Shown: in pieces, positions 1 through 64,000 of the stretch
How positions within the stretch are numbered: position 1 is the stretch's first letter
Layout: each line of letters begins with the position of its first letter
DNA from: a virus
Taxonomy: Duplodnaviria; Heunggongvirae; Uroviricota; Caudoviricetes
Direction: 5' to 3' (one strand)
IMG/VR virus record: IMGVR_UViG_2681813233_000007
DNA length: 64,000 nucleotides
The notes under the pieces: generated by a model
Database searches by the model: none
Told to the model about the DNA's origin: nothing
What the model saw: only the letters and a program-made list of their open reading frames with translations
Position numbers and translations under genes: made by a program

Positions 1-239
1 GCGCCGTTTCCGTTGTGGTAATTGCGGCTATGCGCTCGTGACGAAGCCATTTTCATTCACTACGTTCTGATAAGTGACGTCGCCGGGAGTGGCTAACCTG
101 GCAGGTGGAGGCACCACCGCCACAACTCCTCTCAATTCATCATATAGCCGCTCAGGCTGTACCTCTTAATTAATACGAAGTTACGACATCACTACCGGTA
201 CTTCCGGGGGATAGTCGCGCGTGTAAAAAAGGAGACGTT

Positions 240-815
240 ATGTTAATGGCGAACGATAACGCATATGCAGAAGAAGATCTCATTTTGAGTGACTTCATAG
301 GGAAGCGGGAACGCTGGACCCAAAAGCGAGAGGAACTTTACGCCTCATTAGTTCGCAAAGGCGTCAATATCGAAACCGCACAGAGCGGCGATATGACAGT
401 GGTAAGCGTTGGATTGCACGGTGTAAGCGTGTCAGCAATCAATCATGAGCCATACGTTGCGTTATCCGAGTCAATGGTAAGGTTAGTTAAGTTCCTGAAG
501 TACACAGAAGCGAATAATGTAATCATTGGCAAAAAGAATATCCCTTTTTCCTCGGCTTTTTACTGGATGATGAAAGGGCTTGATGCCCGGCGGACATCAT
601 GGCCTAAAGGGAGCTATATATCGATGTTCCGTGGCAGCATTGGCAGCAAAGAAAAGCTCTTCGAATTCTTGCCGGAAGAGGCATTCGATATTGTGGAAGG
701 GTGCGATGTGATGGTGATGCCTCGCCTGGTAATGATGAATGGGGATTTACAGGCGCAGACAGACTGGTTTGCAACTGGTGTGGATATTATCGCGACTGAC
801 TGGGAGGCTTTCTGA
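240..815 (+). CDS. hypothetical protein with C-terminal DUF2829-like (Tad2-like) domain
   Basis: ORF track; AAGGAG RBS before ATG; C-terminal motifs FYWMMKGLDARRTSWPKG ... IIATDWEAF shared with 8462..9163 and 24787..25728. Confidence 0.55.
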   Translation: MLMANDNAYAEEDLILSDFIGKRERWTQKREELYASLVRKGVNIETAQSGDMTVVSVGLHGVSVSAINHEPYVALSESMVRLVKFLKYTEANNVIIGKKNIPFSSAFYWMMKGLDARRTSWPKGSYISMFRGSIGSKEKLFEFLPEEAFDIVEGCDVMVMPRLVMMNGDLQAQTDWFATGVDIIATDWEAF

Positions 816-1207
816 TGTACGGGACTACCAAATTAAGCACTCAACAGGCCACCAATATGGAGTGGTCTATCGCTAACTGTAAGATCGTGTCATGCAATGC
901 CACGCGTACTGATGTGGGCCATAAAAGCACTATAACAGGCTATCTAGTAATGACCACCAGGGGGATGAGGGTTAGATTTCGCTGGAAAGCAGAGCAAGTA
1001 ACGCCATTCAGAGAGCCATCAATGCCGCTGCAGGTTGAGCAGGATTATCTATGTTTACCAGAAATAGATGGAGGAATGCTGGTGGAGTCTGATGGTAGTA
1101 AGGCTGATTTTGAAGCCAATTTGAAGCTGGCACAGGCCGTAATCAATAGTTATCGCGGAAAGTGGATCGCAAAAGTGAAACATGTTGTTCGTTTGTCTCG
1201 CTGGTAG
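815..1207 (+). CDS. hypothetical protein
   Basis: ORF track; start overlaps upstream stop by 1 nt (translational coupling). Confidence 0.5.
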   Translation: MYGTTKLSTQQATNMEWSIANCKIVSCNATRTDVGHKSTITGYLVMTTRGMRVRFRWKAEQVTPFREPSMPLQVEQDYLCLPEIDGGMLVESDGSKADFEANLKLAQAVINSYRGKWIAKVKHVVRLSRW

Positions 1208-1315
1208 CGTTAGATATTTAATATTAATTTTCTAATATAATCATCTTTTTACCAGTCTATACAGTTTTAACATTCTCATTATCATCCCCTCGGTCATTTC
1301 CTGCCCGGGGGATTA

Positions 1316-1708
1316 ATGGAACAAATCAGCAGCGCAGAAATTGCGGATATCATGATCAGGGCTGACTGCTATCTGACAGTCACTGAAATTACCACTCTCG
1401 CCAAAGAAAAATACCCTCATCTCCATGTTTCACGAGTAAGTGTAACTAACATCATTCGTCATTTTGTTCGTTCAAGCAGGGCAATCTGTGAGCTGGATGA
1501 TCGTGTGTATCCACGAAAATACTGGCTACATGGTCTGAACGGATATCAGTTCAAGGTGCGCGGGCGCACGCCTGAATACGGTAGCTTACTGGTTAAAAAC
1601 TGTAGCAGGAAATCAGTCGAACAGGCGCGAAAAGAGCAACGAGAGCTGGTGGACATGGCGAATAAGCTGTGGAATGCCGCCGTTAAAAAGCGTGGTGTTG
1701 CTTTATGA
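1316..1708 (+). CDS. hypothetical protein immediately upstream of pacA
   Basis: ORF track; stop overlaps pacA start. Confidence 0.5.
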   Translation: MEQISSAEIADIMIRADCYLTVTEITTLAKEKYPHLHVSRVSVTNIIRHFVRSSRAICELDDRVYPRKYWLHGLNGYQFKVRGRTPEYGSLLVKNCSRKSVEQARKEQRELVDMANKLWNAAVKKRGVAL

Positions 1709-3069
1709 GTCTGGTTAATTGGGAGGAGCACCGCGCCCGCTTTATAGCGTTGCGTGAAGAAAAAGGGATCACTGTAAAGGAATACTGTGAGGAGCATGGC
1801 CTTAGCTTCAATACAGCCAGAAAGCATCTCAATATGAAAAAAAATGAGGTGCGGTCGCAGGTAAAGACAACAAAAAAAAGCACCAAATCACCTGAAAAAA
1901 AACGGGCGGGAAGAGCAACAAAAAAGCTGGAAGAGGGCGCAGAAAAAACAAAATTTACAGAAATTGACAATTCGCAGGGTGCAGGTTCTTTCCGAAGTAT
2001 GCCAAGAAAGAAAACTCCGGATCATGAAAGTAATACCAATAATAACAATGAGATAAAAGAATCTGTCAGGAGATCATTGCGCGAAAAAATGGCGAAAATG
2101 ATCCCCGAAGAAGATAAAAGCGCCCCAAAAATTGAGGGATCTTCAGCAATGATCCCTGGCGGTGCTGTGCAACGTGCCACATTGCCCACTACGAATGTGG
2201 CTCGCGACATGATGAAGAACGGCGCAGAAGAACACCTGCGGTTAGCAATTCAAATGGCGCAAGAGCGCGCACTTCAGTATCAAAGCATTGTTGATCAGGA
2301 GGCCGAACGTCTACAGGCGGAAATAGACGCCTTGGGCGATAAAGAGCCAGAAGGAATGCACCCTGGGCAGCGCCTTCTCGGTCTAATCAGTGACGCGGCC
2401 TACTACATGAATGATTTTATCAGTAGGTTGGCAGCTATATATCAGTCCGAACAAAAGCTGCGACAGGGGGATGAAAAGCTTCGTCAGAGCGCTCGCCAGC
2501 AAGCATTCAAAGAGGCTGAGGCCAGAGAAAAACTCGAATTAGCACGCCTACAGGCCGAACAGCGTGGCAAAGAGATTGAATATCGCATTGGCGCTGACGC
2601 ACGCGCAGCCAGAGTTATCGCCGCCGCTATACGTATGCGTGAGCGCGAGGAACTGGATGATATCGGTGTTGCTGAATACATCGAGCGCCAGGGGGTCAGC
2701 GTCCCGGCTATCCTCGCGGCGCGCGCGGCGAAAGCTATCACTCTTCTCGAACCACCTGTTTCTGACGTCAATGATGTTGATGATGAACAGCTGGACAAAG
2801 AGGCAAGGGAGTTTGCGACGCTTCAGGCTAACCATCCGCAATGGCTGGCAGAGCGCCGGGCGGATGTGGCAACCATTGTTGAAGAATTGGGGTGCGGAGA
2901 TTACGACCGCAATGGCGAGCGTAAAGCTGGAGAATTCGAGGCCAACGACGAAGAGCTGGATATTGACCCTTCGGCAACGGCTGAAATTTACGGTGATTAT
3001 GATGCATCTGATGCAGGGTATGACGCCGGAGATGATGATATCGCGATAGAACCGCCGGAGGATGATTAA
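1705..3069 (+). CDS. pacA: terminase small subunit PacA-like
   Basis: Position directly upstream of and overlapping the large terminase; N-terminal HTH-like region, long acidic C-terminal tail; internal GATC hexamer cluster typical of a P1-type pac site. Confidence 0.8.
   Translation: MSLVNWEEHRARFIALREEKGITVKEYCEEHGLSFNTARKHLNMKKNEVRSQVKTTKKSTKSPEKKRAGRATKKLEEGAEKTKFTEIDNSQGAGSFRSMPRKKTPDHESNTNNNNEIKESVRRSLREKMAKMIPEEDKSAPKIEGSSAMIPGGAVQRATLPTTNVARDMMKNGAEEHLRLAIQMAQERALQYQSIVDQEAERLQAEIDALGDKEPEGMHPGQRLLGLISDAAYYMNDFISRLAAIYQSEQKLRQGDEKLRQSARQQAFKEAEAREKLELARLQAEQRGKEIEYRIGADARAARVIAAAIRMREREELDDIGVAEYIERQGVSVPAILAARAAKAITLLEPPVSDVNDVDDEQLDKEAREFATLQANHPQWLAERRADVATIVEELGCGDYDRNGERKAGEFEANDEELDIDPSATAEIYGDYDASDAGYDAGDDDIAIEPPEDD
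2019..2155. other. candidate pac (packaging initiation) site: cluster of five GATC-containing hexamers inside pacA
   Basis: GGATCA 2019, AGATCA 2071, TGATCC 2099, GGATCT 2137, TGATCC 2150, plus TGATCA 2291; resembles the Dam-methylatable hexamer repeats of the P1 pac site. Confidence 0.4.
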
Positions 3070-4577
3070 TGGCTGGAGGGCGCAAGATTAAATGCGTCAC
3101 CAGCGATCCACGCTGGCGCGATATGGTAATCAAATACCGCTACAACTTTACCCAGGCTGTTGTCGATATTTTTGGGATGTTCCCCTCCCACCAGCAGCAG
3201 CAGATCATTCAGTCCGTGCAGGAAACGGGGAGTAGGACGACCGTCACGTCCGGACACGGAACGGGGAAGTCGTCCCTTACCGCGATGTTGCTGTTGATTT
3301 TCATGATCCTGTTCCCCGATGCCCGTGTCATCATTGTTGCTAACAAGATAGGCCAGGTAAAAACAGGCGTATTCAAATACGTTAAACAGTATTGGGCGAA
3401 TGCAGTTAAGCGTCATGGGTGGTTGCAGACCTATTTTGTCCTCTCTGACACCATGTTTTATGAGCGCTCCCGTAAGGGGATTTGGGAAGTTCTCTGCAAA
3501 GGTTATCGACTCGGCAACGAAGAAGCGCTGGCGGGGGAACACGCGGCACATTTGCTTCTAATTCTGGATGAAGCATCTGGTATATCTGATAAGGCGATCG
3601 GCGTAATGACCGGTGCTCTTACTGAAGAAGATAACCGGATGTTGATGCTATCCCAGCCAACAAGGCCAAGTGGTTATTTTTACGATTCGCACCATTCTCA
3701 AGCAAAAACCCCAGACAACCCGAAAGGGATCTGGACAGCAATTGTTCTTAACTCGGAAGAATCACCGTTCGTCACACCACAATTCATCAAGCAGAAGCTT
3801 CTGGAATATGGGGGGCGCGATTCTATTGAGTACATGGTCAAGGTGCTTGGTCAGTTCCCACGAGAAATTAACGGCTATTTGCTTGGTCGTGATGAATGCG
3901 ATCGCGCTGCTCGCCGCAAGGTGCTGTTGGAGAAAAACTGGGGATGGGTGGCAACGGCTGACGTTGGTAATGGGCGAGATAAGTCGGTCCTCAACATCTG
4001 CAAGGTATCTGGTCACAGGGATAAGCGGCGCGTTGTTAACTTTAAGGTAATGGAGATGCCTGGCACTATGGACCCATTGGCCTTTGCTGACTTCATATAT
4101 AACGAATGTACGCCGGAAAAATACCCGAATATAACAATCGCGGTTGATGCTGATGGTTTTGGTTCTGATACGTGTGCGCAGTTGGTGCGTCGTGGTGCGA
4201 ACCCGGTACGTATTCGGTGGGGAAAACCCATGTTTGCGAACAAAGACAGGGAGCGATTTGTTAATCAGCGTGCCTACGCAAATATTATGGCGCGAGATGC
4301 CATAAAGTCAGGGCGTATGCGGATAGACAGTGACCCTAAAACGGCAGAGCAAGCGTCAAAAATCCCCTTTTTACTGAATGAAGAAGGGAAAATGGCGATG
4401 ATGCGCAAAGAGCACATGCGGCAAAAGCTAAACATCAAATCGCCTGACCGATGGGATACCTACTGCTTCACTATGCTGGTGGACTATGTGCCTGCTAATG
4501 AAGATATTGGTGCCGAAATGGCAACTTTCCGAGATCAGGTTCTGGCGGATATCGAAATGCCGGATCTGGATATATAA
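3069..4577 (+). CDS. pacB: terminase large subunit PacB-like
   Basis: Walker A SGHGTGKS, Walker B LLLILDEA, C-terminal nuclease-like region; coupled to pacA. Confidence 0.9.
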   Translation: MAGGRKIKCVTSDPRWRDMVIKYRYNFTQAVVDIFGMFPSHQQQQIIQSVQETGSRTTVTSGHGTGKSSLTAMLLLIFMILFPDARVIIVANKIGQVKTGVFKYVKQYWANAVKRHGWLQTYFVLSDTMFYERSRKGIWEVLCKGYRLGNEEALAGEHAAHLLLILDEASGISDKAIGVMTGALTEEDNRMLMLSQPTRPSGYFYDSHHSQAKTPDNPKGIWTAIVLNSEESPFVTPQFIKQKLLEYGGRDSIEYMVKVLGQFPREINGYLLGRDECDRAARRKVLLEKNWGWVATADVGNGRDKSVLNICKVSGHRDKRRVVNFKVMEMPGTMDPLAFADFIYNECTPEKYPNITIAVDADGFGSDTCAQLVRRGANPVRIRWGKPMFANKDRERFVNQRAYANIMARDAIKSGRMRIDSDPKTAEQASKIPFLLNEEGKMAMMRKEHMRQKLNIKSPDRWDTYCFTMLVDYVPANEDIGAEMATFRDQVLADIEMPDLDI

Positions 4578-4604
4578 AGCCCCGCGATGCGGGGCCGGTT
4601 GTGA

Positions 4605-5642
4605 TTACCAGAGCTTCGCGGCGTACTGCGTTTGGGGGAATGTGTATCCGTAACGTTCTTCGATTGCTTTGCCGTATTTTTTACGAGCTTCATTCAGTTT
4701 AATGCCGGTCAGGTCGTCTCCAGAGGCCATCATTACGTCTAACAATTCCAGATCCATTTTATCCAGCCTTGCCATTGCTTCACGTGATGTACGTATCTTA
4801 CGTTCAATGATATGGCGAATAGCCGGATCGGCATCCTCCAGCATCTTAGCGGATTTCTGCTTAAGGCTTTCATTGCGAATATCGATGTTCCTTAAGATGT
4901 ACGACTTCGCAACGTAGCTTGGCTGGTGTTTTTCCAGGTCACGAACACGATATAAGTTAAAATCGCCGAGAAGGCTGCAAGGTACCGATTCGACGCCAGA
5001 ATAAATTGTAATGCTCCGGCGTTCACCAACATTATTGACAACGGGGATCGTTGTCTTCGGTAGTCTTGCGAAAACCAATGCGCCATGTGCGCCAACTCTA
5101 AAGCGAGAAAGGGCATTGCTGCCTTCGATGTTTGTTGTCAGCACAACATCTGTATATGCCTCTTTACGCGCCCGGTAGATCTCGCCTTCAGGCTCAGCTT
5201 CAAAGAAGCGCTGTTCTTCTTCAAGAGCACCTACGATTTGAGAAAAAACCCTATTTTTCAGGCTTTTCTTTATGATTTTGTCGTATTTTTTTAGCAATTG
5301 TTCACGTGTAAATGTACGTGTTGTTGTAGCGCTTTGCACAACGACATGCGTGCTTTGATTGGTGTCCTCAATGATGAATGGGATCGGAGAATATACAGAC
5401 TCAACAATGTTCGACGCTTTGCCGTCGGCATCGCGGCACATGTCAACGAAGGCTTTCCATTCAGCAAGACATTTTTCAGCTTCTTCTAATATGTTTTGGT
5501 CATGCGTTAATGCAACATGGCGGAATTCCTCGCCAGCATAACTGGTATCATGGAAAACAGAGTTTGCGACCACCAGCTCTTTCCACCGTTCAGCGGTTTG
5601 CAGGAACCGTTTGTACTCTTTCTCGATCGACTTCTTACTCAT
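4605..5642 (-). CDS. hypothetical protein in the c1 position (candidate immunity repressor)
   Basis: Divergent from the recombinase gene, between pacB and the rox site as c1 is in P1; operator-like box TTTTCTAACA 20 bp upstream of its start; no sequence-level confirmation. Confidence 0.4.
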   Translation of the reverse strand: MSKKSIEKEYKRFLQTAERWKELVVANSVFHDTSYAGEEFRHVALTHDQNILEEAEKCLAEWKAFVDMCRDADGKASNIVESVYSPIPFIIEDTNQSTHVVVQSATTTRTFTREQLLKKYDKIIKKSLKNRVFSQIVGALEEEQRFFEAEPEGEIYRARKEAYTDVVLTTNIEGSNALSRFRVGAHGALVFARLPKTTIPVVNNVGERRSITIYSGVESVPCSLLGDFNLYRVRDLEKHQPSYVAKSYILRNIDIRNESLKQKSAKMLEDADPAIRHIIERKIRTSREAMARLDKMDLELLDVMMASGDDLTGIKLNEARKKYGKAIEERYGYTFPQTQYAAKLW

Positions 5643-5852
5643 TATTCCTACTCGATTTAGTTTTCTAACATAAAATTACTATGACAAATTTATGTCGAAT
5701 AACAGAGTGAGTAAAGGATCGAACTGTGATTTTTTGTCATCAATTTTAGAAAACCAACCGTAGAAACCACACTTCGCAAATTAAAGACCATGAAGGCAAC
5801 GTGTTACTGGTCATCATCAATCTATGATGGATTTAAAAAAATCGGCATTTTA

Positions 5853-5884
5853 TAACTTTAAATAATTGGCATTATTTAAAGTTA
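5853..5884. other. rox-type recombination target site (14-bp inverted repeats, 4-bp spacer)
   Basis: TAACTTTAAATAAT-TGGC-ATTATTTAAAGTTA; perfect 14-bp inverted repeats; reverse complement equals the rox sequence as I recall it; lies about 150 bp upstream of the recombinase gene. Confidence 0.85.
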
Positions 5885-6036
5885 GGCTATAATCATGTGT
5901 AGATGAACAGTGTTGACATCACTGAAAATACGTGCCTCGAATCAAAGGCTTGTATTTTGAAAATTAACTTATAGCTACCCTGTCATTTTTATATTTTTCG
6001 CGTAGCGTCATCTGTATATAGAGGTGTAATAGTTTC

Positions 6037-7065
6037 ATGAGTGAATTAATTATCTCTGGCAGTTCCGGTGGTTTTCTGCGCAACATTGGCAAAGAGTACC
6101 AGGAAGCCGCAGAAAACTTTATGCGGTTCATGAATGACCAGGGGGCTTATGCGCCGAATACTCTGCGCGACCTCCGGTTGGTGTTTCATTCCTGGGCGCG
6201 CTGGTGTCACGCTCGCCAGCTTGCCTGGTTTCCGATCTCACCAGAAATGGCCCGCGAGTATTTTCTTCAGCTGCATGATGCCGATCTGGCTTCGACCACC
6301 ATTGATAAGCACTACGCCATGCTGAACATGCTGCTTTCGCATTGTGGCCTTCCGCCACTTTCGGATGATAAAAGTGTTTCTCTGGCTATGCGGCGCATCC
6401 GGCGCGAAGCGGCAACTGAAAAAGGCGAACGAACAGGCCAGGCTATACCGCTTCGGTGGGACGATCTGAAACTGCTCGACGTCCTGTTGTCCAGGTCAGA
6501 ACGGCTGGTGGACCTGCGCAACCTGGCTTTTCTCTTTGTTGCATACAATACGCTGATGCGTATGTCGGAAATATCGCGTATTCGTGTAGGTGATCTGGAC
6601 CAAACAGGTGACACTGTCACGCTACATATTTCACACACGAAGACAATAACGACCGCCGCCGGGCTTGATAAGGTGCTTTCCCGTCGCACTACCGCTGTGC
6701 TGAATGACTGGCTGGATGTTTCCGGGCTTCGCGAGCATCCTGACGCTGTGCTGTTCCCGCCGATACACCGTAGCAATAAGGCCAGGATCACGATAACGCC
6801 CCTTACTGCACCTGCAATGGAGAAAATATTCAGCGACGCCTGGGTGTTGCTGAATAAAAGAGATGCTACGCCAAACAAAGGAAGATACCGGACGTGGACC
6901 GGGCATAGTGCACGCGTCGGGGCCGCTATTGATATGGCTGAAAAGCAGGTGTCTATGGTGGAGATCATGCAGGAAGGAACCTGGAAGAAACCGGAAACAC
7001 TTATGCGGTATCTTCGCCGTGGCGGCGTGTCTGTGGGGGCTAATAGCCGCCTGATGGATTTGTAA
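6037..7065 (+). CDS. dre: Cre-family tyrosine recombinase (Dre-like)
   Basis: 342 aa; alignable to Cre along its length (e.g. NLAFL..AYNTL.R..EI.RIRV.D, W.GHSARVGAA.DMA, EIMQ.G.W); adjacent rox site. Confidence 0.9.
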   Translation: MSELIISGSSGGFLRNIGKEYQEAAENFMRFMNDQGAYAPNTLRDLRLVFHSWARWCHARQLAWFPISPEMAREYFLQLHDADLASTTIDKHYAMLNMLLSHCGLPPLSDDKSVSLAMRRIRREAATEKGERTGQAIPLRWDDLKLLDVLLSRSERLVDLRNLAFLFVAYNTLMRMSEISRIRVGDLDQTGDTVTLHISHTKTITTAAGLDKVLSRRTTAVLNDWLDVSGLREHPDAVLFPPIHRSNKARITITPLTAPAMEKIFSDAWVLLNKRDATPNKGRYRTWTGHSARVGAAIDMAEKQVSMVEIMQEGTWKKPETLMRYLRRGGVSVGANSRLMDL

Positions 7066-7138
7066 ATTAAATTTCTAACACATCTTTTTAGATTAACATC
7101 TTTGCTGTAAAGTACCCTCGCCTATTTAGGAGGGTGCT

Positions 7139-7483
7139 TTGCAGAGTCAAATCACGGAATCAAGACGCTTCAAGGTGGATGGTTACACCGTAACCTTCGC
7201 CGCTGGTGTTAAGAACAGTCATGCTGTCGTTGTGTTCGGCATCATGACCGGGCTTGAGGCCGTCCCTGTGTTTACCCTCGAAAAAAACTGGCGAAATCTG
7301 GAGGAAGCAGAAAGCTACGTCCGGAAAGTAACCATCATTGCCGCCGAAAAACTCCTGGCCCACTATCAGGAAAATTATCGCACTATGGTCGAGAAGATTA
7401 ATCTCGCTTTCACTCGCCCCACTACCGGCTTTATTGCACCGGATACTAATGCAGGTCGATATCCTGCAAGGGGGCGTCGGTGA
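7139..7483 (+). CDS. hypothetical protein
   Basis: ORF track; operator-like box ATTTCTAACA at 7080-7089 upstream. Confidence 0.5.
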   Translation: MQSQITESRRFKVDGYTVTFAAGVKNSHAVVVFGIMTGLEAVPVFTLEKNWRNLEEAESYVRKVTIIAAEKLLAHYQENYRTMVEKINLAFTRPTTGFIAPDTNAGRYPARGRR

Positions 7484-7956
7484 AAACTTATTACCCATCT
7501 CTGAATTGTTACCCGTCTTCCTATCCAGAATTATCCGGGAAGCTGTTAGCTCTATTAGCTAAAGCACCTACGGAATGGTTTAAGCCAGTCGTTATCAATC
7601 CACACTTCCTGGATTACGGAACTGTTCGCACTCGTAACGAACTCAAAAACCTACTGGCGCATGGATTCATTCGACACCGTGCCGGGAAAGGCTATCAGTT
7701 AGCGATTGCGCCAGAAGAGGCCGTGCGGCTATTCGCATATCGTGACAGCCAGACAAAAGCTCGGGTAATAGCTCAAATACTTCATAACGGCAGCACCTAT
7801 GCCCGCCAGTTTGGCGGCGACACGTCGCAGTTCTTGCGGGCGGTGCGATCGCTGGAGGAGCAAGGAGTTATTGAAAGTTCCTGTCTTCCTGTTCCTACCG
7901 TTCCACATATCAAACGTCGGGTTTACACCTTCACGCAGAGAGCTAAAAAACAATGA
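7480..7956 (+). CDS. hypothetical protein
   Basis: ORF track; overlapping stop/start with flanking genes. Confidence 0.5.
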   Translation: MKTYYPSLNCYPSSYPELSGKLLALLAKAPTEWFKPVVINPHFLDYGTVRTRNELKNLLAHGFIRHRAGKGYQLAIAPEEAVRLFAYRDSQTKARVIAQILHNGSTYARQFGGDTSQFLRAVRSLEEQGVIESSCLPVPTVPHIKRRVYTFTQRAKKQ

Positions 7957-8447
7957 TTTACGTAAAAGTGAAACGCCTACATCCGGCAGCAAAACTTCCA
8001 GCTTATGCCACCTCCGGATCGGCGGCGATGGATTTTGAGGCTGTTGAAATAAAACCATGCGTCGATAGCAATGGTGCAATTTCCTCAAGCTGGTGGGTGT
8101 ACACCGGACTGGCTATGGAGATCCCGCCCGGCTGGTGTCTGAAACTCTATCCGCGCTCCGGATTGGGCTGCAAAAAACATACTCGCCTGGCTAACTGCGT
8201 AGGAATTATCGACTCCGATTATCGCGGTGAAATCATGGCAAAACTGATTACTGATCCCGGCGGGGAAGGCGTTTGTCTCAAGCCTGGAATGGCTGTCATG
8301 CAAGGCATTTTTGAGCGTGTTGAACAAGTCTCACTAGTCGAGGTTGAGGAACTCAACGAAACGGAACGTGGTGCTGGTGGCTTTGGTAGCACATCGGAAG
8401 ACCACTTTGAAATCAAGCGCACACCGCTTCAGTACGCAAAGTTTTAA
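7953..8447 (+). CDS. dut: dUTPase (trimeric dUTP pyrophosphatase)
   Basis: Motifs PRSGLG, GIIDSDYRGEI, RGAGGFGSTS. Confidence 0.85.
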   Translation: MIYVKVKRLHPAAKLPAYATSGSAAMDFEAVEIKPCVDSNGAISSSWWVYTGLAMEIPPGWCLKLYPRSGLGCKKHTRLANCVGIIDSDYRGEIMAKLITDPGGEGVCLKPGMAVMQGIFERVEQVSLVEVEELNETERGAGGFGSTSEDHFEIKRTPLQYAKF

Positions 8448-8461
8448 GCAGAGGAAAGGCT

Positions 8462-9163
8462 ATGAATTACATGACAACGAAAGAGCTTTTTAAGTTCCTT
8501 CCCAAATACAAAGCTCACAAAAACGTTAGTGCATCGAAAATCAAAAATGTTGTTATTTTCGGAGTAACTGCTTCCCCACTTTGGGGCTGCATCGAACTCG
8601 TTGAACCAAAAGGGGCAACAGTTTGTGTTGACGCAATTTTTTTACAAAAACACCGACCAAAAACTGGCGGGTATCTGATCGTTTATGAAAACGGTTATCT
8701 GTTCTATGCCCCGGAGAAACCATTTGAGCAATGCTATGGCCTGGTTAACGACGCCTCCGAAAATGGGGTATCGCTCAGCATTGAAGGTCACAATGGGGTG
8801 ACATTCATTACAGCCAGGGACGTAACTATTTCTGCTGGCGGTATCGCTACTCTACAAGAAGAAATCGACCTTGAAGCAGCCGACTTTTCTGACGCGCTGA
8901 TGTGGCTGAAGGATGGCAAGAAAGTTGCTCGACGCGGGTGGAACGGCGAAAACCAATTCTGCTGGCTGGTTCCTGACAAACAGGGTGCTTCAAGACTAAC
9001 CCCTATAAAACATGCCGCAAACGGAGAGCTTGAAATCAATTTCGACTCTCCTCTTGCTCCTTATGGTGCGCATTTCGTTTTGAAAAATGCACAAGGTGTA
9101 GTTGTTCCATGGATGCCTTCTGTAGGTGACCTGCTGGCATGTGACTGGTTTGTAGTGGAGTGA
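8462..9163 (+). CDS. protein with C-terminal DUF2829-like (Tad2-like) domain
   Basis: C-terminal ALMWLKDGKKVARRGWNG ... DLLACDWFVVE; N-terminal ~140 aa of unknown function. Confidence 0.55.
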   Translation: MNYMTTKELFKFLPKYKAHKNVSASKIKNVVIFGVTASPLWGCIELVEPKGATVCVDAIFLQKHRPKTGGYLIVYENGYLFYAPEKPFEQCYGLVNDASENGVSLSIEGHNGVTFITARDVTISAGGIATLQEEIDLEAADFSDALMWLKDGKKVARRGWNGENQFCWLVPDKQGASRLTPIKHAANGELEINFDSPLAPYGAHFVLKNAQGVVVPWMPSVGDLLACDWFVVE

Positions 9164-9169
9164 TTTAAC

Positions 9170-9976
9170 GTGGAAAATACTAAAGCAATTCAATACCGCT
9201 TGCGTAATGGCCTGCTGGTGGCTGTTAACGCCGACATGTCACTGCCGTTTGACACGATTGAACGCACCATAATGACGTATCTCGGCTTTAATGAAGAACT
9301 GAATGAAGAGCATGGCGTAGCTATATGGAGTGATGCAGACAGCGGCGTTCGTCGTTACATCACCGCCAGGGGCAAAGACTACTCTCTGGAAGAACTGTTT
9401 GCCCTTGCGCAGTCTTTCGAATGTGTAGCATTAGACCTGTTTAATGATCCTGCTATAGCGCAACGACTTATACGCGAGCTTGGGCTATCCGTTACACCAA
9501 TTATCTTTAAAAATGGCAGCCTGACTGGCACATGGCGCGTAGAACGCATATCAAACTACCTTCCATATAACCGACAGTTAAATGGAGTAATCTCCGGCGT
9601 TAATCAGCCCGTAGCATGTGAAAATGTAAACCTGGTTGTCGCTGTTTTGGCAACCGCATGTCGTGTTATCGGTTTGGCTAAACAGGCATTTATTCATTTC
9701 CCAAATGGTGCAGAAGGTAGCGCAGAGATTATCGCGTGTGATTTCGAATTTACCTGGATGCTACGCGAATATCTGGACCAAACAGTATTCCGTGCCGAAG
9801 AACTGGATATGTATATCACGTCAACGATTCCAGACGATGTGCGAGCTGAAGCAATCGCTACAGCCAGGGCGAAATGCCGTGCGGCGATTGCAGAACAGGC
9901 CAAAGAAGAACAGTCCGATGAAGTCGCGGCAGATGTGGAGGCAGAGGTAGCGGAGGATGCTGATGCTGACGCCTAA
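9170..9976 (+). CDS. hypothetical protein with acidic C-terminal tail, coupled to terminase-like paralogue
   Basis: ORF track; C-terminus EEQSDEVAADVEAEVAEDADADA; 20-nt overlap with next gene. Confidence 0.5.
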   Translation: MENTKAIQYRLRNGLLVAVNADMSLPFDTIERTIMTYLGFNEELNEEHGVAIWSDADSGVRRYITARGKDYSLEELFALAQSFECVALDLFNDPAIAQRLIRELGLSVTPIIFKNGSLTGTWRVERISNYLPYNRQLNGVISGVNQPVACENVNLVVAVLATACRVIGLAKQAFIHFPNGAEGSAEIIACDFEFTWMLREYLDQTVFRAEELDMYITSTIPDDVRAEAIATARAKCRAAIAEQAKEEQSDEVAADVEAEVAEDADADA

Positions 9977-11063
9977 AAACATCACCGAATTACCAGAGTG
10001 GAGAGAGCTGGTAAGCAAATATAGCCATGACTGGGCATTAGCAGCAGAAGAGTTGATGGGTGTTAAGTTAACCCACCAGCAAAAGCTAATTGTTGAGGCG
10101 ATTCAACAAAAAGGTTCAGCAGTCAGCGTCACCACTCCTGAAGGGATAGGCCAAAAGACGGTTATCGCTATAATTAGTATTCTTTATACAATCCTGATGC
10201 CTGAGTCTAAAACGGTTATTGTTTCCCCAAAGTTCTATAATTGTCGCAGGCAAGTTATCCAATACATAAGTACGTATTGGGATAGAGTCAGTAACAGAAT
10301 CCCATTGCTGGGAGAATATTTTAAAGTCGATGGAAACGGCATCAATCATCGTTACCGGGAATATTGGGGCTGCGAAATTAAGCCATATCACCGAAATTAT
10401 GAGGAAGGTTTCGGTGGATATTATGCTGAACATCTTTTAATCATTGTTACGGAGGCGGCTCTTGCTGGCGATCGGCTATTCAGCATGTTAAGAGCATCGT
10501 TAGTAAGTGACGATTCACGTATACTTTTAATGTCCGCTCCTTCAGAGGAGGAGCATGGACACTTTTACGATTCCCATCATGGTCGTGCTAAATCAGAAGA
10601 AAATCCATGTGGTATTTATACAGCCATCAAGCTGAACGCAGAAGATACCCCCATTATTTCTCAAGGTTATCTTGATAACATTGCAGAAATATATGGTGGT
10701 AAAAACAGCGATTACTACCGTCGTATGATTCTTGGTGAGTTTCCTGGTATTAGGGAGGCTGTTCTTGAATCAGATATGCCGAAGACAATGCGCTTTTCGA
10801 TGCCTGATGGTAGTGAATGGATAATGCCATTACGAGTGATAGCCCGGCATCATGCACAGCACCACGCCAAAAAACATGGCGTTACAACATTGGAGTGGTT
10901 GAAATCGCACACCATTCCACTCTTCACTGCAGATCACAATGCTATCGTTGAGTGGGCAAAAACAATTCCGTGGGAGAATGTTGCTGAATACGCCCACATG
11001 CTAAAACCGCCGAAAGACAGGCAAGAAATTAGCTGGCTGACAGCAGAAAAAATCATTGAGTGA
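9957..11063 (+). CDS. terminase large-subunit ATPase-domain paralogue with degenerate Walker motifs
   Basis: Alignable to 3069..4577 over ~250 aa (HQQ..I, LLII, HGHFYDSHHGRAK vs SGYFYDSHHSQAK, YGG....Y.....LG.FP); Walker A lysine replaced (GIGQKT), Walker B D replaced (IIVTEA); no nuclease domain. Confidence 0.7.
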   Translation: MLMLTPKNITELPEWRELVSKYSHDWALAAEELMGVKLTHQQKLIVEAIQQKGSAVSVTTPEGIGQKTVIAIISILYTILMPESKTVIVSPKFYNCRRQVIQYISTYWDRVSNRIPLLGEYFKVDGNGINHRYREYWGCEIKPYHRNYEEGFGGYYAEHLLIIVTEAALAGDRLFSMLRASLVSDDSRILLMSAPSEEEHGHFYDSHHGRAKSEENPCGIYTAIKLNAEDTPIISQGYLDNIAEIYGGKNSDYYRRMILGEFPGIREAVLESDMPKTMRFSMPDGSEWIMPLRVIARHHAQHHAKKHGVTTLEWLKSHTIPLFTADHNAIVEWAKTIPWENVAEYAHMLKPPKDRQEISWLTAEKIIE

Positions 11064-11070
11064 TAGTAGG

Positions 11071-11100
11071 AAGCCCGCCTGGTTGAGCGGGCTTCTTTTC
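11071..11100. terminator. hairpin between convergent genes
   Basis: AAGCCCGC-loop-GCGGGCTT followed by CTTTTC. Confidence 0.45.
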
Positions 11101-11479
11101 AAATATTGGAACCATATAGTTCACGTAGTTTTTCCGCTACTGAAGATACGGGGATTTCACCAGTTGCAGCCCCCACCGCAAGTTCCACCAGCACGGGAGA
11201 ATCATATACCTGTATACCGTTACGGCGTAGAAATAGCAGCGCACTGTTTAGCGCGGTACGCTTATTGGCATCATTGAATATATGCCCTCTCGCAGTAGCC
11301 ACCAGGTAGGTTGCGGAGACTTCGAAAAGGTCGGTGATCTCTTCGTAGGCAACTCTGGCCTGAACTCTCCCGATAATGGCCTCTGCCCTACCCGGATCTG
11401 ACATTCCCGGCAGGCCGCCGTAGCGGCTTATATTCGCATCATGAAGCGCAATAAGTTCTTCCGGTGATATATGCCTCAT
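11099..11479 (-). CDS. doc: Doc toxin (Fic-fold kinase) of phd-doc addiction module
   Basis: 126 aa, near-identical to P1 Doc as recalled ([39 protein letters not shown]...). Confidence 0.95.
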
Positions 11480-11700
11480 TATCGGTTAACCAGTTCCTTG
11501 TTGGTGGAGTCCAGGGTGTCAAACAGGGATGCAAATTCAGCATCCAGCGCCGCCTTTTTGTAGGCTTCGAAAGTAGCCTTGCTGACAATTACTGCTGGTT
11601 CACGGCCTCTGCGGGTGATTTCAACCTCTTCCCCGGCTTCAACATTGTTGAGCAATTCAGAAAGGTTGCCGCGCGCGGTACGGAAGTTAATGGACTGCAT
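11479..11700 (-). CDS. phd: Phd antitoxin
   Basis: [15 protein letters not shown]...; start taken at third codon of the track ORF to match the 73-aa Phd; stop overlaps doc start. Confidence 0.9.
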
Positions 11701-11772
11701 AAACACCTCGTGTACTCGTTATGTGTACACAATCATAAACTTCACAGGCATAAAGCACCAGCACTTTGCAGC

Positions 11773-12162
11773 TTAAATGACCGGACAATCATCAAACTCC
11801 CCACTTCGGGCATCATTGATGACATGAGTGATCACACCAAAAACAGCATTACTACCCGTGTAACCATCGTCATCTACTGGTAACGCCTCTTTCTTCCCGG
11901 TGCTTAAATCCTCCAGGTGCTGGCGCGGATACTTTCGGTATCTCTTTATGCGATATTCACCCTCCATAGCGCACACAAGCAGCGAACCATCAACTGGAGT
12001 AAGCGAAGAATCAACCACCAGCAAAGCACCCTGCAATATTCCCTCACGGTGATGGCTGTCTGCCGCCCGCATGAAGTATGTCGCTGATGGATGCCTGATT
12101 AGTTGCTGATCAAGAGAAATTCTGCTTTCAACATAGTCCGCCGCAGGAGAAGGGAAGCCCAT
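11773..12162 (-). CDS. humD: UmuD'-like S24 peptidase-fold protein (HumD)
   Basis: 129 aa, LexA/UmuD C-terminal-domain-like; position just upstream of phd as in P1. Confidence 0.8.
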   Translation of the reverse strand: MGFPSPAADYVESRISLDQQLIRHPSATYFMRAADSHHREGILQGALLVVDSSLTPVDGSLLVCAMEGEYRIKRYRKYPRQHLEDLSTGKKEALPVDDDGYTGSNAVFGVITHVINDARSGEFDDCPVI

Positions 12163-12249
12163 AGCGTTTTCACCTCAATAATACTGTTCATTTATACAGT
12201 ATACATTAAAGAGACACCTTTGGTGCAAACGCGTTATCGCCGGTCATCA

Positions 12250-12534
12250 TTAACTCCTACATTCAGGGCAAGAGTTCCCTTCCGCAAAATAGGGGAAACT
12301 GCTATCAAGCTCATCACACCATCTGCGATGGTCGTAGCACCAAAACGCCTCCCACGGTGCACGGAAATACTTCATCCACCAGGACACTCGATCAGGTATA
12401 TCTGCTGGTGGCAGCTCTTCTGGCAATAATTTGCCTGATAATTCCCTTTCCGCCCGCGCCAGCATTCCTTTTAGACTCGCATTCTCTTTTTCAAGAATCT
12501 CTATGCGCGCCTGTAACTCAGCTTTCGTTGGCAT
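12250..12534 (-). CDS. hypothetical protein
   Basis: Track ORF trimmed to internal ATG with GAGG RBS (MPTKAELQARIEILEKE...); coiled-coil N-terminus. Confidence 0.4.
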   Translation of the reverse strand: MPTKAELQARIEILEKENASLKGMLARAERELSGKLLPEELPPADIPDRVSWWMKYFRAPWEAFWCYDHRRWCDELDSSFPYFAEGNSCPECRS

Positions 12535-13285
12535 GGTCCGCCTCATGTTTATCAGCCACCAGCGGCAATAAAGCCTTCGCCATTTCATGAACCAACATGG
12601 CATCAATGACGCCTAGCGTATGGCCCGGCTTAATCTTTAATGCGGCCTCAAGATAGCCTCTTTCCAGAGTGGTTTTTACGCTTTTCCTGGGCGCTTGTTG
12701 GGAACTATCCGGAAAATCCGGATGGTTCCCAGCCTCATAAGCTACCCGCAACCAGTGCATGAATGTTTCCGCAGACACACAACCGCAGTCCACATCGATT
12801 TTCCCGCGTTGCTGTTCCAGCCATTGCTCAAAATCTAACTTGTAAGCCTTACTTTCAGACTTAACTTTCTGAGACGCTATGCGAGCTGCTTCATACTGTT
12901 CACGAGTGACAACCGATGTAAACGCACTGCGATCAAGGTCACTGATATCGCAAATAATGCCATCAATGGAATAATTCTTTGATGATTGGTAATTTTTATG
13001 GCGCGTACCAAAAAGAACCGTAGCGCGACTACTACCTGGCATCGTAATGGATAGATGGCAAAAATCTTTTCCATCAGGCCATCCACGCCCCTTAGATAAT
13101 TCCTTCACTAACAAGTCAATCAGTGTCATAGCTTTACCATCCTTGCAAGGCGCTAAAGCTATTTTGGCAAGCTCCAATACTTCATCTGCTGTGTATCCAG
13201 CACCGTGACCATACATTTCGATACGGGAAATAATATCTGAAATACGCTCTTTAGTGATTCTTGTCATAGTTTTATTTCCTTGCAT
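12518..13285 (-). CDS. hypothetical protein
   Basis: ORF track, 255 aa. Confidence 0.5.
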   Translation of the reverse strand: MQGNKTMTRITKERISDIISRIEMYGHGAGYTADEVLELAKIALAPCKDGKAMTLIDLLVKELSKGRGWPDGKDFCHLSITMPGSSRATVLFGTRHKNYQSSKNYSIDGIICDISDLDRSAFTSVVTREQYEAARIASQKVKSESKAYKLDFEQWLEQQRGKIDVDCGCVSAETFMHWLRVAYEAGNHPDFPDSSQQAPRKSVKTTLERGYLEAALKIKPGHTLGVIDAMLVHEMAKALLPLVADKHEADHANES

Positions 13286-13473
13286 GGTTCGCCTTTACGG
13301 CAAACAGCTACACGGTCATTTCTTACATTAACCACAGTCACCGTTCCGTCATCGCATTGAATAACGATGAAAGGGTGTTCATTCTCTTTTGTGCAATGTT
13401 GCTGTTCCCCTGCTGTAACAGTGAGGGGAATTAATAAAATAATAATTACTGCGAATTTACTAAATGTTGCCAT
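13264..13473 (-). CDS. small secreted protein (signal-peptide-like N-terminus)
   Basis: ORF track; hydrophobic N-terminus, four Cys. Confidence 0.4.
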   Translation of the reverse strand: MATFSKFAVIIILLIPLTVTAGEQQHCTKENEHPFIVIQCDDGTVTVVNVRNDRVAVCRKGEPCKEIKL

Positions 13474-13497
13474 AGCAATCTTTCTTTCTGTTTTTCA

Positions 13498-13791
13498 TTA
13501 TGGTTGAATCCAGTTATCTTCAATAGCAATGCTCAATCTTTGTAACCATTCTGCTAATTTCAGCATTGCTTCTCTTTCGCTTAAACCACGAGGAAAATCA
13601 TCAAGCGATATTGTTGGCTTGAAGTTTCCCAAATTATCCATTTCAACGGTCAGATTTTGCTCCAGCACGGTATTCCTTACGCGGCTATTGTGCCGAAGCA
13701 AATATACTGAACGTGATTTATTGGTTTTGTGGTCGAACGTATATTCGGTAAGTATCATCTGGCTTCCGCCATGATTATTACCGCGCCACAT
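13498..13791 (-). CDS. hypothetical protein
   Basis: ORF track. Confidence 0.45.
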   Translation of the reverse strand: MWRGNNHGGSQMILTEYTFDHKTNKSRSVYLLRHNSRVRNTVLEQNLTVEMDNLGNFKPTISLDDFPRGLSEREAMLKLAEWLQRLSIAIEDNWIQP

Positions 13792-14077
13792 AATTACTCC
13801 GTGTTAATTTTACCTTTATCGCGAACACCTTTACCGGTTTATCGCCGAAGTGCGGGTGTGTGATTATCTTGATTTCATAGCCGTCATACGGAACATCAAT
13901 TCTGCGGCTGGAATCGTCGCGCTTCGGATATCCCTTTGTGATAATCAGGCGGTCATACTTACGGTTAACGAGGCGCTTATTCCAGTAGTCATTACACAGG
14001 CGATACTCTTCCGTTTTCTCCCCGCGAATCATGGCATCGAAGTATTCACCTTTAACGGCAAGTTGCAGGTTAGCCAT
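13778..14077 (-). CDS. ASCH/PUA-like domain protein
   Basis: Start moved to internal ATG overlapping upstream stop; GEYFDAMIRGEKTEEYR motif. Confidence 0.45.
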   Translation of the reverse strand: MANLQLAVKGEYFDAMIRGEKTEEYRLCNDYWNKRLVNRKYDRLIITKGYPKRDDSSRRIDVPYDGYEIKIITHPHFGDKPVKVFAIKVKLTRSNYVAR

Positions 14078-14337
14078 TACCTCACCTCCAGTCTCCATAC
14101 CGCCTGACCAATCCGGCTGGCATGGGTATCTTTGGATACTGTTCCGTCTTTAGCCAGCTCCATAAGAATTTTGCGCAAATCTGCCGAACGCCATTCTTCA
14201 TCAGGAAATTCCTTCTCCATTGCCAACCGCAGATTCCAGGTTGCCATCCTGAATGGATATTCCCCGCCGAGAGCTTTATCTTGCAGGGCAGCCCGGGAAC
14301 GCATCACCTGCAAAACCTTCTCTTTTACATCCATCAT
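14077..14337 (-). CDS. hypothetical protein
   Basis: ORF track. Confidence 0.45.
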   Translation of the reverse strand: MMDVKEKVLQVMRSRAALQDKALGGEYPFRMATWNLRLAMEKEFPDEEWRSADLRKILMELAKDGTVSKDTHASRIGQAVWRLEVR

Positions 14338-14963
14338 TCCGCCTCCTGCGGCGGTTCTGGTAGCGGCATCCAGTGAGTTACTTTCGATGCCGGTTCTTCC
14401 CCATCGTCAGTAACTGCCCACCATTTGTTTCTCGACCAATCGTAATACCCTTCGAAGGTATTGCACTCAGTCCAGCCGTAAGACTTACCCCAACACCAAA
14501 CATACTGTTTATCGTTCGGCATTCGCTCACTACAGCTTATCCAACTATCCGGAATTACCGGAGAGTTGCCATTTACATCGAAGTTTGGTTCTGCGTCCTG
14601 AACTAGGAGGATGTAACCATTCTTGGCTGTATCAAGTTCTAACGCCTCGGTTACGGTACCGAAATAGCGATTACCTAAATCCGCATCACAAGTGCTTACA
14701 TCAATGGAAACCTCCATGCCTTCGATTAATTCTGGCAAGTTGTAAGTTTGGCTTACAGGCTCTGCTTCCAGTGATGCCAGTGCAATTCGTGCCAGCTCAC
14801 GCACAACTTCAGGGGGCGCGTAACGGTCATTCAGGTCATCCCACAGGCGTAGCATGTTATCGCTACCAGGGTGAACATCCTCGTTAGTTCCGGCAAGCGC
14901 ACTAATAACCTCATCGGCTGCTTCAATAATTTTCTGTGCCTGTTCTCTGGTAATAGTGGTCAT
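14334..14963 (-). CDS. DUF551-like phage protein
   Basis: C-terminal W-rich region ending VTHWMPLPEPP. Confidence 0.6.
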   Translation of the reverse strand: MTTITREQAQKIIEAADEVISALAGTNEDVHPGSDNMLRLWDDLNDRYAPPEVVRELARIALASLEAEPVSQTYNLPELIEGMEVSIDVSTCDADLGNRYFGTVTEALELDTAKNGYILLVQDAEPNFDVNGNSPVIPDSWISCSERMPNDKQYVWCWGKSYGWTECNTFEGYYDWSRNKWWAVTDDGEEPASKVTHWMPLPEPPQEAE

Positions 14964-15241
14964 TTGTTAATCCTTAAAACTTTATGCCCTGGCGCAAAAG
15001 CACGTGTTTTGTCTTTGCTTATTCGCCAGCCATCCTTACGTGCCTCTTTTGCACAGCCAGCCCATGACGTACCGATATATTCACCGAAGTCTGGTACTGG
15101 ATATACACCTTCCGTACACTGGCGGCAGTCACAATAGAGATGCATGGTGTAACTTGCGGCAATAGCCATATCACTCTCCTTTAGTACGCAAGTGGTTTTT
15201 CCAGCGGTTTTGCGCCGCGCTGGGCTTTTTGCAAAAACCAC
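14960..15241 (-). CDS. hypothetical Cys-rich protein
   Basis: ORF track; likely shorter true start. Confidence 0.4.
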   Translation of the reverse strand: MVFAKSPARRKTAGKTTCVLKESDMAIAASYTMHLYCDCRQCTEGVYPVPDFGEYIGTSWAGCAKEARKDGWRISKDKTRAFAPGHKVLRINK

Positions 15242-15531
15242 AATCCATCATCCCGTAATGTTTCATTAACCCCATCCGTCGGTTGCTGAGTCTCACCCAC
15301 TGCCAGACGCCAGGACCGTTTCTGCGAACTAATAGGATTTTTGCTTTACGGTTTTTCATCGCTTTGCTCTCCTGCGTTTCTTTGCTGCTCGTCGTGCCGC
15401 CGCAATACCTGTATGGCGGCGCTTTGGTGCCGGGATGATGTTGTCAGCCATCAGGACATGCGGCTTTGTAATTAGCGCAGAAGCCCAAAAACGAGTCGGA
15501 TACGGTAACAAGCCGATACATGCCACACGCA

Positions 15532-16011
15532 TTACTCACCTTCTTTGATGCGAATGCCTGCGGCGCGTGGCACATTAACTTCCACGATGCGCACTGTTGG
15601 TTTGTACATCTCAATCGCTGTCAGCCAGTCAGCGCCGGTCATACGCTTTTCTGCATCGCCATTAGTCCACTTAACCGGTACACCAATAGCCTTCATCGCA
15701 ATTTCTATTTCCCCGGCAATGGCGCTTTTCCCGCAACCAGTAAAACCAGATACAACGACAAGAACTTCGCCTTTTGCTGGTTTTATTTCCCGCGCCTCCA
15801 CCTCTGCAATTCGGCACATAGCATCGATATTTGTGTCTTCCTGGCGTTTAACTTCATCCAATAATGCCAACGCGATATCTGGCGAAAAGTGCTTCATAAA
15901 ATCGTTAAGCGCATTAATTCGCTGATCGAAAGGCATTACAGGCGCTTCACCAGCAATTTTTGTTTTTTCAGCAATTTCACGAAGCTTTTGATAGTCAATT
16001 TTGTTTGTCAT
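15532..16011 (-). CDS. hypothetical protein with P-loop-like GFTGCGKS motif
   Basis: ORF track; overlaps start of downstream gene. Confidence 0.5.
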   Translation of the reverse strand: MTNKIDYQKLREIAEKTKIAGEAPVMPFDQRINALNDFMKHFSPDIALALLDEVKRQEDTNIDAMCRIAEVEAREIKPAKGEVLVVVSGFTGCGKSAIAGEIEIAMKAIGVPVKWTNGDAEKRMTGADWLTAIEMYKPTVRIVEVNVPRAAGIRIKEGE

Positions 16012-16886
16012 GCCACTACCTCTTCGAATTTCAACTCCAATTGGTCACCCCAGATTTCACATGATTCGGAACACGAACCAGTATCAAACCGCTTGGCCTG
16101 CACCATCGCCTGATACAAATTTCTGTAGTCGCTGTCGGCATACATTCTGGCAATCCCGTCAAGCGTCAGGTGACCACGGTACATAACGTCTTTACCTGTT
16201 CTGCGATGACCATCCCTGACGTGTTTGCCTGTAACCAGTTCATTAAAAACCCGCATCAGACCTGGTTCGTCTTTACATGCAAGCCCCAGCTTTTGCGTTG
16301 ACTTTTTGATGCAAAAAACACAGTTCCCGAGGTGCTCCGGGATTTGCAAATCAAAAGGTTGTTTTCGCCACCACCGGATAACATCCGACTTATCAAAATC
16401 TGACAGCTCGGCAAGATACCGGACGCCCGGTTTCGGTTTCAGCCTACGGGGTTCGTCCGCACGAATACCCAGCCATGTGATGTAATTCCCTCGCCCAAAA
16501 TGGTCATCGCAATATTTCGTGAAAGGGGTGAGTTTTAGCCTGTCAGTACAGAACGCGCCGCCGATGTATGGCGTACCGTACTTTTTAACCATGTCCATAA
16601 ACGGTTTAAGCACCGGCATTCGCGTCTGAATATCCTTTGGTTCCCATTCCGTATAACCATTTGGCTGCCCAAGTTCTGGATTTATATCGACCTGCAACAC
16701 CGTTAGCGGTACATTCCAGAACTTCACAACCTCACGAATAAAGCGATACGTCAGAGGATGTTCACAGCCGGTATCCATAAAAATGAAATGGACGCTAGCG
16801 CCAGCTTTTCGCTGTGCTTCCATCAGATGAACGAGATAAGCCGATGTTCGTCCACCTGAAAAGCTGACGACTTGATGCATACTCAC
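16008..16886 (-). CDS. PAPS reductase family PP-loop protein
   Basis: N-terminal SFSGGRTSA PP-loop; C-terminal Cys cluster. Confidence 0.8.
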   Translation of the reverse strand: MSMHQVVSFSGGRTSAYLVHLMEAQRKAGASVHFIFMDTGCEHPLTYRFIREVVKFWNVPLTVLQVDINPELGQPNGYTEWEPKDIQTRMPVLKPFMDMVKKYGTPYIGGAFCTDRLKLTPFTKYCDDHFGRGNYITWLGIRADEPRRLKPKPGVRYLAELSDFDKSDVIRWWRKQPFDLQIPEHLGNCVFCIKKSTQKLGLACKDEPGLMRVFNELVTGKHVRDGHRRTGKDVMYRGHLTLDGIARMYADSDYRNLYQAMVQAKRFDTGSCSESCEIWGDQLELKFEEVVA

Positions 16887-16889
16887 GGT

Positions 16890-17582
16890 TTATTCCTGAA
16901 CGCGCTTAAACTCGATTACCCATACCCACGGGTTAGATAGCCAGTTATCCTGCCCGTAAATACTGCGCCAGATATCACCAAAACCAACGCGATAAACAGC
17001 TTCCGGCGGCGTAATTTTGTACATCGCCGGAGATGCGCCTTCTGCTTTAGCATCTGCCTCGCTCATATCACGCAGCCGTTCCACACGCACGTCGGTAATT
17101 TCCAGCAAAATGCGCGATGCCCAGCGCGGCATGTGAATTGATGGACGCCACCCGCCATCAAATTTTTCATTCACAGTGTGAGGTTTCCAGTCGGCATCAT
17201 CGGGTATCGACCACAAGCCGTAATCACCCGGCTTTTGCTCACAACTGGCCCGATAAATCCTTGCTGCGTTCTTCTCATCGCCACGACAAAGGTTGTCGTT
17301 CCAGTCCACACTGCAACCATCCTCATTGCCTAATATCGCCCACGCCTCACGGACCCATATGCGATCACCAACGTTACCGAACGGGCATAAACCATGTTCA
17401 GGTGCATCCATAACGTGGGTATAGACACCATTGCGTTTCTTGGTCGGTTTACGGATAACCAGGCAGTTATCGGCCCTGACATTTTTTACAGGTCGGCGAG
17501 TCTGCGTCTTCCTTCCTTCGAGGATGGCCCTGACCATCTCATCGTTAAAAATCATCCCGCGTTCTTTCATTTTTTGATCCAC
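16890..17582 (-). CDS. hypothetical protein (ASCH-like N-terminus)
   Basis: MIFNDEMVRAILEGRKTQTRRP N-terminal motif. Confidence 0.5.
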   Translation of the reverse strand: MDQKMKERGMIFNDEMVRAILEGRKTQTRRPVKNVRADNCLVIRKPTKKRNGVYTHVMDAPEHGLCPFGNVGDRIWVREAWAILGNEDGCSVDWNDNLCRGDEKNAARIYRASCEQKPGDYGLWSIPDDADWKPHTVNEKFDGGWRPSIHMPRWASRILLEITDVRVERLRDMSEADAKAEGASPAMYKITPPEAVYRVGFGDIWRSIYGQDNWLSNPWVWVIEFKRVQE

Positions 17583-17586
17583 CTCA

Positions 17587-18582
17587 TCAGTTATTGAACG
17601 TGATCACTCCGCGCTCGATGGCGAAGTCGAAAAGCTGGTTAGCTGCTACGTAAAGGCGTATGCCATGTGCTTTTTCCCATGCCCGGACATCGTTTTCTGC
17701 GCTTCTGGCGCAGTCATCGCAAAGAGGAACAGCCCAGCGGTCGTGTTCGTTTAACGAGCGGGCGCGGTACATGAATGGGTGATTAACCTTGCCGCCGCAG
17801 CCTACACACGGGCGAGACACCACAAACCGGAGATAAGCCGGGCTTTTTCCGAGTAAGGTTTTTGGACGGCGCATATATAGGAGGCCAGAATCTTCATCGA
17901 CGGACAGATTGACGATCTGCTCTGCGGAAATATCCACCAGCTCGCGGGTACTATGCTCCCAGGTAATATCCGACTCTTTCAGAGTGCCGGTAGGGATTTC
18001 AGTTTTTGGCTGACAAAATGCAATGCGACCAGCTTCATCAGGCAGTTCGTCTTTAAGATTCCGGCGAATGGCCCAAAAGGTGAGTTCAACCATGCTCAGA
18101 TCGCGATCTGGCGGAAGTTTTAACTCGCTGGCAGCCCAGTTCATAATCCAGTTGGCGCGATTCAGTGACAGTTGGTCTTCCAGCTTGCCGTATCCCTTCA
18201 TCATGTATTCCGCATCATGCTTCCAGCACAGGCGAACGGCAGAACCGTTATAGAAATGGGTGGTTAACTGGTGGCTGCAATCGCGCTTATCATGCGCCTG
18301 GCAATCGTGAATGTTGGTGCTAACCCAGTGAACGAGAGAATCCTCACCACCTAACGCGTTAAATACGCGCTCACTTTGAAAAAAGGGTGCCAGTGACTGG
18401 TTGGTAACCAGTGAATAATTCAGGTCAACGACACCATCAGGGGTGTTTTCAGCCTGTTCACGCGGCAATGGGGATATAAGAAAACGACGTCCTGCGCCGA
18501 TGTAATTGCTGGTGGGCTTATCTACAGGAAAGACAGCCACACCAGTTTCATTTACGACATATGGGGTGATTATTGCACTCAT
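17587..18582 (-). CDS. hypothetical protein with C-terminal CxxC zinc-ribbon
   Basis: CVGCGG ... CDDCAR. Confidence 0.5.
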   Translation of the reverse strand: MSAIITPYVVNETGVAVFPVDKPTSNYIGAGRRFLISPLPREQAENTPDGVVDLNYSLVTNQSLAPFFQSERVFNALGGEDSLVHWVSTNIHDCQAHDKRDCSHQLTTHFYNGSAVRLCWKHDAEYMMKGYGKLEDQLSLNRANWIMNWAASELKLPPDRDLSMVELTFWAIRRNLKDELPDEAGRIAFCQPKTEIPTGTLKESDITWEHSTRELVDISAEQIVNLSVDEDSGLLYMRRPKTLLGKSPAYLRFVVSRPCVGCGGKVNHPFMYRARSLNEHDRWAVPLCDDCARSAENDVRAWEKAHGIRLYVAANQLFDFAIERGVITFNN

Positions 18583-18680
18583 AATGCATACCGACTCTGT
18601 TTTGTTCCGAGCGGTAAAATAATATGTTAGAAAACTAAAATCAATGTTCTAACGCATTTTTGAGTGCGTAAGTGATTTGA

Positions 18681-19373
18681 TCAGACTTTAAGCTGCCCTC
18701 CCTTCACCTGCATTAGCGTCAGATTTCCGCAAAAAACCGCGCCCGTGTCTATGTAGTGCTGATTCCAGTATGCTTTTGGTCTTCGTACCGGTGTGTGCCC
18801 AAAGATAAAGCGATCTGCGCCTGTAATTTCTCCACCAATGCCATCTATCGAATCACCGACGCGACTGCGCGACCAGACAACATCAAAAAGCGACACATCC
18901 TTACCGAACTGGTACTCTCCACCTGGATAGTCGGCATGGGCTATAACGATAGTTTCATGCCCGGTGTTCAACTCAATGATATATGGCAGACGCTTTACCA
19001 GCTCCACCAGCGCCCTGGCTAATATTTCCTGATCAGCGTCCAGCATGAAGAACCATTGTCCGCCATTCATTAGCCAGTTATTCACGTTGCCATCAGGACT
19101 TAACGCATCGATCATTAATCGCTCGTGGTTTCCCATAACCGACCGAAACCAGGGCATCTGCAATAGCTCCAGGCATTCAACATTTTCGGTGCCGCGATCG
19201 ATAAGGTCGCCAACCGATATCAGTAAATCCTGCGCCGGGTCAAAATCCACACGATGGAGTTCGGACATCAGTCTGGTGTAGCAACCATGCAGATCACCAA
19301 CAACCCATATGTTTCTGTAGCCAGAACCATCAATACGGCTATATAAATTCACTTCATGCATAGCCTGTGTCAT
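18681..19373 (-). CDS. ppp: Ser/Thr protein phosphatase (lambda-PPase family)
   Basis: GDLHG, GDLIDRG, GNHE motifs. Confidence 0.85.
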
Positions 19374-19681
19374 GCGGCAACCTTCTCACGCAGCCAGATA
19401 CAAACCGGACCATCTTCAGTGTCATGAATAGAGCCAACAAACCAGCCTTCACCCTCTGGTCGCTCAGGTTCCCAGGCGGCAATATCGGGACCAGCTGCGT
19501 CCAGATCAAAATCATCTTCATCCATACTGCGAATAGTCCACTGAAGATTATTTCCCTTCATCCAGGCGTCAAATTCCTCAGTGGAAATATATTCACGGCC
19601 TGCGCAAAACTTTTCATACTCCGGATGTGTCCAGCAGCCATATTCATCACGTTCTACCGGCATTTCTTTAATTGTGCTCAC
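19370..19681 (-). CDS. hypothetical protein
   Basis: ORF track, coupled. Confidence 0.45.
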
Positions 19682-19902
19682 TCTTCATCCTCCAAATCGG
19701 CAACGGCCTCCATCACATCAGAACCGCGAATAAACTCAAAAGCACGGCAAGCCATTTCAAACACCTGTTGTTCTTGCGGATGCGGTGACTCCCAATACTT
19801 AAAACCAGGTCGATGCTCGTAACCCATCATGGAATAAAAATCGCCAGCAAGTTCAATCGCGGCATCAACAAGTTCGCGATTTGTCATCGTCTGTTCTGTC
19901 AT
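19678..19902 (-). CDS. hypothetical protein
   Basis: ORF track, coupled. Confidence 0.45.
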   Translation of the reverse strand: MTEQTMTNRELVDAAIELAGDFYSMMGYEHRPGFKYWESPHPQEQQVFEMACRAFEFIRGSDVMEAVADLEDEE

Positions 19903-20174
19903 TTTGTTTTCTCCTGTCTGAACATCACTATCATCAGGTCGCCTTTTGTCGCTATCCTGGCTGTTGTGCCTGGTTCTATGCGGCTAAGTTCAAATGCGTC
20001 ATAGAACGCTTCTAATGCCTTCTGGCGTAGTTCCTGTTTGCGCCGTTTTTTCCACTGTTTTAGGAAAATGGAACCCAGCCATCGCCATGTACTGGACATG
20101 ATGTAAAGCCAACCGAGAAGTGCCAGTCCGGTATTTAGGGCCGTATCGATCGTTATCGTGGTGTCGATATTCAC
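19899..20174 (-). CDS. hypothetical membrane protein
   Basis: ORF track; one hydrophobic helix. Confidence 0.45.
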   Translation of the reverse strand: MNIDTTITIDTALNTGLALLGWLYIMSSTWRWLGSIFLKQWKKRRKQELRQKALEAFYDAFELSRIEPGTTARIATKGDLMIVMFRQEKTK

Positions 20175-20419
20175 TGTGGAGGCTCCTGCTTTTCTGCCTT
20201 CAATACCATGCGAGAACCATCATCCAGCTCCCAATTAATTTCACCGCCTTCAGCCATGACTAGATGCCAAACGAGTTGTGCGGCCTCGTTGGTTACATCG
20301 CGACCGCGATCATTGCCGACACGACGTTTTGTTCCATCCCCTAAGTCACGCATTTTTGCCAACACGATTGTTTTTGATAGCGGTGAAAAACCAAGCTGTA
20401 GTCGTGCTGAATTGCTCAC
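20171..20419 (-). CDS. hypothetical protein
   Basis: ORF track. Confidence 0.45.
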   Translation of the reverse strand: MSNSARLQLGFSPLSKTIVLAKMRDLGDGTKRRVGNDRGRDVTNEAAQLVWHLVMAEGGEINWELDDGSRMVLKAEKQEPPQ

Positions 20420-21087
20420 TGTTTGCCTCCTTTGCGAATCCGGGCGGCTAACTCGTCACATATGTGCGTCAAAGAGAAAAGTTTGATTGATGGGTGTTCG
20501 CGCATCATCTCCAATCCCTGCGCCCGGACTTCAGCTAGGAAAGCATCAGTGGTTGGCGTTTCAGGTATCTGTCTCCTCATCCGTTCTACTGCATGATTGA
20601 ACCCGAAGTCTTCCGCGAGAGATACGTCATCCATATTGTCATTGTCATCCTCAATATCCAGTGGTTCTGGAATTGCAGACTTTATTCCCGCATTCTCCGC
20701 CGCCAGCGCCGCGCGATTACCCTCCAGCTCTGCAATGCGCTGTTTTGCGGTATCAAGTTCAATCGATAATTTTTCCAACTGCTCTTTATGCTTCTTGTAT
20801 TCCTGATATGCGTGCCAGGACTGACCTTTGCGCACACTATCAGTAATATCAGTAATCTGTTCTGGTGTTAGCGTAGTCAGTGGCTGTGCTGGGAAAATCA
20901 GCACTTTCCCGGAATCCCAATCAAAACCAGCGTGAATTGACTGAACCTCAATTGAAGGTGTTGAACCAACGCTGCCAGGCGAATGAACAACGATCGTTAC
21001 ATCCATATCGCGACGATGGCTGTGGTTATTGGACAAAATACGATTCACCAACTCAGAAAATTTGGAGAATTTCATGCGGAGCCTCAA
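20416..21087 (-). CDS. hypothetical protein
   Basis: ORF track; C-terminal TDAFLAEVRA segment shared with 21491..21994. Confidence 0.5.
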   Translation of the reverse strand: MRLRMKFSKFSELVNRILSNNHSHRRDMDVTIVVHSPGSVGSTPSIEVQSIHAGFDWDSGKVLIFPAQPLTTLTPEQITDITDSVRKGQSWHAYQEYKKHKEQLEKLSIELDTAKQRIAELEGNRAALAAENAGIKSAIPEPLDIEDDNDNMDDVSLAEDFGFNHAVERMRRQIPETPTTDAFLAEVRAQGLEMMREHPSIKLFSLTHICDELAARIRKGGKQ

Positions 21088-21494
21088 TATGCAAAATAGA
21101 CAGTTGCCACACCGTTATAGTGATCAAACGATACGGCGTTTACTTCATAGCTGGCAGGAAGCTTCGAGCCGAGAACGTATCCGGGCCACGTTTTCCATGG
21201 AATTTCTCTACTCTCACTATCCCCATATACCGTACATCCAAGCGAACCTACAGCCTCGTCAGAACGTTTGCCGCATGTTATGAAACCTATATTTTTCTTG
21301 CTGGCCTTAATGGCGATTGGGTGAACACTGGCTGATGCATTGGCAGCACGCTGTGACTGTTGGTTTGCGATATTCGCAGAGTTCGCAGCAGCTACAGCAG
21401 CCGTGGTCGCGGCGGTAGATGCCACAATAACTGCTGAAGCCTGCGCCTGTTGGGTAATGGTCAGCAATGCCGCCACAAAAATCATCTTCTTCAC
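21084..21494 (-). CDS. secreted protein (signal peptide)
   Basis: MKKMIFVAALLTITQQAQASA. Confidence 0.5.
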   Translation of the reverse strand: MKKMIFVAALLTITQQAQASAVIVASTAATTAAVAAANSANIANQQSQRAANASASVHPIAIKASKKNIGFITCGKRSDEAVGSLGCTVYGDSESREIPWKTWPGYVLGSKLPASYEVNAVSFDHYNGVATVYFAY

Positions 21495-21994
21495 TTGTCA
21501 GCTCCTTTGCGAATCTGTTCCGCCCATTCTTCAAGGGATTTCTCCGCATATTCACCGGACAGGCCATCAATCGGGTGCGATTCATTAGCCAACTCTTCTT
21601 TCGCTGACAGAATCATGCGCGTAACGTCGAAAACTTCACGTAAAGACTTATTGATAAATCCGTGGTTGAAAGCAGCAGCAAGACGGCTTGCGGTATAGTT
21701 AATCCCCTCGTTGCGAGCCTCCGCACGAATTTCAGCCAGGAAAGCATCGGTGACTGGCATATTTCCTGTTGCCTTCATGGCCTCCAAAATAACCAGAACG
21801 CCATCTCTCCCTACCTCCTCGCAGATAACCTCGGTGTTGTCGCCAACAACATCGCAGAATGCCTGAACTGCTTTACGAGCAAGTGCATTCTCCGCCGCCA
21901 GCGCAGCACACGCTTTCTCAAGTCGGGAAATTTCCGTTACATACTCAGCGTTACGCTCTGCCAGTTGTGCGGGCGTTAAACCTTCAGACTTCAT
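21491..21994 (-). CDS. hypothetical protein
   Basis: ORF track; paralogous segment with 20416..21087. Confidence 0.5.
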   Translation of the reverse strand: MKSEGLTPAQLAERNAEYVTEISRLEKACAALAAENALARKAVQAFCDVVGDNTEVICEEVGRDGVLVILEAMKATGNMPVTDAFLAEIRAEARNEGINYTASRLAAAFNHGFINKSLREVFDVTRMILSAKEELANESHPIDGLSGEYAEKSLEEWAEQIRKGADK

Positions 21995-22301
21995 ACACTC
22001 TCCTTTCGAAATAAACGTACTGATTAATCATGCCCAGGGGCATTTCGAGTTTTTCCGCGATCTCACGGCGGGGAACGCCACACTGATGAAGCTGCCGCGC
22101 CAGCTCTATATCGCTCTGCCGGTATTTGGCTGACTGGTGAAAGTCACCTTTCAGAATCATGCTGATCCCAAGCTCTCGCGCTTTAGTCCTGACGGCATCA
22201 CCGGTACGACCGATCAGCTTCCCAATACTCTCGACCGTCATAGTTCCGGCGCACTGGCGGAGTATCATGATTTCTGCCCTTCCCCATCCCCGCCAGCTCA
22301 C
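21984..22301 (-). CDS. hypothetical DNA-binding-like protein
   Basis: ORF track. Confidence 0.45.
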   Translation of the reverse strand: MSWRGWGRAEIMILRQCAGTMTVESIGKLIGRTGDAVRTKARELGISMILKGDFHQSAKYRQSDIELARQLHQCGVPRREIAEKLEMPLGMINQYVYFERRVYEV

Positions 22302-22936
22302 GCAGAACTCCTTCTAACCAAAAGAACGCCATCTTCAGAAACAACGTTGCAGGACTTCAGGTAATTCATTGCCTCTTTCGGTAATGGATTCTTTGGATCG
22401 GCGTTTGCCAGGGATTTCGATAACCTCATGATAAATTTGATCATTACCTTCTGGCGGAGCTTGTGCTCATGAGATAAAGAAAGGTAATAGGAAATGGTAT
22501 GGGCTAAACGCTCACGAAGCTGTTCTGTGCCGTGATATACAGCAGCGATATCACGCAGTGCATTGACCAGTTCCCGGTAAATATGCGGAGCAACCTGGCA
22601 TTCAATGTTGGTTGGTGACTCATAAATTACAGTCAGCCCCAGCTTTTCAGCCAGCGCGTGCTCTGCACGAGCACCAACCGATTCTTCCCATCGATTGAGC
22701 AAATAAATCGCATCAGCAGAACGCACCATTGCCAGGCAAATATCCATGTATTCACTCTGGCAAAGGCCACCAGGTAACACCGCTGGATTCAGAACGATAT
22801 GCCCTTCAGCCATCAGCTCGCTCGCTTTCGCATTAAACGCCGCACGGTTGTAATCTGGATAACCAGTCATCGGCCCCGCGATGTAAATTTTCAAAATACG
22901 TTTCACCATCAAAATTTCCCCAAAATCGTGACGCAA
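22298..22936 (-). CDS. DUF4406 / nucleoside 2-deoxyribosyltransferase-like protein
   Basis: KIYIAGPMTGYPDYN motif; true start may be the ATG 27 nt downstream. Confidence 0.5.
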   Translation of the reverse strand: MRHDFGEILMVKRILKIYIAGPMTGYPDYNRAAFNAKASELMAEGHIVLNPAVLPGGLCQSEYMDICLAMVRSADAIYLLNRWEESVGARAEHALAEKLGLTVIYESPTNIECQVAPHIYRELVNALRDIAAVYHGTEQLRERLAHTISYYLSLSHEHKLRQKVMIKFIMRLSKSLANADPKNPLPKEAMNYLKSCNVVSEDGVLLVRRSSA

Positions 22937-23181
22937 AACATAAGCACTGCGAAAAGCTCAATACCAAGCTCAAGTAGCGCCAACGCCCCGAAAAACAACA
23001 CATAGAACAGGCCAATCTCATTCACAGATGGCTGGTGGATCGCACTTAAAGCTATAAGCATCATGTCCTCCAAACAGTTATCAGGAATGATATTAATGTT
23101 TTGTGTTAGAAAATCAATTTTGAATATCTAACCATTTTGATCAATCATAGAAAAATCGCTGAAAAGTAAGAGGCAGCCATC

Positions 23182-23760
23182 ATGCAGAAACAGAGCTACT
23201 GGGAGAAACAGAGACAAAAAGCCATGCAAAGATTGGCTGACCCGGCCTGGCGAGAGGAACAAAGGGCAAAGCGCCTTCAACAAGCTCAACGCCAGCAGCA
23301 GCGAGCGAGAGAAAAAGCCGCATCGCCTGAATATCGGCAAAAGAGAATTGAAAAAGCAAAGCAATATGACCAGCGGAGAAAAGAGAAAGCTGTATCCGCT
23401 CCGTCCAAAAAAACACGCACGTCACGCGGCCTGAAGGGCAGATCACTCACAGCCGATGAACGCCGGATACAGACCGCTATCGGTACTCTCCCCTGCATTG
23501 CCTGCCATATTCACGGGCAACATAGCCCAGTGGTATCCCTGCACCATATCTTCGGGAGAACGGCAGAGAACGCGCATAAATATGTCCTCCCTTTGTGTAA
23601 ATGGCACCACCAGTACGCAGCGCCAGCCGAGGTCCGAGAACAATATCCCTGGCTGGTCCCTGTTCATGCTGATGGAAAAATAGGCGGAAAAGCAGATTTC
23701 ATACGGCACAATGCCGATGAAATGGCGTTGTATCAGATGGCAATTGAATTGATAAATTAG
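23182..23760 (+). CDS. ref: Ref-like HNH endonuclease (recombination enhancement function)
   Basis: Highly charged N-terminal half, C-terminal LPCIACHIHG...SLHHI...LCKWHHQYAAPAEVREQYPWLVPVHADG as in P1 Ref. Confidence 0.8.
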   Translation: MQKQSYWEKQRQKAMQRLADPAWREEQRAKRLQQAQRQQQRAREKAASPEYRQKRIEKAKQYDQRRKEKAVSAPSKKTRTSRGLKGRSLTADERRIQTAIGTLPCIACHIHGQHSPVVSLHHIFGRTAENAHKYVLPLCKWHHQYAAPAEVREQYPWLVPVHADGKIGGKADFIRHNADEMALYQMAIELIN

Positions 23761-24091
23761 TTTTCTAACATTTTAAGTTGAATTGGAAATTTCTCCGATG
23801 TACATTCACTACCGATTGGCACACCGGTCAACTTTTTGAGACAAACTGTTTAGTTTTTCGTATTATTGCCGCCGCCATACCTATGGCGGTGCAATATAGG
23901 TGGCTGAAAAGCCCCCGTTGACTCACGGTGTTCCAGCCTTTATTGCGCCGCCACCAGACCGTGGAACAGTCGATGGCGGCTCCGAAAGCAAGGAGTCACT
24001 ACACTATGAACAACTACAGTCTTTTCCCATCACTCGTCGTCCACCACTCACGCGATAATCTGCATTCTTTACTCGCGCTGGGGGTGTCAAA

Positions 24092-24258
24092 ATGACTGTT
24101 CGCTACCTCAACTTTCAAATCAAGAACATTACTGGCGGTTGCTATGACTGGTTTGTCACTCTCGGAAAAGAAGTGATCACCGGGAAGCTGGATGAAGTGA
24201 AAGCTAAAGCAATGGCCTACGCCTGCAAGCAAGCCCGGAAAAAATCCGCCAAAGCATA
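24092..24258 (+). CDS. small ORF (55 aa), coupled to a 27-codon upstream ORF at 24007..24094
   Basis: Own reading; below the 60-aa track cut-off; stop/start overlap TGATG-like. Confidence 0.3.
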
Positions 24259-24299
24259 AAATACTGACTGTTGCGCCCTGGCATTATCGTGGGGTATAT

Positions 24300-24386
24300 T
24301 TCTACGGCACCTTAGAAAAACGGGTGCCGGGATTGGAACCCCGGATAATGTCAAAGGCGACACAGACGCCGAAAGCGTCTTTTTTT
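24300..24386 (+). ncRNA. candidate small structured RNA ending in an intrinsic terminator (c4-like antisense regulator candidate)
   Basis: Hairpins GGCACC...GGTGCC and CCGGG...CCCGG, then GACGC-CGAAA-GCGTC + T7; near-complement of hairpin 2 at 24489-24500. Confidence 0.3.
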
Positions 24387-24571
24387 GTGTCATGCCATCG
24401 CACAGCCATACGTAGCGTTTAGCTCAGAGATCAATGGTAGTGCTGGCTGGGCTGCCGAAAGGCAGGCCGGTTCCCTTTGACGCCGGTAGTTCCAACCCAG
24501 TCAGTGCTACCGCCATTGAGATTGGAACCTCACGCGGTAGCTCCTTAACTTAGTCAAAGGAGGCTGCCAAT

Positions 24572-24787
24572 ATGGCTACTATCCCCACCCCAACTCATTC
24601 TGAATTTATCTGGCGTTTCTATTCCTGCCAAAAACACCTCTATATCTGCGTCATGGCTGCTACCGAAGCAGAAGCGCGCTCATGCATTCCCGAAGAACCC
24701 TGCATTTTTGCTGCTCGCTTCACTCTTGATGCGATGGAGATCCTCAATTACTGGAATCTGCCGATGAACTGCGTGGAGGTGCACTGA
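24572..24787 (+). CDS. small ORF coupled to antirepressor (icd-like position)
   Basis: AAGGAGG RBS; stop overlaps antirepressor ATG. Confidence 0.45.
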   Translation: MATIPTPTHSEFIWRFYSCQKHLYICVMAATEAEARSCIPEEPCIFAARFTLDAMEILNYWNLPMNCVEVH

Positions 24788-25728
24788 TGAATCTGTCCAT
24801 CTCTCAAAAAGCGACAATGACCAGTATTGAGATCGCGGAACTGGTAGGTAAGCGTCATGATAATGTGAAGCGTACCATTGAAGTATTAACTAAAGGTGGT
24901 GTCATTCAATTTCCTCAAATTGAGGAAATTGAAAATAAACAATCAGTTGGCCCTCGTCGATTTTCCAAGGCTTACATCTTTGAAGGCGAACAAGGCAAGC
25001 GTGACAGTATCATTGTCGTCGCACAGCTTTCTCCCGAATTTACCGCCCGGCTGGTGGACCGCTGGCGCGAACTGGAGAATGCCCGGGTACAGTTAAAATC
25101 AAAAGCCGAAATCCTAGCTGAAATGGCGCAAATGCATCTTGAGCATGAACGCCGGATCAACGCCGTTAATGCCCAGGTAGCCGAAGTATCGGCACAAGTG
25201 TCCAAAGTCGCTGAAACCGTCGAGCAAATCAAGAAAGGCAATATGCCGGAAGGCTACATTGGCTACCGCCAGCTGGCGGCGAAATGCGGCCTGACTGAAG
25301 CCAAATGTCGCAACCTTGTCAACGCTTACCGGATTCCCACCGATACACATGAGTTTTTGACCCCCGATGGCTTGCTTGCGCGACGCTCCATTGTGGCCCT
25401 GGCCCCCTTCCGGAAAGCCTTTAAGCAGGTGATGTCGGAGGCAGAACCACGCAATAAACGCTGGTATCATCCAAAGATGGGGATGTTTCAGGCAATCCAC
25501 CATCCTGTGCCTGAAAGTCCAAAGGCAAACCTGTCGTTGCATACCGCCAGAGAGAGGATTAAAACAGGGTATGCAATCGTATGCCGTCGAGCATCTTGGC
25601 CTGAAGGTGTATGGGTATGGCCCGAAGGTGGATCACGAAAGCACTGGCGCACTATCCGGGATGGGAAAATCCATGCGATTGATTTAGCTCCAGAGGATGT
25701 TGTTGCTACGGACTGGATTGTTAGTTAA
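24787..25728 (+). CDS. Rha-family antirepressor-like protein with C-terminal DUF2829-like domain
   Basis: N-terminal MTSIEIAELVGKRHDNVKRTIEVL (Rha-type); C-terminal IKTGYAIVCRRASWPEG ... VVATDWIVS. Confidence 0.75.
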   Translation: MNLSISQKATMTSIEIAELVGKRHDNVKRTIEVLTKGGVIQFPQIEEIENKQSVGPRRFSKAYIFEGEQGKRDSIIVVAQLSPEFTARLVDRWRELENARVQLKSKAEILAEMAQMHLEHERRINAVNAQVAEVSAQVSKVAETVEQIKKGNMPEGYIGYRQLAAKCGLTEAKCRNLVNAYRIPTDTHEFLTPDGLLARRSIVALAPFRKAFKQVMSEAEPRNKRWYHPKMGMFQAIHHPVPESPKANLSLHTARERIKTGYAIVCRRASWPEGVWVWPEGGSRKHWRTIRDGKIHAIDLAPEDVVATDWIVS

Positions 25729-25736
25729 TTACTGTT

Positions 25737-25758
25737 GCCCCGGCCTGTCCGGGGCTTT
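25737..25758 (+). terminator. hairpin after antirepressor gene
   Basis: GCCCCGG-CCTGT-CCGGGGC + TTT. Confidence 0.4.
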
Positions 25759-26208
25759 AACTACTAAATAACCGGATTCTCCGCACGATGAAGAAAATAG
25801 ATTTCACTTACTCTGCTGCCACAATCCAGCGACGTTTCAGTCTCATAAGGGAAGTGGAACTATCAAAAAACTGGTATCAAATTCTACTGGATGAAGAGTT
25901 TTCACTGATGGTTATAGCATAAAAATTGGCTATGCCGAATGACCGGCACAAGGTCATAGCCAGCCTGGATCTGGTGACAAACAGATACTGGGAATCCGAG
26001 GAACTACTTGAAGTTGGCTTGATACGCGAGATGATAGAACAGGCTGTTCCCCTCCACTTACAGCAACCATAATTGAAAGGTCTTAACGATAGTCTGCCAC
26101 GAATAGTTACTTTCACTGCCTAAAGTTATTTAATTGCATTACAAAGTGTAAATTAGTAACATTAGAATCTCACACAGCACTATAACTATATGTTTTTTAT
26201 GTAAAAGG

Positions 26209-26568
26209 ATGATAATCGTGGCTACTAAAATTAAACTTGAAAACCCTCAAACTGGCGAATCAATCACCGGTTTTTATGGTTTTTCCTGGACTACATTCTT
26301 GTTTGGTGCTTTTCCAGCTTTGTTCAGGAAAGACTTTATAACTTTTATTGGGGTATTCGTAGTGATGCTGATACTGGCATTCCTCACAGCCGGAATTGGC
26401 CCGTGGATTGCCTCATTTATCTGGGCGTTCATGTATAATAAATATTTCACCGTAAATAAGATAAAACAAGGCTTCATTTTTGCTGGTTCTCACACAGAAA
26501 ATGAGTTGGCTGCTAGCAAGCTAGGATTGTCATTAAATCAAAACAACTGCAAAACTATTACCGAGTAA
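26209..26568 (+). CDS. small membrane protein (2 TM helices)
   Basis: ORF track; AT-rich; GTG start 6 nt in is possible. Confidence 0.5.
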   Translation: MIIVATKIKLENPQTGESITGFYGFSWTTFLFGAFPALFRKDFITFIGVFVVMLILAFLTAGIGPWIASFIWAFMYNKYFTVNKIKQGFIFAGSHTENELAASKLGLSLNQNNCKTITE

Positions 26569-26608
26569 TAGCCAAAAAGCAGGCTTAATAGTAAGCCTGC
26601 TATGTCAA

Positions 26609-27493
26609 TCACGAATCTCTCTGACAATTCAGAAACATAAACGCCCGCTTGTCTGTTAAATCCGTAACATAATACTCTCTCATGCCTGTAGGTTTTATTC
26701 TACGAGCATATACAAACTTATGAACTGGTTGTTTTTCCCCATAACTTACATCAGTCCTAAATTCATCAACCACGCTACCATCTTTTTCGACTTCCTTCCT
26801 CACCAGCTTATTTTCTAATGCTGGCTTTAATTCGTCCATGCCACTAAAAGCATCCTGGCCTGTACTATTGCCTCGATTTCCGCGCGGCAAATCCCAGGAG
26901 AAATAAGTGCCATAGTCAGTAATCACACGATCCCAGACTCCGGTATCCCCCATATAGTTAGAGCGCTTTCCATTGTAGGTTACAGCCACTTTACAGGAGT
27001 ACGTTTCTTCATTCCCTCCAGCCTTAGTCGCTGTGGTTGCAGGGATATTTTGGATAGATGCGCTTACGTCATCTTGCGTTAATTCCTCAACTGGAGCAAA
27101 TTCATATATGGGTGTGCCGAGGCTATTTAAATATAACTTATATCTAACCCTAAGCGCACTTCCATCTGAGAATTCATACGTTCCCAGGCATTGGAGCTTA
27201 TTTTTTTCTCTTATCTCATTGATCTGATTATAAGCATCAATTACAGAGATTGCTTCCTGATCGTCCTTCAGCAGTTCATTATAATCATCAATTAACATCT
27301 GTCTGGTTTTAGGGGCATTGCAGTCAATTTTGCTAAAATCATAAGCAAAGGCAAATGTGGGAACAGAGAGAGCAACAACAGTAGCAAGTATTGTTGAGGA
27401 ACATCTTTTTCCATTTTTTATAAAAAACATTTCATTAACTCCATACTTTACCATCTTAGCCGCGAGCGCGGTCCCTAAAACCATTAACTTCAC
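26609..27493 (-). CDS. secreted protein of unknown function (AT-rich gene)
   Basis: Signal peptide MFFIKNGKRCSSTILATVVALSVPTFAFA (true start probably 27430). Confidence 0.5.
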   Translation of the reverse strand: MKLMVLGTALAAKMVKYGVNEMFFIKNGKRCSSTILATVVALSVPTFAFAYDFSKIDCNAPKTRQMLIDDYNELLKDDQEAISVIDAYNQINEIREKNKLQCLGTYEFSDGSALRVRYKLYLNSLGTPIYEFAPVEELTQDDVSASIQNIPATTATKAGGNEETYSCKVAVTYNGKRSNYMGDTGVWDRVITDYGTYFSWDLPRGNRGNSTGQDAFSGMDELKPALENKLVRKEVEKDGSVVDEFRTDVSYGEKQPVHKFVYARRIKPTGMREYYVTDLTDKRAFMFLNCQRDS

Positions 27494-27724
27494 TGCACCG
27501 TTCCTTCATGCAATCAAAATGACTTTTATGTTATAAAAATAATCAGCCAAATCAACATGATTTAGGCCAAATTTCTGTCAAAAAATAAAATCCACAAAAA
27601 GTGGTTGACACTATTTTGGAAATCACAAACTGCACATAATCCATCGCGCTAACGGCTCCCGTTGAAGGTTCTTTTGACGATTAACTTTCAGCCGAAGCGC
27701 GGTAGGGAGTCATAACGCCAAAGC

Positions 27725-27749
27725 AGGCCGCCATGTGCGGCCTTTTTTT
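27725..27749 (+). terminator. intrinsic terminator-like hairpin in the leader of the 27777 operon
   Basis: AGGCCGC-CATGT-GCGGCCT + T6; the track's GTG start at 27735 lies inside it. Confidence 0.45.
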
Positions 27750-27776
27750 GTATCCGTCATCCGTGGAGGAAGGACA

Positions 27777-28430
27777 ATGGAAAAGATCGCAATATTCAGC
27801 CTGACCACCAGCAAGCCTCAAATGCTCACTGCAATACTGAAAGACGGTGCTCTCATTATTAACGAAGTAAAACCCCTTCCCGCGTCAGCATTGGAGCAAA
27901 AGCAAAAAATTCCTCCAGCTATAGCAGCCCTGCGGAAAAGCAAATTTAAGGTACTGGTAGACGAAATTACGCCAACGATCTCCGCTGGCACCGGAGCAAG
28001 CCAGGTGACTCTCAAGACCCGTCATGCCGATGGCAGAGCAGCAATCATCGTCGGGATGGAGAGATACAGAGAGTTAAAACTCCAGAAGCTATTATCCCTG
28101 CCGCAAAATAACAAAGGTGCTTTCGAAATCCCCGACTCCATCGTTGACACCGAATACAACGGTAACGGAGAAGAAGTCTACCGGGTGAACTGGCAGGATA
28201 TCAGGCCGGAACATATTCTGATGATCCTGTGTTGCTACGCGACCGTATACCACAACGTTGCCAGTGCAGATTACGTAGAGCAGATGACCGGTACAGTCGA
28301 GAAAGAGCAAAAAACAGGCATACTCGCTTCGTTCCTTTCCATTATTGGGCATGAAAAAGTTAAAGCAGGCACCTCCCAGCCAAAGTCACTGGCCGGGAAA
28401 GAAGTTGATGAAGATACCGTGATACTTTGA
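27777..28430 (+). CDS. hypothetical protein
   Basis: Start moved to ATG 27777 with GGAGGAAGGA RBS. Confidence 0.5.
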   Translation: MEKIAIFSLTTSKPQMLTAILKDGALIINEVKPLPASALEQKQKIPPAIAALRKSKFKVLVDEITPTISAGTGASQVTLKTRHADGRAAIIVGMERYRELKLQKLLSLPQNNKGAFEIPDSIVDTEYNGNGEEVYRVNWQDIRPEHILMILCCYATVYHNVASADYVEQMTGTVEKEQKTGILASFLSIIGHEKVKAGTSQPKSLAGKEVDEDTVIL

Positions 28431-28565
28431 TCACATTAGTAGCTTTGTTAACTCCCTCAATACCAGGTAGAAGAGTAACAAAAATATTGACGCAAGTATT
28501 TGCGTGGTCAATGAGGCGTTCATAAACAGATCAATAAGCTTTAACAATTCTAGAATAACATCCAT
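28431..28565 (-). CDS. candidate small hydrophobic peptide (44 aa)
   Basis: Own translation MDVILELLKLIDLFMNASLTTQILASIFLLLFYLVLRELTKLLM; GGAG 8 nt upstream; in a 330-bp gap. Confidence 0.3.
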   Translation of the reverse strand: MDVILELLKLIDLFMNASLTTQILASIFLLLFYLVLRELTKLLM

Positions 28566-28758
28566 GTCATTCACTCCGTTTAATTTTTAATCTAATGCCA
28601 GCAAATGAAGCTGGCCCCCGCATAAAGATTAATGAAAGTCACTTGTCACCAGTGAGGGGATTTATGAACCACATCCCCCTGAACTGGTGGCCTGTCTGTT
28701 TCTCGCATTTCACACCCTGCATACAGTTTCCCCCAGGTTATGACTGAGAGGCTTTGTT

Positions 28759-29088
28759 ATGGGCTATAGCAGACTCGACGATAGGTACATTGAAGACGAT
28801 ATTTTTCGTGCGCTGTTTCACCAGGAAATGATTAAGCGGGTATCGGAGTATCACTCTGATAATTTCCAGTACACGATAAAGATTGATGAAGTATATCGTT
28901 CAGACCTTGCAGCCTACAGGGCGTATGGCAATGCAGATTTGCGCTGGGTATTCCGGGTGCTGGTGGGCCATGAGTCAGAAATGGAAGAAATGCCCGCAGG
29001 GACCACGTTAACTCTTCCTGATGTGGCATGGCTGAGGAACAAGATCCGTGATTACGCAAGCGCGAAACCGGAGATAGAAAATGCCTGA
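28759..29088 (+). CDS. hypothetical protein
   Basis: ORF track; 8-nt overlap with next gene. Confidence 0.5.
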   Translation: MGYSRLDDRYIEDDIFRALFHQEMIKRVSEYHSDNFQYTIKIDEVYRSDLAAYRAYGNADLRWVFRVLVGHESEMEEMPAGTTLTLPDVAWLRNKIRDYASAKPEIENA

Positions 29089-30274
29089 TTTCCTGAAAAA
29101 CCAGGACGGGCGCTATATCACTGACGGCCTGTCCTCTAAGGACTTCACGCGTTTATTCGACCTTATCAGGAAAGAACAAACCCGTAAGCGCCGACAAGCT
29201 CACCGGACGCTGACGCCAGGTAGACTGAGGAACAAATCCGCCGAAGATATTCTCAAGTTAGGGAAGAAAAAAGGCGGCACGTTCTTCACGCGAGACGACC
29301 TGAAAGGTTTCGAAAAGCTACGGAGTAAAACGCGCGAAAAATATGACAGCAAGACGGCTGGCATCACATACGCCCAGCTGGTGGCATCCAGCCAGGCAAT
29401 CGATATTAAGCGTGCAAATAACGCCGTGGATGACGGATCTGGTATCAAAAGAGCTACACCCGTATCTCTTCGCCACAATGTGATTAATATCCGCGTAGAA
29501 GCATCGGATATATCCGTCCACCAGCACCATATCGTCCGGATACGCTTTGAAGAATGGGATCAGATGGTTGATGACATCGCAGAAGACGATAAATCAGCTC
29601 TCAAAATCACTAAATCACTGTGCGCCGGGCGAGTGTCTTTCGATTGTGACTGTGGTCGTCATCAATACTGGTATCGTTACATCGCCACTGCGGGTAACTT
29701 TGCCCTGGCACCGCCAAAAGAATACGCCTATCCAAAAGTTCGCAACCCGAAGCTGCAAGGCGTCGCCTGTAAACACGTGATCCACTCAATGACGCGGTTA
29801 CAGTCCGCCAGTTGGCAAATGAGTATTGCTCGTGCGCTACAAAAGGCTGCAACGCAAATTGCATTTGGTGACGATCGCCGCCGTACAACTAAACACTTCT
29901 CAAAAGAAGACGAGAAGGAGTTTAATCGCAATCGTAGCAGTAAAACGAACGTTGAAGCCGCCAAACGCGAATGGAGGCTCTATCAGAAGCGCCAGGCAGC
30001 TTTAAGTACAAAACTGGCAAAGGACAACGGCAAGATCGACAAACTACGTGACCAATTGACCAAGGCCAGAAAGTTGTCAGATGCACAGAAAAAACGGGCG
30101 GCAGCAAAAGAAGCGGCCTTGCAACGTGAGAAACAGAAAAACAAGGAGCTTCAGCAACGCCTTGCCGATCAGTTCGCACTGAAGAAGCAGGCGTTCATTG
30201 ATGCGCTTGTCATGGCTGGAACACCACCAGCACAAGCTGAAAAAATGTTCATGGAGTATGTAAAAAAAGCATAA
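29081..30274 (+). CDS. SWIM zinc-finger protein with basic coiled-coil C-terminus
   Basis: CxC...CxH pattern SFDCDCGRHQYWYRY...ACKHVIH. Confidence 0.55.
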   Translation: MPDFLKNQDGRYITDGLSSKDFTRLFDLIRKEQTRKRRQAHRTLTPGRLRNKSAEDILKLGKKKGGTFFTRDDLKGFEKLRSKTREKYDSKTAGITYAQLVASSQAIDIKRANNAVDDGSGIKRATPVSLRHNVINIRVEASDISVHQHHIVRIRFEEWDQMVDDIAEDDKSALKITKSLCAGRVSFDCDCGRHQYWYRYIATAGNFALAPPKEYAYPKVRNPKLQGVACKHVIHSMTRLQSASWQMSIARALQKAATQIAFGDDRRRTTKHFSKEDEKEFNRNRSSKTNVEAAKREWRLYQKRQAALSTKLAKDNGKIDKLRDQLTKARKLSDAQKKRAAAKEAALQREKQKNKELQQRLADQFALKKQAFIDALVMAGTPPAQAEKMFMEYVKKA

Positions 30275-30307
30275 ACCACACATAGCCTAGTAGTTTATGC
30301 TGGGCTT

Positions 30308-31036
30308 TCATTTTTTTGAAAGATCAACTCCAGTATTATCAAACAAACTGGAAATATCAGACACCAATTTATTAAAATGCTTGTCATCATTATAGAATGA
30401 TGTGCTTTTTATAGCGACTATAAAATCACATAAATCTTGCGGAGATTCAATGCTAACCCCCTTATTTTTATATAGTTCAATAATACTGCCAACATCAGTA
30501 TGCAATAGTTTTATCGCGCCACAAATTTCTCGCTGTTTCGTAACCAAGTCATTAAGTTTATTTTCATTTTCATCTAAGATTTGTTTTGAATATTTAGCGT
30601 CATTGGTTGCTTGATTTAACTTTGTTTTCTTTCTTTGCAATTCTATTCTTTTATCATAATCAGCAACTTCATCTAAATATCTTATTTCAGTGTATAATTT
30701 ACTTGTTAGCTTAGATATCGTCAGTGTGAGAATAGGAGCTAATACAGATGCAAATACTCCATAAATAAATGGGATTACAACGTGACAAACCCACGGGGGT
30801 ACAATCCAATTATCAAAGAACGGTACATTACCACCAACAAAAACAATAGATAATGTATATAGGATGTCGTCCTTTGACTTTAATATAATTAAAATATCCT
30901 TCCAGTTAAGGATTAGAAAAGAAATGACAACATATGCAAAAACCTTGTTAAATATTTTATCTTTTATTATTTCAGAAAATGATTTTAGTTCTGTTTCATT
31001 TATAGACGAATTATCTTTAACTTTTTCTGACATCAT
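30308..31036 (-). CDS. membrane protein of unknown function (AT-rich; Abi/exclusion candidate)
   Basis: Two N-terminal TM helices then Lys/Asn-rich coiled-coil; strongly AT-rich codons. Confidence 0.55.
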   Translation of the reverse strand: MMSEKVKDNSSINETELKSFSEIIKDKIFNKVFAYVVISFLILNWKDILIILKSKDDILYTLSIVFVGGNVPFFDNWIVPPWVCHVVIPFIYGVFASVLAPILTLTISKLTSKLYTEIRYLDEVADYDKRIELQRKKTKLNQATNDAKYSKQILDENENKLNDLVTKQREICGAIKLLHTDVGSIIELYKNKGVSIESPQDLCDFIVAIKSTSFYNDDKHFNKLVSDISSLFDNTGVDLSKK

Positions 31037-31057
31037 AGCTTATCCTGATTACTTTTA

Positions 31058-31258
31058 TTATGGATAGTTAAAAGATTCAACAGGTGATGGTGGCTGAATT
31101 GGGTAATGTTTCTTCTCGTACTCCTCAATGAGAAGACTCATAACCTCAAAGAAATCACCTTCCGGAGTATTCATTTCCGGTTCGTTATCGAACATCGGTT
31201 CGACCGCACGCAGTGCGGCCTCATAATCTTGTTCTGTACGGATAGGTTTAATGTTCAT
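31058..31258 (-). CDS. small ORF resembling the N-terminal domain of long HigA-type antitoxins (no HTH)
   Basis: IKPIRTEQDYEAALRAVEPMF...EGDFFEVMSLLIEEYEKKHYPI. Confidence 0.35.
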   Translation of the reverse strand: MNIKPIRTEQDYEAALRAVEPMFDNEPEMNTPEGDFFEVMSLLIEEYEKKHYPIQPPSPVESFNYP

Positions 31259-31314
31259 TAATTACAAAGGAAAGCCCACTTGCTAAGTGGGCTTTTTGTA
31301 TGTGTTTTACTATA

Positions 31315-31653
31315 TCAGGCTGCTTTTTTATTCAGGTTCCGCTGAGAAATAAATTTTTCAGCAGTATTGATACGACTTAACTCTTCCTGAACGCGCATAT
31401 CATTTTCGACTTCCCACAGATCTACTGCGGTCTGAAGATTAATCCAAAAATCTACAGAAGTATCGAATGCTTTTGCCAGGCGATATGCCATATCCATCGT
31501 TAGCTTACGATTATTATTAACAAGAGCACTTACGGTGTTACGATGAACATGAAGTATTTCTGCTAACTCGTTGATCTTCAGCTCTAACGGCTCCAGGTAT
31601 TCGTACAGCAGGATATCACCTACGGTCGTCGGTTTTCTGGTTGCCTGTTTCAT
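31315..31653 (-). CDS. higA: HigA antitoxin (XRE-family HTH)
   Basis: HTH core ELAEILHVHRNTVSALVNNNRKLTMDMAYRLAKAFDTSVDFWINLQ; downstream of higB. Confidence 0.8.
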   Translation of the reverse strand: MKQATRKPTTVGDILLYEYLEPLELKINELAEILHVHRNTVSALVNNNRKLTMDMAYRLAKAFDTSVDFWINLQTAVDLWEVENDMRVQEELSRINTAEKFISQRNLNKKAA

Positions 31654-31723
31654 TTTTTGCCCTTACTAGCGTGCGTATTAAGTGGACTCTGGTCAGAACC
31701 CGGTCCGTAACCGGGTATCTGTT

Positions 31724-32026
31724 TTAGTATTTGTGAGGGTCGAGATACAAGTCCTCGGCCTTTCCGTTAACCCACTTAAAAATTAACCTATATTGCTTAT
31801 TCACCCTTACTGATGAATAGCCATTTAGCTTCCCTGACAGTTCCTCATACCGATTACCTGGTGGTGATCTTAAATCCTTACAGGTAGTTGCGGCATTGAT
31901 AATGTCCAACTTCCGTGACAATGTCATATGAATATCAGGAGGTATCTTTCTATGTGGTGTTGAAAATTCAAAAAAATCATCAAGCCACGCATCCCTGAAA
32001 TCCTTTATGTTAATTTTTTTGGTCAT
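31724..32026 (-). CDS. higB: HigB toxin (RelE/ParE superfamily)
   Basis: SPPGNRYEELSGKLNGYSSVRVNKQYRLIFKWVNG...DPHKY. Confidence 0.8.
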   Translation of the reverse strand: MTKKINIKDFRDAWLDDFFEFSTPHRKIPPDIHMTLSRKLDIINAATTCKDLRSPPGNRYEELSGKLNGYSSVRVNKQYRLIFKWVNGKAEDLYLDPHKY

Positions 32027-32176
32027 TAGTCATTTGATCCTCCGTGATGATTACCGAATGCCATAACTATAGCGCACCGTTGCACTGTGCGCAAGTGCAT
32101 TTTATGAATTCCCCCTCCTTCATCCAAAATCACAATCTCCCGAAAATCTTCCTTTCGATACCTGACAGATCGACCT

Positions 32177-32980
32177 TTGAGGATGCTTATGGGCCGTTTT
32201 GACGAATGGTTTGCTGACGATGCAAACCTGGCAAGTAAGGAGTCAGAACATGACAGCACGCAGAGAGAAACGCCAGCGCCGATTGAAGCGAATGCAGGAG
32301 GCGCGCCGGAACATGGCAATACCGGTTCGGATTCATTCAGCATTCTGGAAGAGCAACCCGCCGCCAAAGCTGATAGCCATGATAATTTTGCTGATAGCAA
32401 CGGTGGCCTTACTCCGGATGCTGGCGAATCAGATATAGCCATACTTCCATCTTCCCTGGCTGGCAGAGAACCGACTCCACAGTTAAAAGCACGCTATAAC
32501 GGGCATAAAGCCTTTAACGACCAAATCCGCGCAGACTGGATGCTGATTATTGAATCCAGCCCAGACGCGTTTCAGGCTCTCTTATATCGACCAGATGTTG
32601 GCACATATGGGGTAGTCAGCGACGAAACAGGAGAAGAGTCATTCACTGAACTGGATAACAACCAACGCGAACTGACTTACCAGGAACCTGAAATCGTTTA
32701 TGTGCTGGATAACCCTGACGGGCGTGACTCTTTCCATGCGATTGACGCAGACGGTGAGCAGGATGGCTTAACCGATGATGTTCTGATTCTGCGTATTGCA
32801 GCAAATAACGTCCCCGTCGGCTCAATTCTTGAATGGAATGAAGAGATGGTAAACGGCGTAGCGCGCCGCTGGTGGTACGTGCACCGTATTTTTAGCTACG
32901 GCACACAGCATGTTGGTTCGCTTTACTACTGCATACCTGCCAGGAATTTTGATACGACTCAAAACGGAGTGATCGAATGA
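32177..32980 (+). CDS. hypothetical acidic protein
   Basis: ORF track; first gene of a 4-gene plus-strand operon. Confidence 0.5.
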   Translation: MRMLMGRFDEWFADDANLASKESEHDSTQRETPAPIEANAGGAPEHGNTGSDSFSILEEQPAAKADSHDNFADSNGGLTPDAGESDIAILPSSLAGREPTPQLKARYNGHKAFNDQIRADWMLIIESSPDAFQALLYRPDVGTYGVVSDETGEESFTELDNNQRELTYQEPEIVYVLDNPDGRDSFHAIDADGEQDGLTDDVLILRIAANNVPVGSILEWNEEMVNGVARRWWYVHRIFSYGTQHVGSLYYCIPARNFDTTQNGVIE

Positions 32981-33744
32981 CTTCAAATAAAACCCTCCTG
33001 GCGCGAACAGGTGAATGGCAAACCTCACGCACAGGAAAATTCCAGACCACGGGCTTTGAAAACGTGGATAACGCGTTTGCGACGCTAATCAGCAACATTT
33101 TTTCTGATATCTTACTGGTGGCCCCCGCGCCGGAAGAAAAACGCTTTGCGTCATTCCTGAATCGTCCACCAGCAGAGCGTGTCTATGTGGCCCGTTTCGA
33201 CAATGCGATCGAGTTTCTTAAAGCAGTTCGTCGCGCAAATGCCGGGCAAGGGAGAAAACCTGAAAACCAGAACATTAACCGGGATGCTCTCCCCCTGGTC
33301 AATATCTCACGCACTATGGATATCAATTATATCAACGATGATCAGCAGATTGACCGCAAAAAAGTAGCCAGTTTTTGCGAACCGGATACCGGAATGCCTT
33401 TAGCAGAACTGGAATACACCCAGGCCATTCTGACGTATGACGTTACGTTAATGGCAACTGATAAAGCGACCATGAGTCTGATGTGTAATTCGCTGGGCGC
33501 ACGGCTTCGCCTGATGACAGGTACACAATTTGAAGCAACCACTCACCTTGTTCGTGTCCCGGTCCCGCTGATTTGCTCGATACAGGATGCCAAAGAAGTC
33601 GGCTTTACGGATGTTTCAGCACCAATTGGAGAAGAGCGTATTTATGCCACACAAGCGCCGATAAGTGTGATTGCAGACGTGATCACAACATGGGAGTTGG
33701 ACGCAAAACGTATTATTACCGAAACCTCGATATCTATGGGGTGA
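32977..33744 (+). CDS. hypothetical protein
   Basis: ORF track. Confidence 0.5.
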   Translation: MTSNKTLLARTGEWQTSRTGKFQTTGFENVDNAFATLISNIFSDILLVAPAPEEKRFASFLNRPPAERVYVARFDNAIEFLKAVRRANAGQGRKPENQNINRDALPLVNISRTMDINYINDDQQIDRKKVASFCEPDTGMPLAELEYTQAILTYDVTLMATDKATMSLMCNSLGARLRLMTGTQFEATTHLVRVPVPLICSIQDAKEVGFTDVSAPIGEERIYATQAPISVIADVITTWELDAKRIITETSISMG

Positions 33745-33747
33745 TAA

Positions 33748-34728
33748 GTGGCCCAGGAGTTACAACAATATTTTCTACAGTCAGTGCTCATTAACGATAA
33801 CAAAGTGCCACGAGACTGGATTTTTACCGCAGTATATGTAGAAAAAACCAGCCTCAAAGCCCCTTTGCTAAAACTGGAAATTCATGACGCTACCGGCACC
33901 GTAATTGATGACTGGAAAGCCAAATACGGTGCATCGCTGGTGGCTGAAATGGGCGATCCAAACGGTAATGCAGGCACTTTTAAAACAGATTTCTTTGTTA
34001 CGTCTGCAATGCTGGCTGGTGATGTTGTTACCGTTATTGCTGTCAGTGAAGACGTGCGCAGGTTTAAGATCCCCTCCCCGCGCACAAATTTACATACCAA
34101 CAAAACACCAGACGCTATATTCAAGGCATATTCCGGCAAACTTAAAATTACCAGCAGCGTGCTAAAACGCGCAGTTACATATCATCTGAATGCCGGTGAC
34201 AAACCGTCAAAAATGCTTTCTGAGATAGCGCGAGACAAAGGTGCATTGTGTTGGGTATGTCGGGGGGAATTTAACTTTTACACCCTGGCTGATCTGATGA
34301 AGCAAACGCCATCATTTACCTACGAGGGGAATAACCCTAAAGCAGAATACACTTTGTCAAAAATGCGCCTACTCCAACAGGAACATGCGACAACAGCAAA
34401 GAATCAATATCGTTTTGTTGGGTATTCCATGACCGATGGCTACGTCGAATATGGCGATAGCTCACTCCCAGTGCGTTATATATCCGACTCTGATATGGAA
34501 ACTCTTCGCAATATGCAGCTGTCTCTCGTCCCCAAAATGGATATAGAAGTCGCAGGCAATCCTGATATAAAACCGGGGATGGTGATAGAGATTATCGTAT
34601 ACCGCTATGACCAGGAAAACCGCATTGATGAATCAATGCCCCGTAAGCTGATAGTAAAAAATGTTGCGCACTTTGAAGACCGCGTAGGCTACACAACACG
34701 AATGATATTGGGAGTGCCGAACAAATGA
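33748..34728 (+). CDS. hypothetical protein (possible baseplate hub component)
   Basis: ORF track; precedes spike-like gene. Confidence 0.45.
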   Translation: MAQELQQYFLQSVLINDNKVPRDWIFTAVYVEKTSLKAPLLKLEIHDATGTVIDDWKAKYGASLVAEMGDPNGNAGTFKTDFFVTSAMLAGDVVTVIAVSEDVRRFKIPSPRTNLHTNKTPDAIFKAYSGKLKITSSVLKRAVTYHLNAGDKPSKMLSEIARDKGALCWVCRGEFNFYTLADLMKQTPSFTYEGNNPKAEYTLSKMRLLQQEHATTAKNQYRFVGYSMTDGYVEYGDSSLPVRYISDSDMETLRNMQLSLVPKMDIEVAGNPDIKPGMVIEIIVYRYDQENRIDESMPRKLIVKNVAHFEDRVGYTTRMILGVPNK

Positions 34729-35378
34729 AGCGTAGAGCGCAAATTGTTGGAACTGTGCACCCGGCAGGGCTTATGCGTGCTCAAGTCCGTGTTTTACCTG
34801 ACTGGAATGGCGTTCCTGATGACGATCTACCCTGGGCGGAATACCTGTTACCCATCGGAAACGCTTTTGTACCCACAGTCAAAGGTGACCTGGTTTGGGT
34901 AGAGTTTCCTTATTTAGATGTTAACGGTCGAATAGACACCAGACGCCCAATGATAGTTGGTGCCGCTCAGGATGCACCGGGAGGAATTCCAAACGTTGCA
35001 CCAGAAGCATCTGGCAAAGGCAACGGCTGGACGCCGCCGGAAGTAGATGGAGCACCTCCCCGCCCCCAAATCTCAGCAACGAAAGACTTCGTTATTCACC
35101 GCAACAATATTCTTGAAGTACGAACTGCTGGTGGCGGCTATGAAATTGCCAATACGGCAGCAGGCTCAAGGATTGGCATGAATGAGTCCGGGCAGATATA
35201 TATCATTGGTCCGGCTGATGTAATCGTGAATGCAGGAGGGAGTGTTAACGTCAAATCAGCCAACAACATCAATGTTAAAGGGGAAAATATTGCTGTCACC
35301 GCTAACGGAGACATAGCTTTCAAGGCAGGAGGAACCTTTCAGGCCACTGCTAGCAACTTCGATTTCAAGAAAGGATAG
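34725..35378 (+). CDS. baseplate central spike-like protein (gpV-like OB fold plus beta-helix repeats)
   Basis: N-terminal VGTVHPAGLMRAQVRV...GDLVWVEF; C-terminal VNAGGSVNVKSANNINVKGENIAVTANGDIAFKAGG repeats. Confidence 0.5.
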   Translation: MKRRAQIVGTVHPAGLMRAQVRVLPDWNGVPDDDLPWAEYLLPIGNAFVPTVKGDLVWVEFPYLDVNGRIDTRRPMIVGAAQDAPGGIPNVAPEASGKGNGWTPPEVDGAPPRPQISATKDFVIHRNNILEVRTAGGGYEIANTAAGSRIGMNESGQIYIIGPADVIVNAGGSVNVKSANNINVKGENIAVTANGDIAFKAGGTFQATASNFDFKKG

Positions 35379-35437
35379 AAAATGCACCAGTTTGTGTTAG
35401 ATAATTAATATGTATTTTCTAACACAAATGGTGAGAC

Positions 35438-36343
35438 ATGAGATCAGTCGCTTTCAAAAATATCTTCATCTATCGTCTTTCACGCGAAGTTAGCTGGGAT
35501 ACTGCAGAAGTAAATGCAGCCCTTAGCAAGTTTGTGTTTACCCCATGCGGTTCTCAGGATATGGCTAAAGCTGGTTGGACCCCCGTTCTTGGCGACAACC
35601 TCACCCATGAATACCAGGGTTTTCTTCTGATACAGCATAAACGAGAGGAAAAAATCCTACCCTCTCAAGTGCTCAAAGAAGAGTTACAGAAAAAAATCCT
35701 GACACTTGAAGAAGAGCAAGACAGAAAGCTGAAGAAGACTGAAAAAGATTCGCTGAAGGATGAAGTGCTTCACTCTCTTCTTCCTCGTGCTTTCACGAGA
35801 AAATCAGTCGCTAAAATCCTGATAGACCGAAGCAATCATCTGGTTTTTGTCGAGGCCAGCAGTGCTAAAAAAGCAGAGGATCAGCTGGCTTTGTTACGGA
35901 AATCGCTTGGCAGCTTGCCCGTTGTCCCCTTCTCTCCGAAAGACCCATTAGAACTGACCATCACTGGCTGGATTAAAAATGGCTTCCCGAACGGTTTCCG
36001 TGCCGGTGAGGAAGCGACCTTAAAAGCATTGCTTGATGATGGCGGCGCGGTCCGCTGCAAAAAAGTGGACCTGCTATCCGACGAGATCATGAGTCATATA
36101 GAAGCTGGTAAGGTTGCAACCACAGTTGCGGTTAACTGGCAAGACCGTGCATTTTTCAGACTGAATGACGATATGAGTATCAAGGCTTTGTCGTTCAGCG
36201 ACGAATTGTACGACCAGAACGACGATATTGATCGAGAGGATGTTGCGCAACGATTTGACGCTGACTTTATCCTATTTACTGCTGAATTATCAGCGATGTT
36301 CACCTCGCTAGTGGAGGCCGTTGGTGGTGAAGCAGAACGTTAA
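35438..36343 (+). CDS. hrdC: RdgC-family recombination-associated protein (HrdC)
   Basis: Alignable with E. coli RdgC end to end (YRLSRE...[49 protein letters not shown]). Confidence 0.85.
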
Positions 36344-38615
36344 CCTTCGATATGGTTCAGTTTGCAGTGGAATTGAAGCCGCGAGCATTGCCTGGGAACC
36401 GTTGGGTATGCGTCCGGCGTGGTTTGCTGAAATTGAGCCTTTTCCATCTGCCGTTCTTGCGCACCGCTGGCCTCATGTCGCCAACCTTGGCGATATGACA
36501 AAACTTGCCAAAAAAGTCCTGGCTGGGGAAATCGAATCCCCTGATGTGCTCGTCGGGGGAACACCTTGTCAGGCATTCAGTATCGCGGGATTACGTGGTG
36601 GGCTTGATGATGAGCGTGGCGCGCTAACTTTAAAGTATGTGGAGCTTGCAAATGCAATTGACGACAAACGGGCTGAGTCATTTCTCAAACCAGCCGTTAT
36701 CGTCTGGGAAAATGTCCCAGGAGTCTTGTCATCGGCAGATAACGCCTTCGGATGTTTCCTTGCCGGATTGGCTGGAGAAGATGCGCCATTTGAACCAGGT
36801 GATCGACCTGAATCAGGAAAAAGTAACACGTTCTGGCGGTGGGATGGCAAAACCGGTTGCCATGCTCCAAAGTGGCCGCAGTGTGGTTGTATTTATGGAC
36901 CGCAGCGAAAAGTGGCCTGGAGAATCCTTGATGCCCAATACTTCGGAGTGGCACAACGACGCCGACGCGTGTTTGTTGTCGCAAGTGCTCGAACAGACCT
37001 CGATCCCGCAACGGTACTTTTTGAGTTCGAAGGCGTGCGCCGGAATATTGCGCCGAGCCGAAAAAAGAAGGAAATCGCTTCCGCCATTATTGCAAATGGC
37101 GCTGCAATCAGTGGCGAAAGCCTAAATCCATGCCTACACGCTGACATGCCACCCGGTATGAAATCGACGAAAGCCGTAAACGCTTTCAGGATGGCAGCAT
37201 TTGGGGAATATATTGACGATGAAACCGCATCGACAGTAAAGGCAAGAGATTTTAAAGATGCCACTGACCTTGCCGTTTTTAGCAGCACAGGAGCAGGTTT
37301 TTGGTCAGAAGGGCATGGTACATTGCGGGCACGTGAGCAAGAAAGCCATGAGCATCTTGTTACATTGGCTTTTCCTGAGCGTATGAGCGGTACACAACAT
37401 GCTGCAACTAAGAATACTTCACCATCTCTAATGGCTAAAAATCCAACAGCTGTTTGCTATGAAGTAAGAAACGCAGAAGTAGCTGTCCGCCGTCTTACCC
37501 CTGTCGAATGTGAAAGGCTGCAAGGTTTTCCTGAGGGGCATACGTTGATCCCGACGGAAAAGCGTAAAAAAGTTTCTTCAGATGAACTGGCATACCTTCG
37601 CAATCACTATCCAGATTTAAGCGAAGAAGAGGCCGCGATGCTTGCAGCTGACGGACCGCGTTACAAAGCGATCGGCAACAGCATGGCAGTTCCTGTTATG
37701 CAATGGATAGGGTGTCGCATTCTTGCGACCGTAGCGGATAAACAGCAAAAAACAATAAATACCATTACCTACACAAGAAAACTCCGGACTCCGGATGAAT
37801 ATGAACGCCCAATATTCAAATGGGTAGGCGGTAAATTCTCAGAGTTGCCTACAGTGCTTGAGCATCTACCACACGGCAAGCGGTTAATAGAACCATTCGT
37901 TGGTGGCGGTTCCGTATTTACGAATGCAGGATTTCGCCACAACCTGCTTAATGATATTAACGGTGACCTGATTAACTTCTATCAGACATTGCAGCGAGAG
38001 GGACATTCGCTCGTCACGCTGGCATATAGTTTTTTCAAAAATTACAACAACGCTGACGCTTACCTCGAAGTGCGTGAGGCATTTAACAGAGGAAAGTATG
38101 ACCAACTACATCATGCTGCTGCCTTTTTGTACCTTAATCGGCACTGTTTTAATGGCGTAACGCGGTACAACCAAAATGGCGAGTTCAACGTAGGGTATGG
38201 CAAATACAAAGCGCCCTACTTCCCACATGCAGAGATGGAGGCATTTTTGGCTGATGACGTACTCAAAAACACTTCCTTTGTATCAGGTGACTTTGCTAGC
38301 GTCATTGAGGCGGCTGGTGAAGACGATGTGATTTTTTGTGATCCGCCGTATGAACCGCTTCCGGATACAGAGGGATTTACCAGCTATTCAGGAAATAGCT
38401 TCCGTTTCGACGAACAGAAACGGCTTGTATCACTGTTGGTGGATGCCCACCAGCGCGGCGCTAAGGTAGTGATAACAAATAGTGGTGCTCCAAACATCCG
38501 TGAACTATATGAAGGAAACGGGTTTAAAGTACATCATATGGCAGCCAGACGGTCGGTTTCCTGCAAGGCGTCAACACGTGTAGTTGCTAACGATATAATT
38601 GCAATAATGAAGTAA
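36321..38615 (+). CDS. dmt: bifunctional DNA methyltransferase: C5-cytosine MTase fused to Dam-like N6-adenine MTase
   Basis: N-terminal [12 protein letters not shown] and WENVPGV; C-terminal FVGGGSVF and DPPY; 764 aa as in P1 Dmt. Confidence 0.9.
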
Positions 38616-38646
38616 AAAACGCCGCAGTAGCGGCGTTTACTTTTTC
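38616..38646 (-). terminator. rho-independent terminator of glnS (bidirectional hairpin)
   Basis: CGCCGC-AGTA-GCGGCG flanked by A-run/T-run. Confidence 0.55.
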
Positions 38647-38663
38647 ATGTGGCGAAATACCTA

Positions 38664-40325
38664 TTAACCTAACTTCGCCCAGGTATCACGCAGCCCAACG
38701 GTGCGGTTAAATACCGGTTTTTCCGCCGTAGAATGGCGGCTGTCGAGGCAGAAATAACCTTCACGCTCAAACTGGAATGCTTTACCCGCTACCGCTTCTT
38801 TCAGCGACGGTTCAGCAAAGCCCTGTTTGATCACCAGCGATTCCGGGTTAATCACCGACAGGAAATCATCCGCAGCACCTGGGTTCGGCACGTTGAACAG
38901 ACGATCGTACAGGCGGATTTCAACCGGCAGCGCATGTGCCGCGCTCACCCAGTGAATAACGCCTTTCACTTTACGACCATCTGCCGGATCTTTGCTTAAG
39001 GTGTCGGCGTCATAAGTACAGAAGATGGTGGTGATATTGCCTTCGGCATCTTTCTCCACGCGTTCAGCCTTAATGACGTAAGCATTACGCAGACGCACTT
39101 CTTTACCCAGCACCAGACGTTTGTACTGCTTGTTAGCTTCTTCGCGGAAATCGGCGCGGTCGATCCAAATCTCACCGCTAAACGGCACCTGACGGCTACC
39201 CATTTCCGGTTTGTTTGGATGGTTCGGCATGGTGACCATTTCGCCTTCGCCCTGGTAGTTTTCGATAACCAGTTTCACCGGATCGATAACCGCCATTGCG
39301 CGCGGGGCATTTTCGTTGAGATCTTCACGGATGCAGGATTCCAGCGACGCCATCTCAATGGTGTTGTCCTGCTTGGTCACGCCGATGCGTTTGCAGAACT
39401 CACGAATAGAAGCCGCAGTGTAACCACGACGACGCAGACCGGAAATGGTCGGCATACGCGGGTCATCCCAGCCTTCAACGTGCTTGTCGGTCACCAGCAG
39501 GTTCAGCTTACGCTTGGACATCACGGTGTATTCCAGATTCAGGCGCGAGAATTCGTACTGGCGCGGGTGAACAGGAATGGTGATGTTGTCCAGTACCCAG
39601 TCATACAGACGACGGTTGTCCTGGAACTCAAGCGTACACAGAGAGTGCGTAATACCTTCCAGCGCATCGCTGATGCAGTGGGTGAAGTCGTACATCGGGT
39701 AGATGCACCACTTGTTGCCAGTCTGGTGGTGTTCAGCAAACTTAATACGGTACAGCACCGGGTCGCGCATCACGATAAACGGCGAAGCCATGTCGATTTT
39801 CGCACGCAGGCAGGCTTTACCTTCTTCAAAACCACCGGCACGCATTTTTTCGAACAGCGCCAGGTTCTCTTCAACGCTGCGGTCGCGGTACGGGCTGTTT
39901 TTACCCGGCTGCGTCAGGGTGCCGCGGTATTCGCGGATCTGTTCCGGCGTCAGTTCGTCAACATACGCCAGGCCTTTGTTGATCAGTTCAACAGCATAGG
40001 CATGGAGTTTGTCAAAATAATCGGAGGAGTAACGGATGTTGCCAGACCAGTGAAAACCTAACCATTCAACGTCGTTTTTAATCGACTCAACGTACTCGAT
40101 ATCTTCTTTTACCGGGTTAGTGTCGTCGAAACGCAGGTTGCACTGGCCTTTATAGTCCTGGGCGATCCCGAAGTTCAGGCAGATAGATTTCGCATGACCA
40201 ATATGCAGATAGCCATTCGGTTCCGGCGGGAAACGGGTATGTACTGTGGTGTGCTTACCACTGGCCAGATCTTCATCGATGATCTGACGAATAAAGTTAG
40301 TCGGGCGGGCTTCTGCCTCACTCAT
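38664..40325 (-). CDS. glnS: glutaminyl-tRNA synthetase
   Basis: 553 aa; HIGH motif (LHIGHAKS), KMSKS-type VMSKRK; N-terminus [24 protein letters not shown] recognised as enterobacterial GlnS. Confidence 0.95.
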
Positions 40326-40593
40326 TGTGGATTCCTCAAAGCGTAAACAACGTATAACAGCGTATGATCTTATAAGCCGAATAGGCTGACAACCACTAGT
40401 TGATTAGAAATTGCTTTCTATCGTTATTTCAATAATGAGCTTTTTCATGAAGCCCACTTTTGCGCATAAGTAAATTAATGATAAATGGCACACAATTGGA
40501 ACCAAAAAGGATGTAAAGGTGCACCAAATTAGTGGTGTATTGGTACACCTTTGGTTCAAGACTTTTTAAGTTCTAAAACCAACCTGAAAGACT

Positions 40594-40881
40594 TTATTTT
40601 GCTTCCTCAGACTCCGCTAACATGAGGATAGCATGGCGGATCATATTCAATTTGCTGCGATTATGCTTTTTACTTAACGCATCAAGTACTTGGTACTCGT
40701 ATTCATTGAAACCAACACGAATAGATTTAAAATCACGTGGAGCGTCCTTATCGAGCACTTTGTTGTCTTCTGGTTGCTCACCCGGCACCAAATCAGCCTT
40801 ACTGGCAAAATCCTCAATTCGGCGTTCAAGATCGGGGTCTTTTACTTCGGGGGCTTTTACCGATTTACGAGGCTTAATCAC
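40594..40881 (-). CDS. small RHH centromere-binding protein (ParG-like)
   Basis: C-terminal ribbon-helix-helix; 8-nt overlap with upstream ParA gene. Confidence 0.55.
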   Translation of the reverse strand: MIKPRKSVKAPEVKDPDLERRIEDFASKADLVPGEQPEDNKVLDKDAPRDFKSIRVGFNEYEYQVLDALSKKHNRSKLNMIRHAILMLAESEEAK

Positions 40882-41545
40882 TTAATAACTCCTTAACCAA
40901 CATCTGGATTTCACCTTTAGCTTTCCCGTTGTCCATCTCAACAACGCCCTTCCCTTCAGCCATGCAATCGCGGTAAACCTTACGATCACGAATGATGGTT
41001 TTCAGCAACTTCAGTTGCGGATATTCAGCTAGGTACTCTTTGGCCTCATTGGTTTCATTCACAACCGGATTGGATGGGGCCATTGTTAAGACTGCGAACG
41101 CCTTAATGCTAGGATTAGGCATCAGGTCCAAAGCCTCTTCAAACACTTCAACAAAGTGTGCCAGCGTGTCTAAATCTGGTTGAGATGGTCTGAATGGGAC
41201 CAACACAATATCTGCAGCGGTTATGCCTGTACGCATCTCTTTGCTATCGCGCCCGGCTGTATCAACAACTACAAATTCATAACGCTTATCCAGATCGAGA
41301 AGTGTTTCTCGAATATTACCAAACTTCTGGACACAATGAATTACAGGAGAAACCTCTGCCGTGTTACGGTCAGCTGCCCAGCGGGCAGCTGTTCCTTGCT
41401 TGTCTGCATCTAGTAACACTACATCCTTATTTGCGCGGGCAAGCTCCGCACAGATGTTTACGCTTGTGGTTGATTTTCCACAGCCACCTTTTTGGCTGAC
41501 TACCAATATAATCATATCCGTTCCTCGGTGTGATTTTGGTATCAA
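40874..41545 (-). CDS. ParA-family partition ATPase (small type Ib, ParF-like)
   Basis: Deviant Walker A SQKGGCGKST; 223 aa. Confidence 0.8.
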   Translation of the reverse strand: MIPKSHRGTDMIILVVSQKGGCGKSTTSVNICAELARANKDVVLLDADKQGTAARWAADRNTAEVSPVIHCVQKFGNIRETLLDLDKRYEFVVVDTAGRDSKEMRTGITAADIVLVPFRPSQPDLDTLAHFVEVFEEALDLMPNPSIKAFAVLTMAPSNPVVNETNEAKEYLAEYPQLKLLKTIIRDRKVYRDCMAEGKGVVEMDNGKAKGEIQMLVKELLSD

Positions 41546-41757
41546 AACGGTTCCAGATAAGAGCCTTTTTGATGCGGGACAGGCTCTATAATGGAGTCAT
41601 GAATGTTTGGCAAAGTATAACATCAATCAGACCAAATACACCTTATATTGCATCCTATTTAACACGAAATCAGCCCTAAATTGGAACCAGATACAAAATT
41701 GCACCATAACAGCACCTAACCGGTGCCAGATTAACACTAATTAGACACCATTAAGGC

Positions 41758-41783
41758 ATAAAAAAGGCTGCAATTTGCAGCCT
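41758..41783 (-). terminator. hairpin downstream of parR
   Basis: AGGCTGCAA/TTGCAGCCT with T-run on minus strand. Confidence 0.4.
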
Positions 41784-41802
41784 TAAACCAGCACATCTTC
41801 TG

Positions 41803-42147
41803 TCAATCAGGTAGAGAGTCAGCCAGATTGCGCGCCGACGCGCTTTTGGCAACAACTTGCTCCTTCACTGGCTCAATGGAGGCAGGGCGCTCCTCAACCG
41901 CAGCTGGTAGTTCCAGGAAGGATGCCAGCATTTTTCGGATCAGCTCCGGGTTATTGTCTTCGGTCAGCAGGGAAGCCAGTAATCCTGGAAGCCTGCTATC
42001 GACTTCTCCCAGCGCAAGCCCTGCCAACAATGCGGTTCTTGCCATATCGCTATGTTTTTTTATCTTCTCGCTCGCCGCCTTTTCATTGGCATAAGCCTCT
42101 GGGCGAAGATAAATCATCACTTTCTTACGTTCCTGAGACATGGACAT
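41803..42147 (-). CDS. parR: ParR-like centromere-binding protein
   Basis: Small protein directly downstream of parM; AALLAGLALGE region resembles ParR/StbB. Confidence 0.6.
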   Translation of the reverse strand: MSMSQERKKVMIYLRPEAYANEKAASEKIKKHSDMARTALLAGLALGEVDSRLPGLLASLLTEDNNPELIRKMLASFLELPAAVEERPASIEPVKEQVVAKSASARNLADSLPD

Positions 42148-42154
42148 TACCTCG

Positions 42155-43135
42155 TTAACCGATTGCTTTCAGGCCATGAACAAGAGCAAGTTGCGGGTCA
42201 TCCGCCACGAAGAAACGGTCATCACGAATATTAACTTGCTCGCGAATTGCATCTGCCACCAGCGGTGCGCCACCACCGATCACCATGACATGCGTATATC
42301 CTTTAAAGTCGCCAATCACATCAAGAACTCGGGTACGCAGACGGTCAATGCTTGCGGCAATGGCCTTTTTCACATCACCAATCGCTGATGGGTCATTGAT
42401 ATTGTCGTTCAGATAATCTTCATCGTGGCGGTTAATAATGAGCTGATCAACATTGTAATTTGACGTTTCGGTATTGGCCCTTGCAAGTGCTTGCCTTACT
42501 TCCCTGGTGACCAGTGATACACCAAGATTCGAATCGCCAAAAACACGGGAAACTGCCGTCATTTGCCCAGCGACCATTGAAACATCAAGGGTAGTTCCAC
42601 CCAAATCGACGATAAGAACAGAATGGACAGGGTTCAGATTGTCGCACAGGCCAATTCCTGCCGGAATAGACTCCGGTCGTACCGTAACTTTCTTAATCGT
42701 GAACACATTGCCTTTATTCAGCGTGACGGGGCGCATAAGGCTGGCTTTCTTGCGCTCGATGTTATCGAGATTGTATTGCGCGTCGTCGTCGTAAAACTCC
42801 GCCAGAGGCAGCGTGACCACAATTTCTACTTCCTGCGGCTCAATACCGCTTGTCAGCAGGGCATGGTGAACAGCCAGGACGTTAAGCGGGCTGTATTGCC
42901 ATTCCACGTTATTCGTCGGCAGAACATCTGGCGAGATCAAATCATACGAATACTTCTCGTCGTCAATGACATAGTTAAACGGCTTGCCAGCACCAAATGT
43001 TGCTGACCATCCGCGCTTAAAGCTGTTAGGACTGATGTGAGTGCGAGTTTCCCCGTCGTGCTCCCACAGCATTTTGATATTGGTTGAACCATCATCGATA
43101 AAAATGCGCATCTTCTTGCTCCACTTCTGAGACAC
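42155..43135 (-). CDS. parM: ParM/StbA actin-like segregation ATPase
   Basis: IFIDDGSTNIKM, HISPNSF, LIVDLGGTTLD, VMVIGGGA motifs; 326 aa. Confidence 0.85.
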   Translation of the reverse strand: MSQKWSKKMRIFIDDGSTNIKMLWEHDGETRTHISPNSFKRGWSATFGAGKPFNYVIDDEKYSYDLISPDVLPTNNVEWQYSPLNVLAVHHALLTSGIEPQEVEIVVTLPLAEFYDDDAQYNLDNIERKKASLMRPVTLNKGNVFTIKKVTVRPESIPAGIGLCDNLNPVHSVLIVDLGGTTLDVSMVAGQMTAVSRVFGDSNLGVSLVTREVRQALARANTETSNYNVDQLIINRHDEDYLNDNINDPSAIGDVKKAIAASIDRLRTRVLDVIGDFKGYTHVMVIGGGAPLVADAIREQVNIRDDRFFVADDPQLALVHGLKAIG

Positions 43136-43137
43136 AT

Positions 43138-43310
43138 TTGAGAATCAAAATGTAATTTTAAAAGAGAAGCACCCAAAAATCCACACCAAACGAGACAAAA
43201 AAGAGCACTTGTTGAGTTTATTTTGAGAATATCTTAATCACCCACTGAATGATGGCCTGATAGTGAGATTTATTTGAGAATGAATTGAGAATACAAAAAT
43301 ATTCTGAAAT
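43138..43310. repeat. parC-like centromere repeats upstream of parM
   Basis: TTGAGAAT at 43138, 43223, 43274, 43285 plus inverted ATTCTGA. Confidence 0.4.
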
Positions 43311-43377
43311 TTAACTCTCCGTTTGAATGACGAAATAACAAAGTGATGACAATAGGAGGATAACCAGGAGGTGAAGA

Positions 43378-43662
43378 ATGAGCGCAATAGCCACCAGCGA
43401 CACCCTTTGTTCTGGTCACGGAGGATTTCCGCCGCGACTGGTAGCTGAAACCGTTCCCTGGTTCACCGTTAACGGTAAGCCAGTTGTTGTAGATGGTGCC
43501 ATGTTTCCCAGTCACACTGACGGTAACAGTGCACACCCAGGGGCAGCTGTATCGACGCGAGTATGGTTTTCGATAGGTGGAAAGGGAGTTGTCTGTGTAG
43601 GCGATCCGCTTTCTTGTGGTTCTGTTATCGCCAACGGCGAGGATATTTTTCAGGTTGCATAA
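43378..43662 (+). CDS. PAAR-like spike-tip protein
   Basis: 94 aa; CSGHGG ... VNGKPVVVDGAM ... IGGKGVVCVGDPLSCGSVI. Confidence 0.5.
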   Translation: MSAIATSDTLCSGHGGFPPRLVAETVPWFTVNGKPVVVDGAMFPSHTDGNSAHPGAAVSTRVWFSIGGKGVVCVGDPLSCGSVIANGEDIFQVA

Positions 43663-44468
43663 TGCTTGATTCAATAGGTGAAGTTAAAGCCTTCAAAATT
43701 CTGTCAGATGCCGGTATCTCTACACCAGAATCTATAACCATAAGCCGGGCAGCTTCTGTAAAAGCCTCATCGCTCGCCAGCGCCATACAGGGAATAGTTC
43801 ACGCCGATAAAACCTATCCTGATTCTGTTTCGGCCTGGACTACTCAATTGCTTGGCTTTTCTGAACAGCTCAATGAGGCCAGCAAAGCGTCTTCATTACT
43901 GGCTGATTCTCTTTCCCCATACACCAAGCCATCAGAGTTGTTACAGATGAAGATTGGCTGGGAATGCTACGCAAAAGGTAACGAGCTGACCCCCATACCT
44001 GCTTTCGCCCTTGTTGAGGGAATGGGGAATGTTTCCATTCCGCAATCTCTAACGGACGCATTGACGGCGCTAAAACTTGATGCTCTGAAAACCGCCATGA
44101 ACGCCATTAACGCAAAAATTGAAGCTGCCGGAAGTGCTGGTGGTGGTGAAAGCAATGGTGGACAGGGTGGTGCTGGGGGCGCTCAGGCTCCAGTCATTAC
44201 TCAGGATGAAATTGATGCTTTACGGGAAGCAGTGACAGCCGCCGAAGTTTTACTCTCCGAAATTAACTCAGCAAGTGAGGGTGTCGTAGCCCTTACAGGT
44301 CGCATTAAAACGTCAACCACTCAGGCAACCAAAGGTTTAGAGAACGCTGTCGCCATCACGTTAACTGGTTCTCTACTGGATGATGCAGTAATGAGTCCGG
44401 CAATCAGTTTAATCATGCCACAAGGCGTTATCGATGCGCTCCAAAAGAACACCAAAAAGGAATCATAG
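43662..44468 (+). CDS. hypothetical protein coupled to PAAR-like gene
   Basis: Start set at ATG overlapping upstream stop (TAATG); Gly/Ala-rich linker. Confidence 0.5.
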   Translation: MLDSIGEVKAFKILSDAGISTPESITISRAASVKASSLASAIQGIVHADKTYPDSVSAWTTQLLGFSEQLNEASKASSLLADSLSPYTKPSELLQMKIGWECYAKGNELTPIPAFALVEGMGNVSIPQSLTDALTALKLDALKTAMNAINAKIEAAGSAGGGESNGGQGGAGGAQAPVITQDEIDALREAVTAAEVLLSEINSASEGVVALTGRIKTSTTQATKGLENAVAITLTGSLLDDAVMSPAISLIMPQGVIDALQKNTKKES

Positions 44469-44524
44469 AAGCACCACTTAGGCACACAAAAGGATGTAAA
44501 TTGGTACATGTTTAACACCAAAAA

Positions 44525-44998
44525 ATGAACCTGGAGAGGATGGTTTTGAAAAAGATAATTTTGATTGTAATTGCGCTTTTAGCCATTTCTGGAATTTACC
44601 GAACAACGACGGCAGTTATCGAACACATCAGGTATGTCCGATCGCTTGAAGACTCAAAATCACAACTGGAAAGCACGAACAACACGCTTTCTACCGCATT
44701 ACAGTTAAGTGAGAACGCTCGCTCAGCCATGCTGACCGAAAACGAAAGAATTAAAGCACTGGAAAAGGAGTACCAGCGCAAAACAGCAGAACTGAATGCC
44801 AACCTAATCAAACAACGAGAGGAAAGCCAGAATGAAATCACTCGCCTTGAAAATGCGTTACGCCGTGCTGGGATTAACGATGTGCGTGTGCCTGATGACG
44901 TTATCAGGATGCAGCGGGAACGGGCAAAAGCCATCAACCAGCGTGCCAGTGAAAATTACCGTAGAAGCCACCAGCAAGCCGCAGGCAAATCTGATTGA
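44525..44998 (+). CDS. Rz-like inner-membrane spanin
   Basis: N-terminal TM helix then coiled-coil; out-of-frame lipoprotein ORF overlaps its 3' end. Confidence 0.55.
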   Translation: MNLERMVLKKIILIVIALLAISGIYRTTTAVIEHIRYVRSLEDSKSQLESTNNTLSTALQLSENARSAMLTENERIKALEKEYQRKTAELNANLIKQREESQNEITRLENALRRAGINDVRVPDDVIRMQRERAKAINQRASENYRRSHQQAAGKSD

Positions 44999-45164
44999 TT
45001 ACTCCCCTTGTTTAGTGCCAGAGGACACGCCAGTGCTGTTAAACAAGTATCCGACATACGCTGAACAGTTATTCAGCACGATCGACGAATGCAACCAACG
45101 AAACGCACTGAATAACCAAAGAAACAGGGAGATTTGGGAAGGGAAGGGGGATCAAGGCTCCTGA
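44853..45164 (+). CDS. Rz1-like outer-membrane lipoprotein spanin (overlapping frame)
   Basis: Lipobox LMTLSGC; start taken at internal ATG 44853. Confidence 0.45.
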   Translation: MRYAVLGLTMCVCLMTLSGCSGNGQKPSTSVPVKITVEATSKPQANLIDYSPCLVPEDTPVLLNKYPTYAEQLFSTIDECNQRNALNNQRNREIWEGKGDQGS

Positions 45165-45610
45165 AGCCAGATGTCCTGGCTGTCAGCTTCTTCGAAACCG
45201 TGACAGACGTTAAAGTCACTCAAGCGATACTGACGCTGACGGCCTCTATTTCGCTCATGCCAATGCATATATCCACCAGCAAATGCCAGCGGACAATCAC
45301 TATAGTCTATGTAACCAATACCATTCCCCAAACGTGCTTCGCGCGCACCGGCTTTCCAGGACAGTAGAAAAGAGTCACGATCCGCCAGCATAACAACAAA
45401 ATCGTCCGGATCTCCGATACAGTGAAGAATACCTGCCTTACATAACTGCTTGAGCGCTTTGGACTGGCTCAGGATGTCTTCTCCGTAATACTGAAAACAA
45501 TCATCAACAACAGCGGGATAGCCTGCCGGGGGATTCAGGCTGGTTGGTATAGCTGACGCGATCGCCAGCATTAAGCGATATTGTGTTTTTGATGGGTTAA
45601 CGTGACTCAT
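45152..45610 (-). CDS. hypothetical protein
   Basis: ORF track. Confidence 0.5.
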   Translation of the reverse strand: MSHVNPSKTQYRLMLAIASAIPTSLNPPAGYPAVVDDCFQYYGEDILSQSKALKQLCKAGILHCIGDPDDFVVMLADRDSFLLSWKAGAREARLGNGIGYIDYSDCPLAFAGGYMHWHERNRGRQRQYRLSDFNVCHGFEEADSQDIWLQEP

Positions 45611-45626
45611 TTTGTCCCTTGTTTAC

Positions 45627-46019
45627 TCATTGTCGCCATGCATTTTTTAACTCAGGAATATCTGCCATTTCAATTAACTTGCGAAGTCCAGCACTGACTT
45701 TCCCATTGCCAACCATAGCAAGCCAATCTCTTACAGCTTTCGGCATGTAGAGCGTTGCAGTTACCGGCTCTTCAACCCTGGCAGGACATCCGCATACAGG
45801 CCATTTAATTGATTCCATAACTTCGGATGCCGGGGTGAGGGCGGGGACATTGAGTATATATCTACCAGAAAACTGGATAACGATCCGTTCAGCGAGCGAG
45901 AGTATCTCACTTTCGGCAAGAATTGATGCCAACTGCGCCTCAACAAGAAAGCGACTTGTTGTGTTCAGAGAGTGGCTCTTAGCGCCATTTTTATACGAAA
46001 CAAAGATTCGATACGCCAT
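45627..46019 (-). CDS. hypothetical protein
   Basis: ORF track; operator-like box just upstream at 46035-46044. Confidence 0.5.
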   Translation of the reverse strand: MAYRIFVSYKNGAKSHSLNTTSRFLVEAQLASILAESEILSLAERIVIQFSGRYILNVPALTPASEVMESIKWPVCGCPARVEEPVTATLYMPKAVRDWLAMVGNGKVSAGLRKLIEMADIPELKNAWRQ

Positions 46020-46177
46020 AACTCTAATGATTTGTGTTAGAAAACTAAAATTAAATCACATAACAACATGTGTGTTAATAGATTTTATTTTACTAAACCT
46101 ATTGACTAAATCACAAAGTAGGTATTGTTAGCCCGTCAAAAGAACCTTCACGCCGCGCCCGAATTTAGGGCTTAACC

Positions 46178-47875
46178 GTGAATAAAAACATTCAGCCAGC
46201 TCGTGATCGCGAGCGCGAGATTATGAATCGGGCGGCAAGCGTCATGGCTATGACCGTCGATCCGACCACCGATGCAGCAGGCAACATGATTGCTGACCAG
46301 GCAGTAATGATGGAAAACCTGGATAAAGCAATCCAGAAAGTGCCTATGTTTGAAGGCGTAAATCCAGAGGTCGCTCGTCAGATCACTGGTGGGTGGGCTA
46401 TGTCTCTGCATGAGTATAAACGTCAACATGGTCATTACCCGGCAAGTGACATCCTGGCGAACGCACACATGGCTCTTGAACGCCTGATGACTGAATGTGC
46501 CAGTGATACCCATGAAGGCACGGGTAAGGCAATGTTTGAGTCTGTCGCGCAATCAATGCGTAGCTCTGACGGCGTAATGAAAGTTGCTCAATATGCTGCT
46601 CTAATTCTGCCTGCCTCTCTGGGCGCTGCTACCAGTGATGCCTGTACTTTTGTTCCTTGTGATCGTGACGAGTCAAATATTTATGAACTGGTCAACGTAG
46701 CAGGCACAAAATTCGGCACCTTCAAACAAGGTGACGAACTGAATATGCAGTCAGCTGGTGTTTATTCTCAAATGAAGCGCCTGTATACCCTTTCCACTAA
46801 AGGGGATGGCAGCACCAAAACCTTCCAGTTCGACATCCAAAATTTTGAGGGACAATCCTGCCCGCTTCGCGCTGGTTATAACAAACTGCTGATCAACCGC
46901 AAACCGTCCAAAGTTGACGACGGCGATGGCAACCTTTATTTCAATGCTAAAGACAGCAAAGGTAATGCTTTCTCAGCGACTGCCAAAGTTGCCTATGACA
47001 CTGGTGTCATTGACATTACATTTACCCAGGCTCCGCCAGAAGGTACTGAAATTGCTGTTCAGGTCGAAATTAACATCGAGCGCAATCCAAGCCTGATTCC
47101 GGTGATCAACCAGGCTATGCGTAAGTACGAAGTTCGTCCGTCCCAGTACGTAATTGCTTCCGAACACACGGTAATGTCCGCATCCGATTTAAGCCGTGAG
47201 CACGGCCTTGAATTAGCGGCACTTCAGTTTTCCGCGATGCGTAACTGGATCTCCCATGAAACCGACATCATGCGTCTGCGCACCCTGGTATTCCATACCG
47301 TTTATGGTCGTGAATTTGATGTGGCTCTGCCGGAAGCTCAAAACTATGAGTCCTGGGTCGGCCTCCTGCGTCACGTAGTAAACGCTCTGTCTCAAGAAAT
47401 GGCAAATCGTACCCTGACAACGGGTATTCGTGGCGGCTTTGCTGGTGGTGACGCCGCGAACTTCCTGCGCTCTCTGCCTCCACAGCACTTCCAGATCGCA
47501 CCAGGTTACGTTCAGTCGCCGTATGTACAGTACATCGGCACCTTGTTTGGCACGATTCGTATTTACGAAGTGCCGCAACCTGTCTGTGAGCAATTCCAGG
47601 CACAGGGATATGACTTCGGGCTGGATGACATCTTCTTCTATGGGCGTGGCGAAGGCATCGGTAAAGCCGGTTTGATTGCTGGTGATGCAGTCCCAGCAAT
47701 CCCTTACGTGCACGAAACCAATCCGTCTCTCGTTAACCGTACCACTCTCTGGGGCAGTGCCATCAACGAAGTACATCCTCGCAACGGTGAAAACTACTTC
47801 ACCCGCCTGCGTCTGACTCGTGCCAAAGAAGGTGCTATCGACATGCTGACAGGCAAGGTTAACGAAAAAAAGTGA
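46178..47875 (+). CDS. virion protein, putative major head protein
   Basis: 565 aa; first gene of structural operon; assignment by size and position only. Confidence 0.45.
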   Translation: MNKNIQPARDREREIMNRAASVMAMTVDPTTDAAGNMIADQAVMMENLDKAIQKVPMFEGVNPEVARQITGGWAMSLHEYKRQHGHYPASDILANAHMALERLMTECASDTHEGTGKAMFESVAQSMRSSDGVMKVAQYAALILPASLGAATSDACTFVPCDRDESNIYELVNVAGTKFGTFKQGDELNMQSAGVYSQMKRLYTLSTKGDGSTKTFQFDIQNFEGQSCPLRAGYNKLLINRKPSKVDDGDGNLYFNAKDSKGNAFSATAKVAYDTGVIDITFTQAPPEGTEIAVQVEINIERNPSLIPVINQAMRKYEVRPSQYVIASEHTVMSASDLSREHGLELAALQFSAMRNWISHETDIMRLRTLVFHTVYGREFDVALPEAQNYESWVGLLRHVVNALSQEMANRTLTTGIRGGFAGGDAANFLRSLPPQHFQIAPGYVQSPYVQYIGTLFGTIRIYEVPQPVCEQFQAQGYDFGLDDIFFYGRGEGIGKAGLIAGDAVPAIPYVHETNPSLVNRTTLWGSAINEVHPRNGENYFTRLRLTRAKEGAIDMLTGKVNEKK

Positions 47876-48022
47876 TGGTGGCGAACGTGTCGGTATCACC
47901 AACGTCACTTGACGTAGATGAAGGTGAAACTATCGCCGCGAACACTTCAAAGGCACAGAAAAAAACAAAGCAGAAGTAAGGCAAAAACACGCCCCTGAAT
48001 AAGGGGCGTTCAGGAGAAAAGA

Positions 48023-48301
48023 ATGGCAAACATTCAAGTAACTATCACGCCATCTGACGCAACAGACAAATCTTTCACTGTTGAGTCAGATCACCCTGAA
48101 ATTGTCCAGGTTGATGGCACTACATGTACCGCTCTTAAGGCCGGGCAGGCAGTGCTGACAATCAAAACAAATGACGGCAATAAAACCGCACAGTGCACAG
48201 TCACTGTTAGGGAGGCACCTAAAAGCGTAAGCGCCGTCAGTGTTGAACCAACTACGAAAGAAGTAACCGTAGGCGACAACTTCACGGTAAGCGAATCCTG
48301 A
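48023..48301 (+). CDS. Ig-like (Big_2-type) domain protein
   Basis: VTITPSDATDKSFTVESDHPEIVQVDGTTCTALKAGQAVLTIKTNDGNKTAQCTVTV. Confidence 0.55.
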   Translation: MANIQVTITPSDATDKSFTVESDHPEIVQVDGTTCTALKAGQAVLTIKTNDGNKTAQCTVTVREAPKSVSAVSVEPTTKEVTVGDNFTVSES

Positions 48302-48368
48302 TCAGAGGCTGCCCATTAACCGTGGGTAGCCTTGCCTCGTTCTCTCGCTTTAGAGGATAAGAACCAGC

Positions 48369-50027
48369 ATGAATAAGATTAGTTTTTCGGTAGGGCAGGC
48401 AGCTGGCGTTGCTGTAATGTCAGTAAATGCTGACGCTACCCTCACCAATACCAGCGGTGGCGCATCCGTCTTTGCTGGGCTTGTAATATCGCGTCGTGGC
48501 GCACCGGGTAAGGTACTGAAAGTTGACGATACGACTTATCAAAGCGTATTAGGTTCACCGATTCACCCTCGCCAGGGCGCGGCATTTGAACCATATCGCC
48601 ACGTGGAGCGTGCAGTAAAAGGCGGCTCTGGATATGTCGTTCGAGTTTGCGCTAAAGACATGAAGGTGCCGGGTATTTCTGTTTCCGTTGTGGGCAAAGC
48701 AAAAGCGGCAAAGGCGAGCAAAGAACTTTCCGTTGAACCTACTGAAACCACAGTAAATCCAGGTGACACATTAAGCGTTGGTGTTGCTTCAACTGCAACG
48801 ACTCAATCAGTGTCCTTCACACCCAAAGAGACGCCCCAGATTAAAGGTGAAGAGAAGGCATTATTCTTCATCAAAGATGGTGATGCATCTCAAAATCGCA
48901 CGTTATCACTAACTCGCGATGATGAAGAAAGCGAACTCTTTACGCTGACGCTGAAAGAAAAACAAACCGATGGGTCCATTGAGGTGCTGGAAAGCCACCA
49001 AGTGTCTTTCAATCCAGAAGGCACTAACGACATGGGCCAACCAGCATGGATTCCGACACTGCTTGAAAGCCAGTCCACTCGCATTGGTGCCGTACTGGCA
49101 GATAATGCAGAAGCATCCGCTGCTCAACTCATTTTTGAGGATGTAGCTTTTGAAGGTGGTACTGATGGAGATCTGTCCGAAATTGACACTGAAGACTATC
49201 TGGAAGCATTAAAGGTTCTCGAAGCTTCAGAGGTTAATTACACAGCATTGCTGTCACTGGGTTGTTATGACGCATCCGCCTTAGCCGCAATCAAAAAGCT
49301 GGCTGAAGATGTTCGCGTAGACATGTTCTATGACCTGAAGGGCAACCAGACACCTGAAAACGCTATTTCAGAAGCGAAAAGCCATAGTTTTGGCGGCTCA
49401 CATCAACCAAGCCGTTACTACTTCCCGCTCTCCTGCCGAGATACTTTCACTGGAATGAATGTCGTCTATGGCATTAGCTGCGACGCATTCGTAGCGAAAG
49501 CAAAAGGAGTGGCGCTGGTACCGGATGTTGGTGGTTGGCATTACGCACCGGCAGGTATATCACGCGCGATTATTGATCGACAGAACATTGCCCGAATTCC
49601 AAATATCGGTGCAGTTGATCGTGAAGCGTTCGTTCTTGCGCGCATTAATCCAGTTTCAGTTGCTGCTGACGGGTCCGTTTACATTGACGACTCTTTAACA
49701 ACTTACAGCAAAAACAATTATCTGCGATTCCAGCATGTGTCTTCCTTGATGAACGCCATCGCCAGAGATTTCTATGAAGTAGCTCAGGCGATTAAGCACG
49801 AACCGGATGGCATTACCAAAGAAACGCTAATGAAAGCAATGACTGAATTGCTTGACCGTTACGTTGCAGCCGGTGCGCTGGTTACTCCACGTGACAAGTC
49901 CCAGGGTGAAGATCCATATGTTGTTCAGGTTGTCCAAAAGGACATCGATCTGTGGGAAGTGTCCTGGTCTGTTTGTCCGACCGGTACAGCTCGCCGAATC
50001 GTCGGTAAGCCAATTCTGATGCGCTGA
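48369..50027 (+). CDS. putative tail sheath protein
   Basis: 552 aa; size and position within tail gene block. Confidence 0.5.
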   Translation: MNKISFSVGQAAGVAVMSVNADATLTNTSGGASVFAGLVISRRGAPGKVLKVDDTTYQSVLGSPIHPRQGAAFEPYRHVERAVKGGSGYVVRVCAKDMKVPGISVSVVGKAKAAKASKELSVEPTETTVNPGDTLSVGVASTATTQSVSFTPKETPQIKGEEKALFFIKDGDASQNRTLSLTRDDEESELFTLTLKEKQTDGSIEVLESHQVSFNPEGTNDMGQPAWIPTLLESQSTRIGAVLADNAEASAAQLIFEDVAFEGGTDGDLSEIDTEDYLEALKVLEASEVNYTALLSLGCYDASALAAIKKLAEDVRVDMFYDLKGNQTPENAISEAKSHSFGGSHQPSRYYFPLSCRDTFTGMNVVYGISCDAFVAKAKGVALVPDVGGWHYAPAGISRAIIDRQNIARIPNIGAVDREAFVLARINPVSVAADGSVYIDDSLTTYSKNNYLRFQHVSSLMNAIARDFYEVAQAIKHEPDGITKETLMKAMTELLDRYVAAGALVTPRDKSQGEDPYVVQVVQKDIDLWEVSWSVCPTGTARRIVGKPILMR

Positions 50028-50064
50028 TTTATAACCCCCGCTAAATGATGCGGGGGAGAGAGGT

Positions 50065-50805
50065 TTGAATATGAAAAATTATACTGCTGATCCTTTTATG
50101 CGTGCGATTTTCGGTTCTGGCTGCTTTGAAAGCGGTGATAAATCCACGCAGGACAATAATGATAACGCCATGCTGGAAAGCGCAGGACAGAAAGGAAAGG
50201 ACACTCAACCAAAGCCCAAAGACGACATTGAAACCGCGATGATGGAAGCGGTTGAATCCCGTGCACAAGGTGATATGCGCAGCCTGGCAGCGTCCATGCT
50301 TGCTGGTTGGGTTGAAGATGGTGATCCGGAGGCTGACTCATTTGATGCATTAGCAATCACTATGGCTGGCCTGGCTGATATCGATGAAGACACCGATTTC
50401 ACCGATGAGCAAATCGATGCTTATAACGATGCTCTCGCAGCTCTTGCTGATGCAGCTGTTGCGCTTGGCGCTGATCAGGACGATGTAACCGAAATGATCG
50501 ACGATGAAGATGACTCAGCTGCCGAACGTGTTTATGACGCTCTTTCCGAAAGCGACACCGACATGATGGAAACAGCTATTGCCATTTACACCGTTGCTGG
50601 TGGTGATAGCGCAATGCTGGAAGCGGTACGTAAAAAAGTGGTTCGTGATGGCAAGGTTACCATCATCCGTAAACGCCCGCGTCCTCGCCGCATGACGTCA
50701 TTGCAAAAACAGGCGCTGAAAAAAGCACGCCGCAAAGCACATACATCCGTAGCGAATATCAACCGCAAAAAATCAATGCGCATTCGCAAAAAACGCGGTT
50801 TGTAA
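50065..50805 (+). CDS. hypothetical protein (acidic core, basic C-terminus)
   Basis: ORF track. Confidence 0.5.
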   Translation: MNMKNYTADPFMRAIFGSGCFESGDKSTQDNNDNAMLESAGQKGKDTQPKPKDDIETAMMEAVESRAQGDMRSLAASMLAGWVEDGDPEADSFDALAITMAGLADIDEDTDFTDEQIDAYNDALAALADAAVALGADQDDVTEMIDDEDDSAAERVYDALSESDTDMMETAIAIYTVAGGDSAMLEAVRKKVVRDGKVTIIRKRPRPRRMTSLQKQALKKARRKAHTSVANINRKKSMRIRKKRGL

Positions 50806-50854
50806 GTGACATAGGCCGCCTGCAAAGGTGGCCTCTACCTGGGAGAAATAGCGT

Positions 50855-51445
50855 TTGATTTGCGGCGCGATAATGCCTGACGGAATAAGTCCGTTAATGA
50901 AGGTTTATATCCTCTCTTCAGAGGATATGGTCGTCGGTTATATCGGTGAAGGATCTACCGCAGAACTGTCATCAATGTGGCAATCACCATTTGAAAACCA
51001 GTCAGTAGGAGGTTTGCTTGGCGGTATTAGCGCTGCGGCTGGCTCTCTTGCAGATACGCTTCAGACCGCAACCGGCGTAACAACAAAAACCCTCTTCAAC
51101 TCAATGCTTGTTTGGGAAGGTCAGCAACCGCCTGAATTTAATCTGGTAATTGATTTCATGGCGACAACGAACGCGCAACTTGAAGTGAACGCAGCCATTA
51201 CAGCATTGCTGAAGATGGAATCGCCGGAACTGAACAATGTAGCGCCATTCGGTCGTCGCCCGGAGACTGTAACGTTAAACATAGGTAGGAACATAGCCCT
51301 TACCGACGTTGTTATCAAAAGCGTGAGTTACCAACTGGACGCCCCGCGCACACCGGAAGGCTATTTCACTCATAACACGGTAACCCTGCAATGCAGCGGT
51401 AACACATCGATCAACCGTAGCAATATCTCATCTGTTTTTGTGTAG
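50855..51445 (+). CDS. hypothetical virion-associated protein
   Basis: ORF track. Confidence 0.45.
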   Translation: MICGAIMPDGISPLMKVYILSSEDMVVGYIGEGSTAELSSMWQSPFENQSVGGLLGGISAAAGSLADTLQTATGVTTKTLFNSMLVWEGQQPPEFNLVIDFMATTNAQLEVNAAITALLKMESPELNNVAPFGRRPETVTLNIGRNIALTDVVIKSVSYQLDAPRTPEGYFTHNTVTLQCSGNTSINRSNISSVFV

Positions 51446-51453
51446 GAGTATTT

Positions 51454-51945
51454 ATGTCCGGTTTTGCAAATACAAAAGCCGATATGGCCTTTCTAAAATC
51501 CCGGTTTAATAAAAACCTGGCTGCAGGCGAAAAACTTATTGGTTCTGAATATTGGATGACCATTAAGGGTTACGAACATCTGTCTGTACTAGTTCGTACA
51601 GCTCAGTTACCAGAAATGACACGTGAAGATGTGGAGGATTACGCCCCTGGTGGCATGAAATTCAACCAGCACGGACCATTACGCAACTCTGGTGAATTTC
51701 AGGTCACATGCGCGGAAACTATCGAAGGCGCAGTTCTCGCCGCTGTAAAACAGATGGTATACGGAAAAGAATATCTGGAAATTACCTTACAGGCGGCGGC
51801 TGAATCGAATAGCGGTAACCATAAAGGTCTGATCCGCACATATTCTCATTGCAAAGTGTATTCCGACGCCGTGGACTTCTCATCCGAAGACGTAACGGCG
51901 GTCGTTAAACCTTCTCTGCGCATTGTTTACAACTGGGCGGAATAA
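51454..51945 (+). CDS. hypothetical protein (tail-tube-like size)
   Basis: ORF track. Confidence 0.45.
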   Translation: MSGFANTKADMAFLKSRFNKNLAAGEKLIGSEYWMTIKGYEHLSVLVRTAQLPEMTREDVEDYAPGGMKFNQHGPLRNSGEFQVTCAETIEGAVLAAVKQMVYGKEYLEITLQAAAESNSGNHKGLIRTYSHCKVYSDAVDFSSEDVTAVVKPSLRIVYNWAE

Positions 51946-51999
51946 TCCCTATCCCGCCCTTGTGGCGGGAACATCCTTGTTATTGAGTTGTAGGCAACA

Positions 52000-52551
52000 A
52001 TGACACCAATTGAATTATTAGAAAGCGTTAAAGAGCGATTTAATCCGCTGCTTGTGCGTGAAGAAGAAACGTTGAATGCATTCCTGATCAAAGCTCTGAC
52101 CACGTATCAGGACAGGGCAGGGGTAGTGAAAACGTTAAAACTTGAAAAAGCTGGTGGTACTGCAATCCCGTTGCCAGAAGATTATCTCTCTCTGGTTCAT
52201 GTTACCGACAACAACGGCTTGTTGGTCTATTCGGATGAATTATCCGGATTTATTGAATTAGAGCTAACAGGTTCAGAACGCTGGCCTTTTCGAATGCTGT
52301 ATCTGGTTAATCTACGCGACAGAAAGCTGGATGAATGGCAAGTGCCTCCTGCAATCATTGGAATGCTGGAGGAATATCTGGAGGCGCTTATCAATGTAAG
52401 AAATGTCGCCCGGCAGCGTAGAGCGTCCATCGACGGGAAATTTGACTACTCCGATCTGCCCGATGAAGCCACGCTATATGCCCGCGTGCAGGAGATTGAG
52501 GAAAAAATGTCCTCAAACCGGGCCATTATTCCGGGGGCTACCATTTTTTAA
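52000..52551 (+). CDS. hypothetical protein
   Basis: ORF track. Confidence 0.5.
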   Translation: MTPIELLESVKERFNPLLVREEETLNAFLIKALTTYQDRAGVVKTLKLEKAGGTAIPLPEDYLSLVHVTDNNGLLVYSDELSGFIELELTGSERWPFRMLYLVNLRDRKLDEWQVPPAIIGMLEEYLEALINVRNVARQRRASIDGKFDYSDLPDEATLYARVQEIEEKMSSNRAIIPGATIF

Positions 52552-52566
52552 CGCTGGAGGCGCAGA

Positions 52567-53274
52567 GTGAGTATTTTCAGCAGCGTTGGTAGAACGTTGA
52601 CCACCGCATTGTCATTTAACACGAAATCATTCACCAGCAACCTCATTAGCGACATTCTTGATAAAGCCATATCAGGCGGCGGGGTAAGCGGGAATTACAG
52701 TAGCGATATTGCCTACGGGAAAAATATTGTTGCTGCCGCTATGCGTATCCGTTACGCCCAGGGGTGGCAGTGGACCGTTGAAGTGGATGGCCTGAACGGC
52801 TTCGATATGTTCGTGAAGGATATCACCTACAGCAGTGGAAACATTGAGACAGAAAGCAAGGTGATCGGCAGCGTAGAATTCAGCAAGCCAACCTATGTTA
52901 GCGCCGGACCGGTCACTATGACCGTGAGGGATACCGAAGATGGCAAGATCATGGACTGGTTCAAAGAGCGTCGTTCTCGTGTAACAAATCCTGATGGAAC
53001 AATAAACCTTCCTCCTGAATATCTGATGAAAATCCGTGTCTACCGGGTAACTCAGGACGGCGGAAAAGAACTGGAAGAAGAAATGCGCGTATTTCCTACG
53101 CAACTTGGGGAAATCACACGCTCACGTGATCAGGTGTCAGAGTTCTTGTCATACCCAATCACTTTCCAGAAATACACATCCGCAGGCTCAGGTGTTTCTG
53201 CTTTGGTCAACGGTGCCGCGGGCATGGCTACAAGTGCGTTAAAGGGGGCTATCAGTGGAGTGATCAAATTCTGA
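52567..53274 (+). CDS. hypothetical protein
   Basis: ORF track; GTG start with GGAGG RBS. Confidence 0.5.
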   Translation: MSIFSSVGRTLTTALSFNTKSFTSNLISDILDKAISGGGVSGNYSSDIAYGKNIVAAAMRIRYAQGWQWTVEVDGLNGFDMFVKDITYSSGNIETESKVIGSVEFSKPTYVSAGPVTMTVRDTEDGKIMDWFKERRSRVTNPDGTINLPPEYLMKIRVYRVTQDGGKELEEEMRVFPTQLGEITRSRDQVSEFLSYPITFQKYTSAGSGVSALVNGAAGMATSALKGAISGVIKF

Positions 53275-53285
53275 AATGCTTTAAT

Positions 53286-53510
53286 TATGTGTGCTGTAGG
53301 GAAAGGTTTACGTTAAATGTGTGCTGCCGGGAAACCCCATTGCTCAAGATGTGTTGTAGAGGGAATGGTAATGGCAACATGTGTGCTGGAGGGGAATTTC
53401 GCATGTAAAGAGCGTCATTTATCCCGCCAGCACACATCTGAAATAAGCAATCCTCTGAAATTCCCTCCACCACACATCCAGACATGAAACTATCCCTTCA
53501 GCACACATTT
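53286..53510. repeat. incA-type iterons (RepA-binding 19-bp repeats) downstream of repA
   Basis: About seven copies of GATGTGTGCTGGAGGGAAA-like repeats in both orientations. Confidence 0.8.
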
Positions 53511-54372
53511 AATCTGTTGGTTTAAGTTTCGGATTCCGAGAGTGAACGATAATGAAGTTTTCACGACCTTGCTTTTCAATGGTGCAATCGAGATAACCTA
53601 TTGTTTTTAACTGGTCTATAGCTTTTTTTATCGTTCTGTTTTGCTCACTTACCGATGACATCAAGGCTAATCTTTCACGTATTCTGGCAAATGAAATAGG
53701 TATTGGACGTGCCGGGAGGCTTTCTATAAAGGTATATATGGCCTGGGCTGCTTCTTTTTTAGGTAAAGCGCGAAGTGCGTGTTGCTGTAGAAGCACCCGA
53801 TAGTCTAGCTGGAAGATTTCCCATAACTTGGAATCAGCCTCCAGTTCAACGACATCTGTTTCAAAGTCAAAATATCCCGTTTTAAGCAGGCCAGTATTGT
53901 AGCTTCCACGAGCACTTTTCCCTCTTTTGAATGAGATGCCTTTGTTGCGTAACCGACCTAAAGAATCGTGGATCGTGTTTCTTAATTTCCCATCAAGTCG
54001 CTTAGATGGAAATCCGCACGCCTTTGCAAATTCTTGAAAAGAAAGGCGAATTGTATTCGATGATAAGCCATACTTGCTAAATGAGTAGATTACCCCAATC
54101 CAGACTTTGAAATCAGTATCCATGTCCAAGCGAGGGCCAGTGATCTTGATGTTGTCGTAGCCTTCTGCTTGAGCTATTTCCAGTTTGGAAAAAACAGATG
54201 ATGCATCTATCTCGTTGTTTTCACCCTGTTTTTTAGTTGGTTTAGGGACGAAAACACCAAGCCGCATAAGTGCGACAGGTTGAACAGTATTGTTCGAATT
54301 AACTGTTAATTCTTTAGCCTTGCTTTCAATGTCAGCATAAAGAATATCAGAGATAAATGACTTATCCATCAA
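53509..54372 (-). CDS. repA: replication initiator RepA (P1 type)
   Basis: 287 aa, near-identical to P1 RepA as recalled (FISDILYADIESKAKELTVNSNNTVQPVALMRLGVFVPKP...). Confidence 0.95.
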   Translation of the reverse strand: MMDKSFISDILYADIESKAKELTVNSNNTVQPVALMRLGVFVPKPTKKQGENNEIDASSVFSKLEIAQAEGYDNIKITGPRLDMDTDFKVWIGVIYSFSKYGLSSNTIRLSFQEFAKACGFPSKRLDGKLRNTIHDSLGRLRNKGISFKRGKSARGSYNTGLLKTGYFDFETDVVELEADSKLWEIFQLDYRVLLQQHALRALPKKEAAQAIYTFIESLPARPIPISFARIRERLALMSSVSEQNRTIKKAIDQLKTIGYLDCTIEKQGRENFIIVHSRNPKLKPTD

Positions 54373-54426
54373 TAAGTTACCGTCATGTTGTGAATAAAGT
54401 TTACGACAGTGGATATCCGGCTTTTT

Positions 54427-54530
54427 TTCCCGTCAGCACACATCCTACATCCCGTCAGCACACATGTAAAACCCTCCAGCACACATATTTTTCCCGTCAG
54501 CACACATCATTTTCCCTCCAGCACACATCT
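54427..54530. repeat. incC iterons (five direct repeats) upstream of repA
   Basis: Five copies of TCCC(G/T)(T/C)CAGCACACAT. Confidence 0.8.
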
Positions 54531-54539
54531 GAATAGTGG

Positions 54540-54700
54540 TTAAAGCCTTATGTGGCGCGGCCTGAAGAGCTACGGGATCTATTTGGTACTATATGGATCT
54601 AATCAGGATCTATATATTGGATCTATCCTGTGGATAAAAAAGAAGAATTACAAAGCTCCACCCAATTTCACACACTACCTATCCTCCAACGAATAAACAG
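54540..54700. other. oriR-like plasmid origin (DnaA box plus GATC repeats)
   Basis: TGTGGATAA DnaA box; four GATCTA heptamers. Confidence 0.6.
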
Positions 54701-54723
54701 ACATCTGCTTATCGGAGGAATAC

Positions 54724-55545
54724 TTGAACATTCCAAAATTCCCATTGCCTTCCCGTCCTGAGACAGAAATTCAGTTCCACGCCCCTACCGTGAAGGATGC
54801 GCTGAAATATTCTGACCTGAACCCGGCAGAAGATGAGGCAACTACTACAGAGTACCTTAACTCTATGCAGGATGGTGAAATTAACGACAGTGCTTACTGG
54901 ACAGTCCAGGATCGCAGAACTGCCCTTTGGTGGATATTTGTTAATTCGCGCCCCGATGCAGTAATGACTTACTCCTATGAGTGCAGTCACTGCGGTAATA
55001 CGCATCACGCCGATATAAACCTGAGCGATCTGGCTCAAACAGTAGAGATACTCACTGTACCGCCTTACGTAAAAACCAACGTACCGGTAAACGGTGTACC
55101 AACTGACTGGATACTTAAACCATTAACCGGGAAAGGCGCGGAACTCCTTGAACGAATGCGAGCGTCACTTCCTGATATGAAAAGTCCCGAATACAGTGCT
55201 GGCGTAGCACGGATGCGAATTGCTGAACTCGCTTTATGCACGGCGCTTGAAGACGATCCGGAGGACTTCACGCAGGCCGCTAACCGACGCTTTGACATCA
55301 TTGAAAGCATGGCGCTTGAAACCGAATTTACCCCGCTTGTGGCTCGCATACAGCTTATGCAAAAAGACCTACGCCACGGCCTGAAAATGTCTATTGAGAG
55401 AGGCTCAAGCCGACTGATCCTGCCTCCGCAACATTGCAAAAACGCTAAGGAGGGTGCAGATGTGACAACCACACTGTACGTCCCCTTTCTCAATAGAGAG
55501 TTTATCCCATCAATTAGATCTGAATGGATGGCTAACCATTATTAA
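54724..55545 (+). CDS. hypothetical protein
   Basis: ORF track; TTG start with GGAGGA RBS. Confidence 0.45.
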   Translation: MNIPKFPLPSRPETEIQFHAPTVKDALKYSDLNPAEDEATTTEYLNSMQDGEINDSAYWTVQDRRTALWWIFVNSRPDAVMTYSYECSHCGNTHHADINLSDLAQTVEILTVPPYVKTNVPVNGVPTDWILKPLTGKGAELLERMRASLPDMKSPEYSAGVARMRIAELALCTALEDDPEDFTQAANRRFDIIESMALETEFTPLVARIQLMQKDLRHGLKMSIERGSSRLILPPQHCKNAKEGADVTTTLYVPFLNREFIPSIRSEWMANHY

Positions 55546-55559
55546 CAACCTGACTCTAT

Positions 55560-58500
55560 ATGGATATCAGCCCGTTAGCGACGTTGAACAATTACCGCAA
55601 TGGCGAGCACTCCATATGTCAAAAGCCCTGGAAGAAAAATACAAAGCTCAAGCCGGGAAACGTTGATCGCGCTGGTAAAAGAGAGGTTATTTTGAAAGAG
55701 AATAAAGACCGTATCGCAATAATTGACGCTATTCAGGAAGCGAGCACAAACGAACTTAAAGCTCTTGCTGAGGTAAAAGACGCCATTCTTTCTGGGGCAA
55801 GCACCATAACTCAACAGGACGAAAGGCAAGGCAGAGTTAGCAACAGACTATCACGCAGGCGTAAAGACTACGAGCAAAGTACATCTGATAGCGTTAGAGA
55901 TGTCCAAACTAACCCATATAAAAAACGTCTCCCTGCTAAAAAGGAGAGGGCACCGATAAACCAGACCGTGGACCGCTCTATCGTTGCAACGAACACACCA
56001 GAAAGTGTTCGTTCTGTGCAATCACGTCAGAACATCCGAAAATCGGACGGTTCTATACCGGTAGCTGCTAATTCAACTCCTCTTGAACCACAATCCCCCC
56101 AAAGTCTAAAAGGCCCGCTGCGGGATAGTAATGGACGTTTTGTATCCCAGAAAAGCAATGAGGATGTAGCCAGAAAAAAAGAATTGCAGAACGCACGTAA
56201 AGCCGACGCAAAATTACAAGCTGGCTTTCTCAGAAAGCTAGGTTCCATTATGGGGGTAGATGGCAATCAGTCTTCCAGTGAAGAGTCTTTAACAAATGCA
56301 GCTGGTGTCGGTGCTGGTGGGCCGTTATGGATGGCGGCTCGTGGCATGTACGACATAACTAAAGAGATCACAGGTAAAGCAGAATCTCTTAAAGAATGGG
56401 TAGAAAAGGGGAAAAAAGAAACATCAACCTCGAAAGCGATATCACCAGTAATTACTTATCCGGCGGCGGTGAATTCTCAAAAAGCAACATCTGCAAAAGC
56501 GTTCAATAACGCTGTTGAGACAAAATCCGCACAAGCAGTAGAAGAGCAAACCAAAATCCTTCAGACCAATGACAACAAAATAATTGATGGTCTGGAAAAT
56601 GTTTCTGACGAGATAGTTAAGCTTCGGAAATCAGTGTCTTCTGGAAATAAGTTCGGCTTAAGTGATCTCTGGAAAAATCGAGCAAGCAGAAGAAATAAAA
56701 TCAATATTGGTGATCGGGCGGGAAAAAATAAACGGAACAAATCGAAAAGGAAAGGCCACAATCTTGGGAAAAAAGCACTCTCCGTTGGCGAAAAAGTTGC
56801 TGCCGGTAGCGCTGCAGCTGGCACTGGTGTCGGAACAGCCAAAGCAGTTAAAAATAAGATCAGCAAACCCAAAGATGTAAGCACTATCAGCGATACATCA
56901 AAGGGGATTGCAAAGGAAACAAAAAATACTGCTAAGGCCGTGAAGTCAGCTGGTGTTGTGGCTGAAGATACTACCATTAAAACCGGCGAAGCCATTGCAA
57001 AGAAAAAAACTGAATCTGTAGCCCTCAAAAGTGCTGCAAAAATAGGTGTTAAATCAGCAGCATCCACAGCGGCAAGAGCGGTCCCTATCATCGGTTCGCT
57101 GGCAATGGCTGGATATGACGCCATAGATGGTTACACAGATACAGAGGCGCAAAAGGCAGCCTTTGGTTTAAGTGACGATGATGCTGTATCCGAACAGCAA
57201 AAAACGGCTTACGCAACAGCTAATGTGCTCGATATGGGGGGCTTGGTGTCGGGCGCAACAAACTTGATAGGGAAAGGAATTTCTGCGCTAGGATTTGAAA
57301 GAGCTGGTGAAAAACTTCAGAATTTTGATACCGGAGATATTGCTCGTGGTGTTAACGGTGCAGTAGATATCACCAAATCTGTTTTTGGTAGCCTTAAGGA
57401 TACATTTTTATCCACTGACGAAAACACGAAACAAGTAAAAAAAGCGGTTGAGGATGGCACCAAGAAGACCGTCGATGCGATTCATTCTTTAGGTGAGCAG
57501 CTACAAGGCGGGCGTGATGGTGAAGATGGTGTTGGTGAGCACGGGTATACTTCCCCGGCTGAATTTAATGCCCCTGCCAGCAACACCATTGCAGCGGATC
57601 TGAATATTGGTGGCAGCAACGCTAAAAACCGCAATTACCGGAATAATAACCTCGGCAACCTTGTTTTCGCTAATCAGGAAGGGGCTGCGCTGGAAGCACC
57701 AAATGCAAAAGGTGAACAACGTTTTGCGCGATTTAACACGCCTGAAGAAGGGATCAGGGCGCTGGCAAACCAGGTGTCAAGCTATTACAACGGCACCAGC
57801 GCCGCTGCTGGGTATCAGAAGCTACAGACGGTATCCAGTATTATTTCCAAATGGGCACCCCCAAAGGAGAACAATACTAATCAATATATTGATAACGTCA
57901 GCAAATATCTTGGCGTCTCGCCTAATGAAAAAATAGACGTCAGCAACCCAGAAGTTATGACGCAATTAGTTCGTGCAATAGCGACGAAAGAAGGTGGAAA
58001 CCCGGCGGTTAACAATGAGTTCATAAAGAATGCTCTTGGGGCATTTAACACAAACACTGGTCGATGGGAGGGACAATTCTCTGACGAAACATTGGCGCGG
58101 ATTAATAAAATTCAGAAAGAAAATGGTGGTCAGCTAATTGCCCGCGATTCGCAATATAGTGTTGGTCGCAAGGTAAAATATGCTAATGGAAAATCTCCAG
58201 CTCAACCAGTTTTGAATGCCGTTCCGACAGCAACACAACAGCCAATTGAGGTTGCACAACATGCCCAGGCAGTCAAAAAGCCACAAAAAACAGGCAATCA
58301 ATCGCAACCGATTAATCCAGAGAATGTTGATGTTAATACTGGCTCGCCATCAAGTCTGCTTGAGAGATTAATCGCTATAAATGACAGCGGGGTAGGTAAT
58401 TTATTTGGAGGTGCGGCTACCAGCATTGCTGGTACAAGCCTTGGCCTGATTAAGGATTTTGCGTCGGCGACTTCGTTTGGTTCTATATCTTCGCTTTCCG

Positions 58501-59342
58501 AAAAAGCGAAAGGAATGGATCAGGCTCTTACTGAAAAGATATCCAGCTTAACCGGTAAATCTTTTGGATTTCAAAAAGCAAGCCAGGTAACTGATATAAG
58601 AGACGCTTTACAAAAAAGACCAAAAGCTGAACGCGATATGCCTTCAGTGGATCTTCTTTCCGGTGTTTCTTCGGCAAGTGAGAGTGAAAAAATCTCTGTA
58701 AACTCAAGGGGGATTCCAGTTTATGACAATGGATACAAGGTAATTGATGGTGAAGATAAGGGGGTGCTTGGCTCTTTGTTTGACTCGTCATTAACAGGTC
58801 TGAAACGTATTAGCTCTGCTGTGTTACCTGCAATTGGCGATAACGTTTCACGACTTATTGGTGGGGTAGATGGCACTGGCATTGTTAATGATTTGGTTTA
58901 TCAGGCTACTGGGCAGAACTCAACAATTGCGAGGGCTATTAGCCCGCTTACCAGGAGCGCCGGTAGTTGGCTGAATAATGGTATTCAACAAACCGCAGAT
59001 AGCATTAGAGGTATATCAAACGAAGCCAATAATGCCATATTTGGCTCTGCGTCAGCCGTGCAAGAACCTTTTCTTGCTATGCCACCACAGCTTCCTACTG
59101 TAACAGATCTCGCACGAAGCGGAATAAGACAACCATTAACTACTGACACTATAAATAACGATCCTGCTATGTTGAAGGCGCTGGATAACATCTGCTCTAT
59201 CCTGAACGACCTTCTGAATGTGAACAAGAACAATACAAAAGGCGATCCGGATAAGGTTGTCAAAACATCGCAGCCGCAACCGCGACCACGTGCTAGCACA
59301 ACTATTAATGACCCGTCGCTGGATGCTCTGCTTGAGGATTAA
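55560..59342 (+). CDS. large virion protein (Sit-like / tape-measure-like)
   Basis: 1260 aa, Lys/Ala-rich extended regions; positioned before baseplate genes. Confidence 0.55.
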   Translation: MDISPLATLNNYRNGEHSICQKPWKKNTKLKPGNVDRAGKREVILKENKDRIAIIDAIQEASTNELKALAEVKDAILSGASTITQQDERQGRVSNRLSRRRKDYEQSTSDSVRDVQTNPYKKRLPAKKERAPINQTVDRSIVATNTPESVRSVQSRQNIRKSDGSIPVAANSTPLEPQSPQSLKGPLRDSNGRFVSQKSNEDVARKKELQNARKADAKLQAGFLRKLGSIMGVDGNQSSSEESLTNAAGVGAGGPLWMAARGMYDITKEITGKAESLKEWVEKGKKETSTSKAISPVITYPAAVNSQKATSAKAFNNAVETKSAQAVEEQTKILQTNDNKIIDGLENVSDEIVKLRKSVSSGNKFGLSDLWKNRASRRNKINIGDRAGKNKRNKSKRKGHNLGKKALSVGEKVAAGSAAAGTGVGTAKAVKNKISKPKDVSTISDTSKGIAKETKNTAKAVKSAGVVAEDTTIKTGEAIAKKKTESVALKSAAKIGVKSAASTAARAVPIIGSLAMAGYDAIDGYTDTEAQKAAFGLSDDDAVSEQQKTAYATANVLDMGGLVSGATNLIGKGISALGFERAGEKLQNFDTGDIARGVNGAVDITKSVFGSLKDTFLSTDENTKQVKKAVEDGTKKTVDAIHSLGEQLQGGRDGEDGVGEHGYTSPAEFNAPASNTIAADLNIGGSNAKNRNYRNNNLGNLVFANQEGAALEAPNAKGEQRFARFNTPEEGIRALANQVSSYYNGTSAAAGYQKLQTVSSIISKWAPPKENNTNQYIDNVSKYLGVSPNEKIDVSNPEVMTQLVRAIATKEGGNPAVNNEFIKNALGAFNTNTGRWEGQFSDETLARINKIQKENGGQLIARDSQYSVGRKVKYANGKSPAQPVLNAVPTATQQPIEVAQHAQAVKKPQKTGNQSQPINPENVDVNTGSPSSLLERLIAINDSGVGNLFGGAATSIAGTSLGLIKDFASATSFGSISSLSEKAKGMDQALTEKISSLTGKSFGFQKASQVTDIRDALQKRPKAERDMPSVDLLSGVSSASESEKISVNSRGIPVYDNGYKVIDGEDKGVLGSLFDSSLTGLKRISSAVLPAIGDNVSRLIGGVDGTGIVNDLVYQATGQNSTIARAISPLTRSAGSWLNNGIQQTADSIRGISNEANNAIFGSASAVQEPFLAMPPQLPTVTDLARSGIRQPLTTDTINNDPAMLKALDNICSILNDLLNVNKNNTKGDPDKVVKTSQPQPRPRASTTINDPSLDALLED

Positions 59343-59347
59343 TACAG

Positions 59348-59722
59348 ATGCTTTATGAAATAGACGCAAGACTTCAAACGAATGAGAGCGGTGTCATTAT
59401 TGCAGAAGGAAGTACCGCAGCATGGATGGCCCGACTTGACGAGTGGCTACGAACCCCTGAAGGGAGTGTTTATGGTTTACCCTCTTGGGGGAATCCAATG
59501 GAAGAATTTAAGCATGAACCATTCGGCTCTGAAACTTCGCACATAGTTGAAGTGGCTATTGAAGGGAGAATGATGAAAAAACTACGACAAGACTTGCCAG
59601 GTTTGGATGTGGAGGGGATTCGTTGCACATCAATTTCTGAAGATTCTTTATTAATTAGTTTTTATGCGAAAGGTGGGAGCATGGATATTGTTATGCAGAA
59701 ATCAAGTGGGGTGGGCGCGTGA
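59348..59722 (+). CDS. baseplate wedge protein (gp25/GPW-like)
   Basis: 124 aa; size/position. Confidence 0.45.
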   Translation: MLYEIDARLQTNESGVIIAEGSTAAWMARLDEWLRTPEGSVYGLPSWGNPMEEFKHEPFGSETSHIVEVAIEGRMMKKLRQDLPGLDVEGIRCTSISEDSLLISFYAKGGSMDIVMQKSSGVGA

Positions 59723-61149
59723 CGATTACAGAATTACTGGACAAATTTAACGCTAAGTTAAATGAAAACACATGGTGGTCACGATTTGTAAATAGTCAGT
59801 TTGTGCAGATGCACGCTATATTCGGATCACAGCTTATTTATATTGCCCGTACATTTGCAAGCCGCGGCCTCACTGAGGGACTTATTTCAACGGCTACGCG
59901 CCGCTCAAGTATTTTAGCGGTTGCTGAAGACCGTAGTTACGTAGGGCGATTTGTTAGTGCTTCATACGGAACAACGTCTATAACTAATAAAACTGATCGG
60001 GATATTACGTTACCAGCCGGGGCTGAATTGCTTGCCAATGACCAAACACCTTTGGCAATTATTAACAGTGTTGTAATTCCTGCTGGAGGAACTGTTTCTG
60101 GCGTAGAAACTAAACAGCATGAAGCTGTTAGCGTTACATTTGATATTGAGAAGGAAACTTTATTTCTGACATTGTTGCTTTCCAGAGAGTTAACAAAAGA
60201 AGTTTCCAGTCTGGATGTTTATGTTATTACAGATGGCGTAGAAGAAAAATGGACATATAACCCATTATTTAGAATGTCCAGAGACAAGAGTAAGCACTAT
60301 TCATTGGCATATAAACCTACAGAACAACTTGGAGTCAAGTTTGGTGATGGTTCTATGGGTATGATGCCTCCAGCAGGCTGTCAGGTTCGAATCGATGTTA
60401 TGGCTAGCCTTGGCGACTATACTTTGGCTGAAGGACAAAAGTTAGAACCGGCTGGAAATATCGCTCAATATGTGGAGTCACTAGAGTTTAAAACTGATTC
60501 GATCATTACCGGTGGTAGTGGTATGGAAACTACAGAAGAAACTCGAAATCGTGCTCAGTATTATGTTGCATACGATGAACAAGTGGTATGGGGCGGTGAT
60601 TATCGCCAATTCATTCAGAATGTTGTTCATGGAACTTCATGGTTGAACGTTTGGGGCGAAGCGTTACAAGAGAAAATAACTGGGTTTGACGTTCGAAACA
60701 TCAACAAGATTTTCTTTTGCGGACATAAGCCAGGTGTAAGCCAGGCTCAGCTAAAATCAGAAATACTGAAAGCTCTAGAGAATGTTCCAAATGAGTTGAA
60801 CAAGCGGTTTGAGTATGTAGATACAAATGAACAACCATTTACTATAAAATTTACAGGTATTGCACGTAAAAATGTTCTGATAGACGACGCTCAAAATACT
60901 ATTAAAGCAGCGTTGGAAGATAATTTTGGTCGTGATTCGTCATCATTCAGTTTATTACTACAGAGTGATGATGATTCTCAGCAATGTTATGCACAGGTAA
61001 AAGTTAAAGATATTTGGCGAGTAATAGAGTCGCTGGATATGTTTCTCTCTTATGACATAACAATACAAAATATGAAAGATGCAGTTTACTTTAATGACTT
61101 CATTTATCTTGACGTGAAATCTTCAACGTTCAGTATTTCTTACCCGTAA
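59719..61149 (+). CDS. baseplate J-like protein
   Basis: 476 aa; coupled to flanking baseplate genes. Confidence 0.45.
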   Translation: MTITELLDKFNAKLNENTWWSRFVNSQFVQMHAIFGSQLIYIARTFASRGLTEGLISTATRRSSILAVAEDRSYVGRFVSASYGTTSITNKTDRDITLPAGAELLANDQTPLAIINSVVIPAGGTVSGVETKQHEAVSVTFDIEKETLFLTLLLSRELTKEVSSLDVYVITDGVEEKWTYNPLFRMSRDKSKHYSLAYKPTEQLGVKFGDGSMGMMPPAGCQVRIDVMASLGDYTLAEGQKLEPAGNIAQYVESLEFKTDSIITGGSGMETTEETRNRAQYYVAYDEQVVWGGDYRQFIQNVVHGTSWLNVWGEALQEKITGFDVRNINKIFFCGHKPGVSQAQLKSEILKALENVPNELNKRFEYVDTNEQPFTIKFTGIARKNVLIDDAQNTIKAALEDNFGRDSSSFSLLLQSDDDSQQCYAQVKVKDIWRVIESLDMFLSYDITIQNMKDAVYFNDFIYLDVKSSTFSISYP

Positions 61150-61159
61150 TGAGGTTAGC

Positions 61160-62005
61160 ATGAAAGATAATTGGCTTAAGGAACGATTAACTAAAGTAAA
61201 ACAGGATTCACATCTCTGGAGTGCATTTATAGACGCTTTACAGGATGTCTGGAATGAGGCAGTAGAACCAATATTAACAAGAATAAGTAACAGAAAATCC
61301 TTCTTCACTATGGACAGTGAGGATATGGATGCCCGCATTGCTGAATACGGGCGTTTTTTCGTTATCACTGAAAAAGATAAGGCTCGTAGGCCAATGCTGC
61401 TGGCACAACGTTTAGATGAAGTGCACTTTAAAGGCACTATCTTGCCAATTGAGCAGACATTCTGGCGTGAATTCGGTTGTATTCCTGTTAGTTGGGAACC
61501 GCTGTATGCACCTGTAAATATAGAAAAACACCCCTATGGTTCATATTTTGCGACCGAAATAGAAATACCTACGGCACAGGCTCAATTCGGTGAGTTCTTC
61601 CTGACATCAAGGGGGCTGGTCGTTGTTGATCAGAACAAGCTATATCGCTCATATGGAGAGCAGGATAAAGAAGCCGCTGTACAGAAATTGTTATCTGACT
61701 TCGAAACAGTAATAGCCCCTTTATTGCCATTGCATATTGTTTTTGATGGCGTCTCGTTTCGGCTTAGTGCTGTATTCCCTGAAGTGGCAGAAATACTAAA
61801 TTGCTTGTCTACGGATGTTTCGGTAATTGAAGGTGTTTATGTTACTGAGAGTATGGCTGATATGCTATCCCGTAGTGATACCTCCTGCCAGGTAGACAAT
61901 ATTTCTCTTAACGCCATACCGAACCGAACGGCAGAAAAGCAATTACATCTTGATGTAACCCCACTCGATGCGTGGCCTTTGGATTACCACCTTCAACCTG
62001 TTTAA
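61160..62005 (+). CDS. hypothetical baseplate/tail protein
   Basis: ORF track. Confidence 0.45.
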   Translation: MKDNWLKERLTKVKQDSHLWSAFIDALQDVWNEAVEPILTRISNRKSFFTMDSEDMDARIAEYGRFFVITEKDKARRPMLLAQRLDEVHFKGTILPIEQTFWREFGCIPVSWEPLYAPVNIEKHPYGSYFATEIEIPTAQAQFGEFFLTSRGLVVVDQNKLYRSYGEQDKEAAVQKLLSDFETVIAPLLPLHIVFDGVSFRLSAVFPEVAEILNCLSTDVSVIEGVYVTESMADMLSRSDTSCQVDNISLNAIPNRTAEKQLHLDVTPLDAWPLDYHLQPV

Positions 62006-62099
62006 TAATTCTTCCCCCGCATTTGGGGGAAGAACAACGGAAATCACAAACTGAGCATACTCTCCTTTGGTTCATTGCTTATGAAGGAGCTATGTTCGT

Positions 62100-62546
62100 A
62101 TGGCTGAAAATTTAAAGGCAAGAGATGGTAACCGCCTGTATAAGGCGCAATTGCTTTCCTACTATTATTCTCGCCGCGCAGAGTCGGCGATCGGCAAAGG
62201 TGCGCGTTTTGTTATCTCTAAGGCGTATTGGTGCAAATCTAGTCTGGTAACTGCTAATGGTGCAGGAGGCTGGAATATAGCGGACATTCCACTCGATTTT
62301 AAATTGAGTGACGCTCAACAGTTTGCCGTGTCCGATCTGATATTATCCAGCGTGGATGGGATTATCACTATCAATGCAGCCTTCCCTCAAGAAAGAATGC
62401 CGGATAACACGCCTTACGACTTTAACACGCTTGTGCTTGTTGATGCTGAGGAACAGGCTTTTGGTGTGCTTTGCACCCAGCAAGATACCCTCTATAAAGG
62501 TAAACGTTACAGTATTCTCATGACAATCGAGCAAGTTGAGGGTTGA
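62100..62546 (+). CDS. hypothetical tail protein
   Basis: ORF track. Confidence 0.45.
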   Translation: MAENLKARDGNRLYKAQLLSYYYSRRAESAIGKGARFVISKAYWCKSSLVTANGAGGWNIADIPLDFKLSDAQQFAVSDLILSSVDGIITINAAFPQERMPDNTPYDFNTLVLVDAEEQAFGVLCTQQDTLYKGKRYSILMTIEQVEG

Positions 62547-62548
62547 TT

Positions 62549-64000
62549 ATGGGGGCTGATAAAACGAACAACATAATGACACTATCCTCTGGTGTCTCAC
62601 AGCCTTTGCTTGCTGATGTTCAATATTTCGAACTCTATAGTAGTTCGGCTCTTAACAGAAAACTAAAAAATATTGTTTTGCCTGGCTTTTACTGTGGATT
62701 TGAACCAGTTCCCGGCACAGGGTTGAGCGTCCGTATAACTTCTGAAAATTCAGAAGGTAAAGGGGCTGCTTCAGTAGATGTGAATAATGTTCAGATATCC
62801 GTTCAGCAAATAGAAGATGTGACTGTCTCGGTAAAGGCAGGGGCTACCAACATTATTGTGCTGGAAGCCAATTTTGAACATGGTGTAAAAACGACACAGG
62901 TAGATAGCGCATCTTCTGTCAGTGCTGCAAGAATTTACGCGCGTACGGACAATACTATTGGGCAGAATCAAATTGAATTATGTCGAGTTATCGTGCCTAG
63001 CGGCGCAACGGCTGTGACTAAAGAAATGATTGTGCTTAAATACCGGGTTAACCGTGCTGTTGGTGTCGAATTCTCTAATGAAATAAGCAGTACAGAAGAA
63101 AGAAAAGCGGCTACACCTCTGGCTGTCAAAACTCTCCATGATTTGGTTGATACAAAAGCTCCGCTCGATAGTCCGCATCTGTCAGGTACGCCGACTTCGC
63201 CAACACCTGAACCCGGTACAAACAACACACAGATCGCAAATGCGGCCTTTGTCTATGCTGCTATAAATGCGCTTATCAATGGTGCTCCGGGAACGATGGA
63301 CACGCTGAAAGAAATTGCAGCAGCCATCAATAACGACCCAAAGTTCAGCGAAACTATCAATAACGCACTGGCTCTTAAAGCTCCTTTGGCAAGCCCGGCG
63401 TTTACAGGTACACCGACAGCGCCTACGGCCTCACAAGGAACAAATAGCACGCAGATTGCAAATACAGCCTTTGTTAAGGCAGCTATAACGACACTTATCA
63501 ACGGTGCGCCTAGCACATTGGATACGTTGAAAGAAATAGCGGCTGCGATCAATAACGACCCGAATTTCAGCACAACTATCAACAATGCCCTGGCTCTCAA
63601 AGCGCCTTTGGCAAGCCCTGCATTAACGGGTGTCCCTACTGCGCCGACCGCCGCACAGGGCACAAACAATACGCAGATCGCTACGACTGCTTACGTACGG
63701 GCTGCTATCTCTGCATTGGTCGGCTCATCACCTGAAGCTCTTGATACCCTGAATGAGCTTGCAGCAGCATTGGGCAATGACCCGAACTTTGCGACAACCA
63801 TGACAAATGCGCTGGCAGGCAAACAGCCTCTGGATGCAACTTTAACCGCGCTCGCTGGTCTTGCGACTGGTGCAAACAAACTGCCTTATTTCACCGGTAA
63901 GGATACGGTAGCGCAGACTGATTTAACGTCAGTCGGTCGCGATATTCTGGCTAAAACAAGCACACTGGCTGTTATCCAATACCTTGGTTTAAGAGAACTC
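62549..64000 (+). CDS. tail fibre protein (5' part; continues past window end)
   Basis: Own reading of open frame from ATG 62549 to window edge; three tandem ~72-aa repeats; C-terminal TALAGLATGANKLPYFTGKD...LAVIQYLGL resembles conserved tail-fibre segment. Confidence 0.8.
   Translation, partial: MGADKTNNIMTLSSGVSQPLLADVQYFELYSSSALNRKLKNIVLPGFYCGFEPVPGTGLSVRITSENSEGKGAASVDVNNVQISVQQIEDVTVSVKAGATNIIVLEANFEHGVKTTQVDSASSVSAARIYARTDNTIGQNQIELCRVIVPSGATAVTKEMIVLKYRVNRAVGVEFSNEISSTEERKAATPLAVKTLHDLVDTKAPLDSPHLSGTPTSPTPEPGTNNTQIANAAFVYAAINALINGAPGTMDTLKEIAAAINNDPKFSETINNALALKAPLASPAFTGTPTAPTASQGTNSTQIANTAFVKAAITTLINGAPSTLDTLKEIAAAINNDPNFSTTINNALALKAPLASPALTGVPTAPTAAQGTNNTQIATTAYVRAAISALVGSSPEALDTLNELAAALGNDPNFATTMTNALAGKQPLDATLTALAGLATGANKLPYFTGKDTVAQTDLTSVGRDILAKTSTLAVIQYLGLREL
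63173..63830. repeat. three tandem ~216-bp repeats inside the tail-fibre gene
   Basis: Repeated GTPTAPTA.QGTN.TQIAN.AFV.AAI..LINGAP.T.DTLKEIAAAINNDP.FS.TINNALALKAPLASPA units. Confidence 0.55.

Follow-up and report, generated by a model that had tools for sequence, protein, structure and literature searches.

A second glutaminyl-tRNA synthetase gene on a D6-type phage-plasmid: an apparently single and old capture, probably retained by selection

Introduction

Why would a phage-plasmid keep an intact copy of a gene which its host already has and depends upon? Essential housekeeping genes are rare on mobile elements, and a survey published in 2019 recorded 30 complete aminoacyl-tRNA synthetase (aaRS) genes among 13,661 plasmids (PMC6785131). 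In the window analysed here, a 64,000-nucleotide stretch of caudoviral DNA, an earlier note made from the sequence had placed such a gene between dmt and the partition genes of a P1/D6-type phage-plasmid and had regarded it as unusual. The location agrees with the annotation of pE2863-2 and D6 and the gene is present, but it is not a one-off oddity: in its account of D6-like genomes a 2019 report (PMC6799933, citing Gilcrease & Casjens 2018) describes glnS as a conserved cargo gene. In fact, orf62 of Escherichia phage D6 is annotated as glnS and sits at this dmt-par site, as does the glnS of plasmid prophages resembling D6, for example pYU39_89 from Salmonella Typhimurium ST213. This hallmark of the D6 family is already known, and what the gene is stays unchanged; a 2025 survey of phage-plasmids makes no mention of a phage-plasmid glnS.

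Identity of the gene

The ORF at 38664..40325, on the minus strand, is confirmed as an intact second copy of the essential host gene encoding glutamine--tRNA ligase (GlnRS). It starts with ATG, encodes 553 aa with zero internal stops and matches the NCBIfam glnS equivalog profile TIGR00440 along its entire length (positions 1-524 of 524; 1066.5 bits, cut-off 425.8), while the Pfam domains PF00749 (aa 28-337), PF03950 (aa 340-439) and PF20974 (aa 456-528) correspond to a catalytic domain and two anticodon-binding domains. The earlier reading of a full-length class I aaRS with HIGH and KMSKS-type motifs, and its assignment to enterobacterial GlnS, both hold. HIGH (aa 41-44) and VMSKR (aa 268-272) are the same as in the crystallised E. 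coli GlnRS, Asp236 (D235 of the crystal) is kept, and 6 of 553 residues differ from the K-12 enzyme and from the E. coli crystal structures 1o0b and 1gsg, all of them conservatively and none within HIGH or VMSKR. At about 99% identity to the crystallised protein, the phage-plasmid GlnRS presumably aminoacylates tRNA-Gln. A partner tRNA-Gln on the element was considered and rejected, as the window holds no tRNA genes and those listed for pYU39_89 are specific for Asn, Thr, Ser and Met (PMC6799933). With no tRNA-Gln gene in the window, the enzyme would have to charge the tRNA-Gln of the host, and in doing so would provide a second source of GlnRS whose dosage tracks the copy number of the element.

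The probability that the locus is an artefact, either an assembly chimera or a chromosomal window, is virtually nil. The closed circular D6-like phage-plasmid pE2863-2 of E. coli (NZ_AP018804.1; 92,925 bp) matches the window at 100% identity, the same junctions recur in the D6 genome and in some 100 plasmid assemblies made independently from four host species, and the par module adjoining glnS is plasmid-borne in 101 genomes and chromosomal in none of the 5,426 E. coli genomes. The absence of this module from all 5,426 chromosomes also argues against integration of the phage-plasmid through glnS homology. PLSDB holds 105 plasmids, from E. coli, Salmonella, Shigella flexneri and E. fergusonii, which encode a GlnRS of at least 95% aa identity, and about 75 plasmid copies of glnS are found across the 5,426 complete E. 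coli genomes.

The captured segment and its surroundings

Chromosome-derived DNA is confined to a 1,746-bp cassette (38668..40413, minus strand), 96.1% identical to positions 706006-707750 of K-12, which comprises the promoter, the leader and the coding sequence lacking its final codons, the chromosomal end ...AKVGE* being replaced by ...AKLG*. The glnS region has a GC content of 54%, against 43-48% in the neighbouring kilobases. About 270 bp of upstream sequence had been attributed to the gene; just 88 bp of these (40326..40413, minus strand) are native glnS promoter and leader, and the rest is non-chromosomal. The promoter, TTGTCA-17-GATCAT, has its -35 hexamer at 40392-40387 and its -10 hexamer at 40369-40364, the latter enclosing a Dam GATC site, and the RBS GAGGA lies at 40337-40333. 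No variation in promoter or leader is seen among five close plasmid copies, and the E. fergusonii plasmid copy likewise retains the GATC. This Dam-sensitive site is common to the phage-plasmid copy and chromosomal glnS, the latter being described as repressed by Dam in an article that cites Plumbridge & Soll 1987 (PMC11741368). Since the promoter retains the GATC of Dam repression in its -10 element, expression of the phage-plasmid gene may respond to the methylation state. Alignment to E. coli chromosomal glnS (b0680) shows that promoter core, RBS and coding sequence are shared, with an overall nucleotide identity of 96.3-97.5% and about 99% in the protein, whereas the chromosomal neighbours (nagE on the upstream side, chiZ and chiP on the downstream side) and terminator are missing, the last codons are replaced and nt 85-372 of the coding sequence are about 6% diverged.

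Downstream and convergent with glnS lies a gene for a Dmt-type DNA methyltransferase of 764 aa, annotated as Dam family (36321..38615, plus strand); in pE2863-2 this is a single ORF whose 5' part resembles P1, in contrast to the two separate methylase ORFs of D6. Upstream, and on the same strand as glnS, the par flank (40594..41545, minus strand) consists of a ParA-like ATPase gene (40874-41545) and a 95-aa ORF (40594-40881). Between the convergent dmt and par-glnS units, a hairpin at 38617..38638 (a 9-bp stem containing 6 GC pairs, with T-runs on either strand; z = -2.9) has the features of a bidirectional intrinsic terminator. The hairpin claimed earlier as the gene's own terminator is thus real, but its ownership is doubtful, as the chromosomal glnS terminator is absent from the captured piece and glnS-less relatives have a hairpin at the equivalent backbone position; it is probably backbone-derived and serves glnS. 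The par operon is separated from the glnS promoter by a non-chromosomal spacer (40414..40595) with inverted repeats, among them AAAGGTGCACCAA / TTGGTACACCTTT at 40515-40552. Relatives lacking glnS carry different repeats, of GGTACC type, in the same position, and this repeat spacer of about 180 bp is probably a property of the backbone as well.

Age and origin of the captured gene

Comparison of the dmt-par junction in relatives separates occupied from empty sites. In D6, the gene has the same 5' junction, ...AKLG* end and terminator as the window copy, from which it differs by 3 aa (98.1% nucleotide identity). The relatives with an empty site, from S. dysenteriae and E. coli, lack the gene: their alignment to the window stops at 38623-38639 and restarts at 40596, and no glnS remnants were found in those compared, which argues against secondary loss. 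The ...AKLG* ending is common to all 12 sequenced same-site copies having the altered 3' junction, and an E. fergusonii plasmid whose backbone is only about 88% identical, that is about 12% diverged, nevertheless holds the gene at the same 5' junction and with the same terminator. The window therefore shares with the other D6-lineage elements the dmt-par location, the junctions and, as described below, a distinctive block within the gene.

This block, nt 85-372 of the coding sequence (39954..40241, minus strand), is 4.5-6.9% diverged from all sampled E. coli chromosomes, including the nearest, whereas chromosomes differ from one another by at most 1.0% over the same stretch. All 12 fixed differences between plasmid and chromosomal copies fall within it, at nt 87-369 of the coding sequence, as do the substitutions V97I, Q106K and I112V, and its dS of 0.32 may be compared with 0.25 for the whole gene between E. 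coli and E. albertii. At 95% identity or above the plasmid-type block is found in 73 E. coli records, and the 5,427 records between 90 and 95% identity can account for all 5,427 chromosomal places, so that apparently no chromosomal copy in the 5,426 genomes carries it; judged by these matches, the block is diagnostic of the plasmid copies. A donor outside Escherichia was sought among 80 listed species loci, a set excluding the chromosomes of E. fergusonii, E. marmotae, E. ruysiae and Salmonella, and none was closer than Escherichia, the best reaching 93.8% and 93.0%.

Recent capture of host DNA, one of the possibilities raised earlier, is contradicted by the age of the block, by the altered 3' junction common to 12 copies and by the diverged E. 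fergusonii backbone. Likewise, capture from the present host is rejected, as the best chromosomal match to the window copy reaches only 97.5% identity and glnS of pB2C_96 differs from that of its own host at 61 sites. Taken together, glnS was apparently captured once, and long ago.

Gene conversion and selection

Outside the old block the gene is, by the pattern of its polymorphisms, a mosaic produced by gene conversion from chromosomal alleles. Plasmid and chromosomal glnS have 33 polymorphisms in common, and the incompatibility of neighbouring sites is 0.22, against 0.40 in permuted data (p<0.001). The 3' third of the D6 gene is K-12/O157-like (0.4-0.5% difference), whereas that of the window gene resembles the chromosomal type of KTa008. 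Flow of the old block in the reverse direction, from plasmid to chromosome, was seen in none of the 5,426 genomes. Plasmid glnS is apparently under purifying selection, with a dN/dS of 0.024 among plasmid copies and of 0.047 in the old block, and polymorphisms private to the plasmids comprise 8 nonsynonymous and 29 synonymous changes (p = 4e-11 against neutrality). Since the detailed allele comparison took in 7-8 chromosomal alleles, part of this signal may come with the chromosomal tracts.

Mosaicism of this clarity could also be expected of a neutral passenger, picked up by chance and intact solely through repair by chromosomal gene conversion. Related phage-plasmids without glnS exist in 17 E. 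coli genomes; these lineages are viable, so that the gene is dispensable for the phage-plasmid lifestyle, and in one copy, CP088384.1, a +1 frameshift occurs close to the 3' end, unless this is a homopolymer sequencing error. Nevertheless, we regard neutrality as unlikely. Of about 75 plasmid copies in E. coli, 73 have the old block in unconverted form, lesion-free and with its low dN/dS, and the excess of synonymous over nonsynonymous changes among private polymorphisms points the same way. Copies in Salmonella hosts are intact even though the resident gene, being more diverged, is a poorer template for repair, the copy of the E. fergusonii lineage is intact at about 5% divergence, and pB2C_96 gives no sign of recent conversion by its own host.

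The three substitutions of the old block lie within 16 residues, are mostly conserved in plasmid copies and include a lysine, K106, absent from the outgroup species examined. They might define a variant able to withstand or titrate a toxin, an inhibitor or a defence system directed against GlnRS or tRNA-Gln, and plasmid-borne resistant aaRS paralogues do exist, as in the case of the mupirocin-resistant IleRS. We consider such counter-defence very improbable, because the protein is about 99% identical to the host enzyme and HIGH, VMSKR and the remaining catalytic domain are unchanged; the divergent enzyme with an altered substrate or inhibitor pocket which characterises mupA/ileS2-type resistance is not what is found here. 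Moreover, these are conservative changes, Citrobacter and Enterobacter normally have I97 and V112, and some plasmid copies lack Q106K and V97I. To our knowledge no natural toxin targets GlnRS in this host range, and none was found in the literature consulted.

The chromosomal counterpart

An element that took over the essential function could make its own loss costly to the cell, for instance by lowering the expression of chromosomal glnS. A precedent is the cysS gene of pBT1 in S. Typhimurium D23580, likewise a duplicate of an essential class I aaRS gene on a large stable enteric plasmid, whose CysRS the cell needs in order to grow normally, chromosomal cysS being down-regulated (PMC6333337, PMC6785131). 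The same idea has been proposed for D6-like glnS by the authors of PMC6799933, and glnS adjoins two partition systems. However, we assign only a small chance to a maintenance device of this kind. Chromosomal glnS is found in 5,425 of the 5,426 E. coli genomes, at 5,427 chromosomal places, and these counts fit every plasmid-bearing host retaining its own gene; retention was directly seen in three strains, B2C (with an intact 1,665-nt CDS), EP91B and 205, which were checked in place of the actual host strain, E2863. Addiction through loss of chromosomal glnS was thus not seen in this set of genomes. In addition, the element already has a HigBA toxin-antitoxin pair, and the plasmid GlnRS is about 99% identical to that of the host whereas pBT1 CysRS is 89% identical in amino acids (79% in nucleotides) to its chromosomal counterpart. 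Unlike pBT1 cysS, moreover, the glnS copy sits on a phage-plasmid and recombines with the chromosomal gene.

Translation components, including aaRS and tRNA genes, are also encoded by large phages, and GlnRS homologues with 50-57% aa identity occur in uncultured phage genomes of 630-640 kb and in faecal phage contigs. These enzymes are distant and not host-like, whereas the D6 gene is a near-identical host copy with a host promoter.

Proposed history and role

Based on these comparisons, the gene is probably best explained as a cargo gene, or moron, of the D6 lineage, acquired by a single old capture and retained by selection. In a single event, an ancestor of the lineage would have acquired 1.75 kb of Escherichia chromosome, with the glnS promoter, the leader and the coding sequence cut within its last codons, and this segment has the ParA-type partition operon on one side and the convergent dmt on the other. 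Transcription would stop at the terminator hairpin, probably the backbone's own. Purifying selection would have kept the gene intact for a long time, while resident chromosomal alleles repeatedly overwrote parts of it by gene conversion and left the plasmid-specific nt 85-372 block. As to the benefit selected for, an auxiliary contribution to translation or a gain in GlnRS dosage, for the element or the lysogen, may well be the answer, at odds slightly short of even.

With a low probability, glnS is more than an additional copy of the enzyme and serves as a recombination interface with the chromosome and/or as a Dam-linked regulated gene, either of which would make it a regulated auxiliary translation gene whose properties differ from those of the host enzyme. 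As an interface, it would be a long-lived zone where the phage-plasmid recombines with an essential gene of the chromosome, and selection would be holding the 5' block specific to plasmids, with its I97, K106 and V112; because this block is apparently in no chromosomal copy of the 5,426 genomes, flow at this part of the gene would run from chromosome to plasmid only. As a regulated gene, it would have its Dam-repressible promoter on an element that also encodes the adjoining Dam-type methylase, an arrangement which could couple GlnRS output to replication and methylation, and newly replicated, undermethylated copies might give a burst of GlnRS in lytic growth.

Concluding remarks

The question raised by this locus is now sharper: a single old capture, apparent purifying selection, and exchange with the chromosome in which a diagnostic block is kept. 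With its 12 fixed SNPs and three amino acid markers, the block makes allele-specific expression analysis and proteomics straightforward. The D6 family occurs, though infrequently, in E. coli, Shigella and Salmonella, multidrug-resistant and invasive lineages among them, and the reason why its members have so long kept a near-perfect GlnRS would reveal how such elements tune or hijack the translation of the host, or a strategy by which they secure their inheritance.

Identity of the gene and of the element

The glnS gene at 38664..40325 (-) is real and its observation was correct, but the D6 phage-plasmid family is already known to carry it as cargo, and it is no new discovery. The ORF has the position and intactness claimed for it in the earlier note (553 aa, ATG start, 0 internal stops), scores 1066.5 bits in a match to the whole length of the NCBIfam equivalog TIGR00440 (glnS), whose cut-off is 425.8, and displays in Pfam the class I Glu/Gln catalytic domain and both anticodon-binding domains. 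The class I motifs read from the sequence are also present, HIGH at aa 41-44 and VMSKR at aa 268-272, and in the alignment both of them and Asp236 are identical to PDB 1o0b. The phage-plasmid enzyme is one residue shorter than GlnRS of K-12 and the ORF differs from it by six substitutions, V97I, Q106K, I112V, S478N, D510E and V552L. A GlnRS variant conferring resistance or counter-defence is unlikely, since the identity to the host enzyme is about 99% and the substitutions are conservative; furthermore, I97 and V112 are the normal residues of Citrobacter and Enterobacter, and Q106K or V97I is missing in some plasmid copies. The GC content of the kilobase within glnS is 54%, against 43-48% in the neighboring kilobases.

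The region is 100% identical to pE2863-2 (NZ_AP018804.1; window position = record position minus 1901), a closed circular plasmid of 92,925 bp from bovine E. coli, and the neighbors of glnS are of the P1/D6 type: tail and baseplate genes, rdgC, a Dmt-type methylase, a ParA-like operon, a ParM/StbB operon, and capsid and sheath genes. Escherichia phage D6 (MF356679) gives a 98.2% alignment that covers the 3' half of dmt and continues across the partition genes, and orf62 of D6, at the corresponding position, bears the annotation "glutaminyl-tRNA synthetase, similar to E. coli GlnS". The same glnS junctions recur in D6 and in about 100 independent plasmid assemblies, which rules out an assembly chimera, and the par module adjoining glnS, found in 101 of 5,426 complete E. 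coli genomes, is plasmid-borne every time, which together with the identity to a closed plasmid rules out a chromosomal window. Hence, given orf62 and the recurring junctions, the two objections foreseen in the earlier note fail.

Rfam matches to isrK (24307-24385, 62.7 bits) and to C4 antisense RNA (24430-24517, 77.1 bits) were found in the window. C4 antisense RNA is typical of P1-type immunity regions, and 24307-24517 fits an immI-style immunity RNA region of the P1 type, in agreement with a P1/D6-type prophage. The dmt gene (36321-38615) is a single 764-aa ORF, whereas D6 has two separate methylase ORFs (cytosine orf64 and adenine orf63), and its 5' part (about 36352-37785) is not D6-like but P1-like, with about 87% identity to P1 dmt; the methylase module was exchanged between the P1 and D6 lineages immediately beside glnS. 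Two partition systems lie in tandem on the same strand, a ParA-like ATPase with a 95-aa ORF (40594-41545) and StbB-like with ParM (41803-43135). Annotations in the source record at 31315-32026 and 43378-43662 are a pair of HigA antitoxin and RelE/ParE-family toxin and, separately, a PAAR-domain protein.

Boundaries of the captured segment

Homology to the K-12 chromosome runs from 40413 to 38668 (1,746 bp, 96.1% identity), so that the captured segment begins 88 bp 5' of the glnS ATG; these 88 bp are the only part of the roughly 270 bp of upstream sequence formerly ascribed to the gene that belongs to it. A consensus scan places a promoter (TTGTCA, 17 nt, GATCAT) at 40392..40364 (-), and a GAGGA ribosome-binding site also lies within the segment. 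At the other end, homology stops within the final codons, where chromosomal ...AKVGE* becomes ...AKLG*, and chromosomal sequence 3' of glnS is absent from the window. The plasmid glnS is intact, has its native promoter, a ribosome-binding site and a terminator, and encodes an enzyme essentially identical to that of the host.

Related phage-plasmids without glnS at this site, NZ_CP026816.1 (Shigella dysenteriae), NZ_CP085065.1 and NZ_LR890273.1 (both E. coli), have a gap of about 135 bp between the methylase and the 95-aa par ORF; their alignment to the window ends at 38623-38639 and restarts at 40596, and no glnS remnants were found in those examined. The terminator hairpin described as the gene's own does exist (38617-38638, bidirectional, z = -2.9 on folding), but these relatives have a GC-rich hairpin with flanking A-/T-runs of their own at that position, and in NZ_CP085065.1 and NZ_LR890273.1 the alignment extends through the hairpin of the window. 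Because relatives lacking glnS have a hairpin there and the window's hairpin folds bidirectionally, it was probably not imported with glnS but is the terminator with which the backbone separates its convergent dmt and par units, and of which glnS is now a further user.

A spacer of about 180 bp (40414-40595) separates the par ORF from the glnS promoter; it shows no match to the chromosome and, in sequence, none to the empty-site spacers. It contains the inverted repeats AAAGGTGCACCAA / TTGGTACACCTTT (40515-40552) and GAACCAAA / TTTGGTTC (40499-40557), while the empty-site relatives have different, GGTACC-type repeats at this position, and it may be the centromere or operator of the adjoining ParA-like system, whose 95-aa ORF has no Pfam match. 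NZ_CP085065.1, NZ_LR890273.1 and 15 further E. coli plasmids form a sister lineage without glnS, in which the 95-aa ORF is about 97% identical to that of the window and the methylase side only 72%, a difference which points to a recombination breakpoint exactly at the glnS site.

A single, old capture overwritten by gene conversion

All twelve copies read (the window, D6, nine plasmids including Salmonella pYU39_89, and pB2C_96) have an intact 553-aa glnS ending in ...AKLG*. In a neighbor-joining tree the plasmid copies adjoin E. coli, with E. albertii about 5% and Citrobacter about 12% away. Divergence along the gene is nevertheless very uneven, and all 12 fixed differences between plasmids and chromosomes fall at CDS nt 87-369, a clustering with a chance of about 8e-10 under an even spread. 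In this plasmid-specific segment (the old block, CDS nt 85-372, window 39954..40241) plasmid copies diverge by 4.5-6.9% from the closest E. coli chromosome, compared with at most 1.0% among chromosomes and 5.4% to E. albertii. No donor closer than Escherichia was found among the 80 species representatives listed (best 93.8% and 93.0%), which lack E. fergusonii, E. marmotae, E. ruysiae and Salmonella chromosomes. A search of complete E. coli genomes with only the old block as query gave a clean split, 73 records at 95% or more against 5,427 at 90-95%; since the latter equals the number of chromosomal places (5,427), the plasmid-type block appears to occur in no chromosomal copy. A recent capture of host DNA, as had been suggested, is therefore not supported, and these comparisons argue for a capture that was single and old.

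The D6-like plasmid NZ_CP099330.1 of E. fergusonii has a backbone only about 88% identical across the region (about 12% diverged), yet its glnS occupies the same site and shares the 5' junction sequence and the terminator. Block by block this gene diverges by about 5%, and it encodes 554 aa with a third C-terminal variant, ...AKVEG*, reflecting either conversion from chromosomal glnS of E. fergusonii or a divergence that is old.

Outside the old block, plasmid copies lie within E. coli diversity, but the chromosomal lineage they resemble varies from copy to copy: at nt 1101-1650, D6, pYU39_89 and ptetA are 0.4-0.5% from K-12 or O157, and the window is nearest the KTa008/15.TR.026 type (1.1%). 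Plasmid and chromosome sets have 33 polymorphisms in common, and in a homoplasy test based on four gametes neighbor incompatibility was 0.22 against 0.40 permuted (p<0.001 in each of the plasmid, chromosome and combined sets). In CP088384.1 (pF16EC0589-1) nt 234-369, inside the old block, were converted to the chromosomal type. Conversion is not constant, as pB2C_96 differs from the chromosomal glnS of its own host at 61 sites. We conclude that glnS is a mosaic with an old plasmid-lineage core, patchily overwritten through conversion by resident chromosomal alleles.

Selection and distribution

Pairwise dN/dS was 0.024 within the plasmid set and 0.011 within the chromosome set; comparisons across the two gave 0.032, and the old block gave 0.047. 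Plasmid-private polymorphisms comprised 8 nonsynonymous and 29 synonymous changes (p = 4e-11, with 74% nonsynonymous expected under neutrality), with the caveat that only seven or eight chromosomal alleles entered the site-by-site comparison and some private variants may be chromosomal imports; the old block, in which no lesions were seen, is less exposed to this caveat. Among the PLSDB matches listed, the only shortened ones are a copy split at the record origin and CP088384.1, whose unannotated glnS has one additional A within a run of A near CDS nt 1603 that shifts the frame after about aa 535, either a real frameshift in a decaying copy or a homopolymer assembly error. A purely neutral passenger kept intact through conversion repair is less likely, as it fits poorly with the conservation of the old block and with the intactness of the Salmonella copies and of the diverged copy in E. 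fergusonii.

PLSDB contains 105 plasmids whose GlnRS has 95% identity or more, from hosts including E. coli, Salmonella, Shigella flexneri and E. fergusonii, and the 5,426 complete E. coli genomes hold about 75 plasmid copies and 17 genomes with the contiguous empty-site arrangement. The 2019 statement that all D6-like genomes have glnS (PMC6799933) needs qualifying, given the sister lineages without it. Within the cultured phages of the collection searched glnS occurs in D6 only; GlnRS homologues of 50-57% identity in 630-640-kb uncultured phage genomes and faecal contigs are unrelated events. Judging from their sizes, the PLSDB "plasmids" CP088669.1 (730 kb), CP061270.1 (1.2 Mb) and CP125156.1 (5.4 Mb), with chromosomal-type glnS, look like mislabelled chromosome fragments or whole chromosomes, to be left out of counts of plasmid-borne aaRS. 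The glnS of NZ_JAATUR010000059.1 ("E. coli" SCPM-O-B-8794) differs by about 5% from every E. coli chromosomal allele compared, as much as E. albertii does, and its bearer is probably a member of a cryptic Escherichia clade rather than E. coli sensu stricto.

Expression and possible benefit

The plasmid glnS is presumably expressed and its GlnRS would charge host tRNA-Gln, and consequently the extra supply would be proportional to the copy number of the element. No tRNA genes are present in the window; those reported for pYU39_89 are Asn, Thr, Ser and Met (PMC6799933). The -10 hexamer of the plasmid promoter contains GATC, kept in all aligned plasmid copies including that of E. fergusonii, and the gene adjoins the element's own Dam-type methylase gene. 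According to the account of Plumbridge and Soll (1987) in PMC11741368, chromosomal glnS is derepressed by dam deletion or by mutation of the promoter Dam sites, and the RNA-seq of PMC11741368 itself gave a log2FC of +1.08. Expression may be coupled to replication or methylation. Read-through from the par operon may also occur, since the intervening hairpin has a T-run on the opposite strand only.

The 2019 paper called glnS of D6-like genomes a moron (cargo gene), credits Gilcrease and Casjens (2018), who described the D6 genome, with the observation, and proposed host fitness or plasmid maintenance by analogy with cysS of plasmid pBT1 (PMC6799933). Complete aaRS genes are rare on plasmids, only 30 in 13,661 (PMC6785131, the pBT1 follow-up). 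The CysRS of pBT1 is needed for normal growth and chromosomal cysS is down-regulated (PMC6333337), a precedent for addiction in which the host depends on plasmid glnS through loss or similar down-regulation of its chromosomal copy. We consider this less likely: loss was not seen, genome counts fit a chromosomal glnS in every host, and B2C, EP91B and 205 carry both copies, the chromosomal CDS of B2C being full length. Given the poor fit of addiction by loss, counter-defence and neutral passage, we tentatively favor a modest benefit, through dosage or auxiliary translation, for the element or its lysogen.

The 2025 phage-plasmid survey does not mention the gene, and no functional test of D6 glnS was found in the literature searched; nor were the details added here, namely the junction map, the empty-site relatives, the gene-conversion mosaic with its old diagnostic block and the Dam-sensitive promoter retained beside dmt, all of which make the function of glnS easier to test.

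Follow-up and report, generated by a model that had tools for sequence, protein, structure and literature searches.

Plasmid maintenance in phage P1 depends on a contiguous region arranged in the order oriR/incC-repA-incA-parA-parB-parS. In plasmid R1, the parC site of the parMRC system comprises two blocks of five 11-bp iterons. Plasmid pB171 carries a double locus in which a type II system (par1 = parMRC) lies beside a type Ib system (par2 = parABC); its two operons are reportedly divergent around a shared parC1, and both halves are said to be active. The combination of type II and type Ib systems has been counted in 971 PLSDB plasmids and, in the dual-par plasmid SCP1, one system alone mattered under laboratory conditions (PMC13245405). 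Among phages, Escherichia phage D6 (MF356679) contains four genes, orf58 to orf61, whose record labels read StbA, StbB, 'possible ParA' and hypothetical, so that orf60 is called ParA only tentatively and orf61 stays unannotated. Par genes of the D6 type have already been listed in the paper on pYU39_89 (PMC6799933).

Here we have examined a 64-kb stretch of phage DNA (the window) in which two separate par operons adjoin on the minus strand (40594-43310) and a P1-type replicon is located 10 kb off (Table 1). The best explanation, to which we assign as a whole a probability of about 80%, is that the window belongs to a prophage of the D6 lineage, related to P1 and kept as a low-copy plasmid, and that it combines a P1-type replicon cassette with two independent par operons arranged as a tandem double locus. 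The arrangement is real but largely described already, as a new instance of a known double-par design, since three of the genes already carry the labels StbA, StbB and possible ParA in the D6 GenBank record and loci of type II plus type Ib are well known. What is new is the replacement of the replicon cassette, the swap of type Ib alleles and the RHH partner, which is unannotated in every record.

Table 1. Coordinates of the par locus and replicon features in the 64-kb window
Feature	Position	Strand	Basis or details
Candidate second centromere, downstream TTGGTNC(C/A) cluster	40496-40558	.	sites TTGGTTCC/TTGGAACC, TTGGTGCA, TTGGTACA, TTGGTTCA; spacings 11, 21, 22 bp
orf95, putative ParB/ParG-like centromere-binding protein, 95 aa	40594-40881	-	8-nt overlap with parA stop
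parA, small deviant-Walker-A ATPase, 213 aa	40874-41515	-	KGGCGKST; without N-terminal HTH
Type Ib operon control region, candidate upstream centromere/operator	41516-41763	-	-10 plus TTGGTRYC-like repeats
Conserved extended -10, TGTTATACT	about 41617-41625	-	alignments
TTGGTRYC-like repeats (examples)	41681-41690, 41701, 41722, 41536, 41549		
Intrinsic terminator dividing the two par operons	41764-41784	-	AAGGCTGCAAATTGCAGCCTT then T run
parR (stbB), predicted centromere-binding adaptor, 112 aa	41803-42141	-	PF10784, 2jd3
parM (stbA), actin-like segregation ATPase, 318 aa	42155-43111	-	Pfam, structure match, R1 identity
Candidate parC-like centromere/operator region	43128-43292	-	four ATTCTCAA boxes
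ATTCTCAA boxes	43285-43292, 43274-43281, 43223-43230, 43138-43145	-	
incA-like array downstream of repA	53287-53513	.	7 RepA iterons (4 one way, 3 the other)
repA, P1-type initiator, 286 aa	53509-54369	-	P1 RepA identity
oriR/incC-like origin	54425-54637	-	iterons, GATC, DnaA box
Five origin iterons	54425-54533	-	21-22 bp spacing
Four GATC sites	54576-54623		
Consensus DnaA box	54629-54637		TTATCCACA

A P1-type replicon inserted in a D6 backbone

An earlier, sequence-only reading of the window had placed at 53.3-54.7 kb a P1-type repA with incC and incA iterons and no adjacent parAB, and both points held. RepA showed 83.7% amino acid identity to P1 RepA over 283 residues, and the 5 + 7 iterons followed the 19-bp consensus of P1 (GATGTGTGCTGGAGGGAAA), with one origin iteron identical to P1 at 19/19 positions. 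The overall plan also matched that of P1, from the five iterons of the origin through the GATC cluster and the DnaA box to the control array downstream, although the array contains 7 incA iterons here and 9 in P1. Judged by its sequence, this replicon is truly P1-type (IncY-like). The genes flanking repA are the tail tube gene (tub) and pmgB, not parAB, whereas in P1 the cassette lies between gene 23 and upfA. In contrast to P1, the window lacks a type Ia parA, parB and parS, that is, a large HTH-containing ParA and an HTH-containing ParB with parS next to repA.

Roughly a third of the element, which measures ~93 kb, lies beyond the window, and a P1-type parA-parB-parS located there might do the real work. 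We consider this extremely improbable, because a tblastn search (E ≤ 0.01) with P1 ParA and ParB gave no match either in the window or anywhere in the complete plasmid pE2863-2 (92.9 kb), whose annotation lists no ParB. This plasmid covers most of the window at 95-99.6% identity, with 99.6% across a 43-kb portion containing both the par locus and the replicon.

Comparison with D6 defined the bounds of the replicon cassette at 53302-54667. To either side of these positions the two sequences share 98-99% identity and, between them, a P1-type incA-repA-incC occupies the slot of an unrelated rep cassette in D6, as a precise 1.37-kb unit between tail genes. The P1-type replicon is a minority variant, present in ~9 of 120 plasmids. 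Its closest phage RepA is that of Cronobacter phage JK004 (92% amino acid identity); in JK004, as in P1 and P7, P1-type parA-parB genes adjoin repA, a link that is broken in the window. The par region was 98.5% identical to D6 at the nucleotide level, and the two share all four genes, their order and the genomic slot (dmt/glnS ... upfC). With respect to its nearest relatives, what was exchanged is the replicon, which entered a D6 backbone already equipped with the double par locus, and not the par genes. The exchange of maintenance modules proposed earlier is directly visible in the replicon cassette, and also in the type Ib module, where one allele has been substituted for another in backbones that are otherwise nearly identical while parMRC remained nearly constant; it does not extend to a swap of par genes against the nearest relatives. 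The segment exchanged in the allele swap runs from the invariant terminator to where the RHH gene ends.

The type II module

ParM matched the Pfam families StbA_N (PF06406, 1.8e-69) and ParM C-terminal domain (PF21523, 2.7e-55), and the structure of R1 ParM (1mwk) at E 3.7e-111, with 53.9% identity over 318 aa. Its motifs DDGSTNIK and DLGGTTLD are intact. The parR start lies 13 nt past the parM stop, and ParR matched Plasmid_stab_B (PF10784, 3.5e-11) as well as the ParR of pB171 (2jd3, E 1.6e-6), to which it is thus detectably homologous.

Directly upstream of parM, a 155-bp segment (43138-43292) contains four boxes of the sequence ATTCTCAA (=TTGAGAAT), all on the same strand. They account for 4 of the 8 copies present in the whole 64-kb window, where ~3.4 copies would be expected by chance. 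Each box is followed, 11 bp further, by a TCTCA-like half site, and the repeats form 11-bp phased pairs. In the diverged relatives L010 and L011 the boxes are invariant while the spacers vary, and L010 has an additional tandem copy. A consensus promoter scan of the par region gave no signal above chance, and the promoters that we propose are conserved -10 elements read from alignments; that of parM (TAAAAT) probably lies between boxes 3 and 4. As in a parC site, direct repeats are found upstream of parM overlapping this putative promoter, and they are predicted to bind ParR.

Taken together, the ParM domains, the downstream ParR and the upstream repeats identify, as far as sequence can tell, a parMRC-type (type II) system, as had been proposed for the ParM/ParR pair and its centromere-like repeats ~10 kb from the replicon. 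The locus resembles R1 parMRC in its ParM, similar over the full length, in the position of parR directly downstream and in the 11-bp phased repeats placed upstream, around the promoter. It differs from R1 in that four strong boxes are distributed in three irregularly spaced clusters, accompanied by weaker half sites.

The type Ib module and its 95-aa partner

The second operon encodes a ParA that matched NCBIfam ParA_partition at 1e-47 (162 bits, under the cut-off of 180) and aligned end to end with TP228 ParF (4dzz, E 1e-18; ParA 3-211 / ParF 4-202). Being short (type Ib ParA proteins have about 200-220 aa), deviant in its Walker A motif and HTH-less, this protein classifies as a type Ib (ParF-like) ParA. 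For comparison, P1 ParA comprises 398 aa. PGAP labels the protein 'AAA family ATPase' and its partner 'hypothetical protein'.

TTGGTRYC-like sites cluster on both sides of the parA-orf95 operon in the window, and two remote loci (L013 and L019) show the same pattern. The upstream flank contains 5 such sites in 248 bp, a number reached by 0.7% of equal-sized stretches. Downstream, 5 sites fall in 114 bp (reached by 0.09%), and the densest 250-bp stretch of the window is found here. Across lineages, hexamers of the TTGGTRYC type are enriched 7-90 fold in the flanks of the operon. The motif was defined partly from relatives because the window's own repeats are degenerate: the strict forms TGGTRC and GGTRCC showed no clear enrichment in the upstream region of the window, and clustering emerged only when a looser motif was combined with an empirical null. 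The two repeat types were not seen to mix: the parM leader was free of TTGGTRYC sites, and the parA region of ATTCTCAA boxes.

The partner of ParA comprises a basic N-terminal tail with invariant K3 and R5, a helix at residues 16-29 and a C-terminal RHH domain at ~52-94. At the sequence level, the 95-aa protein had no meaningful match in Pfam (E up to 10), NCBIfam or PDB. A PHROG search gave an Arc-like match (1.8e-4) for residues 53-94, and the family of the protein itself is phrog_9169. An exhaustive profile search, which was required to obtain a deep alignment, retrieved 123 remote cluster representatives; among 82 homologs, 24 matched the NikA-like family and 20 RHH_1. The family profile matched CopG at E 0.13 over the beta-alpha-alpha region. 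Single E-values of this kind are weak because the domain is only ~43 aa long. In the AlphaFold model (pLDDT 90), almost all of the best 50 PDB matches were RHH proteins, and the model superposed on CopG and CopA-SO at 1.2-1.6 Å. A model built from a shallow profile was poor (pLDDT 59), and a match to AcrF10 obtained with a shallow 10-sequence profile proved spurious. The PHROG match, the families of the remote homologs and the predicted model together support an RHH fold, in agreement with the small ParA plus RHH pair that had been described next to parMR.

We also considered whether the partner belongs to the ParG family (PF09274). This was rejected given that there was no Pfam match and that ParG (1p94) appeared among the fold matches of the model only weakly. 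ParG was absent from the families matched by the 82 homologs, no significant direct match to pB171-type partners was found, and profile-profile comparison with the partner of an IncI1/B/O plasmid ParA revealed no relation. By analogy with TP228 ParG, which likewise joins a flexible basic N-terminal part to a C-terminal RHH domain but has no sequence-level relation to the 95-aa protein, the partner may have a ParG-like mode of action while standing outside the ParG family. In each of the five remote homologs examined, the start of the gene falls within the 3′ end of its upstream neighbour, which encodes a ParA of ~211 aa in four cases and a 217-aa product in the fifth.

Conservation of the double locus

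The four-gene cluster is kept together in ~120 PLSDB plasmids and is intact in all metagenomic relatives of orf95, and all close homologs of the 95-aa protein lie within this same cluster. The terminator between the operons is invariant in the five relatives aligned (5/5). Plasmid pSa1423-90k (88% identical) was left out of the footprinting because its annotation is too fragmented. The dN/dS ratio ranged from 0.02 to 0.11 across the four par genes (0.02-0.04 for parM, ~0.1 for parR, ~0.03 for parA), despite dS values up to saturation. Such ratios indicate strong purifying selection on each of the four.

These values bear on whether one or both modules are decaying, functionless remnants, which the sequence-only reading had named, in combination with a functional P1-type parAB-parS just outside the window, as grounds to abandon its proposal. 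Generic PGAP labels and a ParA score under the NCBIfam cut-off would fit such decay, but all ORFs are intact, the catalytic motifs KGGCGKST, DDGSTNIK and DLGGTTLD are present, the repeats are conserved, and neither common frameshifts or stops nor dN/dS near 1 were seen. Remnants are thus very improbable.

Another explanation is that only one module partitions the plasmid and the second serves some other purpose: for ParMR, this might be to move or position phage DNA during lytic growth, and the ParA/RHH pair might be mainly a transcriptional regulator or an incompatibility or exclusion device directed at related elements. ParM homologs with 48% identity are present in integrating P2-like phages (P88, 520873, Xuanwuvirus), which do not need plasmid partition, so that a ParM in a phage does not prove a role in plasmid partition. 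In addition, a P1-like 85-kb contig (L014) carries the ParA/RHH pair alone, indicating that one par system can suffice, and the SCP1 case points in the same direction (PMC13245405). However, both modules have all three components of a partition system, namely an NTPase, an adaptor and repeats next to them, purifying selection is equally strong on both, they are retained jointly in the ~120 plasmids, and the two halves of the pB171 locus are reported to be active (Ebersbach & Gerdes 2001, cited in PMC4270457). On balance we regard a division of labour of this kind as unlikely, and favour two independent partition operons.

Discussion

A self-contained 1.37-kb cassette, formed by RepA, a five-iteron origin and a downstream array, would provide P1-type iteron replication and copy control, and a tandem double par locus 10 kb away would provide segregation through two independent operons. 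In the first, ParR would bind the ATTCTCAA boxes and cap ParM filaments, which would push sister plasmids apart; since ParR-bound boxes would bracket the promoter, we propose that the parMR operon represses itself. In the second, an RHH dimer would bind the TTGGTRYC-like repeats that flank parA-orf95, and its basic N-terminal tail may stimulate the ATPase activity of ParA, which would lead to even spacing of plasmids along a ParA-coated nucleoid. Each system would contribute its own share to plasmid stability. In the searchable literature, which did not extend to the D6 genome paper (Gilcrease & Casjens 2018), we found no experiments on the par locus.

One of the closest known designs is the pB171 double locus, with which the window shares the juxtaposition of type II and type Ib systems and type Ib repeats apparently on both sides, as in parC1/parC2 (constructs in PMC4270457). 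Unlike pB171, the two operons are in tandem on one strand with a terminator between them, no sharing of repeats between the two systems was seen, and the host replicon is a phage-plasmid and not a virulence plasmid. For a family that every record calls 'hypothetical', we propose a function as type Ib RHH centromere-binding protein.

Phage-plasmids of the P1-like and D6-like kinds occur commonly in E. coli and Salmonella, where some bring resistance genes with them, and their coexistence in one cell is set by replicon and partition specificities. As its iteron consensus is identical to that of P1, we expect incompatibility between the window element and P1 or P7 by way of incA/incC, with no contribution from incB, since it has no partition determinant in common with P1. 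With D6-type elements the replicon should be compatible, and a clash is predicted through both par systems, whose parC and type Ib sites are shared; the consequences for incompatibility would follow from these specificities. A more speculative view, which we put forward tentatively and hold to be doubtful, is that in the D6 lineage replication is physically uncoupled from partition, unlike in P1, so that each maintenance module could be replaced alone. If such swaps were selected to escape incompatibility with co-resident P1-like or D6-like elements, one could view this tandem arrangement of par systems as a modular incompatibility-switching platform, in which the conserved member would ensure stable inheritance as its neighbour diversifies.

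A tandem pair of predicted partition modules on a D6-like plasmid prophage

The region at 40594-43310 of the window shares 98.5% identity with Escherichia phage D6 (MF356679) and 99.9% with pE2863-2 (NZ_AP018804.1), a 92.9-kb plasmid of E. coli, and it matched 123 PLSDB plasmids, nearly all of them non-mobilizable, ∼90 kb long and from Escherichia, Salmonella and Shigella. It is surrounded by P1/D6 virion genes and by methylase and toxin-antitoxin genes. This near-identity, together with the plasmid matches and the neighbouring genes, places the window within a D6-like plasmid prophage, of the group that Pfeifer & Rocha call 'P1g2' (PMC10879196).

Immediately after the par cluster, the window carries a full-length glutaminyl-tRNA synthetase gene, also found in D6 and in the D6-like relative L007 and missing in the relatives L010-L012, where dmt is directly next; among D6-like phage-plasmids this accessory gene is variable, and it has no obvious role. 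The methylase is a single fusion like P1 Dmt, whereas D6 has two genes (orf64 and orf63), and window-D6 homology breaks there, at 36343-37785.

Features of the partition and replication regions and nearby genes (window positions)
Feature	Position	Strand	Description
Methylase	36321-38615	+	764 aa; C5-cytosine and Dam-like domains
Glutaminyl-tRNA synthetase	38664-40325	-	553 aa
orf95	40594-40881	-	95 aa; overlaps parA stop codon
parA	40874-41515	-	213 aa; deviant Walker A KGGCGKST
Terminator, after parR	41764-41784	-	invariant
ParR	41803-42141	-	Plasmid_stab_B 3.5e-11; pB171 ParR 2jd3 1.6e-6
ParM	42155-43111	-	StbA_N 1.8e-69; ParM C-terminal domain 2.7e-55
Iterons downstream of repA	53287-53513		seven, two orientations
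RepA	53509-54369		83.7% identity to P1 and P7 RepA
Origin iterons upstream of repA	54425-54533		five, spacing 21-22 bp

The ParM/ParR pair proposed by the sequence-only reading was borne out by domain and structure matches, including a full-length match of ParM to the R1 ParM structure 1mwk (E = 3.7e-111, 53.9% identity). The TTGAGAAT repeats that it listed with this pair are present and clustered directly upstream of the gene: ATTCTCAA occurs eight times in the 64-kb window (3.4 expected), and four of the eight copies lie on the coding strand inside 155 bp just upstream of parM. These boxes are 18-nt units, each with two TCTCA cores phased by 11 bp, and they are unchanged in the diverged L010 and L011 although the spacers differ; L010 has one additional tandem copy. 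Between boxes 3 and 4, a conserved TTTTAAAAT element is likely the -10 of the parM promoter, so that the boxes would bracket the predicted promoter, as in parC of R1. ParM proteins 48% identical to that of the window occur in the ∼35-kb P2-like phage records P88, 520873, Xuanwuvirus P884B11 and Shae_phiSM, which presumably integrate into the chromosome.

The partner of the small ParA is a predicted RHH protein

The second module had been described as a small ParA plus an RHH protein (type Ib). ParA matched NCBIfam ParA_partition at 1e-47, but its 162 bits fall below the 180-bit cut-off; it aligned end to end with TP228 ParF (4dzz, E = 1e-18). On its own orf95 had no family match, and its close homologs were confined to D6-like elements, in the four-gene cluster seen here. 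An exhaustive profile search recovered 123 remote cluster representatives, nearly all shorter than 160 aa; among 82 aligned homologs, the RHH families matched were NikA-like (24/82) and RHH_1 (20/82), and other matches were to RHH_7, TraY or TacA. The orf95 profile aligned with the beta-alpha-alpha region of CopG (E = 0.13), and residues 53-94 of the protein matched the PHROG 'Arc-like repressor' (1.8e-4). For the AlphaFold model built from a deep alignment (pLDDT 90; helices 16-29, 60-72 and 77-94), RHH proteins made up nearly all of the top 50 PDB matches in Foldseek (CopA-SO, TacA, CopG, Arc, ParG, NikA and ParD among them), with an RMSD of 1.2-1.6 Å over ∼42 residues; the E-values were weak owing to the very small size of the domain. 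Each of the five remote homologs examined overlaps its upstream neighbour at that gene's 3′ end; the neighbour encodes a ParA of ∼211 aa in four cases and a 217-aa product in the fifth. The ParF alignment, the RHH family and fold matches and this conserved overlap support the type Ib assignment; the orf95 product would act like ParG, yet outside the ParG family. A ParA and RHH-partner pair also lies among tail genes, with no adjacent ParMR, at 3372-4276 of the 85-kb metagenomic contig ERR12361423_393 (L014), another P1-like element with Gp23 capsid and sheath-sized genes.

When the parA-orf95 flanks of four lineages were pooled, the hexamers TGGTAC, GGTACC, TGGTGC and TTGGTG and others like them were 7-90 fold enriched, and in L011 the sites form an 11-bp periodic array. 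Allowing at most two mismatches to TTGGTACC, the window has five sites in 248 bp upstream of parA and five in 114 bp downstream of orf95, counts reached by 0.7% and 0.09% of equal-sized windows, respectively; the downstream cluster is the site-densest stretch of the whole 64 kb. Two remote loci, L013 and L019, also have such sites on both sides of the ParA-partner genes. These sites represent a candidate two-sided centromere, resembling the parC1/parC2 layout of pB171 par2 (PMC4270457).

A P1-type replicon replaces the D6 cassette

The presence of a P1-type repA with iterons was confirmed: besides the RepA identity, the iteron consensus is P1's GATGTGTGCTGGAGGGAAA (one copy 19/19 identical to the P1 annotation), and past the iterons of the origin come four GATC sites and a DnaA box that is perfect. 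As the sequence-only reading had noted, virion genes rather than parAB adjoin repA. The replicon is flanked by the tail tube gene and pmgB, whereas the P1 order is gene 23, parS, parB, parA, incA, repA, oriR, upfA. A P1-type parAB just outside the window is unlikely: tblastn found neither P1 ParA nor P1 ParB in the window or in any part of the complete pE2863-2, a plasmid that aligns with most of the window at 95-99.6% identity. That the par modules present are non-functional remnants is made unlikely by low dN/dS (parM 0.02-0.04, parR about 0.1, parA about 0.03, orf95 about 0.07) and by the retention of parM-parR-parA-orf95 together in about 120 plasmids, outside which only single pieces of the cluster match, at 64-76% identity.

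The window and the D6 backbone are 98-99% identical on both sides of an unrelated 1.37-kb stretch (53302-54667; 28901-30342 in D6), with homology ending at 53301 and resuming at 54668. In this slot D6 encodes a different Rep_3-family initiator, which shows no similarity to P1 RepA and has hardly any relatives in phage records. Within PLSDB, the P1-type cassette was found in nine plasmids at ≥99% identity and the D6-type cassette matched 111 (108 at ≥90%), both on the same par background. A minority of D6-like plasmids carry the P1-type replicon as a precise replacement of the D6 cassette. The closest phage RepA (92% aa identity) is that of Cronobacter phage JK004, in which P1-type parA (89%) and parB (70%) follow repA. 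A repA of this family therefore usually stands next to type Ia par, a link that has been lost here. At the DNA level the JK004 locus (5735-6874) is only 74% identical, which indicates long divergence under strong constraint.

The type Ib module is exchanged as an allele

The window and L007 were 96-100% identical everywhere but at about 40600-41800 (5083-6290 in L007), where identity dropped to 64-80%. This stretch is exactly parA-orf95 plus its leader, and synonymous divergence was saturated for parA and orf95 and 0.05-0.07 for parM and parR. The type Ib module has thus been exchanged as an allele; at least three alleles circulate among D6-like elements. The proposed module exchange is thus supported by this swap, by the rep cassette and by the uncoupling of RepA from type Ia par.

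The closest mechanistic model for the locus is the double par locus of pB171, in which divergent operons share a centromere. Here, in contrast, the operons are in tandem with a terminator between them, the host is a phage-plasmid, and no repeats common to both modules were seen in the par region, hence no sign of a pB171-type shared centromere. From sequence we infer the functional roles of both modules, which par protein binds which repeat, and the incompatibility behaviour of the element.

Replicon switching and rep/par gene exchange in P1-like phage-plasmids have been documented in general terms (PMC11165635, PMC9603915, PMC10879196). The D6 GenBank record lists orf58 as StbA, orf59 as StbB and orf60 as 'possible ParA partitioning function', and the partition system of the D6-like plasmid pYU39_89 was given as 'cop, parA, stbB and parM' (PMC6799933). 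Pairing of type II with type Ib (RHH-ParB) systems has also been reported, in 971 PLSDB accessions (PMC13245405), and the double-par arrangement, belonging to a known type, is not in itself new. The analysis makes three modest additions: it identifies the RHH partner of 95 aa together with a candidate centromere on both sides of the operon, it shows that a minority of D6-like plasmids have a P1-type replicon in exact exchange for the D6 cassette, and it shows that the type Ib module is swapped as an allele.

Follow-up and report, generated by a model that had tools for sequence, protein, structure and literature searches.

The window, by which we mean the whole 64,000-nucleotide stretch of viral DNA that was analyzed, is ~97-99% identical at the nucleotide level to Escherichia phage D6 (NC_050154), a P1-like phage-plasmid. 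An initial sequence-only reading had proposed two adjacent genes, and both were found as described, on the plus strand, with ATG starts, and coding for proteins of 94 and 268 amino acids (43378..43662 and 43662..44468, respectively). On the basis of homology, fold and metal site, the first encodes a spike-tip protein of PAAR fold, with P1 UpfC, D6 orf57 and T4 gp5.4 as orthologues. The second encodes a soluble, all-alpha protein of the UpfB family (D6 orf56; a homologue of the P1 UpfB 'tripod'), as supported by phrog_1559 and by homology to P1 and P7. The last A of the TAA stop codon (43660-43662) is also the first base of the following ATG (43662-43664), so that the genes overlap by 1 nt in the pentanucleotide TAATG (43660..43664, plus strand, read directly from the sequence), and translation of the tip and UpfB genes is probably coupled through this stop/start overlap. 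A strong ribosome-binding site (GGAGG) is present 5' of 43378. Both genes are under purifying selection (NG86 dN/dS of ~0.045 for the 94-aa and ~0.18 for the 268-aa gene) and are therefore real coding genes. Protein distances are ~1.7-fold larger for UpfB than for UpfC.

The pair heads a four-gene array on the same strand, with an Rz/Rz1-type spanin pair at its end. The third gene (44525..44998, plus strand, start codon uncertain) encodes an Rz-like i-spanin with N-terminal membrane anchor (phrog_214, E=1e-15; phrog_89, E=2e-7), the translation of which has a hydrophobic N-terminus (...KKIILIVIALLAISGIY). In another frame, it is overlapped by the gene for an Rz1-like o-spanin (44832..45164, plus strand; phrog_456, E=1.2e-5) with the lipobox LSGC (...CLMTLSGCSGN). 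With anchor, overlap and lipobox, the region 44525-45164 has the hallmarks of a two-component Rz/Rz1 spanin system, and a role in lysis is predicted from the sequence. The P1 counterparts, ppfA and mlp, are also predicted spanins (PMC9025707). The four-gene module recurs with 100% identity in E. coli plasmids such as CP057047.

As first described, the pair lies beside partition genes. Pfam and PHROG matches identify ParM/StbA (42155-43135), a StbB-like protein (41803-42147) and a ParA-like protein (40874-41545) directly upstream, all encoded on the strand opposite to the pair. This neighbourhood is an ancestral or insertional trait of the phage-plasmid group, and not a functional link to the pair.

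Between parM and the tip gene lies a divergent intergenic region (43136..43377) in which a repeat scan detected TGAGnnnnATTTGAGAAT repeats. The repeat family extends from 43128 to 43292 and thus starts inside the coding end of parM. The tip operon must have its promoter within 43136-43377. Scans of 43000-45400 for sigma-70 promoters and terminators gave no more matches than shuffled sequence, and the single sigma-70-like match at 43274-43303 was not above chance. The P1 late promoter motif AAGTGACTT-N4-TANNNT, which we took from the P7 annotation, was not found upstream of 43378, and its sole perfect site in the window is at 28626-28644 (minus strand). We also considered the ATTTGAGAAT repeats as operators of a C1-type repressor spread over the genome, and rejected this possibility, as the motif is local to the 43136-43377 region and not enriched elsewhere in the window. 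Because they are confined to one region, the repeats are more likely a putative parC-like centromere or promoter for ParM/ParR.

Tip protein and central spike

The 94-aa protein had been read as a PAAR spike tip, and this is borne out by its sequence, its predicted fold, a conserved metal site and a solved orthologue. It passes the Pfam threshold for the PAAR motif only marginally (PF05488, 27.2 bits, cutoff 27.0), and it matches phrog_281 with E=8e-29. In phmmer searches it was related to P1 UpfC (PDB 9vyi_A, E=1.4e-35) and to T4 gp5.4 (E=1.4e-5). The AlphaFold2 model consists of strands throughout (pLDDT 94.4). Lack of the PAAR fold had been named as an outcome that would speak against the assignment; the fold is present, with Foldseek TM scores of the AlphaFold2 model between 0.86 and 0.96, namely 0.96 for P1 UpfC (9vyi), 0.92 for T4 gp5.4 (4ku0_D), and 0.88 and 0.86 for the type VI secretion system (T6SS) PAAR proteins 4jiv_D (Vibrio VCA0105) and 4jiw_D. 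In P1, the prediction of the tip protein dates from 2022 and its structure from 2025-26.

Residues H14, H46, H53 and C80 were invariant among the 31 homologues compared, and line up with the conserved GH, H, H and SCG of T4 gp5.4. The tip protein thus carries a conserved predicted metal site of three histidines and one cysteine. In T4 gp5.4 the site also comprises 3 His and 1 Cys, and binding to the spike is abolished by the H14A exchange (PMC12407873). Many homologues of the tip protein are named 'alanine racemase' by NCBI.

It is extremely improbable that the PAAR protein has nothing to do with the tail and is instead a 'moron' or host-takeover product, or indeed an alanine racemase. The category of phrog_281 ('moron, auxiliary metabolic gene and host takeover'), the enzyme name of so many NCBI homologues and the 8 kb between the gene and the baseplate genes would all fit with it. 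However, in the solved P1 baseplate the orthologue occupies the tip of the spike, and this structure and the fold match already refute such a reading. An all-beta cone of 94 aa is incompatible with an alanine racemase, and the distance to the spike gene is accounted for by an inserted block.

The gene for the central spike is found at 34725..35378 on the plus strand. [quoted passage not shown] The sequence-only reading had referred to a 'gpV-like spike' at 34725, remote from the tip gene. The spike gene is real, but the label is only loosely apt, since the protein resembles gp5 of P1 and T4. We found no HxH apex motif in the C-terminus of the spike protein, in keeping with a spike whose tip is supplied separately (PMC12407873).

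The 8.0 kb between the spike and tip genes (35379..43377) are taken up by genes for hrdC-like, dmt, GlnRS, Arc-like, ParA-like, StbB-like and ParM products. In a distant relative (L044), the genes for hub, spike, PAAR protein and UpfB follow one another without interruption and are colinear with window positions 32977-35378 plus 43378-44468. An inserted accessory/partition block of 8 kb is a simple account of why the tip gene is remote from the spike gene in the window.

Partner of the UpfB family

The 268-aa protein had been called Gly/Ala-rich. This holds for alanine (14.6%, followed by Ser 11.2%, Leu 10.4% and Gly 8.6%), but glycine is enriched only in a stretch of ~24 residues (~153-176), the core of which (160-173) is predicted to be disordered. 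The protein matches phrog_1559 over residues 1-265 (E=2e-110). With tblastn, it is 27% identical to P1/P7 UpfB over 98% of its length (E ~1e-7), and a family profile found P7 UpfB (E=8e-45). The P1-type representative P0100 was also among the database hits of the family (E=1.3e-35). By sequence, then, it is a diverged full-length homologue of UpfB. The family had only 73 representatives in 1.84 billion proteins, with nearly all full-length hits at 240-265 aa. A scan of genome contigs gave only one locus, in Citrobacter sp. NCU1.

In the AlphaFold2 model (pLDDT 82.6), which is entirely helical, an N-terminal helical domain is followed by the Gly-rich, disordered hinge (160-173), a long heptad-patterned helix (181-238) and two short helices. 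The heptad periodicity of the long helix was reached by only 2 of 2000 shuffles. We considered that UpfB might be a transmembrane or secreted protein and ruled this out, as there was no transmembrane segment (maximal KD(19) 1.39) and no signal peptide. The predicted heptad pattern, together with the lack of transmembrane segment and signal peptide, fits an oligomeric soluble appendage, and the predicted hinge fits the poor cryo-EM resolution in P1.

The best BFVD Foldseek matches of the UpfB model were to DUF7217 proteins of Ackermannviridae (TM 0.45-0.54). We rejected a relationship as generic helical similarity. The DUF7217 gene of CBA120 (orf171) was unrelated to the UpfB profiles (hhalign probability 0.15%); a search of the first 100 kb of CBA120 revealed no PAAR-like ORF, and its DUF7217 gene does not adjoin the spike gene.

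We also weighed a T6SS-like PAAR-plus-cargo arrangement, with the 268-aa protein as an ejected effector that acts as an enzyme or toxin in the periplasm or cytoplasm, and consider it very unlikely. The order of the genes, PAAR first and partner second, is reminiscent of PAAR-effector pairs in T6SS, anything carried on the tip would of necessity reach the envelope before the rest of the virion, and the ~1.7-fold faster evolution of UpfB compared to UpfC is of a kind frequent in proteins that interact with the host. However, the dN/dS of 0.18 indicates purifying and not diversifying selection. There was no Pfam, PADLOC-independent or PDB sequence match of the 268-aa protein to an enzyme, toxin or T6SS adaptor family. 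Specifically, Pfam contains no family for the protein and shows no DUF1795/Eag, DUF4123, DUF2169, effector or toxin domain in it; weak Pfam matches across 24 family members include no effector or adaptor family, and the PDB sequence search returned only Gly-linker artefacts. Nor was there a significant fold match, as the search of the PDB with the model yielded nothing beyond helical proteins of the BAR-domain and chemoreceptor-like kinds (TM <0.3). The context is phage and plasmid only: T6SS genes (VgrG, Hcp, TssBC etc.) are not present, and the pair is surrounded by genes for phage tail, capsid, spanins and plasmid partition. Finally, the stoichiometry reported for P1 (three trimers, i.e. 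9 UpfB per tip) would suggest a structural appendage rather than T6SS-type cargo.

Linkage across relatives and proposed location of the pair

In all 40 related loci, the 94-aa PAAR gene was found directly upstream of the UpfB gene and on the same strand. The genes overlap by 1 nt (TAATG or TGATG) in 37 of these loci and are separated by gaps of 1-9 nt in the other 3. Most of the loci have the spanin pair after the UpfB gene. We also inspected seven distant loci. A PAAR gene was upstream of the UpfB-like gene in five of them (called at just 58 aa in one case), while the sixth locus duplicates that one and the contig of the seventh begins too near the UpfB-like gene to tell. Where there was an upstream PAAR gene, the UpfB gene was either adjacent or followed after 4-5 small genes. 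At least two of the distant loci have the order hub-spike-PAAR, followed by UpfB either immediately or after a few small genes, and in five the array goes on to major-capsid and sheath genes. Some distant relatives have the UpfB gene in a late structural array without identified spanin genes alongside. The 40/40 linkage of PAAR and UpfB genes, the usual spanin followers and the contiguity with the spike in distant relatives are new here, as is the contrast with the window, where the 8-kb block intervenes.

For P1, the partner was named the 'tripod' in 2026. According to cryo-EM of that year, the P1 spike consists of a gp5 trimer and a UpfC monomer, and UpfB forms three trimers, the 'tripod', anchored on the tip (PMC12810830). 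The tripod was assigned by fitting an AlphaFold3 UpfB trimer into density of medium resolution, and is not a built model (PMC12810830); the authors found that the predicted trimer fits tip density that is otherwise unexplained (PMC12810830). LC-MS/MS of P1 virions identified 23 structural proteins, and UpfB is not named in the main text of that study including Table 1; the same analysis also missed UpfC, gp5, gp26 and PmgA (PMC9024508). A second study of the P1 baseplate does not mention UpfB. Knock-downs and in-frame deletions of P1 upfB and upfC were without plaque phenotype.

These data bear on the earlier suggestion that the partner is associated with the tip, which is supported indirectly by the UpfB homology, the P1 tripod and the gene linkage, and weakened by the medium resolution behind the tripod and by the absence of UpfB from the main text of the P1 proteomic report. 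They also bear on a reading in which the 268-aa protein is not in the virion, and is instead a cytoplasmic assembly factor or chaperone of the tip, or an envelope or lysis accessory co-expressed with PAAR protein and spanins. We consider this rather unlikely. It would be in line with the reported P1 virion proteome, in which UpfB is absent (PMC9024508), with the tripod being a predicted model fitted to medium-resolution density, with the single same-strand array that UpfB shares with the spanin pair, with translational coupling as is typical of chaperone-client pairs, and with the lack of a known deletion phenotype in P1. Yet the proteomic analysis in question missed proven baseplate proteins, including UpfC and gp5, and the predicted UpfB trimer is reported to fit the otherwise unexplained tip density. 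Distant relatives have UpfB inside an array of the type hub-spike-PAAR-...-UpfB-capsid-sheath, in some cases without spanin neighbours, and the size of the protein and its long heptad-bearing helix suit a fibrous appendage. The structural basis for assigning UpfB to the spike module is weak and at odds with the P1 proteomics; strict linkage to the PAAR gene and contiguity with the spike in distant relatives add independent genomic support.

Together, we think it likely that the pair is what upfC-upfB of P1 has become in the D6 lineage, or its equivalent there, and encodes a tail spike tip and a tip-mounted appendage. By analogy with the orthologues, from which virion location, stoichiometry and penetration role of both proteins are extrapolated, one metal-stabilised copy of the 94-aa PAAR-fold protein would cap the blunt end of the trimeric gp5-like spike (34725-35378) and sharpen it for penetration of the outer membrane on sheath contraction. 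The 268-aa protein, made from the mRNA of the tip gene through the 1-nt stop/start overlap, would oligomerise and dock on the tip protein, in the P1 model as three trimers that form the 'tripod'. Laboratory hosts can probably be infected without either protein, as in P1, and, as for T4 gp5.4, the two would matter for efficiency or on envelope-altered hosts.

More speculatively, UpfB-type proteins might be an unrecognised, lineage-wide class of tip appendages. They might be the leading part of the virion in contacting or destabilising the outer membrane. Their evolution is faster than that of the tip (as in the 1.7-fold larger protein distance), and they might determine how efficiently natural hosts are penetrated, or which hosts these are. 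In the P1 and D6 lineages, they and the spanins might form a single 'envelope-crossing' transcription unit for entry and exit. We hold this only tentatively; if true, the role of the appendage in host range would parallel that of T4 gp5.4 on truncated-LPS hosts. The discovery value of the locus itself is small, as the window nearly copies D6 and >100 sequenced phage-plasmids of E. coli, Salmonella and Shigella. The assignments are of use for annotation, since many database records name the tip 'alanine racemase' and the partner and spanins 'hypothetical'.

Comparison with known systems

The window is in essence a variant of D6, with orf57 and orf56 of D6 being 98-99% identical to the window proteins and flanked by the same neighbours. 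In the D6 annotation the pair is 'similar to P1 upfC and upfB', orf56 is without function and the spanin genes are hypothetical. The window has a P1-like bifunctional dmt, whereas D6 has two shorter methyltransferase genes instead.

P1 UpfC and UpfB (9vyi/9vzk) are encoded in the same order and are of the same size classes (94 aa and ~260 aa) as the proteins of the window pair. In both cases a predicted spanin pair comes next, and plasmid-maintenance genes and gene 23 adjoin. The P1 and window tips are 56% identical (TM 0.96), the UpfB proteins only ~27%. The genes overlap by 1 nt in the D6 type; in P7 they are 8 nt apart, and the spacer contains a GGAG of its own. In the window the plasmid module is upstream and of ParM type, whereas P1 has RepA/ParAB downstream. 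Solved structures and proteomics come from P1; the D6 lineage is described here from sequence and predicted structure.

T4 gp5.4 (4KU0, 5IV5) is a monomeric PAAR-fold tip with a 3-His/1-Cys site that caps the trimeric gp5 beta-helix (PMC12407873). It shares ~24-26% identity with the tip protein of the window, is non-essential for plaque formation, and is reported to matter on hosts with truncated LPS. Unlike the window pair, T4 has no described UpfB-like partner, and T4 gp5 has a lysozyme domain that is missing from the P1/D6 spike.

In the T6SS PAAR proteins (VCA0105, 4JIV; c1882, 4JIW), a cone of the same fold likewise sits on a beta-helical spike (TM 0.86-0.88). They have the idea of a tip with a load in common with the window pair, which belongs to a phage virion and has, in P1, a multi-copy partner. 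In the P2 gpV-type spike, the HxH iron apex is part of the spike polypeptide, whereas the tip in the window is the product of a separate gene; both serve the same task, to end the central spike in a sharp point that is stabilised by metal.

A PAAR-fold protein as the spike tip

Both ORFs proposed in the sequence-only reading are present on the same strand, exactly as placed there: a tip gene (43378-43662, +, ATG start, 94 aa) and a UpfB-family gene (43662-44468, +, ATG start, 268 aa). The interpretation of the first product as a PAAR-like spike tip holds. Its match to Pfam PAAR_motif is marginal (27.2 bits versus a cutoff of 27.0); the solved P1 UpfC chain 9vyi_A was matched with E=1.4e-35, and T4 gp5.4 (5iv5, 4ku0) with E ~1e-5. 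The PAAR fold, on which the sequence-only reading had staked its claim, emerges from AlphaFold2 modelling with 31 homologues (pLDDT 94.4); the model superposes on P1 UpfC (TM 0.96), T4 gp5.4 (TM 0.92) and the T6SS PAAR proteins VCA0105 (TM 0.88) and c1882 (TM 0.86). Residues H14, H46, H53 and C80, invariant among the 31 homologues, align with the 3-His/1-Cys metal-site residues of T4 gp5.4, in which the H14A substitution abolishes spike binding (PMC12407873). The tip gene has a dN/dS of ~0.045.

The gp5-like spike gene (34725-35378) matches P1 Gp5 (9vzk_q, E=6.5e-56), and a C-terminal HxH apex motif, the mark of spikes needing no separate tip (PMC12407873), was not found in its product. We regard the 94-aa protein as almost certainly the spike tip. 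In many GenBank/NCBI records, including those of plasmids with 100% identity over 43378-45164, this protein is named "alanine racemase", a propagated misannotation.

The UpfB-family partner

The partner matches phrog_1559 end to end (E=2e-110) and aligns with P1/P7 UpfB at ~27% identity over 98% of its length; a profile from 24 D6-type family members matches P7 UpfB with E=8e-45. By these matches, the 268-aa protein is classed as a diverged UpfB. Searches with the partner returned no Pfam family, no relative among PDB sequences and, for its model, no significant PDB fold match. DUF7217 proteins of Ackermannviridae, a Foldseek hint, were ruled out by profile comparison and by the gene context in CBA120. 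When 1.84 billion representative proteins were searched exhaustively with the profile, only 73 matched, nearly all full-length ones being 240-265 aa; the UpfB family is therefore small and of a single architecture. UpfB protein distances are ~1.7x those of the tip protein, and in 98% of pairs it is UpfB that has diverged further.

In its AlphaFold2 model (pLDDT 82.6, pTM 0.74) the partner is entirely helical: residues 1-158 make up an N-terminal domain, next comes a disordered Gly-rich hinge (160-173) that differs in length between family members, and a 58-residue helix (181-238) then leads into two short ones. The heptad hydrophobic pattern of the long helix was equalled by only 2 of 2000 shuffles, and no transmembrane segment was found in the protein. 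Family conservation peaks at LLQMKIGWECYAKGN (92-106) and at the C-terminal NAVAITLT...AIS.IMP.GVIDAL. The partner had been described as Gly/Ala-rich; alanine stands, in an Ala/Ser/Leu-rich composition, and glycine richness is confined to the hinge.

Evidence on where UpfB resides comes from P1. A 2026 cryo-EM study built UpfC as a monomer atop the gp5 trimer and described UpfB as "a novel three-trimeric tripod" anchored on the tip, based on an AlphaFold3 trimer fitted into a medium-resolution map; a membrane-piercing role is the authors' speculation (PMC12810830). A second baseplate study modelled UpfC at the needle tip and did not mention UpfB. LC-MS/MS of P1 virions did not detect UpfC, and UpfB is missing from the main text and virion table of that study (PMC9024508). 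The negative proteomics agrees with UpfB acting outside the virion, as an assembly or envelope-related accessory protein; we consider this main rival rather improbable, and somewhat favour a partner mounted on the tip.

The suggestion of a tip-associated partner is plausibly right; its description as ejected cargo is unsupported. A T6SS-style effector is very unlikely, given that the partner has no effector or adaptor domain, is under purifying selection (dN/dS ~0.18) and has no T6SS context. In the preferred arrangement, a single PAAR-fold copy would cap and sharpen the gp5-like spike, and the co-translated helical partner would oligomerise via its heptad helix and attach to the tip, forming a flexible appendage; upon sheath contraction, this assembly would lead the tube through the outer membrane. 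Taken as a whole, the reading of a PAAR cap with a tip-mounted UpfB is likely.

Genomic setting of the module

The last base of the tip-gene stop codon TAA (43660-43662) is also the first of the partner ATG (TAATG). The tip gene has a strong GGAGG ribosome-binding site in front of it, and the partner has only a weak AGG, within the final codons of the tip gene, which makes translational coupling of the pair plausible. We compared 40 related loci (D6, P7, Cronobacter phage JK004, 36 IMG/VR contigs and one Citrobacter contig). The 94-aa PAAR gene lies directly 5' of the UpfB gene in all 40, with a 1-nt stop/start overlap in 37 and gaps of 1-9 nt in the other three. In every case the module is flanked by plasmid-maintenance genes on one side and the major capsid gene on the other: the D6 type has ParM upstream of it, the P1 type RepA downstream.

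The partner gene is followed by genes for a 157-aa Rz-like i-spanin with an N-terminal membrane anchor (44525-44998, +) and an overlapping 110-aa Rz1-type lipoprotein with an LSGC lipobox (44832-45164, +), both hypothetical in the D6 annotation; two reverse-strand genes and a gene-23-type major capsid gene (46178) come next. Since most related loci likewise have an Rz/Rz1-like pair after UpfB, tail-tip and outer-membrane lysis genes appear to form one transcription unit, a curious pairing of entry and exit. In P1, ppfA and mlp, which follow upfB, are regarded as unverified spanins in an operon apart from the other lysis genes (PMC9025707).

Among the 1.84 billion representatives, the profile also picked up more distant UpfB-like proteins, at library-wide E-values between 1e-9 and 1e-4. 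On one such metagenomic contig, hub, spike, PAAR and UpfB genes are contiguous and colinear with 32977-35378 plus 43378-44468 of the window (spike 35% identical, E=1e-38). Another has the order hub, two further genes (300 and 260 aa), PAAR, UpfB, capsid, sheath; three have PAAR, 4-5 small genes, UpfB, capsid, sheath, with PAAR called as only 58 aa in one of them; a further contig begins too near the UpfB gene to reveal upstream genes. This gene order therefore places UpfB, as judged from synteny, in the late tail and capsid structural array. At the distant loci L043, L045 and L047/L048, small genes between the PAAR and UpfB-like genes include those for a RyR-domain protein and an N6/N4 methyltransferase, and the interval looks like a gene-insertion hotspot inside the tip module.

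The tip gene was correctly noted to lie far from the spike gene and beside partition genes. The 8.0-kb gap (35379-43377) holds hrdC-like, dmt, GlnRS, Arc-like, ParA-like, StbB-like and ParM genes, and probably reflects the insertion of a block of accessory and plasmid-maintenance genes. Two distinct partition systems adjoin there (40594-43135, -), directly upstream of the tip gene and divergent from it: an actin-type ParM/StbA (42155-43135, -) with a StbB-like ParR (41803-42147, -), and a small ParA-like Walker ATPase (40874-41545, -) with a 95-aa Arc-like protein (phrog_3431, weak match) encoded ahead of it. This arrangement differs from the ParAB system of P1. The glutaminyl-tRNA synthetase gene (38664-40325, -) is complete, as is its D6 counterpart orf62 in place; its 553-aa product has both the class I E/Q catalytic domain and the anticodon-binding domain (E=6e-130). 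The bifunctional methyltransferase gene (36321-38615, +; 764 aa, N-terminal C5-cytosine and C-terminal D12 N6-adenine domains) shares ~87% nucleotide identity with dmt of P1-group phages. In D6 its place is taken by two shorter methyltransferase genes, which makes the gene a mosaic difference from D6.

Four copies of TGAGnnnnATTTGAGAAT (43128-43292) and an inverted repeat (43214-43235/43296-43317) lie between parM and the tip gene. These elements occur nowhere else in the window, and the ATTTGAGAAT intergenic repeats are likewise local to this region. They probably serve as a parC-like centromere, or as a promoter region to which ParR binds, and may also influence transcription of the tip operon. 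Promoter and terminator scans around the tip genes were uninformative, and no P1 late-promoter motif was found upstream of the tip gene. The P1 pattern AAGTGACTT-N4-TANNNT has a single perfect match in the 64-kb window (28626-28644, -); late genes elsewhere, such as the capsid gene, have none, so the D6 lineage may differ from P1 in how late promoters are recognised.

Relation to D6 and P1

The tip region is 98.7% identical to Escherichia phage D6 over 2.2 kb, and a 20-kb query 97.3% identical with 92% covered. D6 is a P1-related phage-plasmid whose orf57 and orf56 are annotated "similar to P1 upfC" and "similar to P1 upfB". The four-gene stretch 43378-45164 is present in 121 PLSDB plasmids (98 from E. 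coli, 17 from Salmonella and 6 from Shigella), at 100% identity in some E. coli plasmids; the records listed measure 78-95 kb, and non-mobilizable plasmids make up 119 of the 121.

UpfC had been predicted as a T4 gp5.4-like spike tip in P1, and its deletion left plaquing unaffected (Gonzales et al. 2022, PMC9024508). The constructs of that study include an in-frame upfB deletion, and only five other mutants were defective (PMC9024508); by CRISPRi, upfB and upfC are both non-essential (PMC10695390). What remains of interest is the role of the tripod and the disagreement of proteomics with cryo-EM over UpfB. As a system the pair is of low novelty, having been described before in P1 and carrying a similarity-based annotation in D6.
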